From Octopus sinensis (lineage: Eukaryota), in contig NC_042998.1 of assembly GCF_006345805.1 (NCBI RefSeq), positions 23,126,001 to 23,190,000 on the forward strand: a stretch of DNA of 64,000 nucleotides. Direction: 5' to 3'. Within the stretch, counting starts at the first letter, position 1, and each line of letters begins with the position of its first letter. A program made the translations under genes and the position numbers. Positions 1 to 64,000 of the stretch are shown piece after piece. The notes under the pieces were generated by a model. The model made no database searches. It worked only from the letters and a program-made list of their open reading frames with translations, and was not told the DNA's origin.

Positions 1-147
1 TGAGACTATATTCTCAGGATATTTTGAGAATTGTTTTCGTGTCTTTACCAGATATATTTCAATTTTAGTTTCTATTTTCAAGACACGAAGTTTGCACCAT
101 TTTGGAATTACAAACAAAAATTAAGGTGATGATCGAAATCAAATTTG

Positions 148-574
148 ATGACTGGCATCCGTGCTAGTGGAGTGCTAAGAGCACCATCCGAGCGTGATTG
201 TTGCCAGAGCAGCTAACTGGCTTCCATGCCAGAGGCACATAAAAAGCACCATTTGAGCGTGATCGTTACCAGCGTTGCCTTACTGGCACTTGTGCTAGTG
301 ACGCATGAAAAGACAATTGAGCGAGGTTGTTGTCAGTGTCACTGGACTGGCTCCTGTGCAGGTGGCACATAAAAAAACACCATTTGAGAGGGGCCGTTGC
401 CAGTATCACCTGACTGGCCCTCGTGCCAGTGGCACGTTAAAGCACCCACTACACTCTCGGAGTGGTTGGCATTAGGAAGGGCATCCAGCTGTAGAAACAC
501 TGCCAGATCAGATTGGAGCCTGGTGCAGCCATCTGGTTCGCCAGTCTTCAGTCAAATCGTCCAACCCATGCTAG
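148..574 (+). mobile_element. SINE-like repeat (family 'C': internal ~65-bp subrepeats, ...catgctagcatggaaagtggacgttaaac(gat)n tail), 5' part, interrupted by a solo LTR
   Basis: Repeated ggcacataaaaagcacc subunits, then the family body cactacactctcggagtggttggcattaggaagggcatccagctgtagaaac, which recurs at about 33970, 46705 and 33030. The sequence breaks at ccaacccatgCTAG and resumes at 1132. Confidence 0.85.
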
Positions 575-1131
575 TGTAGTGATCCTATACAACAGCGCGT
601 GCGCGCAACGCCCTCTCGCGAATACACGAAGTCCGGAAGAGGGAATTTTGCTGACGTGGCCTTAGCTTATTTAGGCGAAGGGAGCGCGAGCCTTAACAAA
701 GAGGCAAGGGAGCGTAAAAGCGTTGACCATTGGCGTCTGGCAGACAGCGGCAGGCTTTCCATAGAAGCAGACGTTTAATTCGCTCTCTCTCCGGTTTTGA
801 TAGCAGCAGTCTTTTGGCCAAAGACTTTTAACCTGAATTGTTGCAGTCAACATCATCTTCTTCCTCCGGACGCCATTTTTGACCCGTTCTGTTTTTAGCG
901 GCTGAACATTGTAAATATTACAATCGATTAACTTTCAGCCTTGCGCGCCCAGAACCAAGGATATCAGATATACCACTGATCTCTCACCATAAAACAATAA
1001 AGTATATCTATTTTTTACGTCTGCGTTTTGTGTTTCTTTGACTGGTAGAGTCTGGATATAAAAGCAACGGAAAGTGATTGCTTCTCGCACCCCCCCAAAA
1101 GGTCCGGAGAAGATATTCACATTTCCCTACA
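575..1131. mobile_element. Solo LTR (557 bp), probably Ty3/Gypsy-like
   Basis: Starts TGTAG and ends CTACA (TG...CA; TGTAGTGA vs reverse complement TGTAGGGA). Flanked by a 4-bp direct repeat CTAG (571-574, 1132-1135) that splits a SINE. AATAAA at 996-1001 is followed by a T/GT-rich tract. CpG-rich relative to flanks. Confidence 0.8.
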
Positions 1132-1172
1132 CTAGCATGGAAAGTGGACGTTAAACGATGATGATGATGATG
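1132..1172 (+). mobile_element. 3' remainder of the SINE split by the solo LTR
   Basis: ctagcatggaaagtggacgttaaacgatgatgatgatga continues the family tail seen intact at about 34100-34140 and 46825-46868. Confidence 0.85.
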
Positions 1173-1811
1173 GGGAGATAGGGGCATGTTTGTATGTATG
1201 TTTGTATGGGTTTTTTTCAAAGAATTAACAGCATAACTAAAATGAAAATTACTTAAAAATTGAAACTGAGTTTTGGTTTTAAATCTTCAGGTGTGTACCT
1301 CCTGCTCCACAGCACCTTCTGTCTTATTTCATAAAAGCAGAAGTACCTGGCATTGACCAGATTAAAAATACAATGAAATTTCATTCAAAAATTTCATATA
1401 CAAGTTTTTTCTTAATAATTATTGCGATTGGTATTTCTAACATTACTGACATAACAAATTCTGTGAGATTAACAATAATACTATACTTGAACTAGAAAAC
1501 AGATAGAAGCAAGTTTTGATCAAACTTCTTTGTATAAATTATTATGCGTTTTTACCAGTGGAGTATAAATGAAAAGAGAGAGTGTATGCCTGATGTCATT
1601 TGGCTGCCATTACTAGCTATGGTGCTGACCATTGTAGAATGTATTTCCTGTCCTTTCACGTTAAGTCAGTTCACGAGAGAGAAGGGGATGAACACAACCG
1701 CTAACACACTAACAAGACCACATCACACACACATACTGCATTAACTGCTATTTATTTTTTTGTAAACAGCCAAAACTAATGGTTGAGTCAAATTTTCAAG
1801 GGACATCAGCA

Positions 1812-2556
1812 ATAAGTGGCCCACATAAGTTGGAATTTCTCAGTTTTGATGGGGATTTTTCAGATTCTTTTCAGTGCCCTTGGAAATAATCTAAAGCATC
1901 TTTTTAACAAAAAATTTGAGGGGAAAAAAGGAATTTTTAAAAATCTCTCCTTACCTCTTCTCTCTGGACTAATTTGGATCAATTTTGGGGGGAACTACGA
2001 ACCTAAAAATTATAGAAGCGTTTACGATTAAAAAAAAAAGTAAATATTTTCAGACGTAAAGGTGTGTGACTAAAGGGAGATTTAGCTGTTGTTTCTAACA
2101 TATCCCATGACCGGTAAGGTTTAAGGTTGATAAAAATAATGAATTTTCCAAAATGTTTTTTTTAATAGTATAAATGAGTTTATGCTATTAATGGGGAGAA
2201 AATATTGCAAAACATCAATACTTGTCAGAGTGACAAAGAAACGAGGAAGGTGGCCATGGAATATGCTAGAAACAACAGCCAAATCTCCCTTTAATATTTG
2301 CATTTTTTTCTACCAGAAAGGCTTCTCCAATGATTTTTAAGTGTGTAGTGCTCAAAAAAAATCATTGTGCATAGTGCCCACAAAGTCGACCAAAATCGAT
2401 CTGGAGAGGGGAAGATTGTGAGGGTGGGGTTAAAAGACCCATTTTTTTTTTTTTTGTTAAAAAGATGCTCCAGATTATTTCCTAGGGCACTGAGAAAAAT
2501 AAATTTGAAAAATCCCTGTCAAAACGGAGAAATTCCAAATTATGTGAACCGCCTAT
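1812..2556. mobile_element. Degenerate foldback element with long inverted arms (about 1812-2050 and 2293-2556)
   Basis: cacataagttggaatttctcagttttgatggggatttttcag...cagtgcccttggaaataatct...catctttttaacaaaaaa matches the reverse complement of 2455-2546. Confidence 0.65.
2072..2292. mobile_element. MITE with 41-bp terminal inverted repeats, nested inside the foldback
   Basis: aaagggagatttagctgttgtttctaacatatcccatgacc (2072-2112) vs reverse complement of 2252-2292, 4 mismatches. Confidence 0.75.
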
Positions 2557-2709
2557 CACTCTCGTCTGCCAAATTTTTGTTGAATGAGGACTGCCTCTTG
2601 TCCCTTAAGAGAACATAGGTCCAAATTTGAAAACAACGTATAGCTGAGTCTAAGAGCCTTTCCTGCCAAATTTGAACATGATTGGATAACTGATTTTTTA
2701 GCGCATTGG

Positions 2710-3062
2710 TAATAATAATAATAATAATGAAATTATTGTATGCAGTGCTCAGGTGCACCACAACTTGTCAAAAGTGCGTATAAAGCATATGCAGTAATGT
2801 ACAAATGTCTGGAAAGCGAACAATGCATGAGTCAGATACATGCTTGTATGTGTATGGAGGGGAGAAAATCAGGTGTAGTGTTGGCGAATCTCAGGAAGCG
2901 TGGAAGTTTTGAAGGATGCAGTGCTCCGACAACTAACAACTGATGCCGGCAGTTTGTTCCATGCTTCAGCAACTCTTAGCGTGAAAAAGTGTTTCTGAAA
3001 GTCATGGGAGCTGTGCTGTTTTCTGACTTTGTAAACATGTCCACGGGTGTTAGACAGGCGGA
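2710..3062 (-). mobile_element. CR1/L2-clade LINE 3' fragment
   Basis: Minus-strand translation KHFFTLRVAEAWNKLPASVVSCRSTASFK resembles the CR1-type ORF2 C-terminus (FF..RV...WN.LP..VV...FK); ends in a (TAA)n-type tail. A near-identical copy lies at about 56570-56856. Confidence 0.75.
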
Positions 3063-3573
3063 GACAAACAAACAAACAAGCAATTTTATATATACAGATT
3101 AGACTGCTTTATTATTTTGTTTTACTATTGCAGATGAATTAACAACAAAAAGAAAACAATATATTTATCAAAGTCAGAAAATCTATTGAAGGTTCTGGTG
3201 GTGGACTGACAAAACTGTTGCAGTTAGTTACAGCCTCTAATGTTTTGAGTTCAAATCTAGCTAAGGTTAAATTTGTTTCTTCTCTTCAGAGATTAATAAA
3301 ATAAAAATACCAGCCATGTTCTGGGGTTGATTCCAATAATGTATTCTAGATGTGAGTGGAATTATATGAGAGAAAGAAGTGATCATTAAAATTCACATAA
3401 AATGTTTCATTTTCTCTGAGAATTTTAAAATCAACATTTATTTTACGTATACCATTTATATTAGTCAGATTGGTGTGCTCACTGTGATTGTTGCTTTCAC
3501 TACCTTTCAGCTATCGTATGCAACAGCTTTCTTCAAGTATCTTGCGTTGAACTCAGTTGTTGTACAACAGAAG

Positions 3574-3616
3574 ACACCTGAAGAAGGCTGGAGAATACAA
3601 CAGCTGAAACATAGTG
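3574..3616 (+). ncRNA. Penelope-type minimal hammerhead ribozyme motif, slightly degenerate
   Basis: ACAC-CTGAAGA-A-GGCTG-(loop)-CAGCT-GAAAC-AT-A-GTG: core CUGANGA at 3578-3584, stem II, GAAA at 3606-3609, stem I CAC/GTG. Stem III reads ACAT instead of the palindromic ACGT. Confidence 0.55.
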
Positions 3617-3708
3617 AAAGCAACAATCCAGATCAGGATACCAGCCTGACTAATAAAAACAGAACACATAATATAAATTCCTCATTTCAGAAATATAGAA
3701 TAGTAACA

Positions 3709-3714
3709 TTTATT
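3709..3714 (-). terminator. Candidate polyadenylation signal of CFAP46
   Basis: AATAAA on the minus strand about 15 nt after the stop codon; proximity is the only support. Confidence 0.3.
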
Positions 3715-3729
3715 GTTCTTTTCCATTTT

Positions 3730-6700
3730 TTAAGTCTGTGTCACAAATAAATTTGGTAGTCCATAGCACACCATGTTAAACCAGTTAGGTCTTACTTCTT
3801 TGTCATCAAGTTGTGATAGGGACTTTATAGGACTGACAGATGTAGAACTAGCTGTTGCAGCTAATTTCGCATCTTTTTTCTTGTCAGCTACAGTATTTTT
3901 TTTACCAGATATTTTATCTTTGTTAACATAGTTTTCTGTGCTACGTTTTTCCTCCATCTTCAAAAATGGTACCTGAATATGTCGAAGTGTTTCCCCTGTA
4001 GAATACCCATCAGACAGCAAACATTTCATGGCTGTCTTCATATGCTTTATGTTCTGGTTGAGTTGGCATGACCATTGATTACCCATGATGCAATGTACTC
4101 CTGCTAGACTAAGCAGTAATGCGACTGAAACTGGATTTTCCAAAGATAAAACATCGTCTGATTTTGAAGCATCATGAAGAGAAAGACGCCTAAAGCTTGA
4201 ATAATTTTCACTTAAATCAAACTGACAGACCAACAGGCATTTTGAAATGTTAAAAGCAGGAATTTTTACTGGATTTAAATAAGATGTTATTTTGTAAGGA
4301 GCAAGGAAAATGAAAGATCCACTTTCATTTAGATATGTTTCCCATTCTCCACTGCTTGCATTTCGAATATCTCCACTAAGTCCAATCCATTGGGATGTAT
4401 AAGATTGTTCATATTCAGCTAAGAGAGATTTAAAAATCTTACAGAGATCATATTCTTCAGGTTCATTAAATTCATAATTGACATCTACCATGTATTTGAA
4501 TGAATCTGTAATGATAGATTGACCCCATGGTGGCATTACATGATCGACAAGCTCTCTCTTCCGTTTCTTGCCAGTTTCTTTATTTACTGGTATACGGGTT
4601 GGTAGTGGTGGAGGCTGTTGCTGTTGTTTTTTGTCTTTCTTCTTTTTGTCTTTAGTTTCCTCAACGACTTCCTCTTGGTGGAATCTATGATAAAATAATT
4701 GCAAAGAAATGTCTCGTGACACTGATATTATATTTTCAAATTCACGAAATACACTCAAAGATTCCAGAGGAAGTTCAAGTAAGTCTGAATCAGCTAAAAT
4801 AATAATACAACCATTCTCCGAACTTTCTTTAAAAGCGGTGCTTGAATATGTTGGTGCAAAAGTGTGTTGCAAAGCTGTTCGCAGTGGCTGAAGTACAGCA
4901 GCAAAATAATCTTCCATTAAGGCAACAATTTCTTCAAATTTTTCCTGCATCCACTCTTCATCATTCTCAATCACAAAACTTTCTGATATAGCTGAATCAC
5001 AAGGTTCAAACTTTAAAGTATCAAGCATGTTTTTATAGTCAGACTGATTTTTTATTTGGAATTCTTTTTTGAGCAATGCTCGCCTGACATCTTTTTTATA
5101 AAGCTTTAACATGTTTAGAAGCTGGTGTAGTTTATCGGGATTAACTCTGAATTTTGCCAGAGAAGATCGTTTTAATAAACTTTGCGTTGTACTTACCGTT
5201 GGTTGTTTAGGGGCCGCTGCACTTTTAATTGATTTGTACTTCTCTAGGAGACTATAAAATATAAAATTTTTGTCAGGTGAATGCTGTAGAACTATAAAGT
5301 TGAAGTTGGAAGGGAATTCCTTTGCTATATCAAAATGATTTGTTAAAATCATTGTACTTTTCCAAGCCTGCCATTCTGTCTCCAATGAATTTGTTACAGA
5401 AGAATACGTATCAGTGCAGATGAAGTTTTTCTCAGCATAATTATTTAACATGTGTCTTCTTTGATGCAGAAGTGCTGCCAAACGACAACTGTAAGGGTTT
5501 GGTTGGCTGATCCCGAGTAATTTCTTTAAATGACAAGATGCCTGACAACTTTGATACAAAGCAAGGAAATGAGATGCAGCAATAACATCAAATTGGCCAA
5601 TAGACTTCAAAAGTTCATATGAAGCCTGCATAATTATATTTGTTTGTTTAAGTTGAAAAGCAGTATTTAAAGCTTGAGCTAAGCATTCAGCTGCTTGAGC
5701 AAAATAACAAAAGGAAATGTCCTCCTTCCATTTAATTTCTTTAATTTTCTTGGATAAATTTGGAATTTGATTTAAGTGATTAAAAAATGGATTTTTTCCT
5801 TCTTTGCTTTCATCAGATTCTGTATTTTCAGTATCTGGTGTCTCTTTATCTGGCACTATATCAAACAGTGACCATAACAGAGAGGGATTTGCTTGTTTTA
5901 AGAATGACAAATTGAGCAAACATTTGCCAATGATAAGCAAACTTCTAGATTTAATCCACAGTATTGTTCTAGCAAGACTATGTGCTGAAGTTGCTTGGGA
6001 CAGAATTTCATTAGCAATCCACTGCTTGCTTGTTGTCCATTCTTTCTCAGTTTCCAAATACTCGGGAGATTTGTTGATAAACTCCTCTTCTAGTTTTATC
6101 CTTTCAATATCATATTGATGCTTCTGTATTTTTTCAATTTCATGATTGGTTTGGATTGTTTGAATTTCAACCATAACTTCAGCACAACTTCTCTGCAAAT
6201 TAGACAATTCTCGATGAATAGGTAAGCTTAAATTAAAATCTTTAGGAAGTATCATCATTATATCATTAAATATAGCTCGAGCATGTTCTATGGCTTGATT
6301 AAAGACCTTTACAGAATGTAGATAATATGACTGCATACTGTTTGTGTTGTTTGTGGTTGACAGAGCAATTTCATGTAGTAATTTGGCATGGTTGTGCATG
6401 ACTTTGACAGCAGCTTTTGTAAACTTATGCTTGAGAAGAAATTCAGTTGAAATGTCAAAATAATTCAGTGGTGACTGAAACACTTCTTGTAGAGAAGCCG
6501 AAGGAAGGTCATTATATCGGCTCATATAGTATTTAATTTGAACTTCACCAAGTTTTGCTTGAATTAAAGCAATTGTATAATGATAACTGAGAGCTTGGTT
6601 TGGTCTGGTCAAAGATAACTTTTCAAATTCTTTAATGATTCTTTGTAGAAACTCTTCAACAAATTCATATCCATTTTTAGGAAAAGTTTGAAGAGCAGCA

Positions 6701-9700
6701 TCAGTTTTCAACATTACTATTTCATACCAATATTCCATATCACCAACCATAATTTCTTCAGCTTTCATACATAAATCAAATGCATCTTTGTATTGAGCCT
6801 CAACAAAAGCAAGTTTAGCTTTTAAAAAGCATAATTTTCCTTGGTAGAATATATCTTTGAAACCTACAGCAAACTTATATGCCTCAATTAAGTATTTCCT
6901 GGCAAGCTGGTAATGTGTTTGCTCGATCAATGCTTCAGCAGTCTTTGTCCAAATTTGGTAGACAAAAGTGTCTTGAAAATAATGCCCTAAATGGCATTTA
7001 TGAAGTAGTTTTTCTTTTTCTGCTTCCGATGAAATGTTTGGTTTAATGCAATAGTTATTCCTTTCTTGAACGTATTCATAAAATTTCTCTCTTATTTCAA
7101 TCAACTCATTAGGAGCAATACCAGACACCTGATTGATGACGTTTTCATGGAAGGAAGAACACTGTGGCAAATTGAGTTCGGCACATATTTCCATTCTTTT
7201 ACAATGAGTATAAAGAACGAAGGATTTAGAATGTGCTACAAATGAGGCTATGGTATGGTTCAAAGCTAACACCGGTAAAGTTAAGTGGTGAAACCCAATA
7301 TTTTGAAGATTAGTTACCAATTTATCAAAGTAATACAAGCTTATCATTGGATCAGGGAAGGATTTTTCATTAATTCCTGTAGTCTCTAAACTTTGATGGG
7401 TAAAAATTTCTTCTAAATCACATGGTACTTCAAACACAGCCCATTCTTCTGGAGTTAGAGTAGAAACATTGGTGCTTAAGAATTTCTTTTTATTCTTTTC
7501 TTTTGTTGGAGATATACAGTTTTCGTTTTTCTCTTTCTTGTCTTTTCCCTTTTGTTTTGATTGAAAATCAGATTTGTTTGAGACTCCAGAGTCTTTATTG
7601 GTAAGTGTATTGTTCTTCGGGATTTCGAAGTAAAAGCTTAATGCAGCAGCCATGCACACTTGCCACAGCCTTATTGTAAATGAGTAAGCCAAGAGAGAAT
7701 ATTTTTCATAAAAAGGAGATGCAGGAGTGTAAATTGCGCATAAAAGGACATAGCTTTTGATCAAATAATTCAGTTGTTTCACATTGTTCATTCTTCCTGT
7801 AACTGCAGTACAGTCTTGAAGTGGAACTCCAATAATGATTTCTTTCTCCTGAGGAACATAAAACTGAAAGTCCATCTGCACAACATTTTCATTAATGTTG
7901 GAATTAGGAAGATTTTCAGTGTCTTGAAGAATAGTGTCTTGAGGAATAGTGTCTAATTGTAAAGCACTAACCCTTGGTGTTTTATCTCCTGGTTTTTCTC
8001 CGTCTATTTCAGGAGTCATGCACATAAGAATATCTATAGCCCATTCTATTTGATCCACAACAATTTGTTCAGGCATTTGGTATGTATAAAGCCACTCACT
8101 GAATTCAAGCAGATAATGAAATTTCTGCCAATTGTATTCTTCACTTGAGAGACTTTCAATTGCTTTTTGATATGCAATACACTGTTCTGATAATTTATTG
8201 CTGTGTAAAGCTATGTCTCGCCACATCACTGCAACAAAATCTTCTTTCTCATCTCGAAATCTTTGGAGATCCATTAACATGTTTTCCCCTAGTTTTGCTT
8301 TGACCATAATTCTTCGTCTGAATAACTGAATTTTATGAAAACTGTGTGGCAGGTCAGCTATAGCAGTGTTGAGGATTTTAATAACCGTTTTCCAGTCATT
8401 GCTGTCTTCGTAGCTTTCACATAAGACAATATATAAAGAGACCTGGAGCTTCTGGTCATCATCATCAGCATTAATCAGAACAGGGTCATTCTCCCAATTT
8501 CTCCCAATGTAGCCATACAATGTGATTCGATTAACATCAGGCACATAGGAATTGGTTTTTTCAATACTGTTTAACTCTGTGATTTTGTTTGTGACTTTGG
8601 ATATATAGGAAAGAATTTCTTGAAGAGACGCTTTCAGAGATTTTCTTTCGGAGCTAATATTTATCAAAGGTAGAATTGTATTCCAATAATTTCTGGCAGC
8701 TTTCATCAAAATCTGATAATTATGTGATGGAATGGAAAACTCTGCAGCTTTTATAAAATTATTTATAGTTTCCCACCGATCAGTTTGCCCTTCCATATTT
8801 TCGGTCATACTTTGACCCATCAAAAGAAACAAATAACTAACTTTTTCTTCCATGTAACCATTATTTATGCCACTTCCAGTCTTCTCTTTTGCACAAGCAA
8901 CAGATATTTCAGTCAAATATGAATCTGTTACTGCTTTTGCAACTTTTATCACAAGCTCATAATTTTTATAATTATAGAGAATTTCAGCTAATTGAGTACA
9001 AAGCTGTAGTTTAAGCAAATTATCTCTCCAGAGATGTTTCAGTACTGTGGCCACTAAGTTTGGCAATGGCAATAGGTCTTTGAATTCCAGAACCCCATTT
9101 TTTGTATGTGTATACATTTCTATATCGACAATAATTTGTGATAATTGTTTCTCAGGATCATCATCTTTAATTGAATTCCTATTAATCTGCTGTTGTGACA
9201 TTTGCTTAGCTATGACCCAAGTTTTTAACAATGAAGCTTTCATAGGTAAAGGTATGGAAGAAATTTGCTTTTTTTTATTGGTAATATCAATAGCATATTC
9301 ACAAACCTCTATGGCTCTTTTTAGATCAGGTAAAGCTTGAGGTGGAATTAACACCAGTGGAGGTTTTGATTGATTTTTTGACACAGATTTTTCTGGAGAT
9401 GCATAAAGTCGAGTTGGTGATTCATTATTTATATCTGGAATTGAAGGCATCCATGGCATCATAAGTCCTGTAGCCAAATTTATACAGATATTTATAAGTA
9501 AGATAATAAATTCACTATAATCAACTTTTTGCATACCTTCCAAAATAGTTGAAAAACAACCAACAATTTCAGATTGACGATTTTGCTCAATAATATGGAG
9601 GTTGTAATTCCAAAGATAAGTAGCAGCATTACCAACAATGTGGCTGTCATTCAGGTTGTATCCAAGAATAAGACCTCGAAGAAAACTAGAACTAATTTTG

Positions 9701-11982
9701 GAATTCATTTGCTGAATCCACTGGCAGTATATTTGCCAGTCTTTGTCTTCAGCTGGATCGGCTGCTTCGTAATTTTTACCATGTTTGCTATAATCTTGAG
9801 GATAAACTGGCAAATCATTTAGTTTTACATTTTCTTGGTAAAGCAAGTTTAAACAAGCTTCTCCTTGAATAAAGTTGATCTCTGCTAAAACACGAACATG
9901 TTCCCGGTCACTGAGGGACAATTTATCACCCGTACCTTTTTTCTTTTTGGAATATAAAATTTCGTCAATATTCTCATCGGATTTCAATGCACTGTCAACA
10001 GAACTGCATTCTGTAGCAGTAACACTAACATCTTTGTATGCTGATAGCCATCTATTGTCATCATAAAGAAGACAAAACATAGCTGCTGTACGGCATACAT
10101 CCCAAGCTCCATGCTTCCGAGCAACCTTTGATAAATCTGCCCAAAGATGCATCCGAATATAATCACATCTGTCTCCAATTCTAAGTAAATGACCATCAAT
10201 TTTTTTAATATTAGCATCATACCTTTGAACACGTTCAACAAGCTGATCTGTCGTATTTGGCGAAAGCTTGACCTTTTCATAAAACAAACTTTCACTATCA
10301 AGAACTGTTTGGAATGCATCTGGTGACAATGTGATTCCTGCTTTTATAAGAAGGGCCCTCATACCTTCCTTTGTTCCAAGTGATTTTACCTCTCGAGCCT
10401 GTTCAATGATCTTTCCAGCAATATCCTCTGGATTGTCAGGGTTGAAATACATCTCTGATAGTAATGTCAAGCGGTTCAATTTCAAACTCAGTTGATTGTG
10501 ATACACTTTTGAACCATCCAAAGCAATAGCTTTTTTTAAGTGGCTTATGGCAATTTTTATATGCTCCTTTTCCTCACACAAAGCTAATTCCCGATGAACC
10601 TGGCACCGAAGTTGAATAAATAGACTCTGAATGTCTTCAAGTGCCTGTGCAACCAATGTTAATGGTTTACATAAATGAGAACGTAAATTTGACTGCAATA
10701 ATGGAAGAGAAAGATTCCACAGAGTGACACATCCACACTGAACAGAATGAGCATCATGCTGTTGCTTAGCTATGATAATGTTTTCTTCACAAAGTTTTAT
10801 TGCTTTTAATCGAATTTTAACTGATTTCCTGCTATAGGATTCTTGGTGGGCACCAAGTAATTTTACCATTATTTCACTTTCTGCAAACTTAAACTGAGTG
10901 TAAAACTCTTTCTTATAATTGGAAGATTTCATAGCTGCTTGAATACACTTTTGTGCAAATGGTACTAAATTATGCTTTAGACACAGACGTGTCAACTCAA
11001 GTAATAAGTATTGTCGTTCTAAATTGTCTTCTGAAAGAGGTCGAGGTCTATGTACCGTCAGTTCCCTAGGAGACTTTTTCTTGCCTTCACGAGGAGACGC
11101 ATTAGCGTGAACTGACTCTTCAACATACCCAAAGTTATCAGTACTTAGAGTTGCTATGTTAAGCTGCACCATTACTTTATATATTTCTCTGCCGATTTCT
11201 TTAGTTTCAGAAGTGTAATTCAACTTCATTATAGAGTAAAAAGCATGCAGCTCAGGCGAATTTTTAATTTGTCCTTGGCTCATAACGGAATCAACCAGTT
11301 GATAACGAACAATAAGTTCAAATAGTTTTTTAAAGAAAGTTATAGCATATTTTTTAACAAAACCAATTGCTGTTTTAGCAATTTCAATAGCTTCAGATTT
11401 CTTGCCAGTTTTTAAATACATTTCAATAAGCGTTACGGACAATATTGCTTTCCAGTTATAGTTAATGTCGGGCAGATCATTAAGAGCTTTGACAATAACA
11501 TATAAAGTGTTTACGACGTAATTATAGAAACCGGGACGCAAAAATGGATGGCATAACCTCCAATAAAGTATTGAAGCGTTATAGATTTCACTGTGCAAAG
11601 CGGGGTTCTTAACGGCTAAGTTGATTGCTCTCGTGATATGTTGCCCCGCTTTTTCTAAATGTGTAGTATCAAAAATATTCGTAGGTGCCGATAACTGCGC
11701 CATATATAAATATGCCACACATCTATTAGTGTCAGTTGCAACTGCTCTCGTAAAAAAGAGATTGAGGCATTCCTCTGCAATATCATAAGCAGCACACCTA
11801 ATAGCCAAATCGGAGCATTGTATTAAAATGTCGGTTGGTGTTGCATGTGGAAGATCTGTTGTAAACTGTAAGTGATCCATTTGCAAAATCATATCAAAGG
11901 CTTTCCGAATGTATTTTTGACATTCTTCTACGTCGTTACAATTCGCTACATAATCCATCAAATATTTTACTTCTATATCCAT
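3730..11982 (-). CDS. CFAP46: Cilia- and flagella-associated protein 46 (TTC40), single coding exon, 2750 aa
   Basis: Uninterrupted ORF. Motifs recognised from vertebrate CFAP46: YNASILYWRLCHPFLRPG, CVTLWNLSLPLLQSNLRSHLCKPL, LRCQVHRELA, LLIKAGITLSPDAFQTVLDSE, LWADLSKVARKHGAWDVCRTAAMFCLLYD. Length is close to the ~2700-aa vertebrate protein. No SINEs or microsatellites within 8.2 kb. Confidence 0.95.
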   Translation of the reverse strand: MDIEVKYLMDYVANCNDVEECQKYIRKAFDMILQMDHLQFTTDLPHATPTDILIQCSDLAIRCAAYDIAEECLNLFFTRAVATDTNRCVAYLYMAQLSAPTNIFDTTHLEKAGQHITRAINLAVKNPALHSEIYNASILYWRLCHPFLRPGFYNYVVNTLYVIVKALNDLPDINYNWKAILSVTLIEMYLKTGKKSEAIEIAKTAIGFVKKYAITFFKKLFELIVRYQLVDSVMSQGQIKNSPELHAFYSIMKLNYTSETKEIGREIYKVMVQLNIATLSTDNFGYVEESVHANASPREGKKKSPRELTVHRPRPLSEDNLERQYLLLELTRLCLKHNLVPFAQKCIQAAMKSSNYKKEFYTQFKFAESEIMVKLLGAHQESYSRKSVKIRLKAIKLCEENIIIAKQQHDAHSVQCGCVTLWNLSLPLLQSNLRSHLCKPLTLVAQALEDIQSLFIQLRCQVHRELALCEEKEHIKIAISHLKKAIALDGSKVYHNQLSLKLNRLTLLSEMYFNPDNPEDIAGKIIEQAREVKSLGTKEGMRALLIKAGITLSPDAFQTVLDSESLFYEKVKLSPNTTDQLVERVQRYDANIKKIDGHLLRIGDRCDYIRMHLWADLSKVARKHGAWDVCRTAAMFCLLYDDNRWLSAYKDVSVTATECSSVDSALKSDENIDEILYSKKKKGTGDKLSLSDREHVRVLAEINFIQGEACLNLLYQENVKLNDLPVYPQDYSKHGKNYEAADPAEDKDWQIYCQWIQQMNSKISSSFLRGLILGYNLNDSHIVGNAATYLWNYNLHIIEQNRQSEIVGCFSTILEGMQKVDYSEFIILLINICINLATGLMMPWMPSIPDINNESPTRLYASPEKSVSKNQSKPPLVLIPPQALPDLKRAIEVCEYAIDITNKKKQISSIPLPMKASLLKTWVIAKQMSQQQINRNSIKDDDPEKQLSQIIVDIEMYTHTKNGVLEFKDLLPLPNLVATVLKHLWRDNLLKLQLCTQLAEILYNYKNYELVIKVAKAVTDSYLTEISVACAKEKTGSGINNGYMEEKVSYLFLLMGQSMTENMEGQTDRWETINNFIKAAEFSIPSHNYQILMKAARNYWNTILPLINISSERKSLKASLQEILSYISKVTNKITELNSIEKTNSYVPDVNRITLYGYIGRNWENDPVLINADDDDQKLQVSLYIVLCESYEDSNDWKTVIKILNTAIADLPHSFHKIQLFRRRIMVKAKLGENMLMDLQRFRDEKEDFVAVMWRDIALHSNKLSEQCIAYQKAIESLSSEEYNWQKFHYLLEFSEWLYTYQMPEQIVVDQIEWAIDILMCMTPEIDGEKPGDKTPRVSALQLDTIPQDTILQDTENLPNSNINENVVQMDFQFYVPQEKEIIIGVPLQDCTAVTGRMNNVKQLNYLIKSYVLLCAIYTPASPFYEKYSLLAYSFTIRLWQVCMAAALSFYFEIPKNNTLTNKDSGVSNKSDFQSKQKGKDKKEKNENCISPTKEKNKKKFLSTNVSTLTPEEWAVFEVPCDLEEIFTHQSLETTGINEKSFPDPMISLYYFDKLVTNLQNIGFHHLTLPVLALNHTIASFVAHSKSFVLYTHCKRMEICAELNLPQCSSFHENVINQVSGIAPNELIEIREKFYEYVQERNNYCIKPNISSEAEKEKLLHKCHLGHYFQDTFVYQIWTKTAEALIEQTHYQLARKYLIEAYKFAVGFKDIFYQGKLCFLKAKLAFVEAQYKDAFDLCMKAEEIMVGDMEYWYEIVMLKTDAALQTFPKNGYEFVEEFLQRIIKEFEKLSLTRPNQALSYHYTIALIQAKLGEVQIKYYMSRYNDLPSASLQEVFQSPLNYFDISTEFLLKHKFTKAAVKVMHNHAKLLHEIALSTTNNTNSMQSYYLHSVKVFNQAIEHARAIFNDIMMILPKDFNLSLPIHRELSNLQRSCAEVMVEIQTIQTNHEIEKIQKHQYDIERIKLEEEFINKSPEYLETEKEWTTSKQWIANEILSQATSAHSLARTILWIKSRSLLIIGKCLLNLSFLKQANPSLLWSLFDIVPDKETPDTENTESDESKEGKNPFFNHLNQIPNLSKKIKEIKWKEDISFCYFAQAAECLAQALNTAFQLKQTNIIMQASYELLKSIGQFDVIAASHFLALYQSCQASCHLKKLLGISQPNPYSCRLAALLHQRRHMLNNYAEKNFICTDTYSSVTNSLETEWQAWKSTMILTNHFDIAKEFPSNFNFIVLQHSPDKNFIFYSLLEKYKSIKSAAAPKQPTVSTTQSLLKRSSLAKFRVNPDKLHQLLNMLKLYKKDVRRALLKKEFQIKNQSDYKNMLDTLKFEPCDSAISESFVIENDEEWMQEKFEEIVALMEDYFAAVLQPLRTALQHTFAPTYSSTAFKESSENGCIIILADSDLLELPLESLSVFREFENIISVSRDISLQLFYHRFHQEEVVEETKDKKKKDKKQQQQPPPLPTRIPVNKETGKKRKRELVDHVMPPWGQSIITDSFKYMVDVNYEFNEPEEYDLCKIFKSLLAEYEQSYTSQWIGLSGDIRNASSGEWETYLNESGSFIFLAPYKITSYLNPVKIPAFNISKCLLVCQFDLSENYSSFRRLSLHDASKSDDVLSLENPVSVALLLSLAGVHCIMGNQWSCQLNQNIKHMKTAMKCLLSDGYSTGETLRHIQVPFLKMEEKRSTENYVNKDKISGKKNTVADKKKDAKLAATASSTSVSPIKSLSQLDDKEVRPNWFNMVCYGLPNLFVTQT

Positions 11983-12207
11983 TTTGATTGTTTCTAAATT
12001 TCATATGACATTGAATTAATAGTAAAAATAAAAACAAAATAAAATTAAATTAATCACCTACTTTTGCTAAACTTTAAATGAAATGAAAAAAAAAATATAT
12101 CAGCTTTCCAACAACTTCATACTCAGACACAAATAATTTTAAGTTTCGATAATCTGACTTGTTGAGCGTCGAATACTTTGTTTACATGTAAGGGCAGCTA
12201 ACTCTCT

Positions 12208-12220
12208 GTTGCTATGTAAC
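12208..12220 (-). promoter_or_regulatory. RFX X-box in the CFAP46 promoter
   Basis: Minus strand GTTACA-T-AGCAAC matches the RFX pattern GTNRCN-(N0-3)-RGYAAC, about 230 bp upstream of the ATG of a motile-cilium gene. Confidence 0.7.
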
Positions 12221-12234
12221 GAAGGCGTTTGAAG

Positions 12235-12242
12235 TGACGTCC
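12235..12242. promoter_or_regulatory. CRE/ATF-like site next to the X-box
   Basis: TGACGTCC, a 7/8 match to TGACGTCA, 14 bp from the X-box. Confidence 0.4.
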
Positions 12243-12614
12243 CCTGAGTAAAGCCGATGTGAAAATAAAAACTATGAAATAAAATCTGGAATTCATTCAT
12301 AGTGTCGCGAAAAGTATAAAATAAACATCTAAATCTCCTTATTGACCAAACTTTATAAGATGACGATGAATGTAAATAAATGGAAAGATAATGATATAAT
12401 CAGAACAGGTAAAATATGTGGCAATAACCTGATATATAAATCCATTTGAAGTATTCTATTTAAATTCAAATCGTAAAGAACCAGAAGAAATTATGGTTTC
12501 AAATTTTAGTACAAGGCCAGCAATTTCGAGGACAGAATAAGTCGATTACATCTACCTCAGTGTTCAACCGGTATTTATTTTATCGATCCCGAAAGGATGA
12601 AAGGTAAAATCGAC

Positions 12615-13269
12615 TTCGGCGATTTCCGTGACCACATGTTGTCTTGTCACTTGTCAGTTGGGAAGAGAAAGCTAATGGGTGGTGCGTGCGTACTTGTTGC
12701 TCTCTCTGTGTGTGTGCTTGTTCTTCTGTATATGTGTGTGTCTGGTCTGTTTTGTTTTTTTTTGTATTTATATGTTGTGGAATGTAGAAATAACACACAG
12801 AGGAACAAACATGCAGGCGATCTTTCGTCTTTAGTAGACCTTTCCGTCGATTTCCGTAAAAAAATTTTTTTTTTACATATGGGCTTGCGGGAACTTTTGA
12901 AGTAATGAGAGCGAAAGAGACTAAGAGAAAGCGATTGCATGACGAGGGAAGTTCTTTTGAAGTTACCGTGCATGGGAGCATTGATGTACATGTGTGTGTG
13001 TGTTTGATGGGATGTGGGAGACAGACAGTATGTTGTGTAAGTGAAGTGCTTCTGTTAGTGTGTGTGAAGAGACAGAGGTAACTTCAAAAGAACTTCCCTC
13101 GTCATACAATCGCTTTCTCTTAGTCTCTTTCGCTCTCATTACTTCAAAAGTTCCCGCAAGCCCATATGTAAAAAAAAAAAATCTTTTACGGAAATCGACG
13201 GAAAGGTCTACTAGAGACGAAAGATTGCCAACAAGCACACACAAACACACACGCGCACAAACAAGAACA

Positions 13270-13310
<41 letters not shown>

Positions 13311-13396
13311 GAACAAGCACGCACGCACAACCCCATTAGCTTTCTCTTCCCAGCTGACAATCGACAAGACAACATGTGGTCACGGAAATCACCGAA
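12615..13396. mobile_element. Foldback/long-TIR element; arms 12615-12967 and 13077-13396, spacer about 110 bp
   Basis: Arms are reverse complements over more than 300 bp (atttccgtgaccacatgttgtcttgtc...gggaagagaaagctaatggg and tagtagacctttccgtcgatttccgtaaaa...gggcttgcgggaacttttgaagtaatgagagcgaaagagactaagagaaagcgattg). The left end truncates a SINE at about 12620. Confidence 0.8.
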
Positions 13397-13671
13397 TTCA
13401 ATGTTTACATTATTTCGAGTCAAAACGGAAGATCGCCTGCTCAGCATGCCCCAGCTTCTGCCCGCTCGCCGCCCTAGAAGTAGAAGAAATATTGCCGCAG
13501 TGCTTTCTCTGCTGTTCCATCCATTCCATATCTCCGCTGCTCTAAGTAGCTTTCTAATAAAATACTAAACGTTTAATAGGGATTTATTACCTGGTAGAAC
13601 TGGCGACGTCATTTAATTAGTTGCCCACCACATCACTTTTCTCACTCACATACGAAGGACAGAGATCCTTA

Positions 13672-13957
13672 AGGGGTACTACTTAAGGGAGAACAGTGAT
13701 CCCGGTGCGCGCACTCGCGCATCCGCACCAGCTAGTCATGACTAGTCGATCTTTACTTTGTGTTTTTGTGTGTTATTTACTTTGTATTTTTGTGTTTTAT
13801 TTACTTTGTTTAACAAAAATTATTTACTCTGTAAAAAAATTATTTATTTTGTGTTTTATTTACTTTGCTAGGTAGTCGTAGGATCGACTACTTACGACTA
13901 GCTAGCGCGGATGCGCGACTGCGCGTACCGGGACCACTGTTCGCTAGTAGTATCCCT
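13672..13957. mobile_element. MITE with GC-rich inverted termini and an internal AT-rich tandem repeat
   Basis: Outer aggg(g/a)tactact/agtagtatccct. Inner 47-bp arms 13691-13737 and 13896-13942 (about 5 mismatches). Core of ~20-bp tttactttg.. repeats. TA on both flanks. Confidence 0.7.
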
Positions 13958-14086
13958 TATGGCTTTAAATGTTTTATTCCCTGCGACAGGTGAGATGTGC
14001 TAAAGATAACAACTAAATAGGCCTTAAATCACGCACTGAAAATGTTTTCGTTTTGGTTTTTGCATAATTGTATGAAATTCCGTGTG

Positions 14087-14487
14087 TACTCTTTTACTTG
14101 TTTCAGTCATTTGACTGTGGCCATGCTGGAGCACCACCTTTAGTCGAGCAAATCGACCCTAGGACTTATTCTTTGTAAGCCTAGTACTTATTCTATCGGT
14201 CTCTTTTGCCGAACCGCTAAGTTACGGGGGCGTAAACACACCAGCATCGGTTGTCAAGCGATGTTGGGAGGACAAACACAGACACACAAGCACATACACA
14301 CACATACATATATATATATATATATGACGGGCTTCTTTCAGTTTCCATCTACCAATTCCACTCACAAGGCTTTGGTCGGCCCGAGGCTATAGTAGAAGAC
14401 ACTTGCCCAAGGTGCCACGCTGTGGGTCTGAACCCGGAACCATGTGGTTGGTAAACAAGCTACTTACCACACAGCCACTCCTACGCC
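14087..14487 (-). mobile_element. tRNA-derived SINE, family 'B' (CORE-like ccttgggcaagt segment, internal TA/TG microsatellite, gtaaaaga tail)
   Basis: Full-length match to copies at 51802 and 61983. Head ggcgtaggagtggctgtgtggtaag...ggttccgggttcag contains Pol III A/B-box-like motifs. Confidence 0.85.
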
Positions 14488-15221
14488 TACGTGTAGAATA
14501 CAAACGTGCAAAAATTTTCTTAAAATTCCCAAAAATTTTTTAAAGCAGAATTCCACCAGTACTTCATTTGTTTACAGTTAGGGTTTAGGGTTTATAGTTG
14601 ACAACACATACAGTCACGCACAAAATGACAGTTTCCAAATCTTGTTTCCTGATTGGTTAAAAATTATCAAATTCTAAACCTCTGTAACTTTTCAAAAATA
14701 TTTTTTCTGGAAAAAGTTAAGGATCTTTTCGCTTTGACCGGCAGATTTTAAAATAATTTCTTTGTAACTAAAAACTTTTAAACTTCGTATACTGGTAGAA
14801 TGTGTTTATAAAACATCTTTTTCTCTTGGCTTTCTTGAGAAAATTCTGTAGTTTGTAAGCTATTTGTTCTTTAATTTCTTGCATTTCTGCAATTTCAACC
14901 AATCAATGACGTCTATTGAGGTGAATACAATATCTCCGGATCTTTGTCAACAACAATTATTTGGTCAAAAATTATATTGGATTTATATGTTGAAGACTAG
15001 CTTTAGTCTTTAGGAGAGTCTAGAGTTTGGAACATTTTTAAGCATAAGTCTATGGAATGCTTGTAAAGGTTCAAGTTAGCAGTGTGTCTATATCGGAATG
15101 TTGATGTGTTTGACTGTGTGTTATGAAGGGCAAAGGAGAAAGGTTTTAAGTTTAAATGTTGAGTTACATAGCTCTAGGATTGATGAAATGTTTGTTGAGT
15201 CTGTATATTTTTATGTGGTGT

Positions 15222-15700
15222 GAAAGAAAGAAAGTTGTAAATATAGTCGAGCTAACGGTTCCTCACGAAGATAATATGGACGCCGCTCGAGCTCGAAAAT
15301 TAAACCGTTATGAAAACCTCCTCGAGGAATGTGAAGACGCAGGCTGGAAAGCGGAACATTTTCCTATCGAAGTCGGATGTAGAGGGTTTGTAGGACACAG
15401 CGTGAGACGACTGTTGTTATCGTTAGGCCTAACTCATCGTAAAGTCAATACCACCATGACTGATATCCAAACTACAGTGGAAAACGCTAGCCACTGGATT
15501 TGGTTAAAAGGAGACGATGAGCGATGGCTAGAAGTATATTGAGTTCTTCATAACCAGCTGATCTAGCAAGCGGGGCCTCATATCAGTGAGGGGGGCCGGT
15601 GCGCATTGATGCCGTCGAGAGGTAGGCCCCGAAACGGCACGCATTCTCTCCTGATGACCCCATACACTTGCTAGCTTCCGATATACGGAGTTTTTAACTG
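15222..15700 (+). mobile_element. 3' end of a restriction-like-endonuclease non-LTR retrotransposon (HERO/NeSL-like): ORF C-terminus plus 3' UTR
   Basis: Translation VELTVPHEDNMDAARARKLNRYENLLEECEDAGWKAEHFPIEVGCRGF...ASHWIWLK, stop at 15540-15542, matches the RLE C-terminal pattern (ELTVP.E...K..Y..L...GW....EVG.RGF...WIW.K); a GC-rich structured 3' UTR follows. Confidence 0.8.
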
Positions 15701-15829
15701 GTAGCACTTGCATGTGCAAGTTGTTTGCAAGATATGAGTCTGTATAGTGGTGGCTTGGTTTGCATGTGGGAGAGTAAAATTATATCGTGAAGAATGAAAA
15801 AAGAAAGTACAACACGAAGGATATTTTCA

Positions 15830-16790
15830 GCTGAACTGTAGGATTCAGTATTTCTTATCCAACATAGGTGGGTTTTTCTAATTTAAAAGGATGAATTTAT
15901 CTACGTTGAAACGCTTGGTGAAAATCTCATTTGTGAAACATAAAGATCTTCCAGATCTCTGATTTATTCTGGATGTGTTTTCTCCAATGCACAAAATCAG
16001 CATTTTCTCTATGCATTTATGTCTGGCTTTGATCTTTTGAGCACCCTCCATTTACTAGTCAAATTTCTGGTCTCTCATTTTCCAGATGTGGTTGGTTAGC
16101 AACATGGAATTCCTTTTGTTAATGCCATCTCACACTTGCTTATGTATTTTTTTTTTATTATTGACTGGTTTGACTACTGACTTCATATTGCACACCTGAT
16201 CCAACAGGTGTCTGTATCTATGTATGAGAAAAAGGACTACATCTTTCTGGGTCTATTCCTGGATTCTGATTGAGTACTGTGCATTTTTTATGAGATATTT
16301 TCCTTGAAGCCACAATCTGCCAGAGTTCTATTTTACAAAGGGCTGCCTTATCGAAGTTAACCTTAGAAGTGCAGAGATTAGAGATTCTCATACTAATACT
16401 ACATATAAGGTTTTAAACACAAAGGGTGAAGTGGTAGATATGCTTATTTATGCATCTAAATTATTAGGCTTTCTGTATTGTATTGGAATCTCACTCCATG
16501 GATGGCCTTTGTTCTTAAAACCAACTTTGAGATGTTTTTCTGAAGTATCAAGAATGAGGGTATTTCAATAATGTAATATGGTTAATCCATCATCCTGGTA
16601 TAATCTAATATTGTGACTTTGGAATTTGGATTCCAGTAAGTCTTACAGGCCAAATACATCCCACATGTTAATGCAATGTGATCTAGATATACTGGCTGTG
16701 AGATTAAAGATGCATTGGGAAGGTCATAACAAGTGGTTACATGAAAGGAAGTTCTGACAGACTTTAAGAGGTATGTCTGTAAATAGTCTT
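15830..16790 (-). mobile_element. Degenerate Penelope-like element (RT and GIY-YIG region remnants)
   Basis: Minus-strand motifs LYQDDG (16586-16603; cf. GLYRDDG), YRKPNN (16460-16477) and NHIWK (16079-16093), in the expected order, with stops and frameshifts. Confidence 0.7.
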
Positions 16791-18779
16791 CCAGTGAAGG
16801 TGAAATATTCTGGGTATCTTGCTTGATTTATCCTTCTGGTGGTGTAAAGCACTCTTGGTGGCGTCACGTAAAAGTGCCAGTGCAATGTCATGTAAAGGTA
16901 CTACATAAAAGCACTGGTGTGGTGCCTCATAAAAGCACCCACCACACTCTGTAAAGTGGTTGGCATTAGGAAGGGAATTCAGCTGTAGAAACCATACCAA
17001 ACCAGATTGGAGTCTGGTGCAACTCCCCAGCTTTGATCATACCATCCAACCCATGCCAGCATGGACAACAGATGATAAATGATGATGATGATGACTGGCG
17101 TTGTCATAAGAGAGAAACAGAGAAAGACAGAAAACACTACATGACCACATGTATTGCAGAGACATGTGGGAGATATGAGAAAAAGACCAAAGGTAGGAGT
17201 GAATGGCAAACTTTCAGCAATTATTAATACAAAATAATTGCTGCATGGTAGCAGCTACATGTGATTTGGTGATGTGGTTGTATAAGTAATAGGAGGGAAA
17301 ATGTGAACCACAATGTAGTGATTTTACACGACATTGCACAGGCATTTTCATGTGACGTCACATGGGTTCTTTTATATAAGAGTGCTTTACATCATCAGAA
17401 GATTAAATCAAGCTAGAACTTGGATGATCCCTGATAGTAGCAATGCTGGTTGGTACCAATGGAAGGAGCAATTCTGTAAGAATATGTCGAATGTGTGGTG
17501 GTATCTGGGTGATAGCTACGGAGGAAATATTTTGCACTGCAAGCTGTATGTAAAATATAGTATATGCACACATTCTTTTCTACTCTAGGCACAAGGCCCG
17601 AAATTTTGGAGGAGGGGGTCAGTCGATTAGATTGACCCCAGTGCGCAACTGGTACTTAATTTATCAACCCCGGAAGGATGAAAGGCAAAGACGACCTCAG
17701 CGGAATTTGAACGCAGAATGTAAGGACAGACGAAATACCTATTTCTTTACTACCCACAAGGGGCTAAACACAGAGAGGACAAACGACAGACAAATGGATT
17801 AAGTCGATTATATCGACCCCAGTGCATAACTGGTACTTATTTAATCGACCCTGAAAGGATGAAAGGCAAAGTCGACCTCAGCGGAATTTGAACTCAGAAC
17901 GTAACCGCAGACGAAATACCACTAAGCATTTCACCCAGCGTGCTAATGTTTCTACCAGCTCGCCGCTGCACACATTCATGCAAACATAGCTACACACACA
18001 AGCACACACACACACAAAATTACAGTTATTAGGTGCTTACAGTATTGATTCAACATAATACAATTTAAGGAAATATAATTTATTCATGCAACTAAACAAT
18101 GACAATTAAAAACACTGCACTGTGATAAAAAATAAGAGCATTCATTAGTTTTAATTTAAAACACTTCAGAATTTATATTACACTGCAATGCAGTCTGTAG
18201 AATTCTGTTAAGTTGTAAAATTTGAACCCCCAAAATTGATGACAGATATTTATATACACAAAACCAATGTGAAATTTTAATTTTAATTATCCTAATTACT
18301 TTAAAGCCATTTACACTGAGACATGAAAAAAATGTTCATGTACCATTTATGTTTTAAAATTTGAAGTATTTGTGAAAATATTTGGTAGGTCTGCAAATCT
18401 TTACATATAAAAAGAAATACGTGATCTTAACTAATTATCTAATAATGAAAAAAACTTTGAAAATTGAACTTGTAATTCTGTCATATGAAGCACATGAAAG
18501 ACTGAAATGAGATAATGCTAAATATTTCAAAAAATAATTCTTTTTTTGGAACAGTGGGGTTTGAAGCACATGAAGCTTTAAGCAATATTGTAAATATTGG
18601 CTTTAAATTTAAGCACAAGGCCAGCAATTTTGTGAAGAAGTACTCAATTGGCACTTATTTCCTCAACCTCAAAAGGCAAAGTTCACCTTGGTAGAATTTG
18701 AGCTCAGAACATAAAAACGCACAAAATGCTGTTAAGTATTTTGCCTGCCATGCTAATGATTCTGCCAGCTTGCTGCCTA

Positions 18780-19001
18780 CCCTTTCGTTACCGCACTTCT
18801 GTTGAGATGCTCTGGGTTTCTTTTAATTAATTTTAAATATAACAAAAAATTAAGTAAAATAAATTAGTTATCATTCAGCTAGTGTTAGGAACATAAATTG
18901 TGACTAAGGTTTGGTGGAAGATTTTAATTCAGACCTTATGAAAACAAGACATTTGTACTACAGAGCTTGAGGTGGTCTTGGGTGGGTTGGTATCAAAAGG
19001 G
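18780..19001. mobile_element. piggyBac-like MITE, copy 1
   Basis: CCCTTTCG...CAAAAGGG followed by TTAA; body nearly identical to 19022-19236 and 29152-29373. Confidence 0.75.
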
Positions 19002-19021
19002 TTAAATTAATTATTTGTTAA

Positions 19022-19236
19022 CTCTTTTGTCACCATATTTTTTCTGAGATGCTCTGTGTTTCTTTCAATTAATTTTAAATATAACAAAGAATTTAGGAAA
19101 ATAACTTAGTTATTATTCAGCTAGTGTTAGGAACATAAATTGTGACTAAGGTTTGGTGGAAGATTTTAATTCAGAACTTATGAAAACAAAACATTTGTAT
19201 TACAGAGCCAGTTCAGGTGGGTTGGTATCGAAAGGG
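19022..19236. mobile_element. piggyBac-like MITE, copy 2 (adjacent to copy 1)
   Basis: TTAA-CTCTTTTG...CGAAAGGG-TTAA; same family body. Confidence 0.75.
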
Positions 19237-20634
19237 TTAATAGAATGTAAACATTGAGCTGAAAAATCCATTTTCTGTCCAAAAAGGTTTCAACAACCAA
19301 ATACTTGCATGCTATTTTTTTTAATAGCTGTATGTATTTTGAGATCTGCTGTTCTAAAACAGAATTATTTTCTTCTCTTGAAGGCTTATTTATTCTTATG
19401 ACATCAACAAAATTTCAAGAAATATTCTTAGTCTATTTTGTTAAAATAAGTAATAAAAAATAAAGGTAAGATTTAAAAAATAGATAAAAATAATTTCAGC
19501 TACTTTAAAAAAAGAAATTTCTAATTGGAGAGCCGTAGGGAGATTAATGATGATAAACATTATATAATTGAAAGAGATTCTAAAGCTTCAAAAGCTTTTA
19601 AAATCTAGTGTTTAATTCCAGTTTTATAGCATAAACACAGATGAAAAATTAATCTTTCCCTGGACAGAAGGATCTGGTGGATAATCCTTAGAGCTAGGTG
19701 AACTTTGGAAATGTATAATGTAAAATAAGTTGTTCTCTTTAGAAATGTAATGGGATGCAAGCAATAGAATCCAATTCATGAACTGTGAGCCAATCATTGA
19801 ACACCATATCTACTTGGATCAACCACCTCTATCAGTCATTAGGAAACTAGTTTATTGATAGGTAATCAACCATGTTGTGCTGAGACCCCACTCCTCTTTA
19901 GTATTAAGTTCATGAAGGATAAATTACTTGTCTGTGGAAAAGAATAACAGTAAGATGTTCAAATTGGTGAAGAATTGGGTGAGCAATCTAAAGATCAGGA
20001 AACCAAATCTATTTCAAATATTTTGTTGCCTATTAAAGTAGCTGGCCTGATCGCCTAACCAGCAGGGTGGCATCATCCAAAAGCTAAAATAATGAGAAGT
20101 GCATAGTGATCAGTGATGTATAACAACATCCGATAGTCTGGTTGATATTATGACACAGTGATTAAATCAGCAGTCATCATCATCATCGCTTAACGTCTGT
20201 TTTCCATGCTAGCATGGGTTTGACGGTTCGACCGGGGTCTGGGAAGCCAGGAGACTGCACCAGGCTCCAGTCTGATCTGGGAGTGTTTCTACAGCTGGAT
20301 GCCCTTCCTAACACCAACCACTCTGTGAGTGTAGTGGGTGCTTTTTATGTGCCAGACAAGGCTGGCAATGGCCAGGACAAATACAAAATGACTTCAGTAG
20401 TGACATTACCTCAAAACCTATCATTAGTAGTTCAATATCATATTCATTTGGTACGCTAAATTTGTAGCCTGACTTCAATCCCCATTTTCTTCATGACTGA
20501 AACTGAACCAACTTGAACCTCCATCAAATACACTGTATTAAAACAAAAAGAGAGAAAGAAGCAAGGTAACGAGCCAGGTTGGTGTGCTACACACCTGCTC
20601 AAAATCTTGTATCACAATATCGTGGCATTCCATC

Positions 20635-21094
20635 AGATATGATGGTGAAGGTACCAGTTGATCTGATCAATGGATCAGCCTGCTTGTGAAATTAACGTGC
20701 AAGTGGCTGAGCACTATACAGACACATGTATCCTTAACGTAGTTCTCAGGGAGATTCAGCGTAACACTGAGTGTGACAAGGCTGGCCCTTTGAAATACAG
20801 GCACAGCAGAAACAGGAAGAAAGAGTTAGAGAAAGCTGTGGTGAAAGAGCACAACAAGGGTCACCCCTGCCCCTGCTGGAGCCATGTAGAGCTTTAGGTG
20901 TTTTCACTCAATAAACACTCACAACTCCCGGTCTGTGAAAGAGCACAGCAGGGTTCACCTCCACCCCTGTTGGAGCCTTGTAGAGCTTTAGGTGTTTTCA
21001 CTCAATAAACACTTACAACTCCCGGTCTGGGAATCGAAACGGTGATCCCACGATTGCGAATCCACTGCTCTAACCACTGGGCCATTGCACCTCA
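20635..21094 (-). mobile_element. tRNA-derived SINE, family 'D', with an internal ~93-bp tandem duplication
   Basis: Same body as 39555-39938; the gtgaaagagcac...caactcccggtct segment is present twice. Confidence 0.75.
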
Positions 21095-21589
21095 CCATCA
21101 CAATCCATGAGTCAGCAGAATAGCAGGGTCACAGTCAATGCATTGGTATGATGTTAACCCTTTGATATGGAGGTTTACTTGCTAGGCAAGAGATTTGAAC
21201 TGGCACTCTATCAGTTATGACGATGAGGGCTCCAGCTGATCCGACCAATGGAACAGCCTGCTCATGAAATTAATGTGCAAGTGGCTGAGTACTCCACAGA
21301 GATGTGTGCCCTTAATGTAGTTCTCTGGGGGTGGAGGATTTAGAATGGCACAGAATGTGGGAAGGCTGGCCGCTATAGTAGAAGACACTTGCCTAAGGTA
21401 CCACGCAGTGGGACTGAACCCAGAACTATGTGGTTGATAAGCAAGCTATTTACCACACAGTCACAATAATTCTCCTTTTACAATTTTGATACCGAGCTGC
21501 GAATATCTATTGTCAATTAGATTAATTCAAATTTTGAAATAATTACTATAGCTCTTATTCATGGTGTTTACACAGCTTTATCAGGAACT

Positions 21590-21966
21590 ATCAAAGAAGC
21601 TTGAGAGGCAGTTGGATGGAACTTACACTCGCCTCCTTATGAGAGCTCAAAATCTCTTGTGGAAGCGTCATCCAATCAAAGTACAAATATATGGGAAACT
21701 ACCACCTGTATCATCTTTTGTGAAAGGTAGAAGAGTTCAGTTTGCTGGACATTGTTGTAGAGCAGAAAACGAAGTAATTTCTACTCTTCTCCTCCGGAAG
21801 CCATCTACTTGCGATACCAGAGGGTGCACACTCTCCTACTCTGATGTAATCTCCAGGGATACAGGCATCCAGCAACAGGACCTCCGTAATGCTATGATGG
21901 ACCGTGAAGTCTGGCGTAACATAGTAAATTCCATTGTCTTGACCACGGTCAAACAATGATGATGAT
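21590..21966 (+). mobile_element. RTE-like LINE 3' end
   Basis: LDGTYTRLLMRAQNLLWKRHP...RRVQFAGHCCRAENEVISTLLL...DLRNAMMDREVWR resembles an RTE/RTEX ORF2 C-terminus; followed by a (TGA)n tail. Confidence 0.8.
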
Positions 21967-22597
21967 TAATTAATTTTATTTTGGGGGATAATAAACAATG
22001 TGTTCAATATTGTACAATTTTCAAAGGATGAGCGATAATCAAATATGTCACATGTCTATATATAGTATCTACGAAACTGGACTTTACTTGGACATGGGTG
22101 AAAGCTGGCGAAAATATTCTGGCCATAGAAAAATCCGCTTTGATTAATTCCATCAAACCCATGTGAACATGGGAAAGTGGACATTAAAGTGATGGTGATG
22201 ATGATGATGATGATGATGTGTGTATGGATTATCAATATAAAAGTGTGACAGAAGCATAACATAGACATATTTTAACTGTCTCAGTGTTTTCAGGTTTGTC
22301 AGAGGCAGGTATAGTCTAGTTACTAATTAATAATTTTAATTGTAATTCAATATGAAACAAATGACTTTTCACATGAGCATGATTATCCATGAGGTAAAAA
22401 AGGCATATGTAACAATTGTACTAATAAATAATAATAATAATACTAAATTTGGATATACTACACCGTATGTATGTATGTATGTATGTATGTATGTATGTAT
22501 GTATATATATATATATATATATATATAGTTGAAATTTACAGAAAAATAAAAGACAAAGACAGGTCTATTAGTTTGACACCCTGGAAAGTGAGAAAGT

Positions 22598-22633
22598 CTT
22601 TTATGTTTCGAGCCTATGCTCTTCAACAGAAAG
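22598..22633 (-). ncRNA. Minimal hammerhead-like motif (A6 variant) within a repeat
   Basis: Minus strand CTTT-CTGTTGA-A-GAGC-ATAG-GCTC-GAAAC-AT-A-AAAG; stems I and II are perfect 4-bp; the core has U at position 6. Confidence 0.4.
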
Positions 22634-24117
22634 AGATAAGAGAAAATAAACTCAGAGAGAATAAAAAAAACTTGTGGATTTAGCAGTTAATTATGGCGAT
22701 TTGTTGGAAAAAAAAAGGTTTGACAGGAGAGGTAGAAAGAAGGGGGACATGATAAAGTATTGGTGATCCCAAAAGAAAGGTGCGTGTGAGAATGTGTGTG
22801 TCTGGAGAGATGGGCTAGTGACTTTGATGTGTGTGTGTGTGTGCATCTGTAATGTGTGGGTGTGTGGATGTGCAGGTGATGTTGTGTGGTATGGGTGCTG
22901 GGAAGTGGTCAGTGCTAGTGTGTGTGGTGTGGTGCGGGTGGCGTGATGTGGGTGTAGCAGTGTGATAGGTAACAAGGATGTGCATACAGCTGTTTCAGGC
23001 AGCTCCAATTTAAAAGAAACTGCCTGAAACAGATATAATGCACTAATAACTGGACATCCTTGTTTTTTATTCACCTTACTTCGATCTGTGCAGATAATAC
23101 CATACTGACTTGGTGCCTCAACTTAAGTACCTAATTAAACTGAATCTTAATTATTTCTATATATATATATATATATATCATCATCATCATCATTTAGTGT
23201 CTGCTTTCCATGCTGGGATGGGCTAGACAGTTTGACTGGAACTGGTAAGCTGCACCAGGTTCCAATCTGATTTGGCTTGGTTTCTACAGCTAGATGCCCT
23301 TCCTAGCACCAACCACTCTGAGAGTATAGTGTGTGCCTTTTACATATATATATAAATTTTTGAGTTGGATTAATTTCAAACAAACTCTGCTACTAATGAA
23401 TTAATGAATAAAAATTAACTATTTTCTGTTACAAATCTTCCAGTAAACATTTACACATCTATCCAAATTCTTATTTGCAAACTAATTTGTGGTTAGTTGA
23501 GTTTAGAATTGCTTAACCAACTGAAGGGTCATCATCATTGTTCATTCATTTGCAGTTTCTATGCTGGCATGAGTTGAACAAGACATATTGAGATAGTATT
23601 CTGTGGCCTGATACCTTTATTGTTAGCAAGTAAAGTACTCTTTAATCCACTGGTCTTCATGTAACAAAATTGGCGAAATCACCAAGATATGGGATGTATT
23701 CTTTGCAGAAAACGTAAAGAGAAACATCACCAATACTTCATTGGTGTCAATGTGAAGACATAGACACAAGTACTTATATATACAGGGAAAGTGCATGGCT
23801 CAGTGGTTAGAGTGTCATGCTTATAATCGTGAGGTTCTGAGTTTAATTTCTGGACTGGGCTGTGTGTTTTGTTCTTGAGCAAGACACTTTATTTTGTACG
23901 TTGCCCCAGTCCACTCACCTGTAAAAATGAATAGCAGCATCACTGGTGCCAAGCTGTATCAGCCTTTACCTTTCCCTAGGACAACATCAGTTACAGGGAG
24001 AGCAGGGACTAGTATGCTGGTCTTTCACAAACAATCTAGCTTGGACTTGTACCTTGGAGGAGAACTTCCTAGCTGCAATCCCACAGTCATTCATGACTGA
24101 AAGGGGTCTTTGCCCTT

Positions 24118-24157
<40 letters not shown>

Positions 24158-24224
24158 ATGGGCTTCCATATAATTTCCATCTATCAAATATCATTCACAA
24201 GGCATTGGTCAGGGTGAGGCTACA

Positions 24225-24638
24225 TTAAGGCGGCGAGCTGGCAGAATCGTTAGCACACCGGGCAAAATGCTTAGCGGTATTTCGTCTACCGCTATGTTCT
24301 GAGTTCAAATTCCGCCATGGTCGACTTTGCCTTTCATCCTTTCGGGGTCAATTAAATAAGTACCAGTGACGCACTGGGGTCGATATAATCAACTTAATCT
24401 GTTTATCTGTCCTTGTTTGTCCTCTCTGTGTTTAGCCTCTTGTGGGTAGTAAAGAAATAGGTATTTCATCTGTCATTACGTTCTATTCCGCTGAGGTTGA
24501 TTTTGCCTTTCATCCTTTCGGGGTTGATAAATTAAGTATCAGTTACACACTGGAGTCGATGTAATCGACTTAATCCCTTTGTCTGTCCTTGTTTGTCTCC
24601 TCTACATTTAGCCCCTTGTGGGCAATAAAGAAATAAGT
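24225..24638 (+). mobile_element. tRNA-derived dimeric SINE, family 'A', inserted into a family-B SINE with an 11-bp TSD
   Basis: Head aaggcggcgagctggcagaatcgttagc...ttctgagttcaaattcc and two tandem ~190-bp units; gtgaggctaca is duplicated at 24214-24224 and 24639-24649. Confidence 0.85.
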
Positions 24639-25025
24639 GTGAGGCTACAGTAGAAGACACTTGTCTAAAATGCCATGCTATAGACTGGAACCCAAGACCA
24701 AATGGTCTGTCACTGATATTGTGTCATGTTCACAGTAAAACCATCTAATTTCCAAGTATTTTATCTATGTAATTCTAAATAAATATCATAAAGAGATAGT
24801 ATTCACTGTTGTATACAACAGGTCAGTGGATATTCTTAGTTTTTAGTACAGAGCAATAAATACTCTTGTGTGTAAAAGCTATGATAGAACAGACACAGGC
24901 TGCCATTGTATCTGGTAAAGGGAAGGATGGAATAAGCGGGGGAGAGAAGCATCTTTCAACTGCTTAATATCTTAAAAACTGGAAAAGCTCCATTACACTG
25001 GGATATAATGCTCAGTAAATGTTGA

Positions 25026-25026
<1 letters not shown>

Positions 25027-25073
<47 letters not shown>
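25027..25073. repeat. (AAT)n microsatellite
   Basis: Perfect trinucleotide run. Confidence 0.95.
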
Positions 25074-25077
<4 letters not shown>

Positions 25078-26253
25078 AGTAATCTGTGTTATCTTATCGG
25101 CAAATAAATTCATTTTGGACAGAAAAAAAATGTTGTTCATGAATGACTTAACCCCCCCCCCCACCTCAACAATTACAATCTTAACAAATTTATGCTTATA
25201 TTTAATATTGGTAATATACAGCTTTTACATAAAAATAACCCAACATCTTTTTTCATGAATGAAACAAAAATATGTTCTAAACATTCATGGAAATTTTAAA
25301 AGAAGTTAGGTTAGGTAACAACAAATTTTTATTTTAAAATATGAAAAAAAAAGAAAAAGAAAAAAGAAAACAAACAAAAAACAACACGTTTTAAACAAGA
25401 TTCTTATTCATCAATCAACAACAAGCATAATTCATTTGTTTGCAAAGCTGAAAATGTTTTTATATATGAACATATATAATATGTTATATTGACATGAGGA
25501 TTTCATCCACAGGTAAAGCATCACATTAGCTTTGTTAAATAAGTAATTTTTTTATACTTTCTGTAATTTCTACATACAATGTAACATGTTTTATCACAGT
25601 CATTTCTTCCACTTCTGGTTATATTTTTATCATATCATTTCGTTTACATAATTTTTTTTTAGCTCTAAATATTTTTGAAGTTTTATTAGACTGAGCAAAA
25701 AGATTTAATAGATTTATGGATTAACAGATCAAAAGGTACAAAAAAAAAGAGAAGAAAAGAACCTCCAAAGCACAAACCCTTTCTGAAAGCACTGATACAT
25801 TAACAAATCATTAATAAATATATTTGGTCATATTTCATAGAGAAGTACTTTGTACTTGAAAGAGTGTTGTACTTAAAAAAATTTTTGGTTTCTTGTTCAC
25901 TTGCTGGCTTGGGCTAAGAAATAGAAATATACTGTGGTGTCTTTAAGAAATAACAATAAGGCATAACAAGTGACTGTTCCATGTATTGATCAGTCACTGC
26001 TAACAACTAATGAGACACACGTACCAAATAACATGTAAATATAGAATAGGAAATTTAATTAACACATCAGTTATACCTTTAAAATCATCATGAAAAATAA
26101 TTTTAGCAGAAAAAAACATGGACGCTCAGAATTTTTTAAATGCTGTATGTGTGCATATATGTCTAAATATTTGTATATATGTCTAAATATATATATATAT
26201 ATATATATATGTATATGTATGTGAATATATATATATATGTATGTATTATATAT

Positions 26254-26284
<31 letters not shown>

Positions 26285-26878
26285 CATATATATACACACA
26301 CATACAAACATGTATATACACATATGTATATATGTATTTATAAACTCACACACACATATATATATGTGCATATGTCTACAACTATATCTATATCAACTAT
26401 ATTTTATGCCTTGAAACCTGGTACACAGCAAGAAATCTACTTTAAAGACAGTTCTAATTACAGATTAAAGTTAAACATTAAGATACTGAATAAATTATAG
26501 TCTATTGCATATTCATATGTTTAGTTGCTTTTAATAGTAAAATATTTTACCATTTTATACCATTCCTTTTTTTTCATATTTCTGAGTTCTCTACTTCTAA
26601 CAATTAGTGAATGAAAATCCCTTATTCTTCATTCAAATCCTCATGTACATAGTTTTCAATTTATGTGAATATTCCTAATTATAAACTTGAATTTCTTTTT
26701 GTAAAGAGAAATTATTTTTGTTATTTTCTCTATTCTAGTGTTTTTAGTTTAATGAACCATATTATTTGACTGAACAATTGTACATGGTGTGGAATTTTGT
26801 CTTTTTTTTTTGTGTGTGTGAAAATTTTGGATTTTTAAAATTTATCTATATATATGTTAAGACCAAAAATTATTTACA

Positions 26879-27080
26879 TCAAAAAGGTGCTTTTTTTCCA
26901 TGAAAATTCCTATTTTTTATGATTTTTTTACTGCTGTGTCATCATTTTTCAGTGTATTTCAACCAGAAAAATGTTCACTTAAAGAGAATAACAAGCTACA
27001 TAATGCAAAATTTTTACTTTTCAAAAATTCCAATTCTAAAGGGTCGAAACAAACCCGGGCATGCCAGGCGATACTGCTAG
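26879..27080 (+). mobile_element. Possible non-autonomous Helitron-like element
   Basis: Ends in a GC-rich hairpin-like cccgggcatgccaggcg followed by CTAG|T (27077-27081); possible A|TC start near 26879. Confidence 0.4.
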
Positions 27081-27244
27081 TTGTTAATAATTTCCAGTTC
27101 TCTAGTTAGCACCAGAAATGTCTTTCTAGTTGTTGTTGGCTTGTTCTATAGAAGTGGTTCTCAGCTGGGATTCATTTAAGATTTTGTTATTAAACTTTAT
27201 GTGCAATAAAATGGTTATACTTTTACAATACACAAAACAGTTAA

Positions 27245-27465
27245 CCCGTAAGCATTTAGACTGGTCATATCTGGCCAAAATATTCTACCTGTTTTATGTT
27301 CAAACTAGCCAGACCTGGCCTCTCACACCTACCCTACAATGTCATTTCAAAAAATAAACAACCATATCATCAAAATCTCAAAGCTACAAGATAATTCATG
27401 GTTAATTCAAAACAATATGAATAAATAAGCATTACATTTAACAGAGTAATCTGAATGCCAATGGG
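27245..27465. mobile_element. piggyBac-like MITE, second family
   Basis: TTAA-CCCGTAAGCATTTAGA...TCTGAATGCCAATGGG-TTAA. Confidence 0.75.
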
Positions 27466-28934
27466 TTAAGCATTTTATCCTAATGATAAAAATAAAATAG
27501 GATTTTTTAAACACTTAATGACTATGAAGATCCACCCAAGTAAAATAGGAATGAAATGGTTGGAAATTGCTGTTCTAAAGCATTATCTAACAACTGATTT
27601 AAATGCAGCAATATGGTTATACTACTCCGAGACAGCTACAGTGGCTGATCTTTTTGTGTGGAAAACAACCTGTAATCCATCAAAGAGGGTTCTGCCAGAA
27701 AATATATATAGATATGCCCCCTTTTAAAGCCTAGCCAGGCTCATGGGCCCAGTTTCCCGGTTTCTATGGCGTATGTGTTCCCCAGCTGGACGGGACGCCA
27801 GTCCATCATAGCATTACTAATTTTTGCCAGCTGAGTGGACTGGAGCAACGTGAAATGAAGTGTTTTGCTCAAGAACCCAACGTGTCGCCCAGTCCAGGAA
27901 TCGAAACCACAATTTTATGATCATGATGCTGACACCCTAACCACTAAGCCACGTACTTCCACTGGCAAAAGAGAGCATCAGAATATGTATGAAACTTAAA
28001 AAAAATAAGTTCTTGGGTCAATTTGGTTTGATTAAAACCCTTTAAGGCAGTGCTCCAGAATGGTCATAGTTCAATGACAGAAACAAGTAAAATATAAAAG
28101 ATATCTGATTTTCAATAGATCCTTATTAAGGAATAACTTTTGTTTCGGAAGATGCATGGGAATTTAGAAAAATATTTTTAACAAAGGAGGTAAGAAGGTG
28201 TTGTACAAGGCATAAAGTACAGTGAATATTAGTTTGAAAAAATTATTATGAAGTACCGTATTTTAACGCTTTTTTTTTCAAAAATTAGGTCAAGAAAGTA
28301 TGGGAGTTTCTTATGCATAGATAATATTTTAATCCCTTACAAAACCATTTTTCCAAATTTTAACCCCACCCACCAAAAAAAAAAAAAAAAATGAGAGTGT
28401 AATTATTTGGACCTCAGAAATCTATATTTATAAAGAAATGTACAAACATATTTCAACTATAACACTAATTTTATAAGTTAGGCATCAATAACTATAAAGT
28501 AACATAAATCCATTTGTTAAATAAAAAAAAAAGACCTATGAAAATTTATACCACCCAAAGTGTATAATTTTATTGTTTATATATAAAATAAAATTTTAAA
28601 TGATCTCATTTTTGTTTTTACTTCTATAACATTTTCTGTCATACATTCATACGCACAGCAGTTAGCACTTAATAAACTTACATCACATGATTACCTGTAC
28701 AGTGTATTTGTCTTATACACTGTTTAAGATGCACAGAGAAATAAAATGCATTTTACTTTTCAAAATTTTTCTACAAAAAATTTAATTTACACAGCATGAA
28801 GACACTGGATTCTGGTGATAAATGTTTGGTTGTTCAAAAAGATGAACTATATATACACACACATATATATCTATATCTATCTATATATATATATAGTTGA
28901 ATGTACACAGAGTATGATTATGAGTTACATATAG

Positions 28935-29060
28935 TTTCATATAGTGAAGATATTATCTAGGCAGGTTTTAAAACACACCTGTCTCTCTAAGCCTGAAGAT
29001 TAATTGGAGACATTCGGCATATTTTAAAACCCGCTGAGATAACGTCTTCAATGTATGAAA
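28935..29060. repeat. Degenerate inverted repeat (arms about 50 bp)
   Basis: tttcatatagtgaagatattatctaggcaggttttaaaa vs reverse complement tttcatacattgaagacgttatctcagcgggttttaaaa. Confidence 0.6.
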
Positions 29061-29151
29061 TGATAAATAGCTCACAACTAAATATTGTGTGTGCTGAAAA
29101 ATATTTAATTCTCACCGGATGGAGTATTTTTTATTGTTGTTCTTACTATAA

Positions 29152-29373
29152 CCCTTTCGTTACTGTATTTATTTTGAGATGCTCTGTGTTTCTTTCAATC
29201 AATTTTAAATATAACAAAGAATTTAGTGAAATAACTTAGTTATCATTCAGCTAGGGTTAGGGACATAAATTGTGACTAAGGTTTGGTGGAAGATTTTAAT
29301 TCAAAACTTATGAAAACAAGACATTTGTACTACAGAGCCAGAGCTGGTTTCGGCCGGGTTGGTAATGAAAGGG
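29152..29373. mobile_element. piggyBac-like MITE, copy 3
   Basis: ATAA-CCCTTTCGTTAC...GTAATGAAAGGG-TTAA; same body as 18780. Confidence 0.8.
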
Positions 29374-29387
29374 TTAACGGAAAAGAA

Positions 29388-29418
<31 letters not shown>

Positions 29419-30829
29419 TATAGGATCACTAAACAATCTATGCTACTGAGTTAAAAATCAACATTTCATAAAAATTGATAGACAGGAATATAATTTGGAC
29501 TTCTTTCTGCCTTTTAGCTTTTGATAACAAAACTCTTAAAACAGATGTTTGACATATTTTATGCCTAAAATCAAATACCCAAGCAGATTTGTTGTTCTTA
29601 AATGTGTAATTTTATAATTGCCAAAAACAACAAAAAATACATGTGATTTAAAAACACCAATAAATAAACTTTTTGATTTGAAAGAAATATTGAACTTTTA
29701 AATTAAGAAATGTTTATGTTTGTGTATGTGTGTGTGTATTAATTTAGGAAAAAAAAAAATTAATTTTCTTCATAAGACATTTTCTGTTATGGTAACGAGT
29801 AGCACCCTAAACGTAGTGAATGAAGTGATTTATGTCTGTGATGGCCTGAAGCACTTAACAAAAGCTTTCTGGTACTGAAGACCAAATAAAAGACACACTC
29901 AGTTTTGATATCTACTGCTGTTGTTTCATTTGGATGAAAAATAAAAATCTTTAAAAATATTTCACAATTTCATATAAGCAGAGTTAATTTGTAACATAGA
30001 AGAGTGCTTTCTAATATTGCTTAATTTTTTAAAATTCATTTAAAAAAAAAAATTTTTAAGTTTAAAAAAATAATTTTTTTAAAAATCATGATTGAACCCA
30101 TCCATAAAAAAAAACATTCTTGAAAAAAGTTATATTAGGTTTATTTTCAACAACAATAAACTGAATTCATCATTAAAGATAAAATAATTAGTCATTAATT
30201 ACTAATGACTCGCACCGTTTCATTCAAATTCATGTACTCATAATTTTCGAAAATTATTTTATAATTCATACTTTTTTTCTCAATTAAGTAGAAGCATTCT
30301 TTCTCGAGAATTAATTCTGTGGACAAAACAATAGATAAATATTTGGACCATATACAATTATTATGTACATATTTTTGGATATTTTGGATTCAGTTTGCTC
30401 ATATGTGACATATGAAACAGATAAAGACAGCTCATTTGTTGGTTTTTTCAAATTCCAATGGACTAAAAGTATTTTTTTCAACAAAAATAATATTCTTTTT
30501 AGTAATACTTTATATTTTGTCATTTGAAACAAAATATGCAATTATATATATAAATATATATATGAAAATATATATTTTAATATACATATATGGATATATA
30601 TATATATTTATATTTATATATATATATGTATATATATCAACGTAGCTTCAATCTTTTATTTCTTTCATTCTGGAAGAATAGATATGGTGGGGTTTTTTCT
30701 GTAGATGCCTTACAATAGATATTACCGAAAGTAAATGCAGTCTTCTGCGCATAGTAAAGTATCTTTGGAACATGAATGGATGGAAACTTGAAAGACAGGA
30801 GATGCCAATGTAGGTTGAAATGGTAGTTC

Positions 30830-30905
30830 TTATTCAAAGATTAATGTTACCAGAAGCATACAAGCAATGCCTGCAATGATGCAAATTATTTGTTTCGCTG
30901 ACTGC
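30830..30905 (-). CDS. SLC39A13: SLC39A13 (ZIP13) last coding exon: (K)QSAKQIICIIAGIACMLLVTLIFE*
   Basis: Polypyrimidine tract plus CAG acceptor; phase 2 matches the previous exon; hydrophobic final helix like the ZIP13 C-terminus; TAA at 30830-30832. Confidence 0.85.
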
Positions 30906-31190
30906 CTGTAATAGAAATAAAAATCAAAAGAAATATGTTAAAGATATTTCAGAAGCAGATTTCAACAACAGAAGCACATTATTTATTCATTTAGATTTTG
31001 TGCGTTTTAAAGATGACAAAATATAATGTTCTTTTAGTTCATTTCTACATGATACACACAATACGCACACACATTTATATTACATATAGACACACACACA
31101 CATTTACATGTGGTTCCACATTAAAGTGCCTATGGAGTGCCTTGTAGAAGCACCTGTACAGTGTCAAATACAAGCGCCTGTGTGATACCA

Positions 31191-32031
31191 TATAAAAAGC
31201 GCCCATGCAGCACCACATAAAAAGCGCCAGAACAACATGATGTAAAGGCATGCATGTGGTGCCACATAAAAGTGTCTGTGCGACACTACATAAAAAGCGC
31301 CCATGCAGCACCACATAAAAAGTGCCAGAACAACATGATGTAAAGGCATGCATGTGGTGCCACATAAAAGTGTCTGTGCGACACTACATAAAAAGCGCCC
31401 ATGCAGCACCACATAAAAAGCGCCAGAACAACATGATGTAAAGGCATGCATGTGGTGCCACATAAAAGTGTCTGTGCGACACTACATAAAAAGCGCCCAT
31501 GCAGCACCACATAAAAAGTGCCAGAACAACATGATGTAAAGGCATGCATGTGGTGCCACATAAAAGTGTCTGTGCGACACTACATAAAAAGCGCCCATGC
31601 AGCACCACATAAAAAGCACCAGAACAACATGATGTAAAGGCATGCATGTGGTGCCACATAAAAGTGTCTGTGCGACACTACATAAAAAGCGCCCATGCAG
31701 CACCACATAAAAAGCGCCAGAACGACATGATGTAAAGGCATGCATGTGGTGCCACATAAAAGTGTCTGTGCGACACTACATAAAAAGCGCCCATGCAGCA
31801 CCACATAAAAAGCACCAGAACAACATGATGTAAAGGCATGCATGTGGTGCCACATAAAAGTGTCTGTGCGACACTACATAAAAAGCGCCCATGCAGCACC
31901 ACATAAAAAGCGCCAGAACGACATGATGTAAAGGCATGCATGTGGTGCCACATAAAAGTGTCTGTGAGACACAACATAAAAAAGCACCAGAATCACATGA
32001 TGTAAAGGCACCCAAATGGTGCCACATAAAA
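31191..32031. repeat. 98-bp tandem array, 8 full copies plus a degenerate partial one
   Basis: Unit cataaaaagcgcccatgcagcaccacataaaaagcgccagaacaacatgatgtaaaggcatgcatgtggtgccacataaaagtgtctgtgcgacacta starts at 31191, 31289, 31387 ... 31877. Confidence 0.95.
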
Positions 32032-34281
32032 GCGCTTTTTATGTGGTGCTGCATGGGCGCTTTTTATATTGTATCACACAGGCACTTTTATGGGATGGAT
32101 GGGTTTTATGTGCCTGCAAAGTTTTAAGTCATGTAGAACAAAATTAAACTGTTATTAAAAGAGTGTGTGTGTCTGTGTGTATGAGTATGTGTGTCAATAT
32201 GTGTGAAAGAATGTTTGAAAATTTCAGTGTCAGCTAAACTGCTGAAGATTTCTGTGAACAGTCAAGAAGCCATGGGATAGACAGAAGAATATTCAGTGTT
32301 TGCCTATTACTATGCAAGATGTTATCTCAGTGTGTGATGAATGACATACAATTACAAACTAAGTCACTCCAAAATATATCACATTACTACAACACTGGCA
32401 ATATTTAAGAAGTAGTAATTGGAAGTGAAGATAGGTATCAAGTGAGAAATTGGATTATGGAAATTTGGAAAACGGCAGGAAAAAATGTGTTGATACATGG
32501 CTGACAAATTAGGGGATTGAGCTTTTATTCTATTTTTCTATTTTTATTCATTGACATTGTTGGGAGGATATTGTTGTTTAACCCCAGGTTAGTTCTGGTT
32601 GAGGAGATCTGTAATCAAAGGGCATTCAAGCCATGACCATCCTGTCTTTTATTCACTGATAGTGTACCTGAGACTACATTATCCAATGTGCCCTATGGAC
32701 TTTTCTGTAGTTTATGGGAGATTTGGTAATATATTTCTGTTAGATTACCAGACTACAAAAGTTCCTCTTTGGCTCATTGCAGGGAGATGGATTAGACAAG
32801 ATTATCCTAGTTTTCAAGGTGATAAACAACTCAGTGACATTTCTCCTCAGGATAGAGCCACCTGACTGAACCCCTTTGCTGGTGACACATAAAAAGCACC
32901 ATTCAAATGTGGTCAATGCCAGTGCTCACTGACTGGCCCCCATGCCGGCAGCACATAAGTAGCACCATTCAAATGTGGCTGATGCCAGTGCCACTTGACT
33001 GGCCCTGTGCTGGAGGCATGTAAAAAGCACCCACTACACTCTTGGAGTGGTTGGCATTAGGAAGGGCATCCAGCTGTAGAAACTTTGCTAGATAAGATTG
33101 GAGCCTGGTGCAGTCTCCTGGCTTGCCAGTCCTCAATCAAACTATCTAATCCATACCAGCAAGGAAAATGGACGTTAAATGATGATGATGATAAACACAT
33201 GCCCTGAAAGTTTGGGAAAGGCGGCAGACGATCAAATTAACTTGGTATCTAACTGGTACTTATTTTCATCAAGGTATGTAGGTAGGGTATGAGAGAAGAG
33301 GCAAAAGTCACTCTTGGAGAGACTTAAGGTCAGAACATAGGGATGCATAAGAATGTCAATCGTCGTCGTTGTCATCATCATCATCACCATCACCATCACC
33401 ATCACCATCACCATCTCCTCCTCCTCATTATTATTATTAGCCAAGGCAGTGAGCTGGCAGCATCTTGTCCATCTTTATGTTCTGCGTTCAAATTCTACCG
33501 AGGTCAACTTCAGTCATATGACTGAAACAAGTAAAAGAATAGGTACAGGAGTGGCTGTGTGATAAGAAATTTGCTTCCTCATCACATGGTTCTGGGTTCA
33601 GTCCCACTGCATGGCACCTTGGGCAAGTGTCTCCTACTACAGCCACAGGTTGACTAAAGCTGTGTGACTGGATTTGGTAGATGGAGACTGAAAGAAGCCC
33701 ATTGTATATATGTATCTGTGTGTATGCTTGGCCCTCCACTACCACTTGACAACTGGTACTGGTATATTTACATCTCCATAACTTAGCGGTTCAGCAACAG
33801 AGACTGATAGAATAAGTACCAGCTTAAAAAAAAAACAGCGAAAAAACATTTGAACACGGTCATTGCCAATTCCGCTGGAGTGGCTCCTGTGCAGGTGGCA
33901 TGTAAAAAAAACACCATTTGAGCATGGCCATTGTCAGTACCACCTGACTGTCCTTCGTGCCAGTGGCACATAAAATCACCCACTACACTCTTGGAGTGGT
34001 TGGCGTTAGGAAGGGCATCCAGCTGTAGAAACTCTGCCAGATCAGATTGGAGCCTGGTGCAGCCATCTGGTTCGCCAGTCCTCAGTCAAATTGTCCAACC
34101 CATGCCAGCATGGAAAGCAGACATTAAACGATGATGATGATATTGGGGTTGATTGATTTGACTAAAATTCCTTAAAGCGATGCCCCAGCATGACCACAGT
34201 CTAATGACAGAAACAGGTAAAAGATAAATAATAAAAGATAAAAAAAATGAACTAAAAATATATAAAAAAGTATATACTTAC

Positions 34282-34381
34282 TTTGGTTCTGTTTCTTCAA
34301 CAAGTTCTGGAACAATGGACACAAGAGCAATATAAATAAAGCCTCCAGAGGTAAAAGGTAGAATCCAAGCCGTCTTCATAC
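34282..34381 (-). CDS. SLC39A13: SLC39A13 exon: (G)[32 protein letters not shown](K)
   Basis: CAG acceptor, GTAAGT donor, 100 nt, phase 1 to 2; matches ZIP13 [18 protein letters not shown]. Confidence 0.93.
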
Positions 34382-35662
34382 CTGAAATATATATATTAAG
34401 ATAGAAAACAAAAAAACAAAAACAAAATCAGAAATGAAAACTGCTCATATTTACATTAAAATTGTGACATCTTTTTAATTATTTGCTTTTTATTTATAAC
34501 CTCAGCTTCATCAAAGTCTTTAGGGGGAAATTTGGTTAGAAGAAGCTATATGTGTGTGTGTGTGTACATCTTTATGGGACCTATATGTGTTTCAACTGCA
34601 GAAACTGCACACTGCATTGATACAGTTGAAATGCATGTAGGTCCAGTAAAGGATGCTGTAAATAACTGTTAAATAAAATTATCGAAGTGAAAAATCTGTT
34701 CTCCTTATCATTACTTTAAACTATTAACTTGTTTCAGTCATGTGACTGTGGCCCAACTGTGTGGCCCTTGGTTCAATCTCACTATGCCCAACTATAGCCT
34801 TGACCCAACAAAAGCCTTGTGGGTGGATTTGGTAGATGGAAACTGAAAGAAGCCCATTGTGTGTATACCAATTGATTGACCAGACTATTGGATGTTGTTA
34901 TACATAACTGGTCACAATGTGCTTTGCATCCTTTTAGCTTTTGAATGATACCACCCCCACCAATGGCTAGGGAAGCAAGCTATATACATTTGTGTGTACG
35001 TGTGCATGTATGTAGGTAGGTGTGTGTTTAAGTGTACTCTTGTTTTGACATTACATGATAGTTGCAAGCAAACATCATTGTCATACAAGCAATGTTATTT
35101 GTTTCTAGTCTTTCAGGAGAAACACATCAGGCTATAAGGAAATATTACTTTACCTGGAAACAGATGAGAGTTGAGATGGGATGGGTATCCAGCCATAGAA
35201 AATTTGCCAGAACAAAATTCCATCTGACCCATGCAAGCATGGAAATGCAGATGTTAAATGAGTATTATCATTATTATGGTGATGATGAATGGTGCTTTGG
35301 ATTTTGTAAAGGAGTGAAGATACATAGTTGTCACATCTATACGTATCAGCTGTTCTTAATCTAAGAATCATGACAAAATTCTGAAAGGGTTCAGAAGACA
35401 AAACTCTTACTTCTAAAATATCCACTGAAATGTAAGGTAGCTGCAAATATGTTACACAATAAGCTTTAGGTGTAAGAATTACAACACAACACTTACTATT
35501 GGCAAAAAAACAGGAATATTTCTTGAAGGGAAGTATGAAACATTAATTTTATTAAATTTTAAACCCTCTCATTACCATATTTCTACTGAAATACACTTCC
35601 TTTGTTACATTTTATTTTAAAAATAATGAAGCGTTTAGTAAAATAATTTTGTCATTATTATT

Positions 35663-36080
35663 AAAAGGCAGTGATCTGGCAGAAACGTTAGCACGCCATG
35701 TGAAATGCGTAGCCGTATTTCGTCTTCCGTTACGTTCTGAGTTCAAATTCCACCGAGGTTAACTTTGCCTTTCATCCTTTCGGGTCGATTGAATAATTAC
35801 CAGTTACGCACTGGGGTCGATATCATCGACTTAATCCGTTTGTCTGTCCTTGTTTGTCCCCTCTGTGTTTAGCCCCTTGTTGGTAGTAAAGAAATAGGTA
35901 TTTTGTCTGCCGCTACATTCTGAGTTCAAATTCCACCGAGGTTAACTTTGCCTTTCATCCTTTTGGGGTTGATTAAATAAGTACCAGTTACACACTGGGG
36001 GTCGATGTAATCGACTTAATCCATTTGTCTGTCCTTGTTTGTCCCCTCTATGTTTAGCCCCTTGTGGGCAATAAAGAATT
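35663..36080 (+). mobile_element. Dimeric SINE family 'A', inside a probable piggyBac-like MITE (about 35564-36221)
   Basis: Same structure as 24225-24638; the flanks form a degenerate CCCTCTC...AAAAGAG-TTAA element. Confidence 0.75.
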
Positions 36081-36472
36081 AAATTAATTATTATTAATCT
36101 GGTGTTTGGAACTTGAATTAACATAAAACTTTGATGGTTGGTTTTAACATAAATCAGTTTAAAACAAGGAGCTTGTTTCACAGAACTAGGGGCAGTCTCA
36201 TGTAAGTTGACATGAAAAGAGTTAAATATTTAAAAAAAGGGGTCATGGAAGATTACTGATTTACTGATGTTTAAAAGTTTGGGAGCTGATGCCCCATGTT
36301 ATTAAGGGTAGTTCCAGTTAGGATTTGAACTGCATAAGGACTGTTTTCTAAAGAATTACAACAGTACCACAGTGTTTATCTCTGAATTAAAATAAATCAC
36401 TATAAACTGAAAAGTTTTTATTTCTCCCACTGAAAACATAAATTTGTATTTCATTCATTCATGTAAACCTAC

Positions 36473-36542
36473 CTGCTTCTTCAATGGAATCAGCACTCAA
36501 TGCTGTTATAGTACCCAGAAGTCCACCTGAGGCTGTTAAGAT
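36473..36542 (-). CDS. SLC39A13: SLC39A13 exon: ILTASGGLLGTITALSADSIEEA(G)
   Basis: TAG acceptor, GTAGGT donor, 70 nt, phase 0 to 1; matches ZIP13 TA.GGLLG. Confidence 0.9.
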
Positions 36543-37309
36543 CTAAAAATAAAAATAAATAAATAATTATTAGAAACGAGTAACAATGATTTCTCCCTTG
36601 GCTATGGATGTATAGTGACCAGATATAATCGACTGAATTTATCTGGATAATCGCTTCCCAAATAAAACAACACTGAAAACATGCACTTAGTCAGCCCTCA
36701 CACCAGCAGTCAATTTTTTACTGCATACAACCTTTAACCTTCCACTTAAAGGATTGTGCCTCTCCAAAAATCACAATATATCTATGGTGTCATAAAGAAT
36801 TAGATGGGACTAACCACAAATACATTCAAAAGCCAACATTACCAGTATCTACAATCATTCAGACCAAAAGAGGCAGAAAACTTGACTGAAAACTCAGGAG
36901 GCCAGAGATAAAATACATCCAATATCTTTCAGAGTGATGAAAGATAAAGTCAGCGCACAGCAGGACTTAAACCCAGAATATAGAGGGGCTACGTATTGAA
37001 AGATATGGTAAAACAATAGAATCTAAGAAACTATTGATGCAGTGAATCAGTAAATATTAATACAAGTAGTTCAAACAGAATAAAAAATTTAGATTTAAGC
37101 TGTGGAAAAGAAAAGAAGTCTAATATTTCAGAAGGAACCCTTTGCTGAAAGACATGGAGCTTAATGGTTACCATTTCTGTCAACTTATATCTATAACAGG
37201 TTTATTGGGATGTTTTCATCAGTGGCCAATGACTAATAATTATTTTAGCAAGCATGAGAGACAACTTCAAATGACATCAATTATTTGAGCAACAGTATAT
37301 TGTCCATTG

Positions 37310-37612
37310 TGGAAGCACATGGCCTAGTGGTTAGAGCAGCGGACTTGTGGTCGAGGGATCGTGAGTTTGAATATCAGACCGGGGGATGTGTGTGTTTATG
37401 AGCAAAACACCTAAGCTCCACTCAGCTCCAGCAGAAGGTAATGGCGAACTTCTGCTGACTCTTTTGCCACAACTTTCTCTCACTCTTTCCTCCTGCATCT
37501 TGCAGCTCACCTGCGATGGACCGGCATCCTGTCCAGGTGGGGAACCTATACGCCAAGGAAACCAGGAAACCAGCCCTTATGAGCCAGGCGTGGCTCAAGA
37601 AGGAACAAACAA
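37310..37612 (+). mobile_element. tRNA-derived SINE with a V-domain-like segment
   Basis: A-box-like tggcctagtgg, B-box-like gtttgaata, central ctgcgatggaccggcatcctgtccagg. Confidence 0.6.
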
Positions 37613-38255
37613 CAATATTGCCCATTAGCTTACATGGTACTCAATTTGCATGGCTTCACATTAGCAAGTATTGGTTTGTGTCAAATTTTCTTTTCTTATG
37701 GACTTTACAAATACAGAAACACCATTTTGTTGTTTCTGTTTAGCTTTCCATTTTCCTTTCATTTTACTTTTATTTCATTTCTTTGTTAGTGAGATAAACC
37801 ATGCTCTAAACTAATGCTCAAGTTATAATTATTCTTTCAGATTTTTAAAAATATTTTCAAAATTAAGTAATAAAGTTTCAAATATCAACAAAGTCAATTT
37901 CTCTGGAAATAAAAAGTAACATATTAAAACAATTTCAAATGGAAAAGCCCAACTTGTTAGAACATCTCCACCACCCCACCAAAAAAGAGAAAAATCAGTG
38001 CTAGTATGATAATATTCTCTCTCATTTTTTGTAATTTCAATTTGCACAAATCTACCATAAAAACCAAGAGATGTGTATCATTTATATATACAGTGCAGAA
38101 AATTTGACATAGGTAGAAAAACAATGAAGAAACGTATAACATTATCCCCAAAGTAAAAATGATGCCTAAGAATCAGAAGTGAAGTATTTTCTTGTCAAAA
38201 ACATTTCTGAAGATGTAAAATTAAACAAAATGAAAAGGATGTGATAAACGACAAT

Positions 38256-38780
38256 GTGAAGTATATTTGCCACTTGTAGCCCCAGGAGAACATCTTCTCC
38301 AGCTTGCTATTGACACACTTTCTGTGCCCTATCAGTATTTGCAAAGGGAAGCCATCCTTCCCATCGTCGACCTGACGTGATATTTACCCATCGTCAGTGC
38401 ACGACAATCACTGGTCTTCGATGCGAAGGGGTCCCAATGCAAATAGATATATCCTTTTTCCAGTGATGAAAGAGAAGTCACTGATCTTGAAAAAGTGTAA
38501 ACAAGCTATAATAAATCTCTGAATGAGGTATAAACGAGAACCCCTTTGCATCGAAGACCAGTAATTGTCATGCGCTGACGACGGGTAAATACCCAGAAAC
38601 CCAGGTCCGTGCGTATCACGTCAGGTCGACGATGGGAAGGATGGCGTCCCTTTGCAAATACTGATAAGGCACAGAAAGTGTGTCAATAGCCAGCCGAAGA
38701 AGATGTTCTCCTGGGGCTACAAGCTACAGTAGCATCCACCCTTAATGGTTAGTCACATTTAAGTGGAAAATATACTTCAC
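38256..38780. mobile_element. Foldback/MITE with ~160-bp inverted arms
   Basis: 38273-38432 vs reverse complement of 38540-38723 (one ~23-nt insertion), plus an outer pair 38256-38275 / 38761-38780. Confidence 0.85.
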
Positions 38781-39554
38781 ACTGATATGATAAATAAAAA
38801 GAGTATAAAGAATAAAGCAAGGTCTGTGAAAATTTTGAAATCCGTGCAAAACTGATCCAATGATATCCTTTCTGCCCATTATGAAATGTTATCTTACTTT
38901 AGAAAGTACAGCCATGTAAAATTCATCCTTAGAAATGAACCTTGAAAAGCAGAAGGCAAATTCAGATATGTCATAATCATAGTCTAATAACACAATAGTT
39001 AAAAACTGTAACAACACATGAATCCTAACTTACTTATACACATGAATGATCAACATTTATATTCTGTCTTGGTCTGTGAAGTTTTTGTTGTTATTTAAAT
39101 ATTGTTATATGAAACCATTTTAGAGAAAGTTTCTCTCGTTTCTTTACTTTCCCATCAGCAAATAACAAATACTTTCTATTTCTATTTCTATCTGGACCAA
39201 CAAATGATTTGTGATTGAATTTGGTAAATGGAAACTGTGTAATATGTGTTATATATGTGTTTGCCCCCCCCTCACCACTTGACATCTGGTGTTGTTTTGT
39301 TTACATCCCCATAACTTAATGCTTCAGCAAAAGAAACCAATAGAATAAGCATCAAACTTTTGAAAAACTATACACAAATACTGGGATTGATTTGTTCAAC
39401 TAAACCCTCCAAGGTGGTGCTCCAGCATGGCTGTAGTCCAATGAGTGAAGCGAGTAAATGAGTAAAGCTACAACATAGGAACTAAATTGAAACAGGAAAA
39501 GAAGATAAATTGAGAGGTCTTTGTCTTGCAGGATACTTGGTGATCCTGCTATAA

Positions 39555-39938
39555 TGGCACTCCGTCGGTTATGACGATGTGTGTTCCAGTTGATCCGATC
39601 AACAGAACAGCCAGCTCACGAAATTAATGTGCAAGTGGCTGACCATCCCACAGACACATGTACCCTTAACATAGTTCTCGGGGAGATTCAGCATGACACA
39701 GTGTGTGACAAGGCTGGCCCCTTTGAAATACAAGTACAACAGCAACAGGAAGAAAGAGTGAGAGAATATTGTGGTGAAAGAGTACAGCAGGATTCACCAC
39801 CACCATCCCCTGCTGGAGCCTCGTGGAGCTTTAGGTGTTTTAGTTCAATAAACACTCACAATGCTCGGTCTGGGAATCGAAACCGTGATCTTAAGACCGC
39901 GAGTCCGCTGCCCTAACCACTGGGCCATTGCGCCTCCA
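39555..39938 (-). mobile_element. tRNA-derived SINE, family 'D'
   Basis: Minus-strand head tggaggcgcaatggcccagtggttagggcagcggactcgc...ggtttcgattcccagacc with A/B boxes; other copies at about 20635 and 47855. Confidence 0.85.
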
Positions 39939-40186
39939 TGGTGATCCTGCTGGTACCACATAAAAAGCACCCAGTATGCTCTGTAAAGTGGTCGGCATTA
40001 GGAAGGGCATCCAGCCAAAGAACCCATGCTAAAACAGACAAATGGAGTCTGGTGTAGCTCTCCTGTTGAACTGTCAAAACTGTCTAACCCATGGCAGCAT
40101 CAAAAACGGATGTTAAATGATGATGAGGATGATGATAGTATTTGGTGATAAATAATTTTTGAACAATATTGTATTCATGTACTCAC

Positions 40187-40300
40187 CTGTGCTTTTGCAG
40201 CTTTCCACCTGTCGAAACCAGAACGCAGTAATATGGCAAAATCCCCAACTTCATGAGGGATTTCATGTACCAGAATTGCAAATGTTGTTATGATTCCAAC
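40187..40300 (-). CDS. SLC39A13: SLC39A13 exon: [38 protein letters not shown]
   Basis: CAG acceptor, GTGAGT donor, 114 nt, phase 0-0; carries the LIV-1 subfamily HEXPHEXGD motif and the ZIP13-like GFDRW.AAK.Q. Confidence 0.96.
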
Positions 40301-40741
40301 CTGAATAAAAAGGAAAGTTAAGTACTTAAAGTTGAAATTTTTCTGACAATCACTTTTTTTTCTCGTTTAAATGTCAACCAGAAAATAGAGAAGAATTAAA
40401 CAGGTTGAATATAAATATATGAAAGAGTGAAAATCTGAAATCCAAAATGCAACAACTTCAAAAGGACATTTTTATGGTTTGAAATGTAAGATATAACATT
40501 ATTATTAAACATAGTGTGGCAGGCATGGCTGTGTGAATAGATAGTTTGTTTTGTAACACTGTAGTTTCAAGTTCTATTTCAGTTGTGCATCAGTTTGGCT
40601 AAGTGGCTTCTACTATAACCTCTCCAAGCCATTCAATGCCTTGTAAGTGGAATCAGTAGACAGGATCTCAATGGAAGCCAGTGTGTGTGTGTGTATGTGT
40701 ATATATAAAATAATATAAATAATATATATAATAATATAATA

Positions 40742-40779
<38 letters not shown>

Positions 40780-43411
40780 AAGAATATATATATACATATA
40801 CTTTACTTTGATAGGTTTCGGCCATGTCTAACTTAATAGCACCACCATATATATATACACACATGGACATATGGGTACAGGACATCACCAACAGTAAACA
40901 ACATGAAATACGAAAACAAATGAGTACAATATGCAAACAATGAGAGAAACAAATGGAAAACAGGACAAGTAACACAAAGAACAACCCTTCATCAATTGTC
41001 GGCTTTTTAGCTACTCCTCATTTTGAGCATTATATATATACACACACACATACATACATACGTGTGTGTGTGTGTGTGTGTGTGTGTTGTGTGTGTGTGT
41101 GTGTGTGAGTGTGTGTGTGGACTTTTGCATTCTGTGTCTTTGCATGGTGATGGTACGGTGACATCCCTGCTGTACAACAACTTGCCCTGTAGCTCTGCAA
41201 TATTTAAATCATGCAAAACAATAAAGCAAAATAACTTGACAAGTAAAAACCAGGTAAAAATTAACGACAGGAAAGAGTATCCAGCTGTAAAAATAATGCC
41301 TCATATTTTTCCAACCTATGCTAGCAGAGACAAAAAAACAGACAAAAACTAAAATGTATGAACAAATACAGTTTTAGTTTTGCTTCAGAAAACAAAGTGT
41401 TTACACCACAGGTTTTATCTCTCTCCCCGGGTAGATAAAGTGGGCTTGCTCAAACTAGTTTATAGTCTTGATAGAGTAAGAATACTGCTCATGGGTAGTT
41501 TTGTAGCTTTAGTTATAATTTGTGCAAACTTGACCACAGCTAAACTAATCAGTTTAATTTGCATAAAAGTGTATGCAATGACAATGATGATGTCAACATC
41601 ATCATCTCTTAATGTTCGTTTTCCATGCTGGCATGGGTTGGACAGTTTGACCAGAGCTTGCAAGCTGGGAAGCTGCACTAGGTTCCATTCTGATTTGGCT
41701 TAGTTCTACAGCTGGATGCCCTTCCTAATGCCAACATGGATTAGTTAATTCAAATCAAATGGTTAAAACATTGTTTTTATCTGTTCAAGGGTAGAAAAAG
41801 TAAGATTGGATCGATTGGTTTCTAGTCTTTCTAGACTTTCATCAGAGAAAGAATACTCATTTTTTTCTTCTTTTCTTTCCATAGAGAAATAAACCTGTAG
41901 TATAACCATTTGATTCTTTTTTTCAGAAGTTAAAATTGTATGTTTATTAAAAAAAGTTTTATGGTCCTCTCTACCTTTGACATATATCAAAGTCAGATCA
42001 ATCTTACATTTTTTGACCATGAGAAGATAAGACCTGTGGTTCCACTTCGTTTTCCACAGCAAGGCTAAAATTTTATTTGTTCATTTTACCATGTTAGCAT
42101 AGGTTAGATTAATACTTGTTATTAAGGCATTATTTTTACAGCAGGATGCTCTTCCTGTCACAAAAGCTTACAATGTCTTTGAAATCACAGAGCTATGAGA
42201 TGATTTGGTTACTGGGTATATCAACATAATGCCACTACTTTTACTCAACTGGTTTCATGAAGACACAGAATGTAAAAATCCACACACATACTTTGGGCTT
42301 CTTTCAGTTTCCATAGACCAAACCAATCCCAATTCTTTGGTCAGTATGGGACAATAGTAGAAGACACTTGCCCAAGGACCATGTACTGGAAGTGAAGCTA
42401 AAATCACATGATTGGGAAGAACATTTTTTAACCATGTAAAATAATTGTTGTTCTTAAGATCACAATGTTCTATCATCATCATCATCATCATCGTTTAATG
42501 TCTGCTTTCCATGCTAGCATGGGTTGGACGAATGACTGAGGGCTGGCAAACCAGATGGCTGCACCAGGCTTCAATCTTGATCTGGCAGAGTTTCTACTGC
42601 TGGATGCCCTTCCTAATGCCAACCACTCCGAGAGTGTAGTGGGTGCTTTTTTACGTGTCACTGGCAACGACCTCGCTCAAATCTTTTACACATGCCACCG
42701 GAACAGGTGCCAGTAAGGCGATGCTGGTAACGATTCCGCTCAAATGGTGTCTTTTACGTGCCACCCAGTTTTAATTATGAACAAGCAGACTATAAGTCAA
42801 GAAGTTTATTATACATCAGCATATTGTGTGGCTTTGGGTAATGTTACAAATAACAAAGAAATTAAGATGTCTTTTCTTCATTTCATATTGCATTTGGTGA
42901 ACAATGGTTATATTGTTTAGAGGTTCATTGCATTTCTGATAATGAGAGTAACAAGGGATTATTACATACAACTTGGGTGGAACAAACACCACACAAGGTA
43001 TTTATATTTGAAAGTATGACATTGTTTTTTTTTTTAACTTTCTCATTAGTGTTTACATCTTTCTCCAGTATGTGAGTTAATTTGTTCCTGGAGACTGCTC
43101 ATAAAGCAGAACAATAATTTCCCATGGTAGCAATGTATAAATTGTAATTTATTCCCAGAAAAATATTTTACCTATAAAACAACAGTAGAATGTAAATAAT
43201 ATTTTATTTAAAGTAAAAAGAATGTCGACCATTTATAATAAAAAATATAAATATTCTGTGCTGCATAATAATATTATTATTACAATCATTTTCTGCATCA
43301 CTTTCACTCGCACTAGACTTGTACACACCCTCACTTGAAGATGGGATCACCAATTCACAAGCACGTGTAGATTTCTTTTTCAAAAAACAAGTCAAGAGTT
43401 GTTTGCTTATT

Positions 43412-43833
43412 CTCTTTACTCTTTTACTTGTTCCAGTCATTTGACTGTGGCCATGCTGGAGCACCACCTTTAGTCAAGCAAATCGATCCCAGGACTTATT
43501 CTTTGTAAGCCTAGTACTTATTCAATTGGTCTCTTTTGTCGAACCGCTAAGTTACGGGGATGTAAACGCACCAGCATCGGTTGTCAAGCGATGTTGGGGG
43601 TGTGTGTGTGGAAACACAGACACACAAACATATACACACACGCACATATACATATATATATACATATATACGACGGGCTTCTTTCAGTTTCTGTCTACCA
43701 AATCCACTCACAAGGATTTGGTTGGCCCGAGGCTATAGTAAAAGACACTTGCCCAAGGTGCCACGCAGTGGGACTGAACAAGGAACAATGTGGTTGGTAA
43801 GCAAGCTACTTACCACACAGCCACTCCTATGCC
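43412..43833 (-). mobile_element. SINE family 'B'
   Basis: Full-length match to 14087-14487. Confidence 0.85.
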
Positions 43834-45243
43834 ATTTTTTTGCTCTCTATAAATTTCTTGGTAACATGCAGAAGCATTTGCTATGGTAGTAGAAACCTTA
43901 GCACTTCATTCAAAATTTGGATCTTGTGCTTGAAAAATAAAACTTGTAAACCCAGGGTCTCCTAAAGTGGATCCCTGTAAAGTGAAGTATTACTGTACAT
44001 CAGAGAAAGATACACACACAAGTATACACACACACGTATATGTATGTGTGTAACCAGCTTCCACATAGTTTTCGCTTACTAAATTACACTCACAAGGCAT
44101 TAGTCAACTTGAAACTATAGTATAAGATACTTGCTCAAGGTAGGTGCAAGTACAGTGCAGTAGGTACAAGTATAGCACAGTGGGATCAAACCTCAAACCA
44201 TGTGGTTAGGAAGCTGTGACCGCCTTCATTCTCATTACCTGTTATCTCGATATACAAACAAAATATTATTTAGGCACAGAAGTGGCTGTGTGGCACCTTG
44301 GGCAAGTGTCTTCTACTATAGCCTCAGGCCGACCAAAGCCTTGTGAGAGGATCTGGTAGATGGAAACTGAAAAAAAGCCCATCATATATATGTATATATG
44401 TGTGTGTGTTTGTCACCCCAACATCGCTTGATAACCGATGCTGGTGTGTTTACATCCCTGTAACTTAGTGGTTCGGCAAAAGAGTCCGATAGAATAAGGC
44501 GGTGTTCCTGCATGGCCACAGTCAAATGACTGAAACAAGTAAAAGAGTAAAAGAGTAAATCATAAAGAGAGTGAATGTAACTTGTTTCTCTCTCATTTTT
44601 TTCATTTTTGTTTTAGAAGATAAATAAATAAAAAAACTGACTTTTTTTCCATCAGAGATAGAAAAACAGAAAACCGTCATTTGCAAGTAACTATAAATTG
44701 GTAGTGAAAAGGAATTGTAAGAAGAGCACGAATATATCACATAACTAACAAGCTATGCTTAGAAACAGACATTTCAATGTATGATCAATAATGACACTTT
44801 TAAACCAGTGCAATAAATCAAAGGGTTATGAAATCTGTTCAAGAAATCATTACTGACAATGACGGAGGAGCTTAAAAAAGGTGAACAGACAGTTAAATTA
44901 AAAAGCAGCGATGGTTTAATTGCCAAGTAGGACAATGCAGTACAGTCCCTGCTTGTCATGAGAAGTTGAAAATAAAATAAAATAAATCGTTCCACCTTGA
45001 CTTTACAATACAGAGTATTTGGTTGTAAACTGGAGGCAAGTTGGAAAGTGGACTAACAGGACAGATGAGAAGTACTTGTTAAAAGATGATGGGTGAGAGT
45101 GGCAAGCAGTGCTAGATTAAAACCCAGAGAGGCCCTAAGCACTTACAAGATTTTGGTGCCCCCATACGCAAATCAAAATATAAATAATAATAAAACATAA
45201 AATAAATTAGGAGAGTATCGTAGTTCACTTGAAGCATTGTGTA

Positions 45244-45644
45244 TTGTTTGTAAAGAATAAGAAGTTTTGAATGGTACAACAATGCTCTATAATACAGACA
45301 ATGGGCTATATACCTGTTGTAATCTAGTCATCCATAGTCTGATATGATATTTTGGAATACAATTCCTTCTTCAGATATTCTTAGATGGAGTTGCTGCTAT
45401 AATCAGTTTTCTAATGGCTTTTCTCAAATAATAATGATAATAATAATTGGTACAAATATAAAGAAAAGCCATTAGAAAACCGATTATAACAGCAACTCCA
45501 TCTAAGAATAACTGAAGAAGGAATTGTATTCCGAAATATCATTGGACTGTGGATAACTAAATTACAACAGGTATATAGTCCATTCTTTTTTATAATATAG
45601 TGCATTCTTGTACCATTCAAAACTTTTTATTCTTTATAAAACAA
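45244..45644. repeat. Long inverted repeat; arms 45244-45424 and 45462-45644, 37-nt loop
   Basis: Arms align over about 180 bp with scattered mismatches (e.g. ggaatacaattccttcttcag.tattcttagatggagttgctg.tataatc.gttttctaatggcttttct). Confidence 0.9.
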
Positions 45645-46502
45645 ATTATTTTTCGAAATGAAACAAAACTAACAGTAAAATGTGGAAATAATGTTTACTT
45701 TTGTATACTTCCACTTTATCTATATTTGAAAAGTTTGCTCCTACTTTTTTTTTCATTGCAAAGTCTTTGATCAGATCCTCACTATGACATCACATGAATA
45801 CTTCAAAATTATATTTCCAATCATATAAACCATTTTGAATATTATTTTAACAAGTTTAAAATGATTTCTTTTGTGCCATAAACCATTTACCATTTCTGGG
45901 CTGCCTCCACTTCACTTGACGTCTTGATAACATGCTTATTTTGCTTAATGGTTTATCCAGCACAGGTGGGCATGTATGGCACAGATGGATAGACTTACTC
46001 TGAAGAGGTGGCTATTGGTCATGGGTAGAACTTGGTAGTGGACCCTTGGTAGAAATAGCAATCCATGGTTTTGCGTAGGGTTTCCTTGTTCGGTTCCATA
46101 ATGTAACAGATAGTGGTGATATAATAACCATTTTGTGGAATAATGGTTCTCAAAGCTCATAACATACAGCTATAAAATGGCATGTAAATACAAGGTTGCA
46201 AAACCCTTGTGGATATGAAAAAGTTGAAGGTTGTCAGTGGACATGAACTCACACCCACTGTAGTCTCATCAGGCATTCTTTGACTTTTTCTATCAAAAAT
46301 GATGATTATGATAAATATCTTTTACTTGCTTCAGTCATTGGACTGTGACCATGCTGGGGCACCACATTGAAGGGTTTAATTGAACAAATCAACTTTAATA
46401 TTTATTTGAAAGCCTGATACTTATTCTATTGGTCTCTTTTGCTGAACCACTAAGTTACAAGGACATAAACAAACCAGTACCAGTTGTCAAATAGTGGTGG
46501 GG

Positions 46503-46868
46503 ACAAACACACAGATGTGGTCGATGCCAGGACCGCCTGACTGGTTTGTGTGCCAGTGGTATGTAAAAAGCACCATCCGAATGTGGTCAATGCCAGTAAC
46601 CACTGACTGGCTCCTGTGCCAGTGGCACATAAAAGGCACTATCCAAATGTGATCGATGCCAGGCCTGCCTGACTGGCTCCTGTGCCAGTGGTGTGTAAAA
46701 CACACCCACTACACTCTCGGAGTGGTTGGTGTTAGGAAGAGCATCCAGCTGCAGAAACATGGCCAGATCAGATCGGAGCCTGGTGCAGCCACTGGCTCTC
46801 CGAACATCAGTCAAACAGTCCAACCCATGCCAGCATGGAAAATGGATGTTAAACGATGATGATGATGA
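46503..46868 (+). mobile_element. SINE-like repeat, family 'C'
   Basis: Internal subrepeats, family body and (gat)n tail. Confidence 0.8.
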
Positions 46869-47611
46869 TGGTGATACATATATATGCGTGTGTATGTGTG
46901 TGTGTGTGAAGGGTTTCTTTCAGTTTCCGTCTACAAAATCCACTCACAAGACTTTGGTCAGCCTGGGGCTTTAGTAGAAAACACTTGCCCAAGGTGCCAT
47001 GCAGTGGAATTGAACCCAGAACCACATGGTTACGGAGCAAATTTCTTACCACACAAGCAAAAAAAACAAACAAAAAATGAATGCTATCTATAATTCAAGT
47101 AGTGTTATGAAGATGACAACTCCATCATTTGACAGACATTAGTTCAAATACAGAAAGTAATTTGATTCACTTGTAAAAAGTTAGGAAGACAGAGGTGGCA
47201 GAACAAGAAAGAAAAACAAAACAAAAGATAAAACACACATACACTACGCTCACAAAATCCAGGAGAACTGAACACAAATATGTAAAGAAAGTAACGGAAC
47301 AATTATCAAATTATTTTGCAGCATTACAAATTTATCTGTGTCTCTGTCTCATTGTTATCTTTCAAAACGTAATTTTTTTTTGACTTGGTAATTAAGGAAT
47401 TACTTGGAAGTTGACAATTATCTGTTTATGTTACAGTGTAAGCATTTAACAACCATGCAACCGTTGTGGTGCTAGCCGTTTAAAGAGGTTAAGAAACAAT
47501 AAAAGAACAATGGGAAATGAGATTCGGTATGTTAAAGATATGAACAAGCATCTAAAAAAATTCTTCCTCTCTCTCTCTCTCCTCTATGGATAATATCTAT
47601 CAGCAAATACA

Positions 47612-47663
<52 letters not shown>

Positions 47664-50074
47664 TGAGAAAGTTGGTGTGTGAAAGCACATGGTTGGATAT
47701 ATAGAAAATAGAAAAGAGTGAAAAAATTACAGAAGGTTTGTTTTATAAGGTTAAAGAATATATTTAAGTTGTTATGTTAGAAAAATGTTATAAAATTTTT
47801 TCATATAGTAATATATATATATATATAAAAATAAATATCTGTCTGTGTGTGAAATCACATGGCCTAGTGGTTAGGGCATTCAGCTCATGATCATAAGGTC
47901 ATTAGTTCAATTCCCAGCGACACATTGTGTCCTTGAGCAAGACACTTCATTTCATGTTGCTCCAATCCACTCGGCTGGCAAAAATGAGTAGTAGCTGTAT
48001 TCCAAAGGGCCAGCCTTGTTACACTCTGTGTCACTCTGAATCTCCCAGTGTCTGTGGAGTGCTCAGCCACTTGCACATTAATTTCATGAGCAAGCTGTTC
48101 CGTTGATCATATCAGCTGGGACCCTCACCGTCATAACCAACAGAGTATATATATATATATATATAAACCATGCCAAAATCAGATTGGAATCTAGTGCAGC
48201 CAGCCTTGGTCAAACCATCCAGCCCATGCCAGCATGGAAAATGGACATTAAATGATGATGATACATACATACATACATACACACATACATACATATGTGC
48301 TGGTGGCGTGTAAAAGCACCCATTACTCTCTTGGAGCAGTTGGTGTTAGGAAGGGCATTTAGCCATAGAAAACCATGACAAATCTGACTGGAGTTTGGTG
48401 CAGCCTTCCGGCGTGCCAGCCTAGTCAAACTGTCCAATCAATGCCAGCGTGGACAATGGATGTTAAATGAAGATGATGATGATGAAGATGATAATGATGA
48501 TATATATATAAACATCGTCAACGCTTAATGTCCACTTTCCATGCTGGCATGTGTCGGATGGTTTGACATGGAACTGGCTAGCAAAGCTGCCCAGACTCCA
48601 ATTGTCTGTTGTGGCATGGTTTCTACAGCTGGATATACAGGGTGGCCCAAAAGTAGGTTTGTAGTTATTCAACTATCTCTTTCGCATTCATATAGTAACA
48701 GTTTAGATCTTAATTCTAAAAAAGTATGAAACCATTTATTCTATGCTAATTTAGTTAATTTTGTCAAGTTCCCTTTTCAGTTTGTAAGATAGAAATTTAA
48801 ATGTAATAAAATGTTTTAACAGAAATTTAAAGTGCCTATGTGATAACTGTAAACTGACTTTTGGGCCACCCTGTACATAAATATCTATTTATATATACAT
48901 ACAAATACACATCACCATCATCATCATTTAACATCTGTCCTCCATGCTGGCATGGGTTGGACAGTTTGACAGGAACTGGTCAGCTGGAGAACTGCATCAG
49001 GTTCCAATTGACTGTTTTGGCATGGTTTCTATGCCTGGATGCCCTTACTAACACCAACTACTTTACAGGGTGTGCTGGTGCCACATAAAAAGCATCCCAA
49101 ACCATTCTGTGAAGTGGATGGTGTTAGGAAGGATATCCAGATGTAGAAACCATACCAAAGCAGACATTACACTCTGGTACACCCCTCTGGCTCATCTGTT
49201 CATGTCGGACCACCCAACCCATGCCAGCATGGAAAAAGGGATTTAAAATTATTATCATCATTATTTATTGTCTTTGCACAGCTTCTAACGCTGGAGATGT
49301 ACTCCGGTACCAGCTGTTCACTACCAGTGAACTAAGGTAACACTCCTTATTTTTCGAGCACCATCTGGAGTAAGTGCTCTACCCTTATTGCAGCCTGTTT
49401 GCTCCATGTACTTCTCAAGATTTTATTATTATTATTATTGGGGAGGAGGAGGAGAAACAGTTAAATTTTAGTTGAGAGGTAAAGATTATAGGAAATCTAT
49501 AGTATGATATACTAACAATGTAGAATTAAAGGAATTTTAAACTTCAGAATTTTACATTTGGGCAGAGAGCAGGTAATATAAAAAGCATGCATATACATTA
49601 ATACATACACAAATACATTATCTGTAGTACAAAAAAAAAAGACAAAAAACCGAAATCAAAGATTAACGACATAAAAGAATCAAGCAGAAGCTAGAAGCCA
49701 AACCTAAATAATTATTATTATTATTATTATTATTATAATATTCAATGACCTTTATCCCACAAAAGCATGTTGCTATAAGATGTACACAACAACGGCTGGA
49801 TCAAACTTATCTCTCAATAGCGTAAGAAACAGGTAGTACAAGATCAAAAAGAAAAAGGTGAGATTGAGAAAGAGAGAGAGAGGGAGGAAGAGGGAGGGGG
49901 GAAAGATAGTGAGAGAAAGAAAGAGAGAGAGAGGGAGAACTTTTGGAAGCATGTTGTATGTTGTGAGACTCAAGAATGTTTTTATGATGATGTTACTTAA
50001 GATTTCCAGTAGGAGTTCCAAGATGCTTCTATCAGCAATCTGGTTTCTTATCATAACGAGTTAAGAAACCAATA

Positions 50075-50251
50075 TACTCTTTTGTTTGTTTCAGTTATGT
50101 GACTGTGGCCAGGCTGGAGCACCACCTTTGGTCGAGCAAATCGATCCCAGGACTTATTCTTTGTAAGCCTAATACTTATTCTATCGAATAAGTTACGGGG
50201 ACGTAAACACACCGGCATCGGTTGTCAAGCAATGCTGGGGGACAAACATAT

Positions 50252-50301
<50 letters not shown>

Positions 50302-50460
50302 GATGGGCTTCTTTCAGTTTCCGTCTATCAAATCCATTCACAAGGCTTTGTTCGGCCTGAGGCTATAGTAGAAGACACTTGCCCACGATGCCACGCAGTG
50401 GGACTGAACCCGGAACCATGTGGTTGGTAAGCAAGCTACTTACCACACAGCTACTCCTAC
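50075..50460 (-). mobile_element. SINE family 'B'
   Basis: Near full-length match to other copies. Confidence 0.8.
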
Positions 50461-51801
50461 ACGTGATTTTAAAAAAATATACATGAGGTCATTGATCCCC
50501 CTGTTCTTTATTGTCCATGTCACGGTAAAATTTGACAGAAGTAACCATTATAGATTATTGCAACTGAGGCCAAATTATGGAAGGAGCTTTTATATGGCTG
50601 CCCAATTTGCAAGAAATAGAAGCTAATTGTACTTAAAAATCATATCCTATTTTCTTAGAAAAGAAATAACACATTGGACATCATAGTATGAGATACACAT
50701 CATCATCATCATCATCATTTAATGTCTGTGTTCCATGCTAGCATGGGTGGGACAATACCACAAGAGCCAGCCAGGCAGAAACCTGCATCAGACTTCTGTG
50801 ACTGTTTTGGCAGGAATTTTACATCTGGATGCCCTTCCAAACACCAACCACCCAGCAGAGTCGACTTAGTGCTTTTTATGTGGCACAAGCACAGGCGAGG
50901 TCAACTTTGGCAAGGTTTTTACAGCTGGATGCCCTTCTTAACACCAACCACTCAGCAGAGTGGACTTTGTGCTTTTTATGTGGCACAAGCACAGGTGAGG
51001 TGAGTAGTGCTTTTTACATGGTACAAGCACAGGCGAGGTCAGCTTTGGCAAGGCTTTTACAGCTGGAGGCCCTTCCGAATACACAATATCTCTAAAAACA
51101 AAAGATAAAATGATAAAGGCTATAATTACATAGCAACAGGTGTAGCTGTGTGTATAAGAAGCTTGCTTCTCAACCATGTAGTCTTAAGTTCAATTCCATT
51201 GCACGGCACCCTGGGTAAATGTGTTCCAAAATAGTCCCTAGAAACTGGAAGAAGCCCATCATATATGCTGATATGCATGTGTGCATGTGTATGCCCTTGT
51301 CTAGACACTATGTGATGGTTGTTAACAAGCATCCCCATCGTAATAGCGATGTTGTTTGTTTCCTGTTTTCCCTGAAAAACCTGTCTGGTTATGAGAAAAC
51401 TCTACCTTGCTGAGAGACAGGTGAGGGTTAGTGACAGGAAGAGCATTCAATGATAGAAAACTCTCCCTCAACAAATTCCGTCTGACCCATGCAAGCATGA
51501 AAAAGTAGACGTTAAATGATAATGATGATGATGATGATGATAATGCATTTACTATGCAATGGCAGGCTATCACATGGAAATTCCATAATGAGAAATCTAT
51601 TTTTCCATTGACCTCTCTATATGTTACATAAAATGGAAGTTGAATGGTAAAGTAGCTCTTGTCTTATAGAATTCCAAGTTATAGCAAAATTTTTAGGAAT
51701 GCAATGTTTCTGTGCAGCAAGAGATGCTTGTAATCTTATTAACTCTACTTGAAATAGCTATATTTTCAAATACCATAGCAAAAAAAAAAAAAAAAAAAAA
51801 A

Positions 51802-52203
51802 GGTGTAGGAGTGGCTGTGTGGTAAGTAGCTTGCTTACAAACCACATGGCTCCGGGTTCAGTCCCACTGCGTGGTACCTTGGGCAAGTGTCTTCTACAAT
51901 AGCCTCGGGCCAACCAAAGCCTTGTGAGTGGATTTGGTAGACGGAAACTGAAAGAAGCCCATCATATATATGTATATATATATGTATGTGTGTGTATATG
52001 TTTGTGTGTCTGTGTTTGTACCATCGACATCGCTTGACAACTGATGCTGGTGTGTTTACGTCCCCGTAACTTAGCGGTTCGGCAAAAAAGATCGATAGAA
52101 TAAAGTACTGGGCTTACAAAGAATAAGTCATGGGGTCGATTTGCTCAACTAAAGGCGGTGCTCCAGCATGGCCACAGTCAAATGACTGAAACAAGTAAAA
52201 GAA
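51802..52203 (+). mobile_element. SINE family 'B'
   Basis: Full length, preceded by an A-run; the tail ggcggtgctccagcatggccacagtcaaatgactgaaac starts at 52154. Confidence 0.85.
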
Positions 52204-52511
52204 TAAATGGATATAAAAATCTAAATGGATAAACCAACATTATACGCCTAATAAGTATTGTTGAATAAATTGGAAATATCTAATTTTTGCATATCTAATG
52301 AGGATGCTGGAGCTGTAGGTAAGTTCCTGTATAATGATGATAATGATCATCTTCATCATAATCGTCTTAATGTTCACTTTTCCATGATTGCATGAATCAA
52401 GTGGAGTTTATTGAGGCAGATTCTTCTACAGCTGGATGCCTTCCCTGTTGCCAACCTTCATTTGTTTCCAAGGGGGAGGGAGAGAAAGAAAAAGAGATAG
52501 ATAGAGAGAGA

Positions 52512-52575
<64 letters not shown>

Positions 52576-52597
52576 GAAAGAAAGAGAGAGTGTTTAC

Positions 52598-52687
52598 CTT
52601 ATTGCATACCAGAAAACTTCCACCAACAGCAAGCCCATGAGTGAAATTATCTATAATGTTGGCAAGAAGATTTAAATAACCACTAAT
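52598..52687 (-). CDS. SLC39A13: SLC39A13 exon: ISGYLNLLANIIDNFTHGLAVGGSFLVCNK
   Basis: CAG acceptor, GTAAAC donor, 90 nt, phase 0-0; near-identical to ZIP13 VSGYLNLLANTIDNFTHGLAV. Confidence 0.96.
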
Positions 52688-52815
52688 CTGGAAAAAAATA
52701 AAGAACATATAAAAAAAATATATATATATTAAACAATGACATAAAATGGAAACATCAGAATAGCAGAAAGTATATATATATGAACTATTTCCCTCTAGTT
52801 AATTCTCTCATATCA

Positions 52816-52861
52816 TCTCTGATGAAGGGATGTCCCAAATATCACAGAAACAGCTGTAAGA
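52816..52861 (+). ncRNA. Penelope-type minimal hammerhead motif with palindromic stem III
   Basis: TCT-CTGATGA-A-GGGATGT-CCCAA-ATATCAC-A-GAA-ACAGCTGT-A-AGA: intact CUGAUGA and GAAA, self-complementary ACAGCTGT, stem I TCT/AGA, imperfect stem II. Confidence 0.55.
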
Positions 52862-53170
52862 CTACCTTTCCCTTTATAAATGTCCTATAAATTCCACACA
52901 GCCTTGGCTTTGTTGTCTCGTTTTATTTAACACACACACACACACACACATACATATATATGAGTTATAAGATCCCAGGATCTAAATGTAGGAAGCTTGT
53001 AAGCTTCAAGCAGTCCATAGTAGGTAAAATAAACAATGTATAGGAACAATAATAATTTATTGGAATCAAAGGTTGTAAGCTTTTCCCATATCAAAGTTTG
53101 AATAAACTGAAAACAATTTTGTATAGCTCACATTTAGCAGCCTGAGTTGCTAATAATGCAAATAATAATT

Positions 53171-53390
53171 CAAATTGACGAAGTGGAGCAGTTAAAATTC
53201 AGGCTACATATGTTTCATACATAGCAGATCCTCTGATGTAATAATTACTCAACAAGAGGTAATTAACTAGCTACTCATCAGGTCGAAAATATCTAGCTGA
53301 ATACCCCTTGTTAAGTAATTATTACATCAGAGGATCTGCTATCTAGGAAACAGGTAGCCTGACTTTTACCTGCTCCACTCCCTCAATTTG
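53171..53390. repeat. Inverted repeat/MITE; arms 53171-53261 and 53302-53390
   Basis: About 90-bp arms including a perfect atagcagatcctctgatgtaataattact match. Confidence 0.85.
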
Positions 53391-53423
53391 GAGTTTATCT
53401 GTGTGTGTGTGTATGTATGTGTA

Positions 53424-53485
<62 letters not shown>

Positions 53486-53487
<2 letters not shown>

Positions 53488-54496
53488 GCAGAGAGCCACG
53501 ATCACAAATTATGCAGATGATACAAAAGTTTCACAAGTAATACAGAACCCTAAAGACACTATGCACCTGCAATGTGAGCTGGTCAAAATATACAAGTGGG
53601 CTGAAAAGAATAGCATGCAGTTCAATGCTGAAAAGTTTCAAGCTTTATGCTATCAGCATGCAAAACTAAATGCAATACCCAATAAATACACTGGACCTGG
53701 AGGGATTGCAATCCCAGAGGCACAATCAGTGCGAGACCTGGGTATTTATATGAGTAATGATGCAACCTTTCATGTGCATGTTGCTAAATTGGCAATGAAA
53801 TGTAGGTGGCTGACCGGATGGATTCTTAGAGCTTTTAGAACAAGAGACCAGGAAACCATGATGGTCCTCACTTGTTCTAAGCCACTTTGACTATTGCTCT
53901 CAGCTATGGTCACCAACCAGTGTCAAATTAATCACAGAACTTGAGGCGATCCAACGAGGCTACATGAAGAAGATAGCCTCTGTGCAGCATATAAGCTATT
54001 GGGAAAGACTCAAGAGATTAAGATTCTATTCCTTAGAGCGTAGGCAAGAAAGATATGCCATAATATACATCTGGAAGATCCTGGAAGGACTTGTCCCAAA
54101 CTTTGGCATCGAGAGTTACACAAATACTAGAACTGGGCGCCACTGCATAGTGTCAAGGACTCCAAATTTACAATCAAGATGTAGGACAAGATACTGTGAT
54201 AGCCTGGGCTTCAGAGGTCCACAGCTCTTCAATATCCTCTCAAAGGACCTGAGAGACCTACATGGGGTGGATGCAGATGTCTTTAAAATAAAGCTGGACC
54301 TCTTCCTGTCAGGTGTCCCAGATGAACCAACTTCACAGCAGGAGGTGCAGATGAGGGCAGCTGCATCAAACTCTCTCATGCACCAAATGTCAATTGCTAA
54401 AAAGCATTCGTGAAGTAAAATCATGTAGCAACACCGAATGGCGGTGTCCCAGCATGGCCACAGCCCGTGAGCTGAAACTAGATGAAATGAAATGAA

Positions 54497-54497
<1 letters not shown>
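53486..54497 (+). mobile_element. 5'-truncated CR1-clade LINE (RT C-terminal half, one frameshift) with 3' tail
   Basis: ITNYADDTK...WAEKNSMQFNAEKF...RDLGIYMS, then LSHFDYCSQLWSP...YWERLKRLRFYSLERRQERY...FKIKLDLFLSGVPDEP; ends ggcggtgtcccagcatggccacagcccgtgagctgaaact(agatgaaatg)... Confidence 0.9.
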
Positions 54498-54530
<33 letters not shown>

Positions 54531-54833
54531 TTTTAGAGTGGTTTTCTACAGCTGGGTGCCCTTCCTAATGCCAACCAATTTACTGTGCATTATATCACAT
54601 ATATATACATATACATATGCATACACACACACATATACATATATGCTTACATATCATACACACACCACACACATACATATATATGCATGATATGTTTTAC
54701 ATTGTCTACAGTGCCATCATAAGGCATATGCACACTGGACAATTGCCTGGAGAGAAGAGGGTCTTATAGGTCTCAGGGGCCAATTCTGATCACATTTAGG
54801 AAGTGTGTATTAAACCTTTTATTCTTCACCAAC

Positions 54834-54992
54834 CTTTATAGATCTAGTCTCTTGTACAGGCTCTGAAAGTTTCGTTAAGGCCACATCTTTGTTTTGGTTA
54901 TGATTTAATTCCTCTTTGTGATTGATCTTGGATGGAGTTCTGTTTCCTTTCCCTGAGCAATCATGCATTTTCTCTTCAGCTTCTTTCAATTC
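54834..54992 (-). CDS. SLC39A13: SLC39A13 exon, cytoplasmic loop: ELKEAEEKMHD...VQETRSIK
   Basis: CAG acceptor, GTTGGT donor, 159 nt open, phase 0-0; ends RSIK, which joins ISGYLN like vertebrate ZIP13 VRSIK-VSGYLN. Confidence 0.8.
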
Positions 54993-55396
54993 CTGCAAAA
55001 CAAATGTAAAGTAGGAACAGAATTAACAAACCACATACAAAAAGAACATGACTGGGAATAATAAAATAATTTACAGGAAACAGATATCATGCGATAGCCA
55101 TCAACATTAACTGTATCAAGCAAACATGTATTCTGTTTCATTTTGATTTGCTATGATAATATTAGTTTGATGTTTGGAAGTCACTGATACCTGTAAAAGA
55201 ACAGGATCTCGCCTTATCTCTCAGTATTTCATGACTTCTTCCAAAGGTTTTTATGTCTGTTTAGCTTTATTGCGTTCAATGTGTGTTTATGTATGTGTAT
55301 ACACTTATATGTGGCTGTATGTGTATGCAAGTATAACTGCGTGCTTGTGTGTGTGTGTGTATGTCCTATTCATGTAAGTAAACATATCTCCCTCTG

Positions 55397-55435
<39 letters not shown>

Positions 55436-56136
55436 AGACAGAAAGACGTGGGGGGGGGGATTTTTTGCACATGGCTCAACACAGTGATTCCCAATCTGAG
55501 GTCTATATAGGTAATACAACCTAACGTGTGTGTGTGTGTGGTGTGTGTGTGTATGTGTTTGTGCATAATGTATATAAATACACAGGTAAATACACATACA
55601 TAAGCAAAGATTGTCTATGTGTGTGTGTGTGTATGTATATATATACATATATATATACATAGAGCAGGTATTACTGAATGGTTCAAGGGAGATGTTGCGT
55701 GGTTGGGAGACAAAGCAGAGAAATCTGTGAAGGCTAAAAAGGTACAAAGACATATATCTGTTGGATATGTAATGTTAACTAGCATGAGAGAGGTGGAGCG
55801 TGTGCGGGGGCTAAAAAAAGTGAGTGAGGATTAAAGGGACCAGTCAATGTGTAGAGATGAGATAATGGAAGTGAGATAAATGTGTTGGTATAGGTATGTG
55901 GGGTGAATGGTTGATGAGATTTGGTGAGTTGAGATGTTGTGCTTTGAAAGCAAAATGTTCCTATGACAGAAGAAAATCCTGGAGGAAACGGTGAGGCTAA
56001 TGCTGAAGAAGCTATGATATATAGACAAAACAAAAAAACTGTACCAAAAGGAGTGGCAATTATGCTGTACATTGGATCGATACAACTGATAACACATGTG
56101 TATATGTGTGTGTGTGTGTGTGTATGTCTGTGCATG

Positions 56137-56186
<50 letters not shown>

Positions 56187-56569
56187 AAAGATGGAAGTGG
56201 AAATAGATAGAAGACATTTCAATATGTGTTTACTCCGGTATATATATATATATATGTATATATATTTATAAAAGATATATATATACAACAGGCTTCTTTC
56301 AGTTTCTGCCTAAAAAATCCACTCACAAGGTTTTGGTCACTCCAAGGCTATAGTAGAAGACACTTGCCCAAGGGACCACACAGTGGAACTGAACCTGGGA
56401 CCATGTGGTAGGGAAGCAAGCTCCTTACCACACAACTACATGCATATATAAGGAGAAAAAGCATCTGTTTAATCATTGATGTTGCATTTCCTGGTGATGA
56501 CAAAGTAACAGGAAAAGATGAGAATCAGGTCAGATATGATTTGAAATGGATGCTAAAATGCTGACTCTT

Positions 56570-56578
56570 ATAATAATG

Positions 56579-56609
<31 letters not shown>

Positions 56610-56856
56610 AATTATTATATACAGTGCTCAGGTGCACCACAACTTGTCAAAAGTGCGTATAAAGTATATGCAGTAATGTACAAATGTCTGGAAAGTGAAC
56701 AGTGTATGAGTCAGATACATGCTTGCATGTGTATGGAGGGGAGAAAATCGGGTGTAGTGTTGGCGAATCTCAGGAAGCATGAAAGTTTTGAAGGGTGCAG
56801 TGCTCTGACAACTAACAACTGATGCCGGCAGTTTGTTCCATGCTTCAGCAACTCTA
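56570..56856 (-). mobile_element. CR1/L2-clade LINE 3' fragment, second copy
   Basis: Nearly identical to about 2710-2975; RVAEAWNKLPASVVSC. Confidence 0.8.
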
Positions 56857-59755
56857 ATGATGATTATATTCAATAATTCAATGCAAAACTCAACATAAAT
56901 TTTAAGAACCTGAAGCAGTCATTAAAAAGAAGAAGATTTAAAAAGTTTGGAAACTACTGCTTTAAGATATTTCATACTCAGCACACAACACCAGTACATA
57001 AATATCTACTTATTTATTGACCTCTGAGTGATGAAATACAAAGGCAACATTGGTAAAGCTTAAACTCAGAGACATAAACAATTCAGTTAATAGAATTTAG
57101 GTGGTCTTTATAAAATGCAGACATCAATAAAAGAAATGTTAAAAAATTATGAAAAAAAAACAAAAAAAACAGCATAAAATGCCATAAACTGCTTTAATAG
57201 ATTTTAGACTTTTCAAATTTGATTATTATCATATAATGGTTCAAACCTAATAGTTAAAAATATTCAACTATTTATGTTTGCAACACTATAAACAACTTAT
57301 AGCTAAGAAATATCTTTAAAATATAACTTTGGTTTTCTGATGAACAATAAACAGTAGCCTCTGAATTTAGTTTGATATTGGCTTGCTCTAAAAAGTTAGC
57401 AAGAAATTGAATCTGGTAAATAATATTATGTAAAATTTGGTATTAAAGAAACTTATGATTTTATGTCCTTCAACAATACCAAAAGCATTTTTAAAAAGTA
57501 TATTTTTAGATAAAAAAAGATAGCAAAGAACTATCTCAGTTTTAAAAAAACAAACTAATAGATAAAAATACGGGTAAACAAGGCTGTGAGTGTATTTGGC
57601 AGTTGGACTGAAATAAGCATATCATAGGCATATACACATCTACCTACCTATCTAGACACACACATGTATACTTATATTTGAGTGTGAGTGTTTGTGTCTC
57701 CTTGTCTTGACATCATGTAATAGTTGTAAATGAGTGTCACTGTTATACAAGCAGTGTCCCTTATTTCTAGTCTTTCGCGACAACGTGTCCAATCATAGGA
57801 AAATATTACTTCATATGGAATCAGGTAAGGATTGGTAAAAGGAAGGGTATTCAGCCATAAAAAAATCTACCTCAATGAATTCTGTCTGACCCATGCAAGC
57901 ATGGTAAGGTGGACATTAAATCAATAATGACACATCATCATCATCGCTATTTAATGTCTGTTTTCCATGCTGGCATGGGTTGGATGGTTTGACGGAAAAC
58001 TAGTAAGCTGAGGAGCTGCACTAGGTTCCAGTCTGAGTTGACATGGTTTCTACTGCAGGATGCCCTTCCTAATGCCAACCACTGAAAGAGTGTAGTGGGT
58101 GCTTTTTATGTGCCACCAACATGGGTGCCAGTTAAGAAACATCAGCATCGGCCATGACTACAACCTCACTTGGGTTGACAGATCTACTCAAGCACGGTAT
58201 ATTGCCAAAAGTCTTGGTCACTTGTCACTGCCTCTGTGAGGCCCAAAGTTTGAAGGATGCTTTTTAATGTCACTGGCACAGGTGCCAGTTATGTGACATC
58301 GATGCATATACAGAGCTGTATAAAGGGAAATTACTAATATGTGTTGTTGCTGGATGCCTTTAGCCAATGATCTCTATAGGTGATGGCAAAGATGATTACT
58401 TGATCAGTAAAAATTTTCAGGGGGAATTTGTTATAATACTTACACCTGTAGAATATTTCACACTTTCTCTTAAACATTGCATGTCAAACAATAAAACTTC
58501 TCTGACCAGCAAAGGCACCATTTAATATCACTGAAATAAGTGGCTGGAACTTTGATGATGTTTGAAATTACTGAGATGTCAGTTATCTTATTCTGCCATT
58601 CATCAAATTCCTGCTGTATTGGGGAAGAGCAGAGGAGTTAATTTTATCTCTGATTGTAAATGAGTATGTGCCATGTACCTTATAACAAATGCATTTTCCA
58701 TAAGACCAATGTAGTTCCTCTATGTAACATTTGCGGATATTATCTTTGTTCCATACACATGTGCCTTGGTGAGGCATTTGTGATTAAGTGGACAAGCTAA
58801 AGTATTCTTACAACTGAATTCTCTCAGTTAAAGTGGAGGTGTTTCTGTTTGTATGATTTTGGTTGTGGTTAGGCTTTTGAAATGAAATATTCTGAAGTAG
58901 CTGAAAAGCATGATATAGGAAAATACTTAGTTATCAGATACAGAAGATTGTAGCTTATATTGGTTTTGACACTCATAGTGTATGAAAGTGGTGGTGGCTG
59001 GGTGGGGAGGAGGCTTAACTCAGATGCTGTTTATTTTCTGATTTCTCTGTTGGATATTTTCAACATATTCGTATTTGTCATTATAGTAATGTGTAGCTTG
59101 ATGGATAATATCCATGCTGGAGGACAAGTTAATATTTTCCTACTTATATTGTCAGCAAGAGAAGATGGATGTTAAAATGATGATGATGATGACGGTGATG
59201 GTGATGATGATGATGATGATGTCAACAGTGAGAATGAGGAGACTCGTGAAGATGACAAAGCTAAAGTGATTTAGAAAAGTTTGTCGTCTGAGAATCACTT
59301 ACAAACAGATGTAAAGTTAGCAAAAAAAACCCCAAAAAAACAGCAAAAAAAAAACAAAAAAAAAACAAAACGAAACAAAAGAGAACAAACAAAAAACAAA
59401 AACAAAATATTTCAAATACAAAATGTATTTAGAGACATATAATATAGTTATATAGCTTTTATGAGTGAATAATATTTTGATACAAAAATATTTCCTTGCT
59501 TACATTAAAGTACACTTTTAAAATGATGAATTCTAAGTGTTCACTGACTGTTAAACCATATTTACATCAAGTTTTCCTTCCAATATTAACTTGTAATCCC
59601 TGTTTTCATTTCAAATTCCATCAAGATTAATGTTACTGCTAGTTCTTTTGAAGGAGAAAGGGAGATAATCTTAGTTAAGTACAGGGGCTGATATAATTAG
59701 CTGTCATTTTCCTCCAAATTTGAGATCTAGTGCTTTAGGAAGCAATTATTATTAC

Positions 59756-59792
<37 letters not shown>

Positions 59793-60943
59793 GGCTGGAC
59801 AAAATGCTTAGTTCTGAGTTCAAATTCTGCTGAGGTCAACTTTGCCTTTCATCATTTGAGGTCAATAAAATAGGTACCAGCTATACACAGGGGTCGATGT
59901 AATCAACTAGTTCCCTCCCCTCAAATTTCAGGCCTTGTGCCTATAGTAGAAAGGATTATTATTATTATTAGGGTGCATGGCTTAGTAATTAGGGTGTCGC
60001 ACTCACAATCACGATCTCAGTTCTAAGACCGGGTGGTGTGTTGTGTTCTTGAGCAAAACACTTCATCTCACATTGTTCTGCTATCACTTCGACACCTGAT
60101 GCATGGTACACAGTCCACCTGTTCAGGCAACATTGATTTGATGAAGGGAGTAAGCTAATGTGTGGCATGAATACTTTGCTGTCTCTTTTGCTGGAGCACC
60201 GCCTTTAATCGAGCAACTCGACCCCGGGACTTATTCTTTTTGTAAGCCCAGTACTTATTCTATCGGTCTCTTTCGCCGAACCGCTAAGTAACGAGGACAT
60301 AAACACACCAGCATCAGTTGTCAAGCAATGCTAGGGGGACTAACACACACATGCATATATATATATATATACATATATACGACGGGCTTCTTTCAGTTTC
60401 CATTTACCAAATTCACTCACAAGGCTTTGGTCGGCCCAAGGCTATAATAGAAGACACTTGCCCAAGGTGACACGCAGTGGGACTGAACCTGGAACTTACT
60501 ACACAGCCACTCCTATGCCTGGGTATATAATAAAAAAATTCACAGAAGCAAAAACACGAATTATTAGAATCTGAGGAAATTAGTAATGGTCTGTGTTGGC
60601 AAATAATACGTACAAATATTACACAAGGTGCAATAAATTATTTTGCTTTGAGGAAGAGGACAAGCTTACTGCTTAGGGTAGGAGTTTTCATTAAGAAGAG
60701 AGAGACAGAGATAGAGAGATATGATGTTCATAATTAATATTGAATAAATAGGTTGTATAAATAGCGAGAATGAGAAAAAGTAATTTAGAGTGAAGGATGT
60801 GGGAGGTGACGGGAAGTGACAAGGTGAAACATGTTAGTGGGAAGCTGTCTACCATCGTGAGGAGATAAATAGAAGTAGGGTGGGGGTAGGCAGATAAGTC
60901 AATGTCAGAAGAGCCTAGCTATCTACATATACACATACCTATT

Positions 60944-61359
60944 CTCTTTTACTCTTTTACTTGTTTCAGTCATTTGATCGCAGCCATGCTGGAGCACCAC
61001 CTTTAGTCGAGCAAATCCATCCCAGGACTTATTCTTTGTAAGCCCAGTACTTATTCTATCAATCTCTTTTGCCGAACTGCTAAGTTACGGGGATGCAAGC
61101 ACACCAGCATCGGTTGTCAAGCGATGTTGGGGGGGACAAACACAGACACACAAACATATACACACACACACACACATTTATATATATACGTATATCTGAC
61201 GGGCTTCTTTCAGTTTCCATCTACCAAATCCACTCACAAGGCTTTGGCCGGCCCGAGGCTATTGTAGAAGACACTTGCCCAAGGTGCCACACAGTGGGAC
61301 TGAACCCGGAACCATGTGGTTGGTAAGCAAGCTACTTACCACACAGCCACTCCTGCGCC
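60944..61359 (-). mobile_element. SINE family 'B'
   Basis: Full-length family match. Confidence 0.85.
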
Positions 61360-61982
61360 TACATGTAAATTTAAATACACAAAAAAAAAATAAATAAAAC
61401 AAAAGCTCATGCAATATTAATTATCAGCCACGAACCATATTTGGAAGAAGCATGTTGTGATCGTAATCACAAGATGGTACAGTATGGAGATGCATAGTGA
61501 AAGACTGATTTGCAGGCTTCAAAGAACAGATATTAAAATGACAATAGTGATAGCAATAATGGAAGTAACGATGACAACAAATAAAAAAGAAAACACTTCA
61601 TTATTTTTCATTTTTTTGTTTATGTTTTTACAAGATTGAAAAAAAAAAAAACAGAAAATGAAAGAGAAATAAATAAAAACAATTCTTTTCAAAACTCTGG
61701 ACAGCAGAAGACTGAATTTTCAAATATTCAATAGGTGAAGTATTCATTCTCTCAATAACTCAAGCAAAACACGAGGAAAAGAAAAATCTGAATAAATAAT
61801 CTCATAATTCTTCCATTATAAATAATGCATGAACGGCGCATGTGTTGTTGGTTTGGAAGCTTAATCACAGAATTATATTTTATTTTAAATAATCCTTTCT
61901 TCATCGGTCACATAGACCTTACCACATACATGGAAAACATTTCATACAAAACAGTGACAAACATGTTGGAATATATATATAT

Positions 61983-62153
61983 GGCGTAGGAGTGGCTGTG
62001 TGGTAAGTAGCTTGCTTACGAACAATATGGTTACGGGTTCAGAGACACTGCGTGGCACCTTGGACAAGTGTCTTCTACTATAGCCTCGGGCTGACCAAAG
62101 CCTTGTGAGTGGATTTGGTAGATGGAAACTGAAAGAAGCCCGTCGTATATATG

Positions 62154-62190
<37 letters not shown>

Positions 62191-62385
62191 TTGTCCCCCC
62201 AACATTGCTTGACAACCAATGCTGGTGTGTTTCTGTCTCCATAACTTAGTGGTTCGGCAAGAGACCGATACAATAAGTACTAGGCTTACAAAGAATAAGT
62301 CCTGGAGTCGATTTGCTCAACTAAAGGTGGTGCTCCAGCATGGCTGCAGTCAAATGACTGAAACAAGTAAAAGAGAGAGTAAAGA

Positions 62386-62387
<2 letters not shown>
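61983..62387 (+). mobile_element. SINE family 'B'
   Basis: Full-length family match with gtaaaagag tail. Confidence 0.85.
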
Positions 62388-62441
<54 letters not shown>

Positions 62442-64000
62442 TCCAACACACACACATATAAAAGTAAATATAAGAGCAATGGTACTATTAAAATACTATC
62501 ACTAGTGGTAATTGGATACCAGCTGTACAGACAAATTAATAAAATATATAAAGCAATATATGTGCTTATATATATATGCTGAGACCCCCTTCGGTCATGA
62601 CTGACCATGGGATTGCACCTACAAAGTTACCCTCCGAGGCCAAAGTCCGGGCAAGGTTGTTCATGGAAAACCAGCAGTCATCCATGTATACCAGCCTCCC
62701 CTCTCCATGCCACCAGTGTCATCCAAGGGAAAGGCAAAGGCTGACACAGCTTGACATCTGTGATGTTGCAACTCATTTCTACAGCTGAGTAAACTGGAGC
62801 AACATGAAATAAGTGTCTTGATCACACAACACACAGCCTGGTCCGGGATTTGAACTCACAACCTCACAATTGAAAGTTTCCATGCTAGCAAGGGTTGGAT
62901 GGTTTGACAGGAGCTAGCAAGCTGGAGAGCTGTACCAGGCTCCAGTTCTCAGTTTTGGCATGATTTCTACAGTTGGATGCCCTTCTTAACACTAACTACT
63001 TTACAGAGTGTACTGGGTGCTTTTATGTAGTACCAGTACACACACACACACACACATACAAAATACAACTTGGGACAAAAATATAGTACAATATGAAATA
63101 CATTAAAGATTCATGATATGATAAGTGCAAACATGGCTGCATGGTTAAGAATCTCATTTTGTAACCACATGGTTTTGGGTTCAAAATGTGATAAACACAA
63201 GTTTTTGTTCCCTATATACATTTCACTGTTGTGCTTGTTTGGAACCTCTACATTGAATGTTTCAAGTGCAATTGGATCCATAACCACAACGGATCAGCAA
63301 AAGCACACCTTATTGCACTAAGTTATAGAGATCAAAACCTCCATAAAGAACAAATGATATAAACTGGTGTTTATCATAACTTCTCTCCAACATTTGCTCT
63401 GTATATCATAACTAGCAATACGACTATGCTGAAGGTAAACTGGCTGATGACAATATACAAAGAGCTCAAAACTCAACAGCAACAATATAAAATATACAAA
63501 GATATACACAAGAAAGTGAGGGAACTGCTATCTATGGAGGATCAAGCTACTTCAAAACACTGACCCCTGGCGATTCTTCCGTATAGGTACCGTAAGTGGC
63601 TTTGTTTACATTTCTGAAGATAACAGGAACCCTTTTCTCCCCCCCCCCCTAACCCTACCCCCCCATATATATATAAAAAAACTCTTTCTTGAAATGTATC
63701 CGGCACTTCCGGTACCTATACCGAAGTTATGCCCTGACCCCCTTATACTGTGGGCAGTTGTCTTCTCCTGACTGCAATTTTCAGGTAGAATTTGAGAACT
63801 AGTCCTGTCATTCATACAAGCTTTCCCACTTGCAACCACATAGACTCAACAGGCACACATTCTTCTTCAGCTTTACCAGTGGGAATTGATGGAACTAATG
63901 AGAAATTGGTCAGAGAGCTAGACTCCTATCCTCAACCTTTCCAATAAGTCCAATATAAAAATCTGTTTTATCAGAGGAAAACTACAGGCCTTCTCCTTGT

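Follow-up and report, generated by a model that had tools for sequence, protein, structure and literature searches.

How does a gene that is spread over dozens of coding exons in other animals come to occupy a single one in octopus? The question is raised by a 64,000-nucleotide stretch of the Octopus sinensis genome (the window), one strand of which carries an ATG-to-TAA open reading frame of 2750 codons plus stop (Table 1), the runner-up in the window being an ORF of 169 aa. At the 34.7% GC of this ORF, the chance of 2750 codons free of stops is ∼1e-89. An initial annotation of the window had taken this unbroken 8,253-bp ORF for CFAP46, and domain, structure and ortholog matches bear this out. 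Residues 23-153 match Pfam PF25439 (TPR_CFAP46_N; E = 5.3e-12, 46.2 bits against a 27-bit cutoff), the protein matches mammalian CFAP46 in the solved central-apparatus structure 9ijj (chain 9ijj_A, E = 8e-293) and Chlamydomonas FAP46 in structure 7n6g (E = 2e-19), and query coverage is 100% against CFAP46 orthologs across Metazoa (molluscs, echinoderms, vertebrates). On sequence grounds the gene belongs to the CFAP46 family, which is also its NCBI label. In both O. sinensis (GCA_006345805.1) and Octopus bimaculoides (GCA_001194135.2), CDS length equals the gene range and translates exactly to the annotated protein. Like CFAP46/TTC40 and Chlamydomonas FAP46 of the C1d projection (PMC11651342), with which it shares colinear full-length homology, the TPR_CFAP46_N N-terminus and strong matches to those chains in solved central-apparatus structures, the octopus product is a putative C1d-projection protein that would act in cilia or sperm flagella; it differs in having one coding exon rather than dozens.

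Table 1. Features at and around the CFAP46 gene, numbered from the first base of the 64-kb window
Feature	Position	Strand	Remarks
AATAAA polyadenylation signal	3709..3714	-	15 nt past stop; kept in third octopod contig L011
CFAP46 coding sequence	3730..11982	-	single exon; start ATGGATATA and stop TAA both checked
Leader of large exon, 11 nt (AAACAATCAAA)	11983..11993	-	encodes 'ETIK' of O. vulgaris gene model P0109
Candidate 3' splice acceptor AG plus T-rich tract	11994-11995 (AG)	-	directly before 11-nt leader
RFX X-box-like site GTTACATAGCAAC	12208..12220	-	238 nt 5' of ATG
Donor GTAATA of candidate mini-exon	13585-13590	-	
Candidate 5' mini-exon, 22 nt, ATGACGTCGCCAGTTCTACCAG (MTSPVLP + G)	13591..13612	-	mirrors O. 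vulgaris annotation
ZIP transporter exon, upstream neighbour	40187..40300	-	AG/GT borders
ZIP transporter exon (…NLLANIIDNFTHGLAVGGSF…), upstream neighbour	52598..52687	-	AG/GT borders

The single exon is shared by other cephalopods. In O. bimaculoides the non-coding flanks are colinear at 80-95% identity, and a contig from a third octopod is colinear with the octopus locus at 88%. At a greater distance, a cephalopod that is, we would guess, probably a decapodiform (P0004; 42% identical) has an uninterrupted ORF of 2758 codons in eight contigs, genomic or cDNA, most of them extending 0.4-1.2 kb upstream into sequence that contains a microsatellite and homopolymer runs. Octopods and this lineage have a long stem branch in common. 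The contigs were Logan contigs (runs SRR8281663, SRR9969974, SRR11869391/94, ERR12921337-40 and ERR12945498/500).

That CFAP46 has been single-exon since the origin of all molluscs is ruled out by the multi-exon genes of Lottia, Haliotis and the bivalve Sinanodonta, which together with that of the annelid Owenia span 30-193 kb; the refuting condition named in the initial annotation, single-exon orthologs across molluscs, does not hold. We mapped exact GT-AG junctions in Lottia (38), Haliotis (55) and Owenia (49), yielding 75 distinct intron positions, of which 48 were common to at least two outgroups and 19 to all three. None of the 75 is occupied in octopus CFAP46, so that all parental introns are gone from the copied region. 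At the ancestral positions the exonic AG/G consensus is strong in the outgroups (AG 61-65%, G(-1) 73-80%) and at background in octopods (AG 8-10%, G(-1) 12-18%), and at alignment-reliable sites the distant cephalopod is indistinguishable from octopods. A slight AG excess in that lineage in the raw protosplice test (21% vs 6% background, p = 0.002) was considered as a sign of retained introns, but it vanishes relative to octopods when the comparison is confined to alignment-reliable sites; should its contigs be cDNA, a minority of introns could, strictly speaking, still be retained there. The distant cephalopod has the ORF uninterrupted too, with a splice-junction consensus as decayed as that of octopods, and the loss is therefore old, as had been suspected from the octopus sequence.

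Octopus CFAP46 has a ZIP-family transporter gene on one side and an rRNA adenine-dimethylase-family (RrnaAD) gene on the other. Two exons of the former, located by motif search on the same strand as CFAP46, are separated by an intron of 12.3 kb, which shows that the region keeps long introns. The initial annotation had called this neighbour SLC39A13, with its last ∼190 codons spread over 24 kb and five introns; the two cleanly bordered exons bear this out in part, and the name as far as the ZIP family plus motif resemblance. In Lottia, Haliotis, Sinanodonta and the nemertean Lineus, CFAP46 is instead arranged head-to-head with PACRGL at a distance of 0.6-1.1 kb, and in Patella the locus tags of the two genes are adjacent. 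Its occurrence in a nemertean as well as in gastropods and a bivalve shows that the pair predates molluscs. (This neighbour was at one point taken for PACRG; homology search identified it as PACRG-like.) PACRGL was not found in the window, in 28 kb of O. bimaculoides or in the contigs of the distant cephalopod, in searches whose controls gave 1e-37 to 1e-61. Neither the 52 kb upstream nor the 10 kb downstream of octopus CFAP46 contains an ancestral neighbour, and neither ZIP nor RrnaAD matches any of the outgroup CFAP46 neighbours. With the outgroup arrangement taken as ancestral, the octopus locus differs from the parental one.

A predicted RFX/X-box-type ciliary promoter element is probably used by the relocated gene. 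The site in Table 1 has one mismatch to the X-box consensus GTNRCC N0-3 RGYAAC and is the sole match, on either strand of the window, to the search pattern GTNRCNNRGYAAC, which is looser than the consensus in that the final C of the left half is relaxed to N; matches with at most one mismatch occur at a background rate of 0.2 per kb. The site is unchanged in O. bimaculoides and the third octopod, and the distant cephalopod carries the variant GTCACTTAGCAAC at -121. There it falls outside the likely transcript, an observation that counts against a retrogene; a retrocopy would need to have gained the site or to have carried it on an aberrantly long transcript.

We consider it probable, if well short of certain, that cephalopod CFAP46 is an orphan retrogene that arose by retrogene replacement. 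In outline, a full-length spliced CFAP46 mRNA (>8.3 kb) would have been reverse-transcribed in the germ line of an ancestor that octopods share with one or more distant cephalopod lineages, and the cDNA would have been inserted at a new locus, in octopus that between the ZIP-family and RrnaAD genes. The copy would then have gained expression, probably through the X-box-type element ∼240 nt upstream and possibly with a short leader exon recruited at its 5' end, and would have assumed the function of the ancestral gene (50 or more exons, head-to-head with PACRGL), after which the multi-exon parent would have been lost. The gene still encodes a full-length protein, a putative central-apparatus (C1d) component, which is under purifying selection and evolves much faster than in other molluscs. 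We infer an RNA intermediate; the complete loss of a gene's introns is most parsimoniously explained by retroposition (PMC3548309), and retrogene replacement has a precedent (PMC5803294). Target-primed reverse transcription usually 5'-truncates long templates (PMC5470649), so that a full-length copy of >8 kb is a priori rare. As the initial annotation had noted, neither a poly(A) remnant nor a target-site duplication is visible: the AATAAA signal is not followed by an A-tract, the nearest A14 lying ∼1.29 kb downstream beside a repeat, and no duplications were evident by eye in the flanks, in which the insert boundaries are not defined. Neither is expected at so great a divergence and age, and the absent poly(A) remnant is thus no strong argument against a retrogene. 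From the start this locus had been read as either a retrogene or the product of reverse transcriptase-mediated loss in place; that pair of readings is supported, and we favour a retrogene with loss of its parent because the ancestral head-to-head pair is broken. The fullest statement, in which a >8.3 kb processed copy of a ∼55-exon gene supplanted its parent in the stem lineage of cephalopods and thereby dissolved the PACRGL-CFAP46 microsynteny, is tentative, and we would sooner doubt it than assert it in its entirety.

The alternative that survives best, although we regard it as unlikely, is that a full-length cDNA recombined with the original gene and erased its coding introns, and that later rearrangements split off PACRGL. 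Intron loss in place by gene conversion with cDNA has been described in yeasts and some animals, and octopus CFAP46 is like such cases in the precision of the removal, the intact frame and the possible sparing of the 5'-most intron: a leader intron may survive, and conversion by 3'-primed cDNA tends to spare it. Coleoid genomes are heavily rearranged and have lost much of their ancestral synteny, so that the separation from PACRGL does not by itself require retroposition. The X-box-like element near the 5' end would also be easily explained if the promoter had never been left behind. However, there is no X-box-like site in the 0.5-1.1 kb upstream of the Lottia, Haliotis and Owenia coding sequences (true transcription starts may differ), and hence no sign there that the element was inherited. 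Loss in place would furthermore require two independent rare events, namely conversion over a tract of >8 kb, with the removal of at least 48 introns, and a chromosomal break within a ∼1 kb bidirectional promoter otherwise conserved from the nemertean to gastropods and a bivalve. Whereas classical cases removed a few adjacent, usually 3'-biased introns and kept the locus, in octopus every coding intron is gone and ancestral neighbours are kept on neither side.

A multi-exon parent might also persist, unannotated or missed, with the gene of the window as an additional and possibly testis-specialised copy. With dN/dS of 0.29-0.51 and the ORF intact in four lineages, substitution patterns indicate that octopus CFAP46 is functional and under purifying selection; between the two cephalopod lineages neutral sites are saturated and dS is not computable. 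The protein is 35-37% identical to those of other molluscs, compared with 58-67% among the latter, and evolves much faster than they do. Fast evolution with dN/dS up to 0.5 is typical of specialised retrogenes, and the copy count rests on annotated proteins, so we give this explanation a slim chance. Against it, the annotated proteins include one CFAP46 each in O. sinensis, Octopus vulgaris and O. bimaculoides, and searches of them seeded with the octopus and distant-cephalopod proteins returned neither a second octopus CFAP46 nor a second cephalopod cluster. The gene that NCBI annotates as CFAP46 is the one in the window, and in the distant cephalopod all transcripts or contigs are of the intronless type. 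In octopus the parent would accordingly be missing as far as the annotated proteomes indicate; the 120 matches listed for PACRGL include none from a cephalopod, so loss of the parent is judged from those proteomes.

Very improbable, in our view, is a stepwise history in which ∼50-60 introns were deleted singly or in small batches, at whatever locus. The event is ancient, and intermediates could have existed without trace. However, all mapped ancestral positions are empty, whereas the ZIP gene alongside has kept introns of at least 12 kb, and the loss is complete in two deeply diverged cephalopod lineages. We know of no process that strips ∼50 introns individually from one gene while its neighbours are spared. 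That cDNA contamination or mis-assembly (the latter a proviso of the initial annotation) made the gene intronless, for which we found no supporting evidence, can be dismissed with near certainty because the two independent chromosome-scale assemblies, of O. sinensis and O. bimaculoides, agree on a single exon with colinear flanks, homologous and repeat-bearing for 10 kb on each side, a third assembly has an annotated protein 99.6% identical, and independent Logan contigs from other species show the same structure.

Retrogene replacement is a known but rare route whose documented cases are genes of a few kilobases. It and 'orphan' retrogenes have reportedly been treated by Krasnov (2005), and also by Ciomborowska (2013; PMC3548309), with amphioxus SYCP1 as a worked example (PMC5803294). 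Octopus CFAP46 resembles them in its single coding exon with multi-exon orthologs, its unrelated locus, its persistence across several species, its status as the sole copy (in octopus, among annotated proteins) and in possibly having 5' non-coding exons and a promoter acquired or co-opted once the copy was in place. It differs in the length of its coding exon (8.25 kb, compared with ∼3.2 kb in AmphiSYCP1), in the 48-55 or more coding introns of the gene that it would have replaced, in the deeply conserved bidirectional pair that was broken, and in the marked acceleration of the protein after the move; loss of the parent is here inferred. The best reading is of an event of a known kind that is unusually long. 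We found nothing relevant in the published literature on an intronless cephalopod CFAP46, on cephalopod retrocopies or on a 'longest retrogene'.

If retrogene replacement did occur, octopus CFAP46 would be among the longest functional retrogenes described, stretching their known size range and implying that the cephalopod ancestor had a germ-line reverse transcriptase of very high processivity. Retrogene replacement would be one mechanism by which deep bilaterian or lophotrochozoan microsynteny dissolved in cephalopods, and this would be a concrete, datable case of a conserved bidirectional pair broken in a genome-reorganising lineage. By moving, CFAP46 would have escaped co-regulation with PACRGL, and the large acceleration of the protein would have followed; this may relate to a lesser use of motile cilia in cephalopods and to specialisation of the gene towards sperm flagella. 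The gene would then offer a natural experiment on an axonemal structural protein that lost its introns and ancestral regulatory neighbourhood and was kept under purifying selection, yet evolves much faster. As a rare genomic change, the intronless structure would be a clean phylogenetic marker for dating splits within Cephalopoda, given comparison with the genomes of Nautilus, Vampyroteuthis and decapodiforms.

The coding sequence is not necessarily the whole transcript. The initial annotation had described the gene as without coding introns; this stands for the conserved 2750-codon CDS, beyond which the gene may have a short 5' leader exon followed by an intron. The O. vulgaris model starts 11 aa earlier (MTSQVLPETIK-). 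In O. sinensis a candidate acceptor lies 11 nt 5' of the conserved ATG, and a candidate leader exon ∼1.6 kb upstream of the gene may accompany it (Table 1). In the distant cephalopod, an upstream ATGTCGGCATG/GTAAGT was at one point taken for a homolog of this mini-exon and was dropped, its order relative to the X-box being different. In O. bimaculoides, the mini-exon ATG and GT donor are kept, and joining the O. sinensis mini-exon to position 11993 yields MTSPVLPETIK-MDIEV, as in the O. vulgaris annotation.

The CFAP46 gene of Octopus sinensis is a single ORF in a 64-kb window whose second-longest ORF encodes 169 aa, and a stop-free run of its length has a chance of ~1e-89 at the ORF's own GC content (34.7%). 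The protein carries the CFAP46 N-terminal TPR domain (Pfam PF25439, E=5e-12), hits, among chains of solved structures, mammalian CFAP46 (9ijj_A, E=8e-293) and Chlamydomonas FAP46 (7n6g, E=2e-19), and aligns over 100% of its length to CFAP46 of molluscs, echinoderms, hemichordates, and vertebrates. An identical protein is recorded for O. sinensis (GCA_006345805.1, chromosome record CM016860.1), with a gene range equal to the CDS length. Elsewhere, CFAP46 is a component of the C1d projection, and its loss leads to primary ciliary dyskinesia (PMC11651342); some birds have lost it (PMC10445033).

Features of the CFAP46 locus and of loci compared with it (window positions unless a contig is named)
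Feature	Position	Strand	Remarks
CFAP46 CDS	3730..11982	minus	ATG to TAA, 2750 codons
AATAAA	3709-3714		15 nt past stop codon
'ETIK' leader	behind 11994-11995		contiguous with big exon; candidate AG acceptor at 11994-11995
X-box-like site GTTACATAGCAAC	12208-12220		238 nt upstream of ATG; one mismatch to RFX X-box consensus GTNRCC-N-RGYAAC
Candidate 22-nt mini-exon ATGACGTCGCCAGTTCTACCAG	13591-13612		followed by donor GTAATA
ZIP-family exon	40187-40300	minus	clean AG/GT borders; upstream of CFAP46
ZIP-family exon	52598-52687	minus	clean AG/GT borders; upstream of CFAP46
PACRGL-CFAP46 pair	L014 (Lottia locus) 6687-10001
PACRGL-CFAP46 pair	L013 2475-10001
PACRGL-CFAP46 pair	L016 1-11611
PACRGL-CFAP46 pair	Sinanodonta locus
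Lottia HSP70	L014 41532-43451		downstream of CFAP46
Upstream ORF, P0004	L003 ~1140-1160		-87 to -71 from ATG
SINE-like repeats	12580-13545, 24319-24635, 35715-36078		also elsewhere in window
98-bp tandem array	31178-31982		8.2 copies, 97% identity
Two ORFs without Pfam match	15156-15542, 21561-21959		look like mobile-element fragments
Adjacent ORFs, 161 and 149 aa	53405-54413	plus	look like non-LTR retrotransposon tail

The initial annotation had described vertebrate CFAP46 as having dozens of exons, and the outgroups are likewise multi-exonic. Annotated proteins threaded onto their own genomic DNA gave 38 exact GT-AG junctions in Lottia, 55 in Haliotis, and 49 in the annelid Owenia, as compared to none of the mapped ancestral coding introns in the octopus CDS. 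Of 75 distinct intron positions, 48 were common to at least two of these species and 19 to all three; the ancestral molluscan gene thus had at least ~48–55 coding introns. Single-exon orthologs are not the rule across molluscs, the outgroup genes spanning 30 kb (Lottia), 100 kb (Haliotis), 193 kb (the bivalve Sinanodonta), and 71 kb (Owenia). The region around octopus CFAP46 is not intron-poor either, because two ZIP-family exons on the same strand (Pfam Zip, E=6e-19; motifs DNFTHGLAVGGSF and one 17-residue stretch) are separated by a 12.3-kb intron. The neighbor had been named SLC39A13, with long introns; the long intron stands and the identity holds at the family level, at which it was tested, the gene being presumably SLC39A13-like by motif resemblance. 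In Lottia, the 639 aa of HSP70 fill a 1920-bp range, so a single-exon gene lies beside the 50-exon CFAP46 of that species.

A ParcG-domain gene stands head-to-head with CFAP46 in both Lottia and Haliotis, at a distance of 0.6–1.1 kb. PACRG was rejected as its identity, as homology search led to PACRG-like (PACRGL). The two genes are also divergent in Sinanodonta and, 953 bp apart, in the nemertean Lineus; their locus tags are consecutive in Patella, and in Mytilus coruscus they lie on contigs of equal length (1.46 Mb), presumably one contig. The pairing is absent in Owenia. Because it is common to a non-molluscan lophotrochozoan, gastropods, and a bivalve, the pair predates Mollusca and is ancestral for cephalopods, and it appears to be a bidirectional ciliary gene pair with deep conservation. 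By tblastx and tblastn (E<=10; positive controls 1e-37 to 1e-61), PACRGL could not be detected in the entire window, which covers 52 kb on the upstream side and 3.7 kb on the downstream side of CFAP46, in the 28-kb O. bimaculoides locus, or in the contigs of the distant cephalopod that yielded the CFAP46 protein P0004. None of the other outgroup neighbors (HSP70, Sas10/Utp3, CCDC162, DUF3695, etc.) matches the octopus neighbors. Judged by gene order, CFAP46 has moved in octopus. The best 120 of 216 PACRGL matches included many from other molluscs and none from cephalopods, in which PACRGL may be divergent or lost, possibly along with the parental CFAP46 locus.

Two routes had been proposed, a retrogene or in-place intron loss mediated by reverse transcription, and the broken PACRGL linkage favors the former with loss of the parent. 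A full-length CFAP46 mRNA would have been retroposed to a new locus and the parent then lost (i.e., retrogene replacement, or an orphan retrogene), with the 5' exon and promoter perhaps recruited after insertion. We consider this the probable explanation, as a single event (retroposition with parent loss) accounts for both the joint loss of 48 or more introns and the new address. Retrogene replacement is a known process (PMC5803294, PMC3548309), and for a gene that has lost every intron, Ciomborowska et al. (PMC3548309) argue for retroposition as the most parsimonious explanation. Later recruitment of a 5' exon and promoter is typical for retrogenes (PMC5470649; AmphiSYCP1, PMC5803294). Target-primed reverse transcription often truncates the 5' end (PMC5470649), which makes a full-length copy of this size notable. 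As previously described, no poly(A) tail remains in the flanks and no target-site duplication is evident there by eye, an absence expected at such an age. The mechanism is already known in kind, and our literature search found no paper describing retrogene replacement of CFAP46 or in a cephalopod; the case stands out by its size, by how many introns were removed, by the breaking of a deeply conserved linkage, and by the later acceleration. The CDS of AmphiSYCP1 is ~3.2 kb as compared to 8.25 kb here, and no retrogene size "record" is documented in the literature searched.

The main rival, conversion in place by cDNA followed by rearrangement, is unlikely. It would more simply account for the candidate ciliary promoter element and a possible spared 5' intron, and cephalopod genomes are much rearranged, but it calls for two rare events, one of them a break within a ~1 kb bidirectional promoter whose conservation predates molluscs. 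It is improbable that the gene is an extra copy whose parent survives elsewhere; database searches of annotated proteins returned no further CFAP46 copy in any octopus. Even less credit is due to stepwise loss of the introns. That assembly made the intronless gene is scarcely conceivable, as the single-exon state recurs in O. bimaculoides (89% aa identity), where the gene range likewise equals the CDS (8232 bp for 2743 aa), a RrnaAD-family gene is again the downstream neighbor, and the locus is colinear with that of O. sinensis (80–95% identity) through 10 kb of repeat-bearing flank on each side. An annotated O. vulgaris CFAP46 protein is 99.6% identical, and in a third octopod, represented by Logan contigs L011 and L012 only, CFAP46 has 82% aa identity, and the alignment to the window runs colinearly for 8,655 bp at 88% identity, 316 nt of it upstream.

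An old event had been suggested, and P0004, 42–43% identical to octopus CFAP46, agrees with this. Its uninterrupted ORF of 2758 codons is present on eight Logan contigs of 9–10 kb from different runs. In seven, the upstream sequence continues for 367–1230 nt across a (CA)n microsatellite and homopolymer stretches, with common break points, and these thus look genomic; the eighth, L008, begins at -73 and has an A-rich run at its other end, and so looks like mRNA. Intron-bearing genes keep the exonic side of junctions near AG/G, and we scored exonic AG and G(-1) at homologous ancestral intron positions from sequence only. Outgroup junctions have AG in 61–65% and G(-1) in 73–80%. In the three octopods, both values are at background level (AG 8–10% vs. 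5%, G(-1) 12–18% vs. 15%), and P0004 (21% and 28%) is far under the intron-bearing level; at alignment-reliable positions only, its ~20% AG and 20–30% G(-1) are indistinguishable from octopods. A distance tree places octopods and P0004 on a common long stem branch. The shared ORF, decayed consensus, and shared stem place the loss before the two lineages split; the P0004 taxon is probably, at a guess, decapodiform. In L003, another P0004 contig, a short upstream ORF, ATGTCGGCATG, ends in a strong donor-like site, GTAAGT, and the start of L008 falls within this ORF, which could be a uORF, a tiny leader exon, or chance.

The dN/dS among octopods (0.29–0.51) and the 8.2-kb frame intact in four lineages show CFAP46 to be under purifying selection. 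By three-taxon arithmetic, dN/dS seems higher along the O. sinensis branch (~0.6) than along that of O. bimaculoides (~0.4). Across gastropods and bivalves, CFAP46 identity is 58–67%, and the Haliotis protein is 61–64% identical to those of Lottia and three bivalves, 56% to Lineus, and 43% to Nematostella. Octopus CFAP46 and P0004 are just 35–38% identical to any mollusc; cephalopod CFAP46 is strongly accelerated relative to other molluscs, and the distance tree places its clade wrongly by long-branch attraction.

The X-box-like site is the sole match to the looser form GTNRCNNRGYAAC on both strands of the 64 kb, occurs unchanged in O. bimaculoides and the third octopod, and has a counterpart at -121 in P0004 (GTCACTTAGCAAC); none was seen upstream of outgroup CFAP46 coding sequences. 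With a background of 0.2 matches per kb at <=1 mismatch, it is a suggestive, not proven, candidate RFX X-box. The O. vulgaris model starts MTSQVLPETIK ahead of the conserved MDIEV, and the mini-exon, whose ATG and GT are kept in O. bimaculoides, reads MTSPVLPETIKMDIEV when joined to the big exon. It is thus possible that CFAP46 has a single short 5' exon plus a ~1.6 kb leader intron, containing the X-box-like site and SINE-like inverted repeats. The claim of no coding introns holds for the 2750 codons in one exon and is qualified by this possible 5' exon.

The SINE-like family has the core ...TTTGCCTTTCATCCTTTCGGGGTCGATAAAATAAGTACCAG..., and the stretch with its inverted pair in the putative leader intron is ~0.8 kb shorter in O. 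bimaculoides. The tandem array yields a ladder of overlapping 91–99 aa minus-strand ORFs, almost certainly not genes. The 161-aa ORF of the adjacent pair matches RVT_1 weakly (E=0.0012), under Pfam's cutoff.
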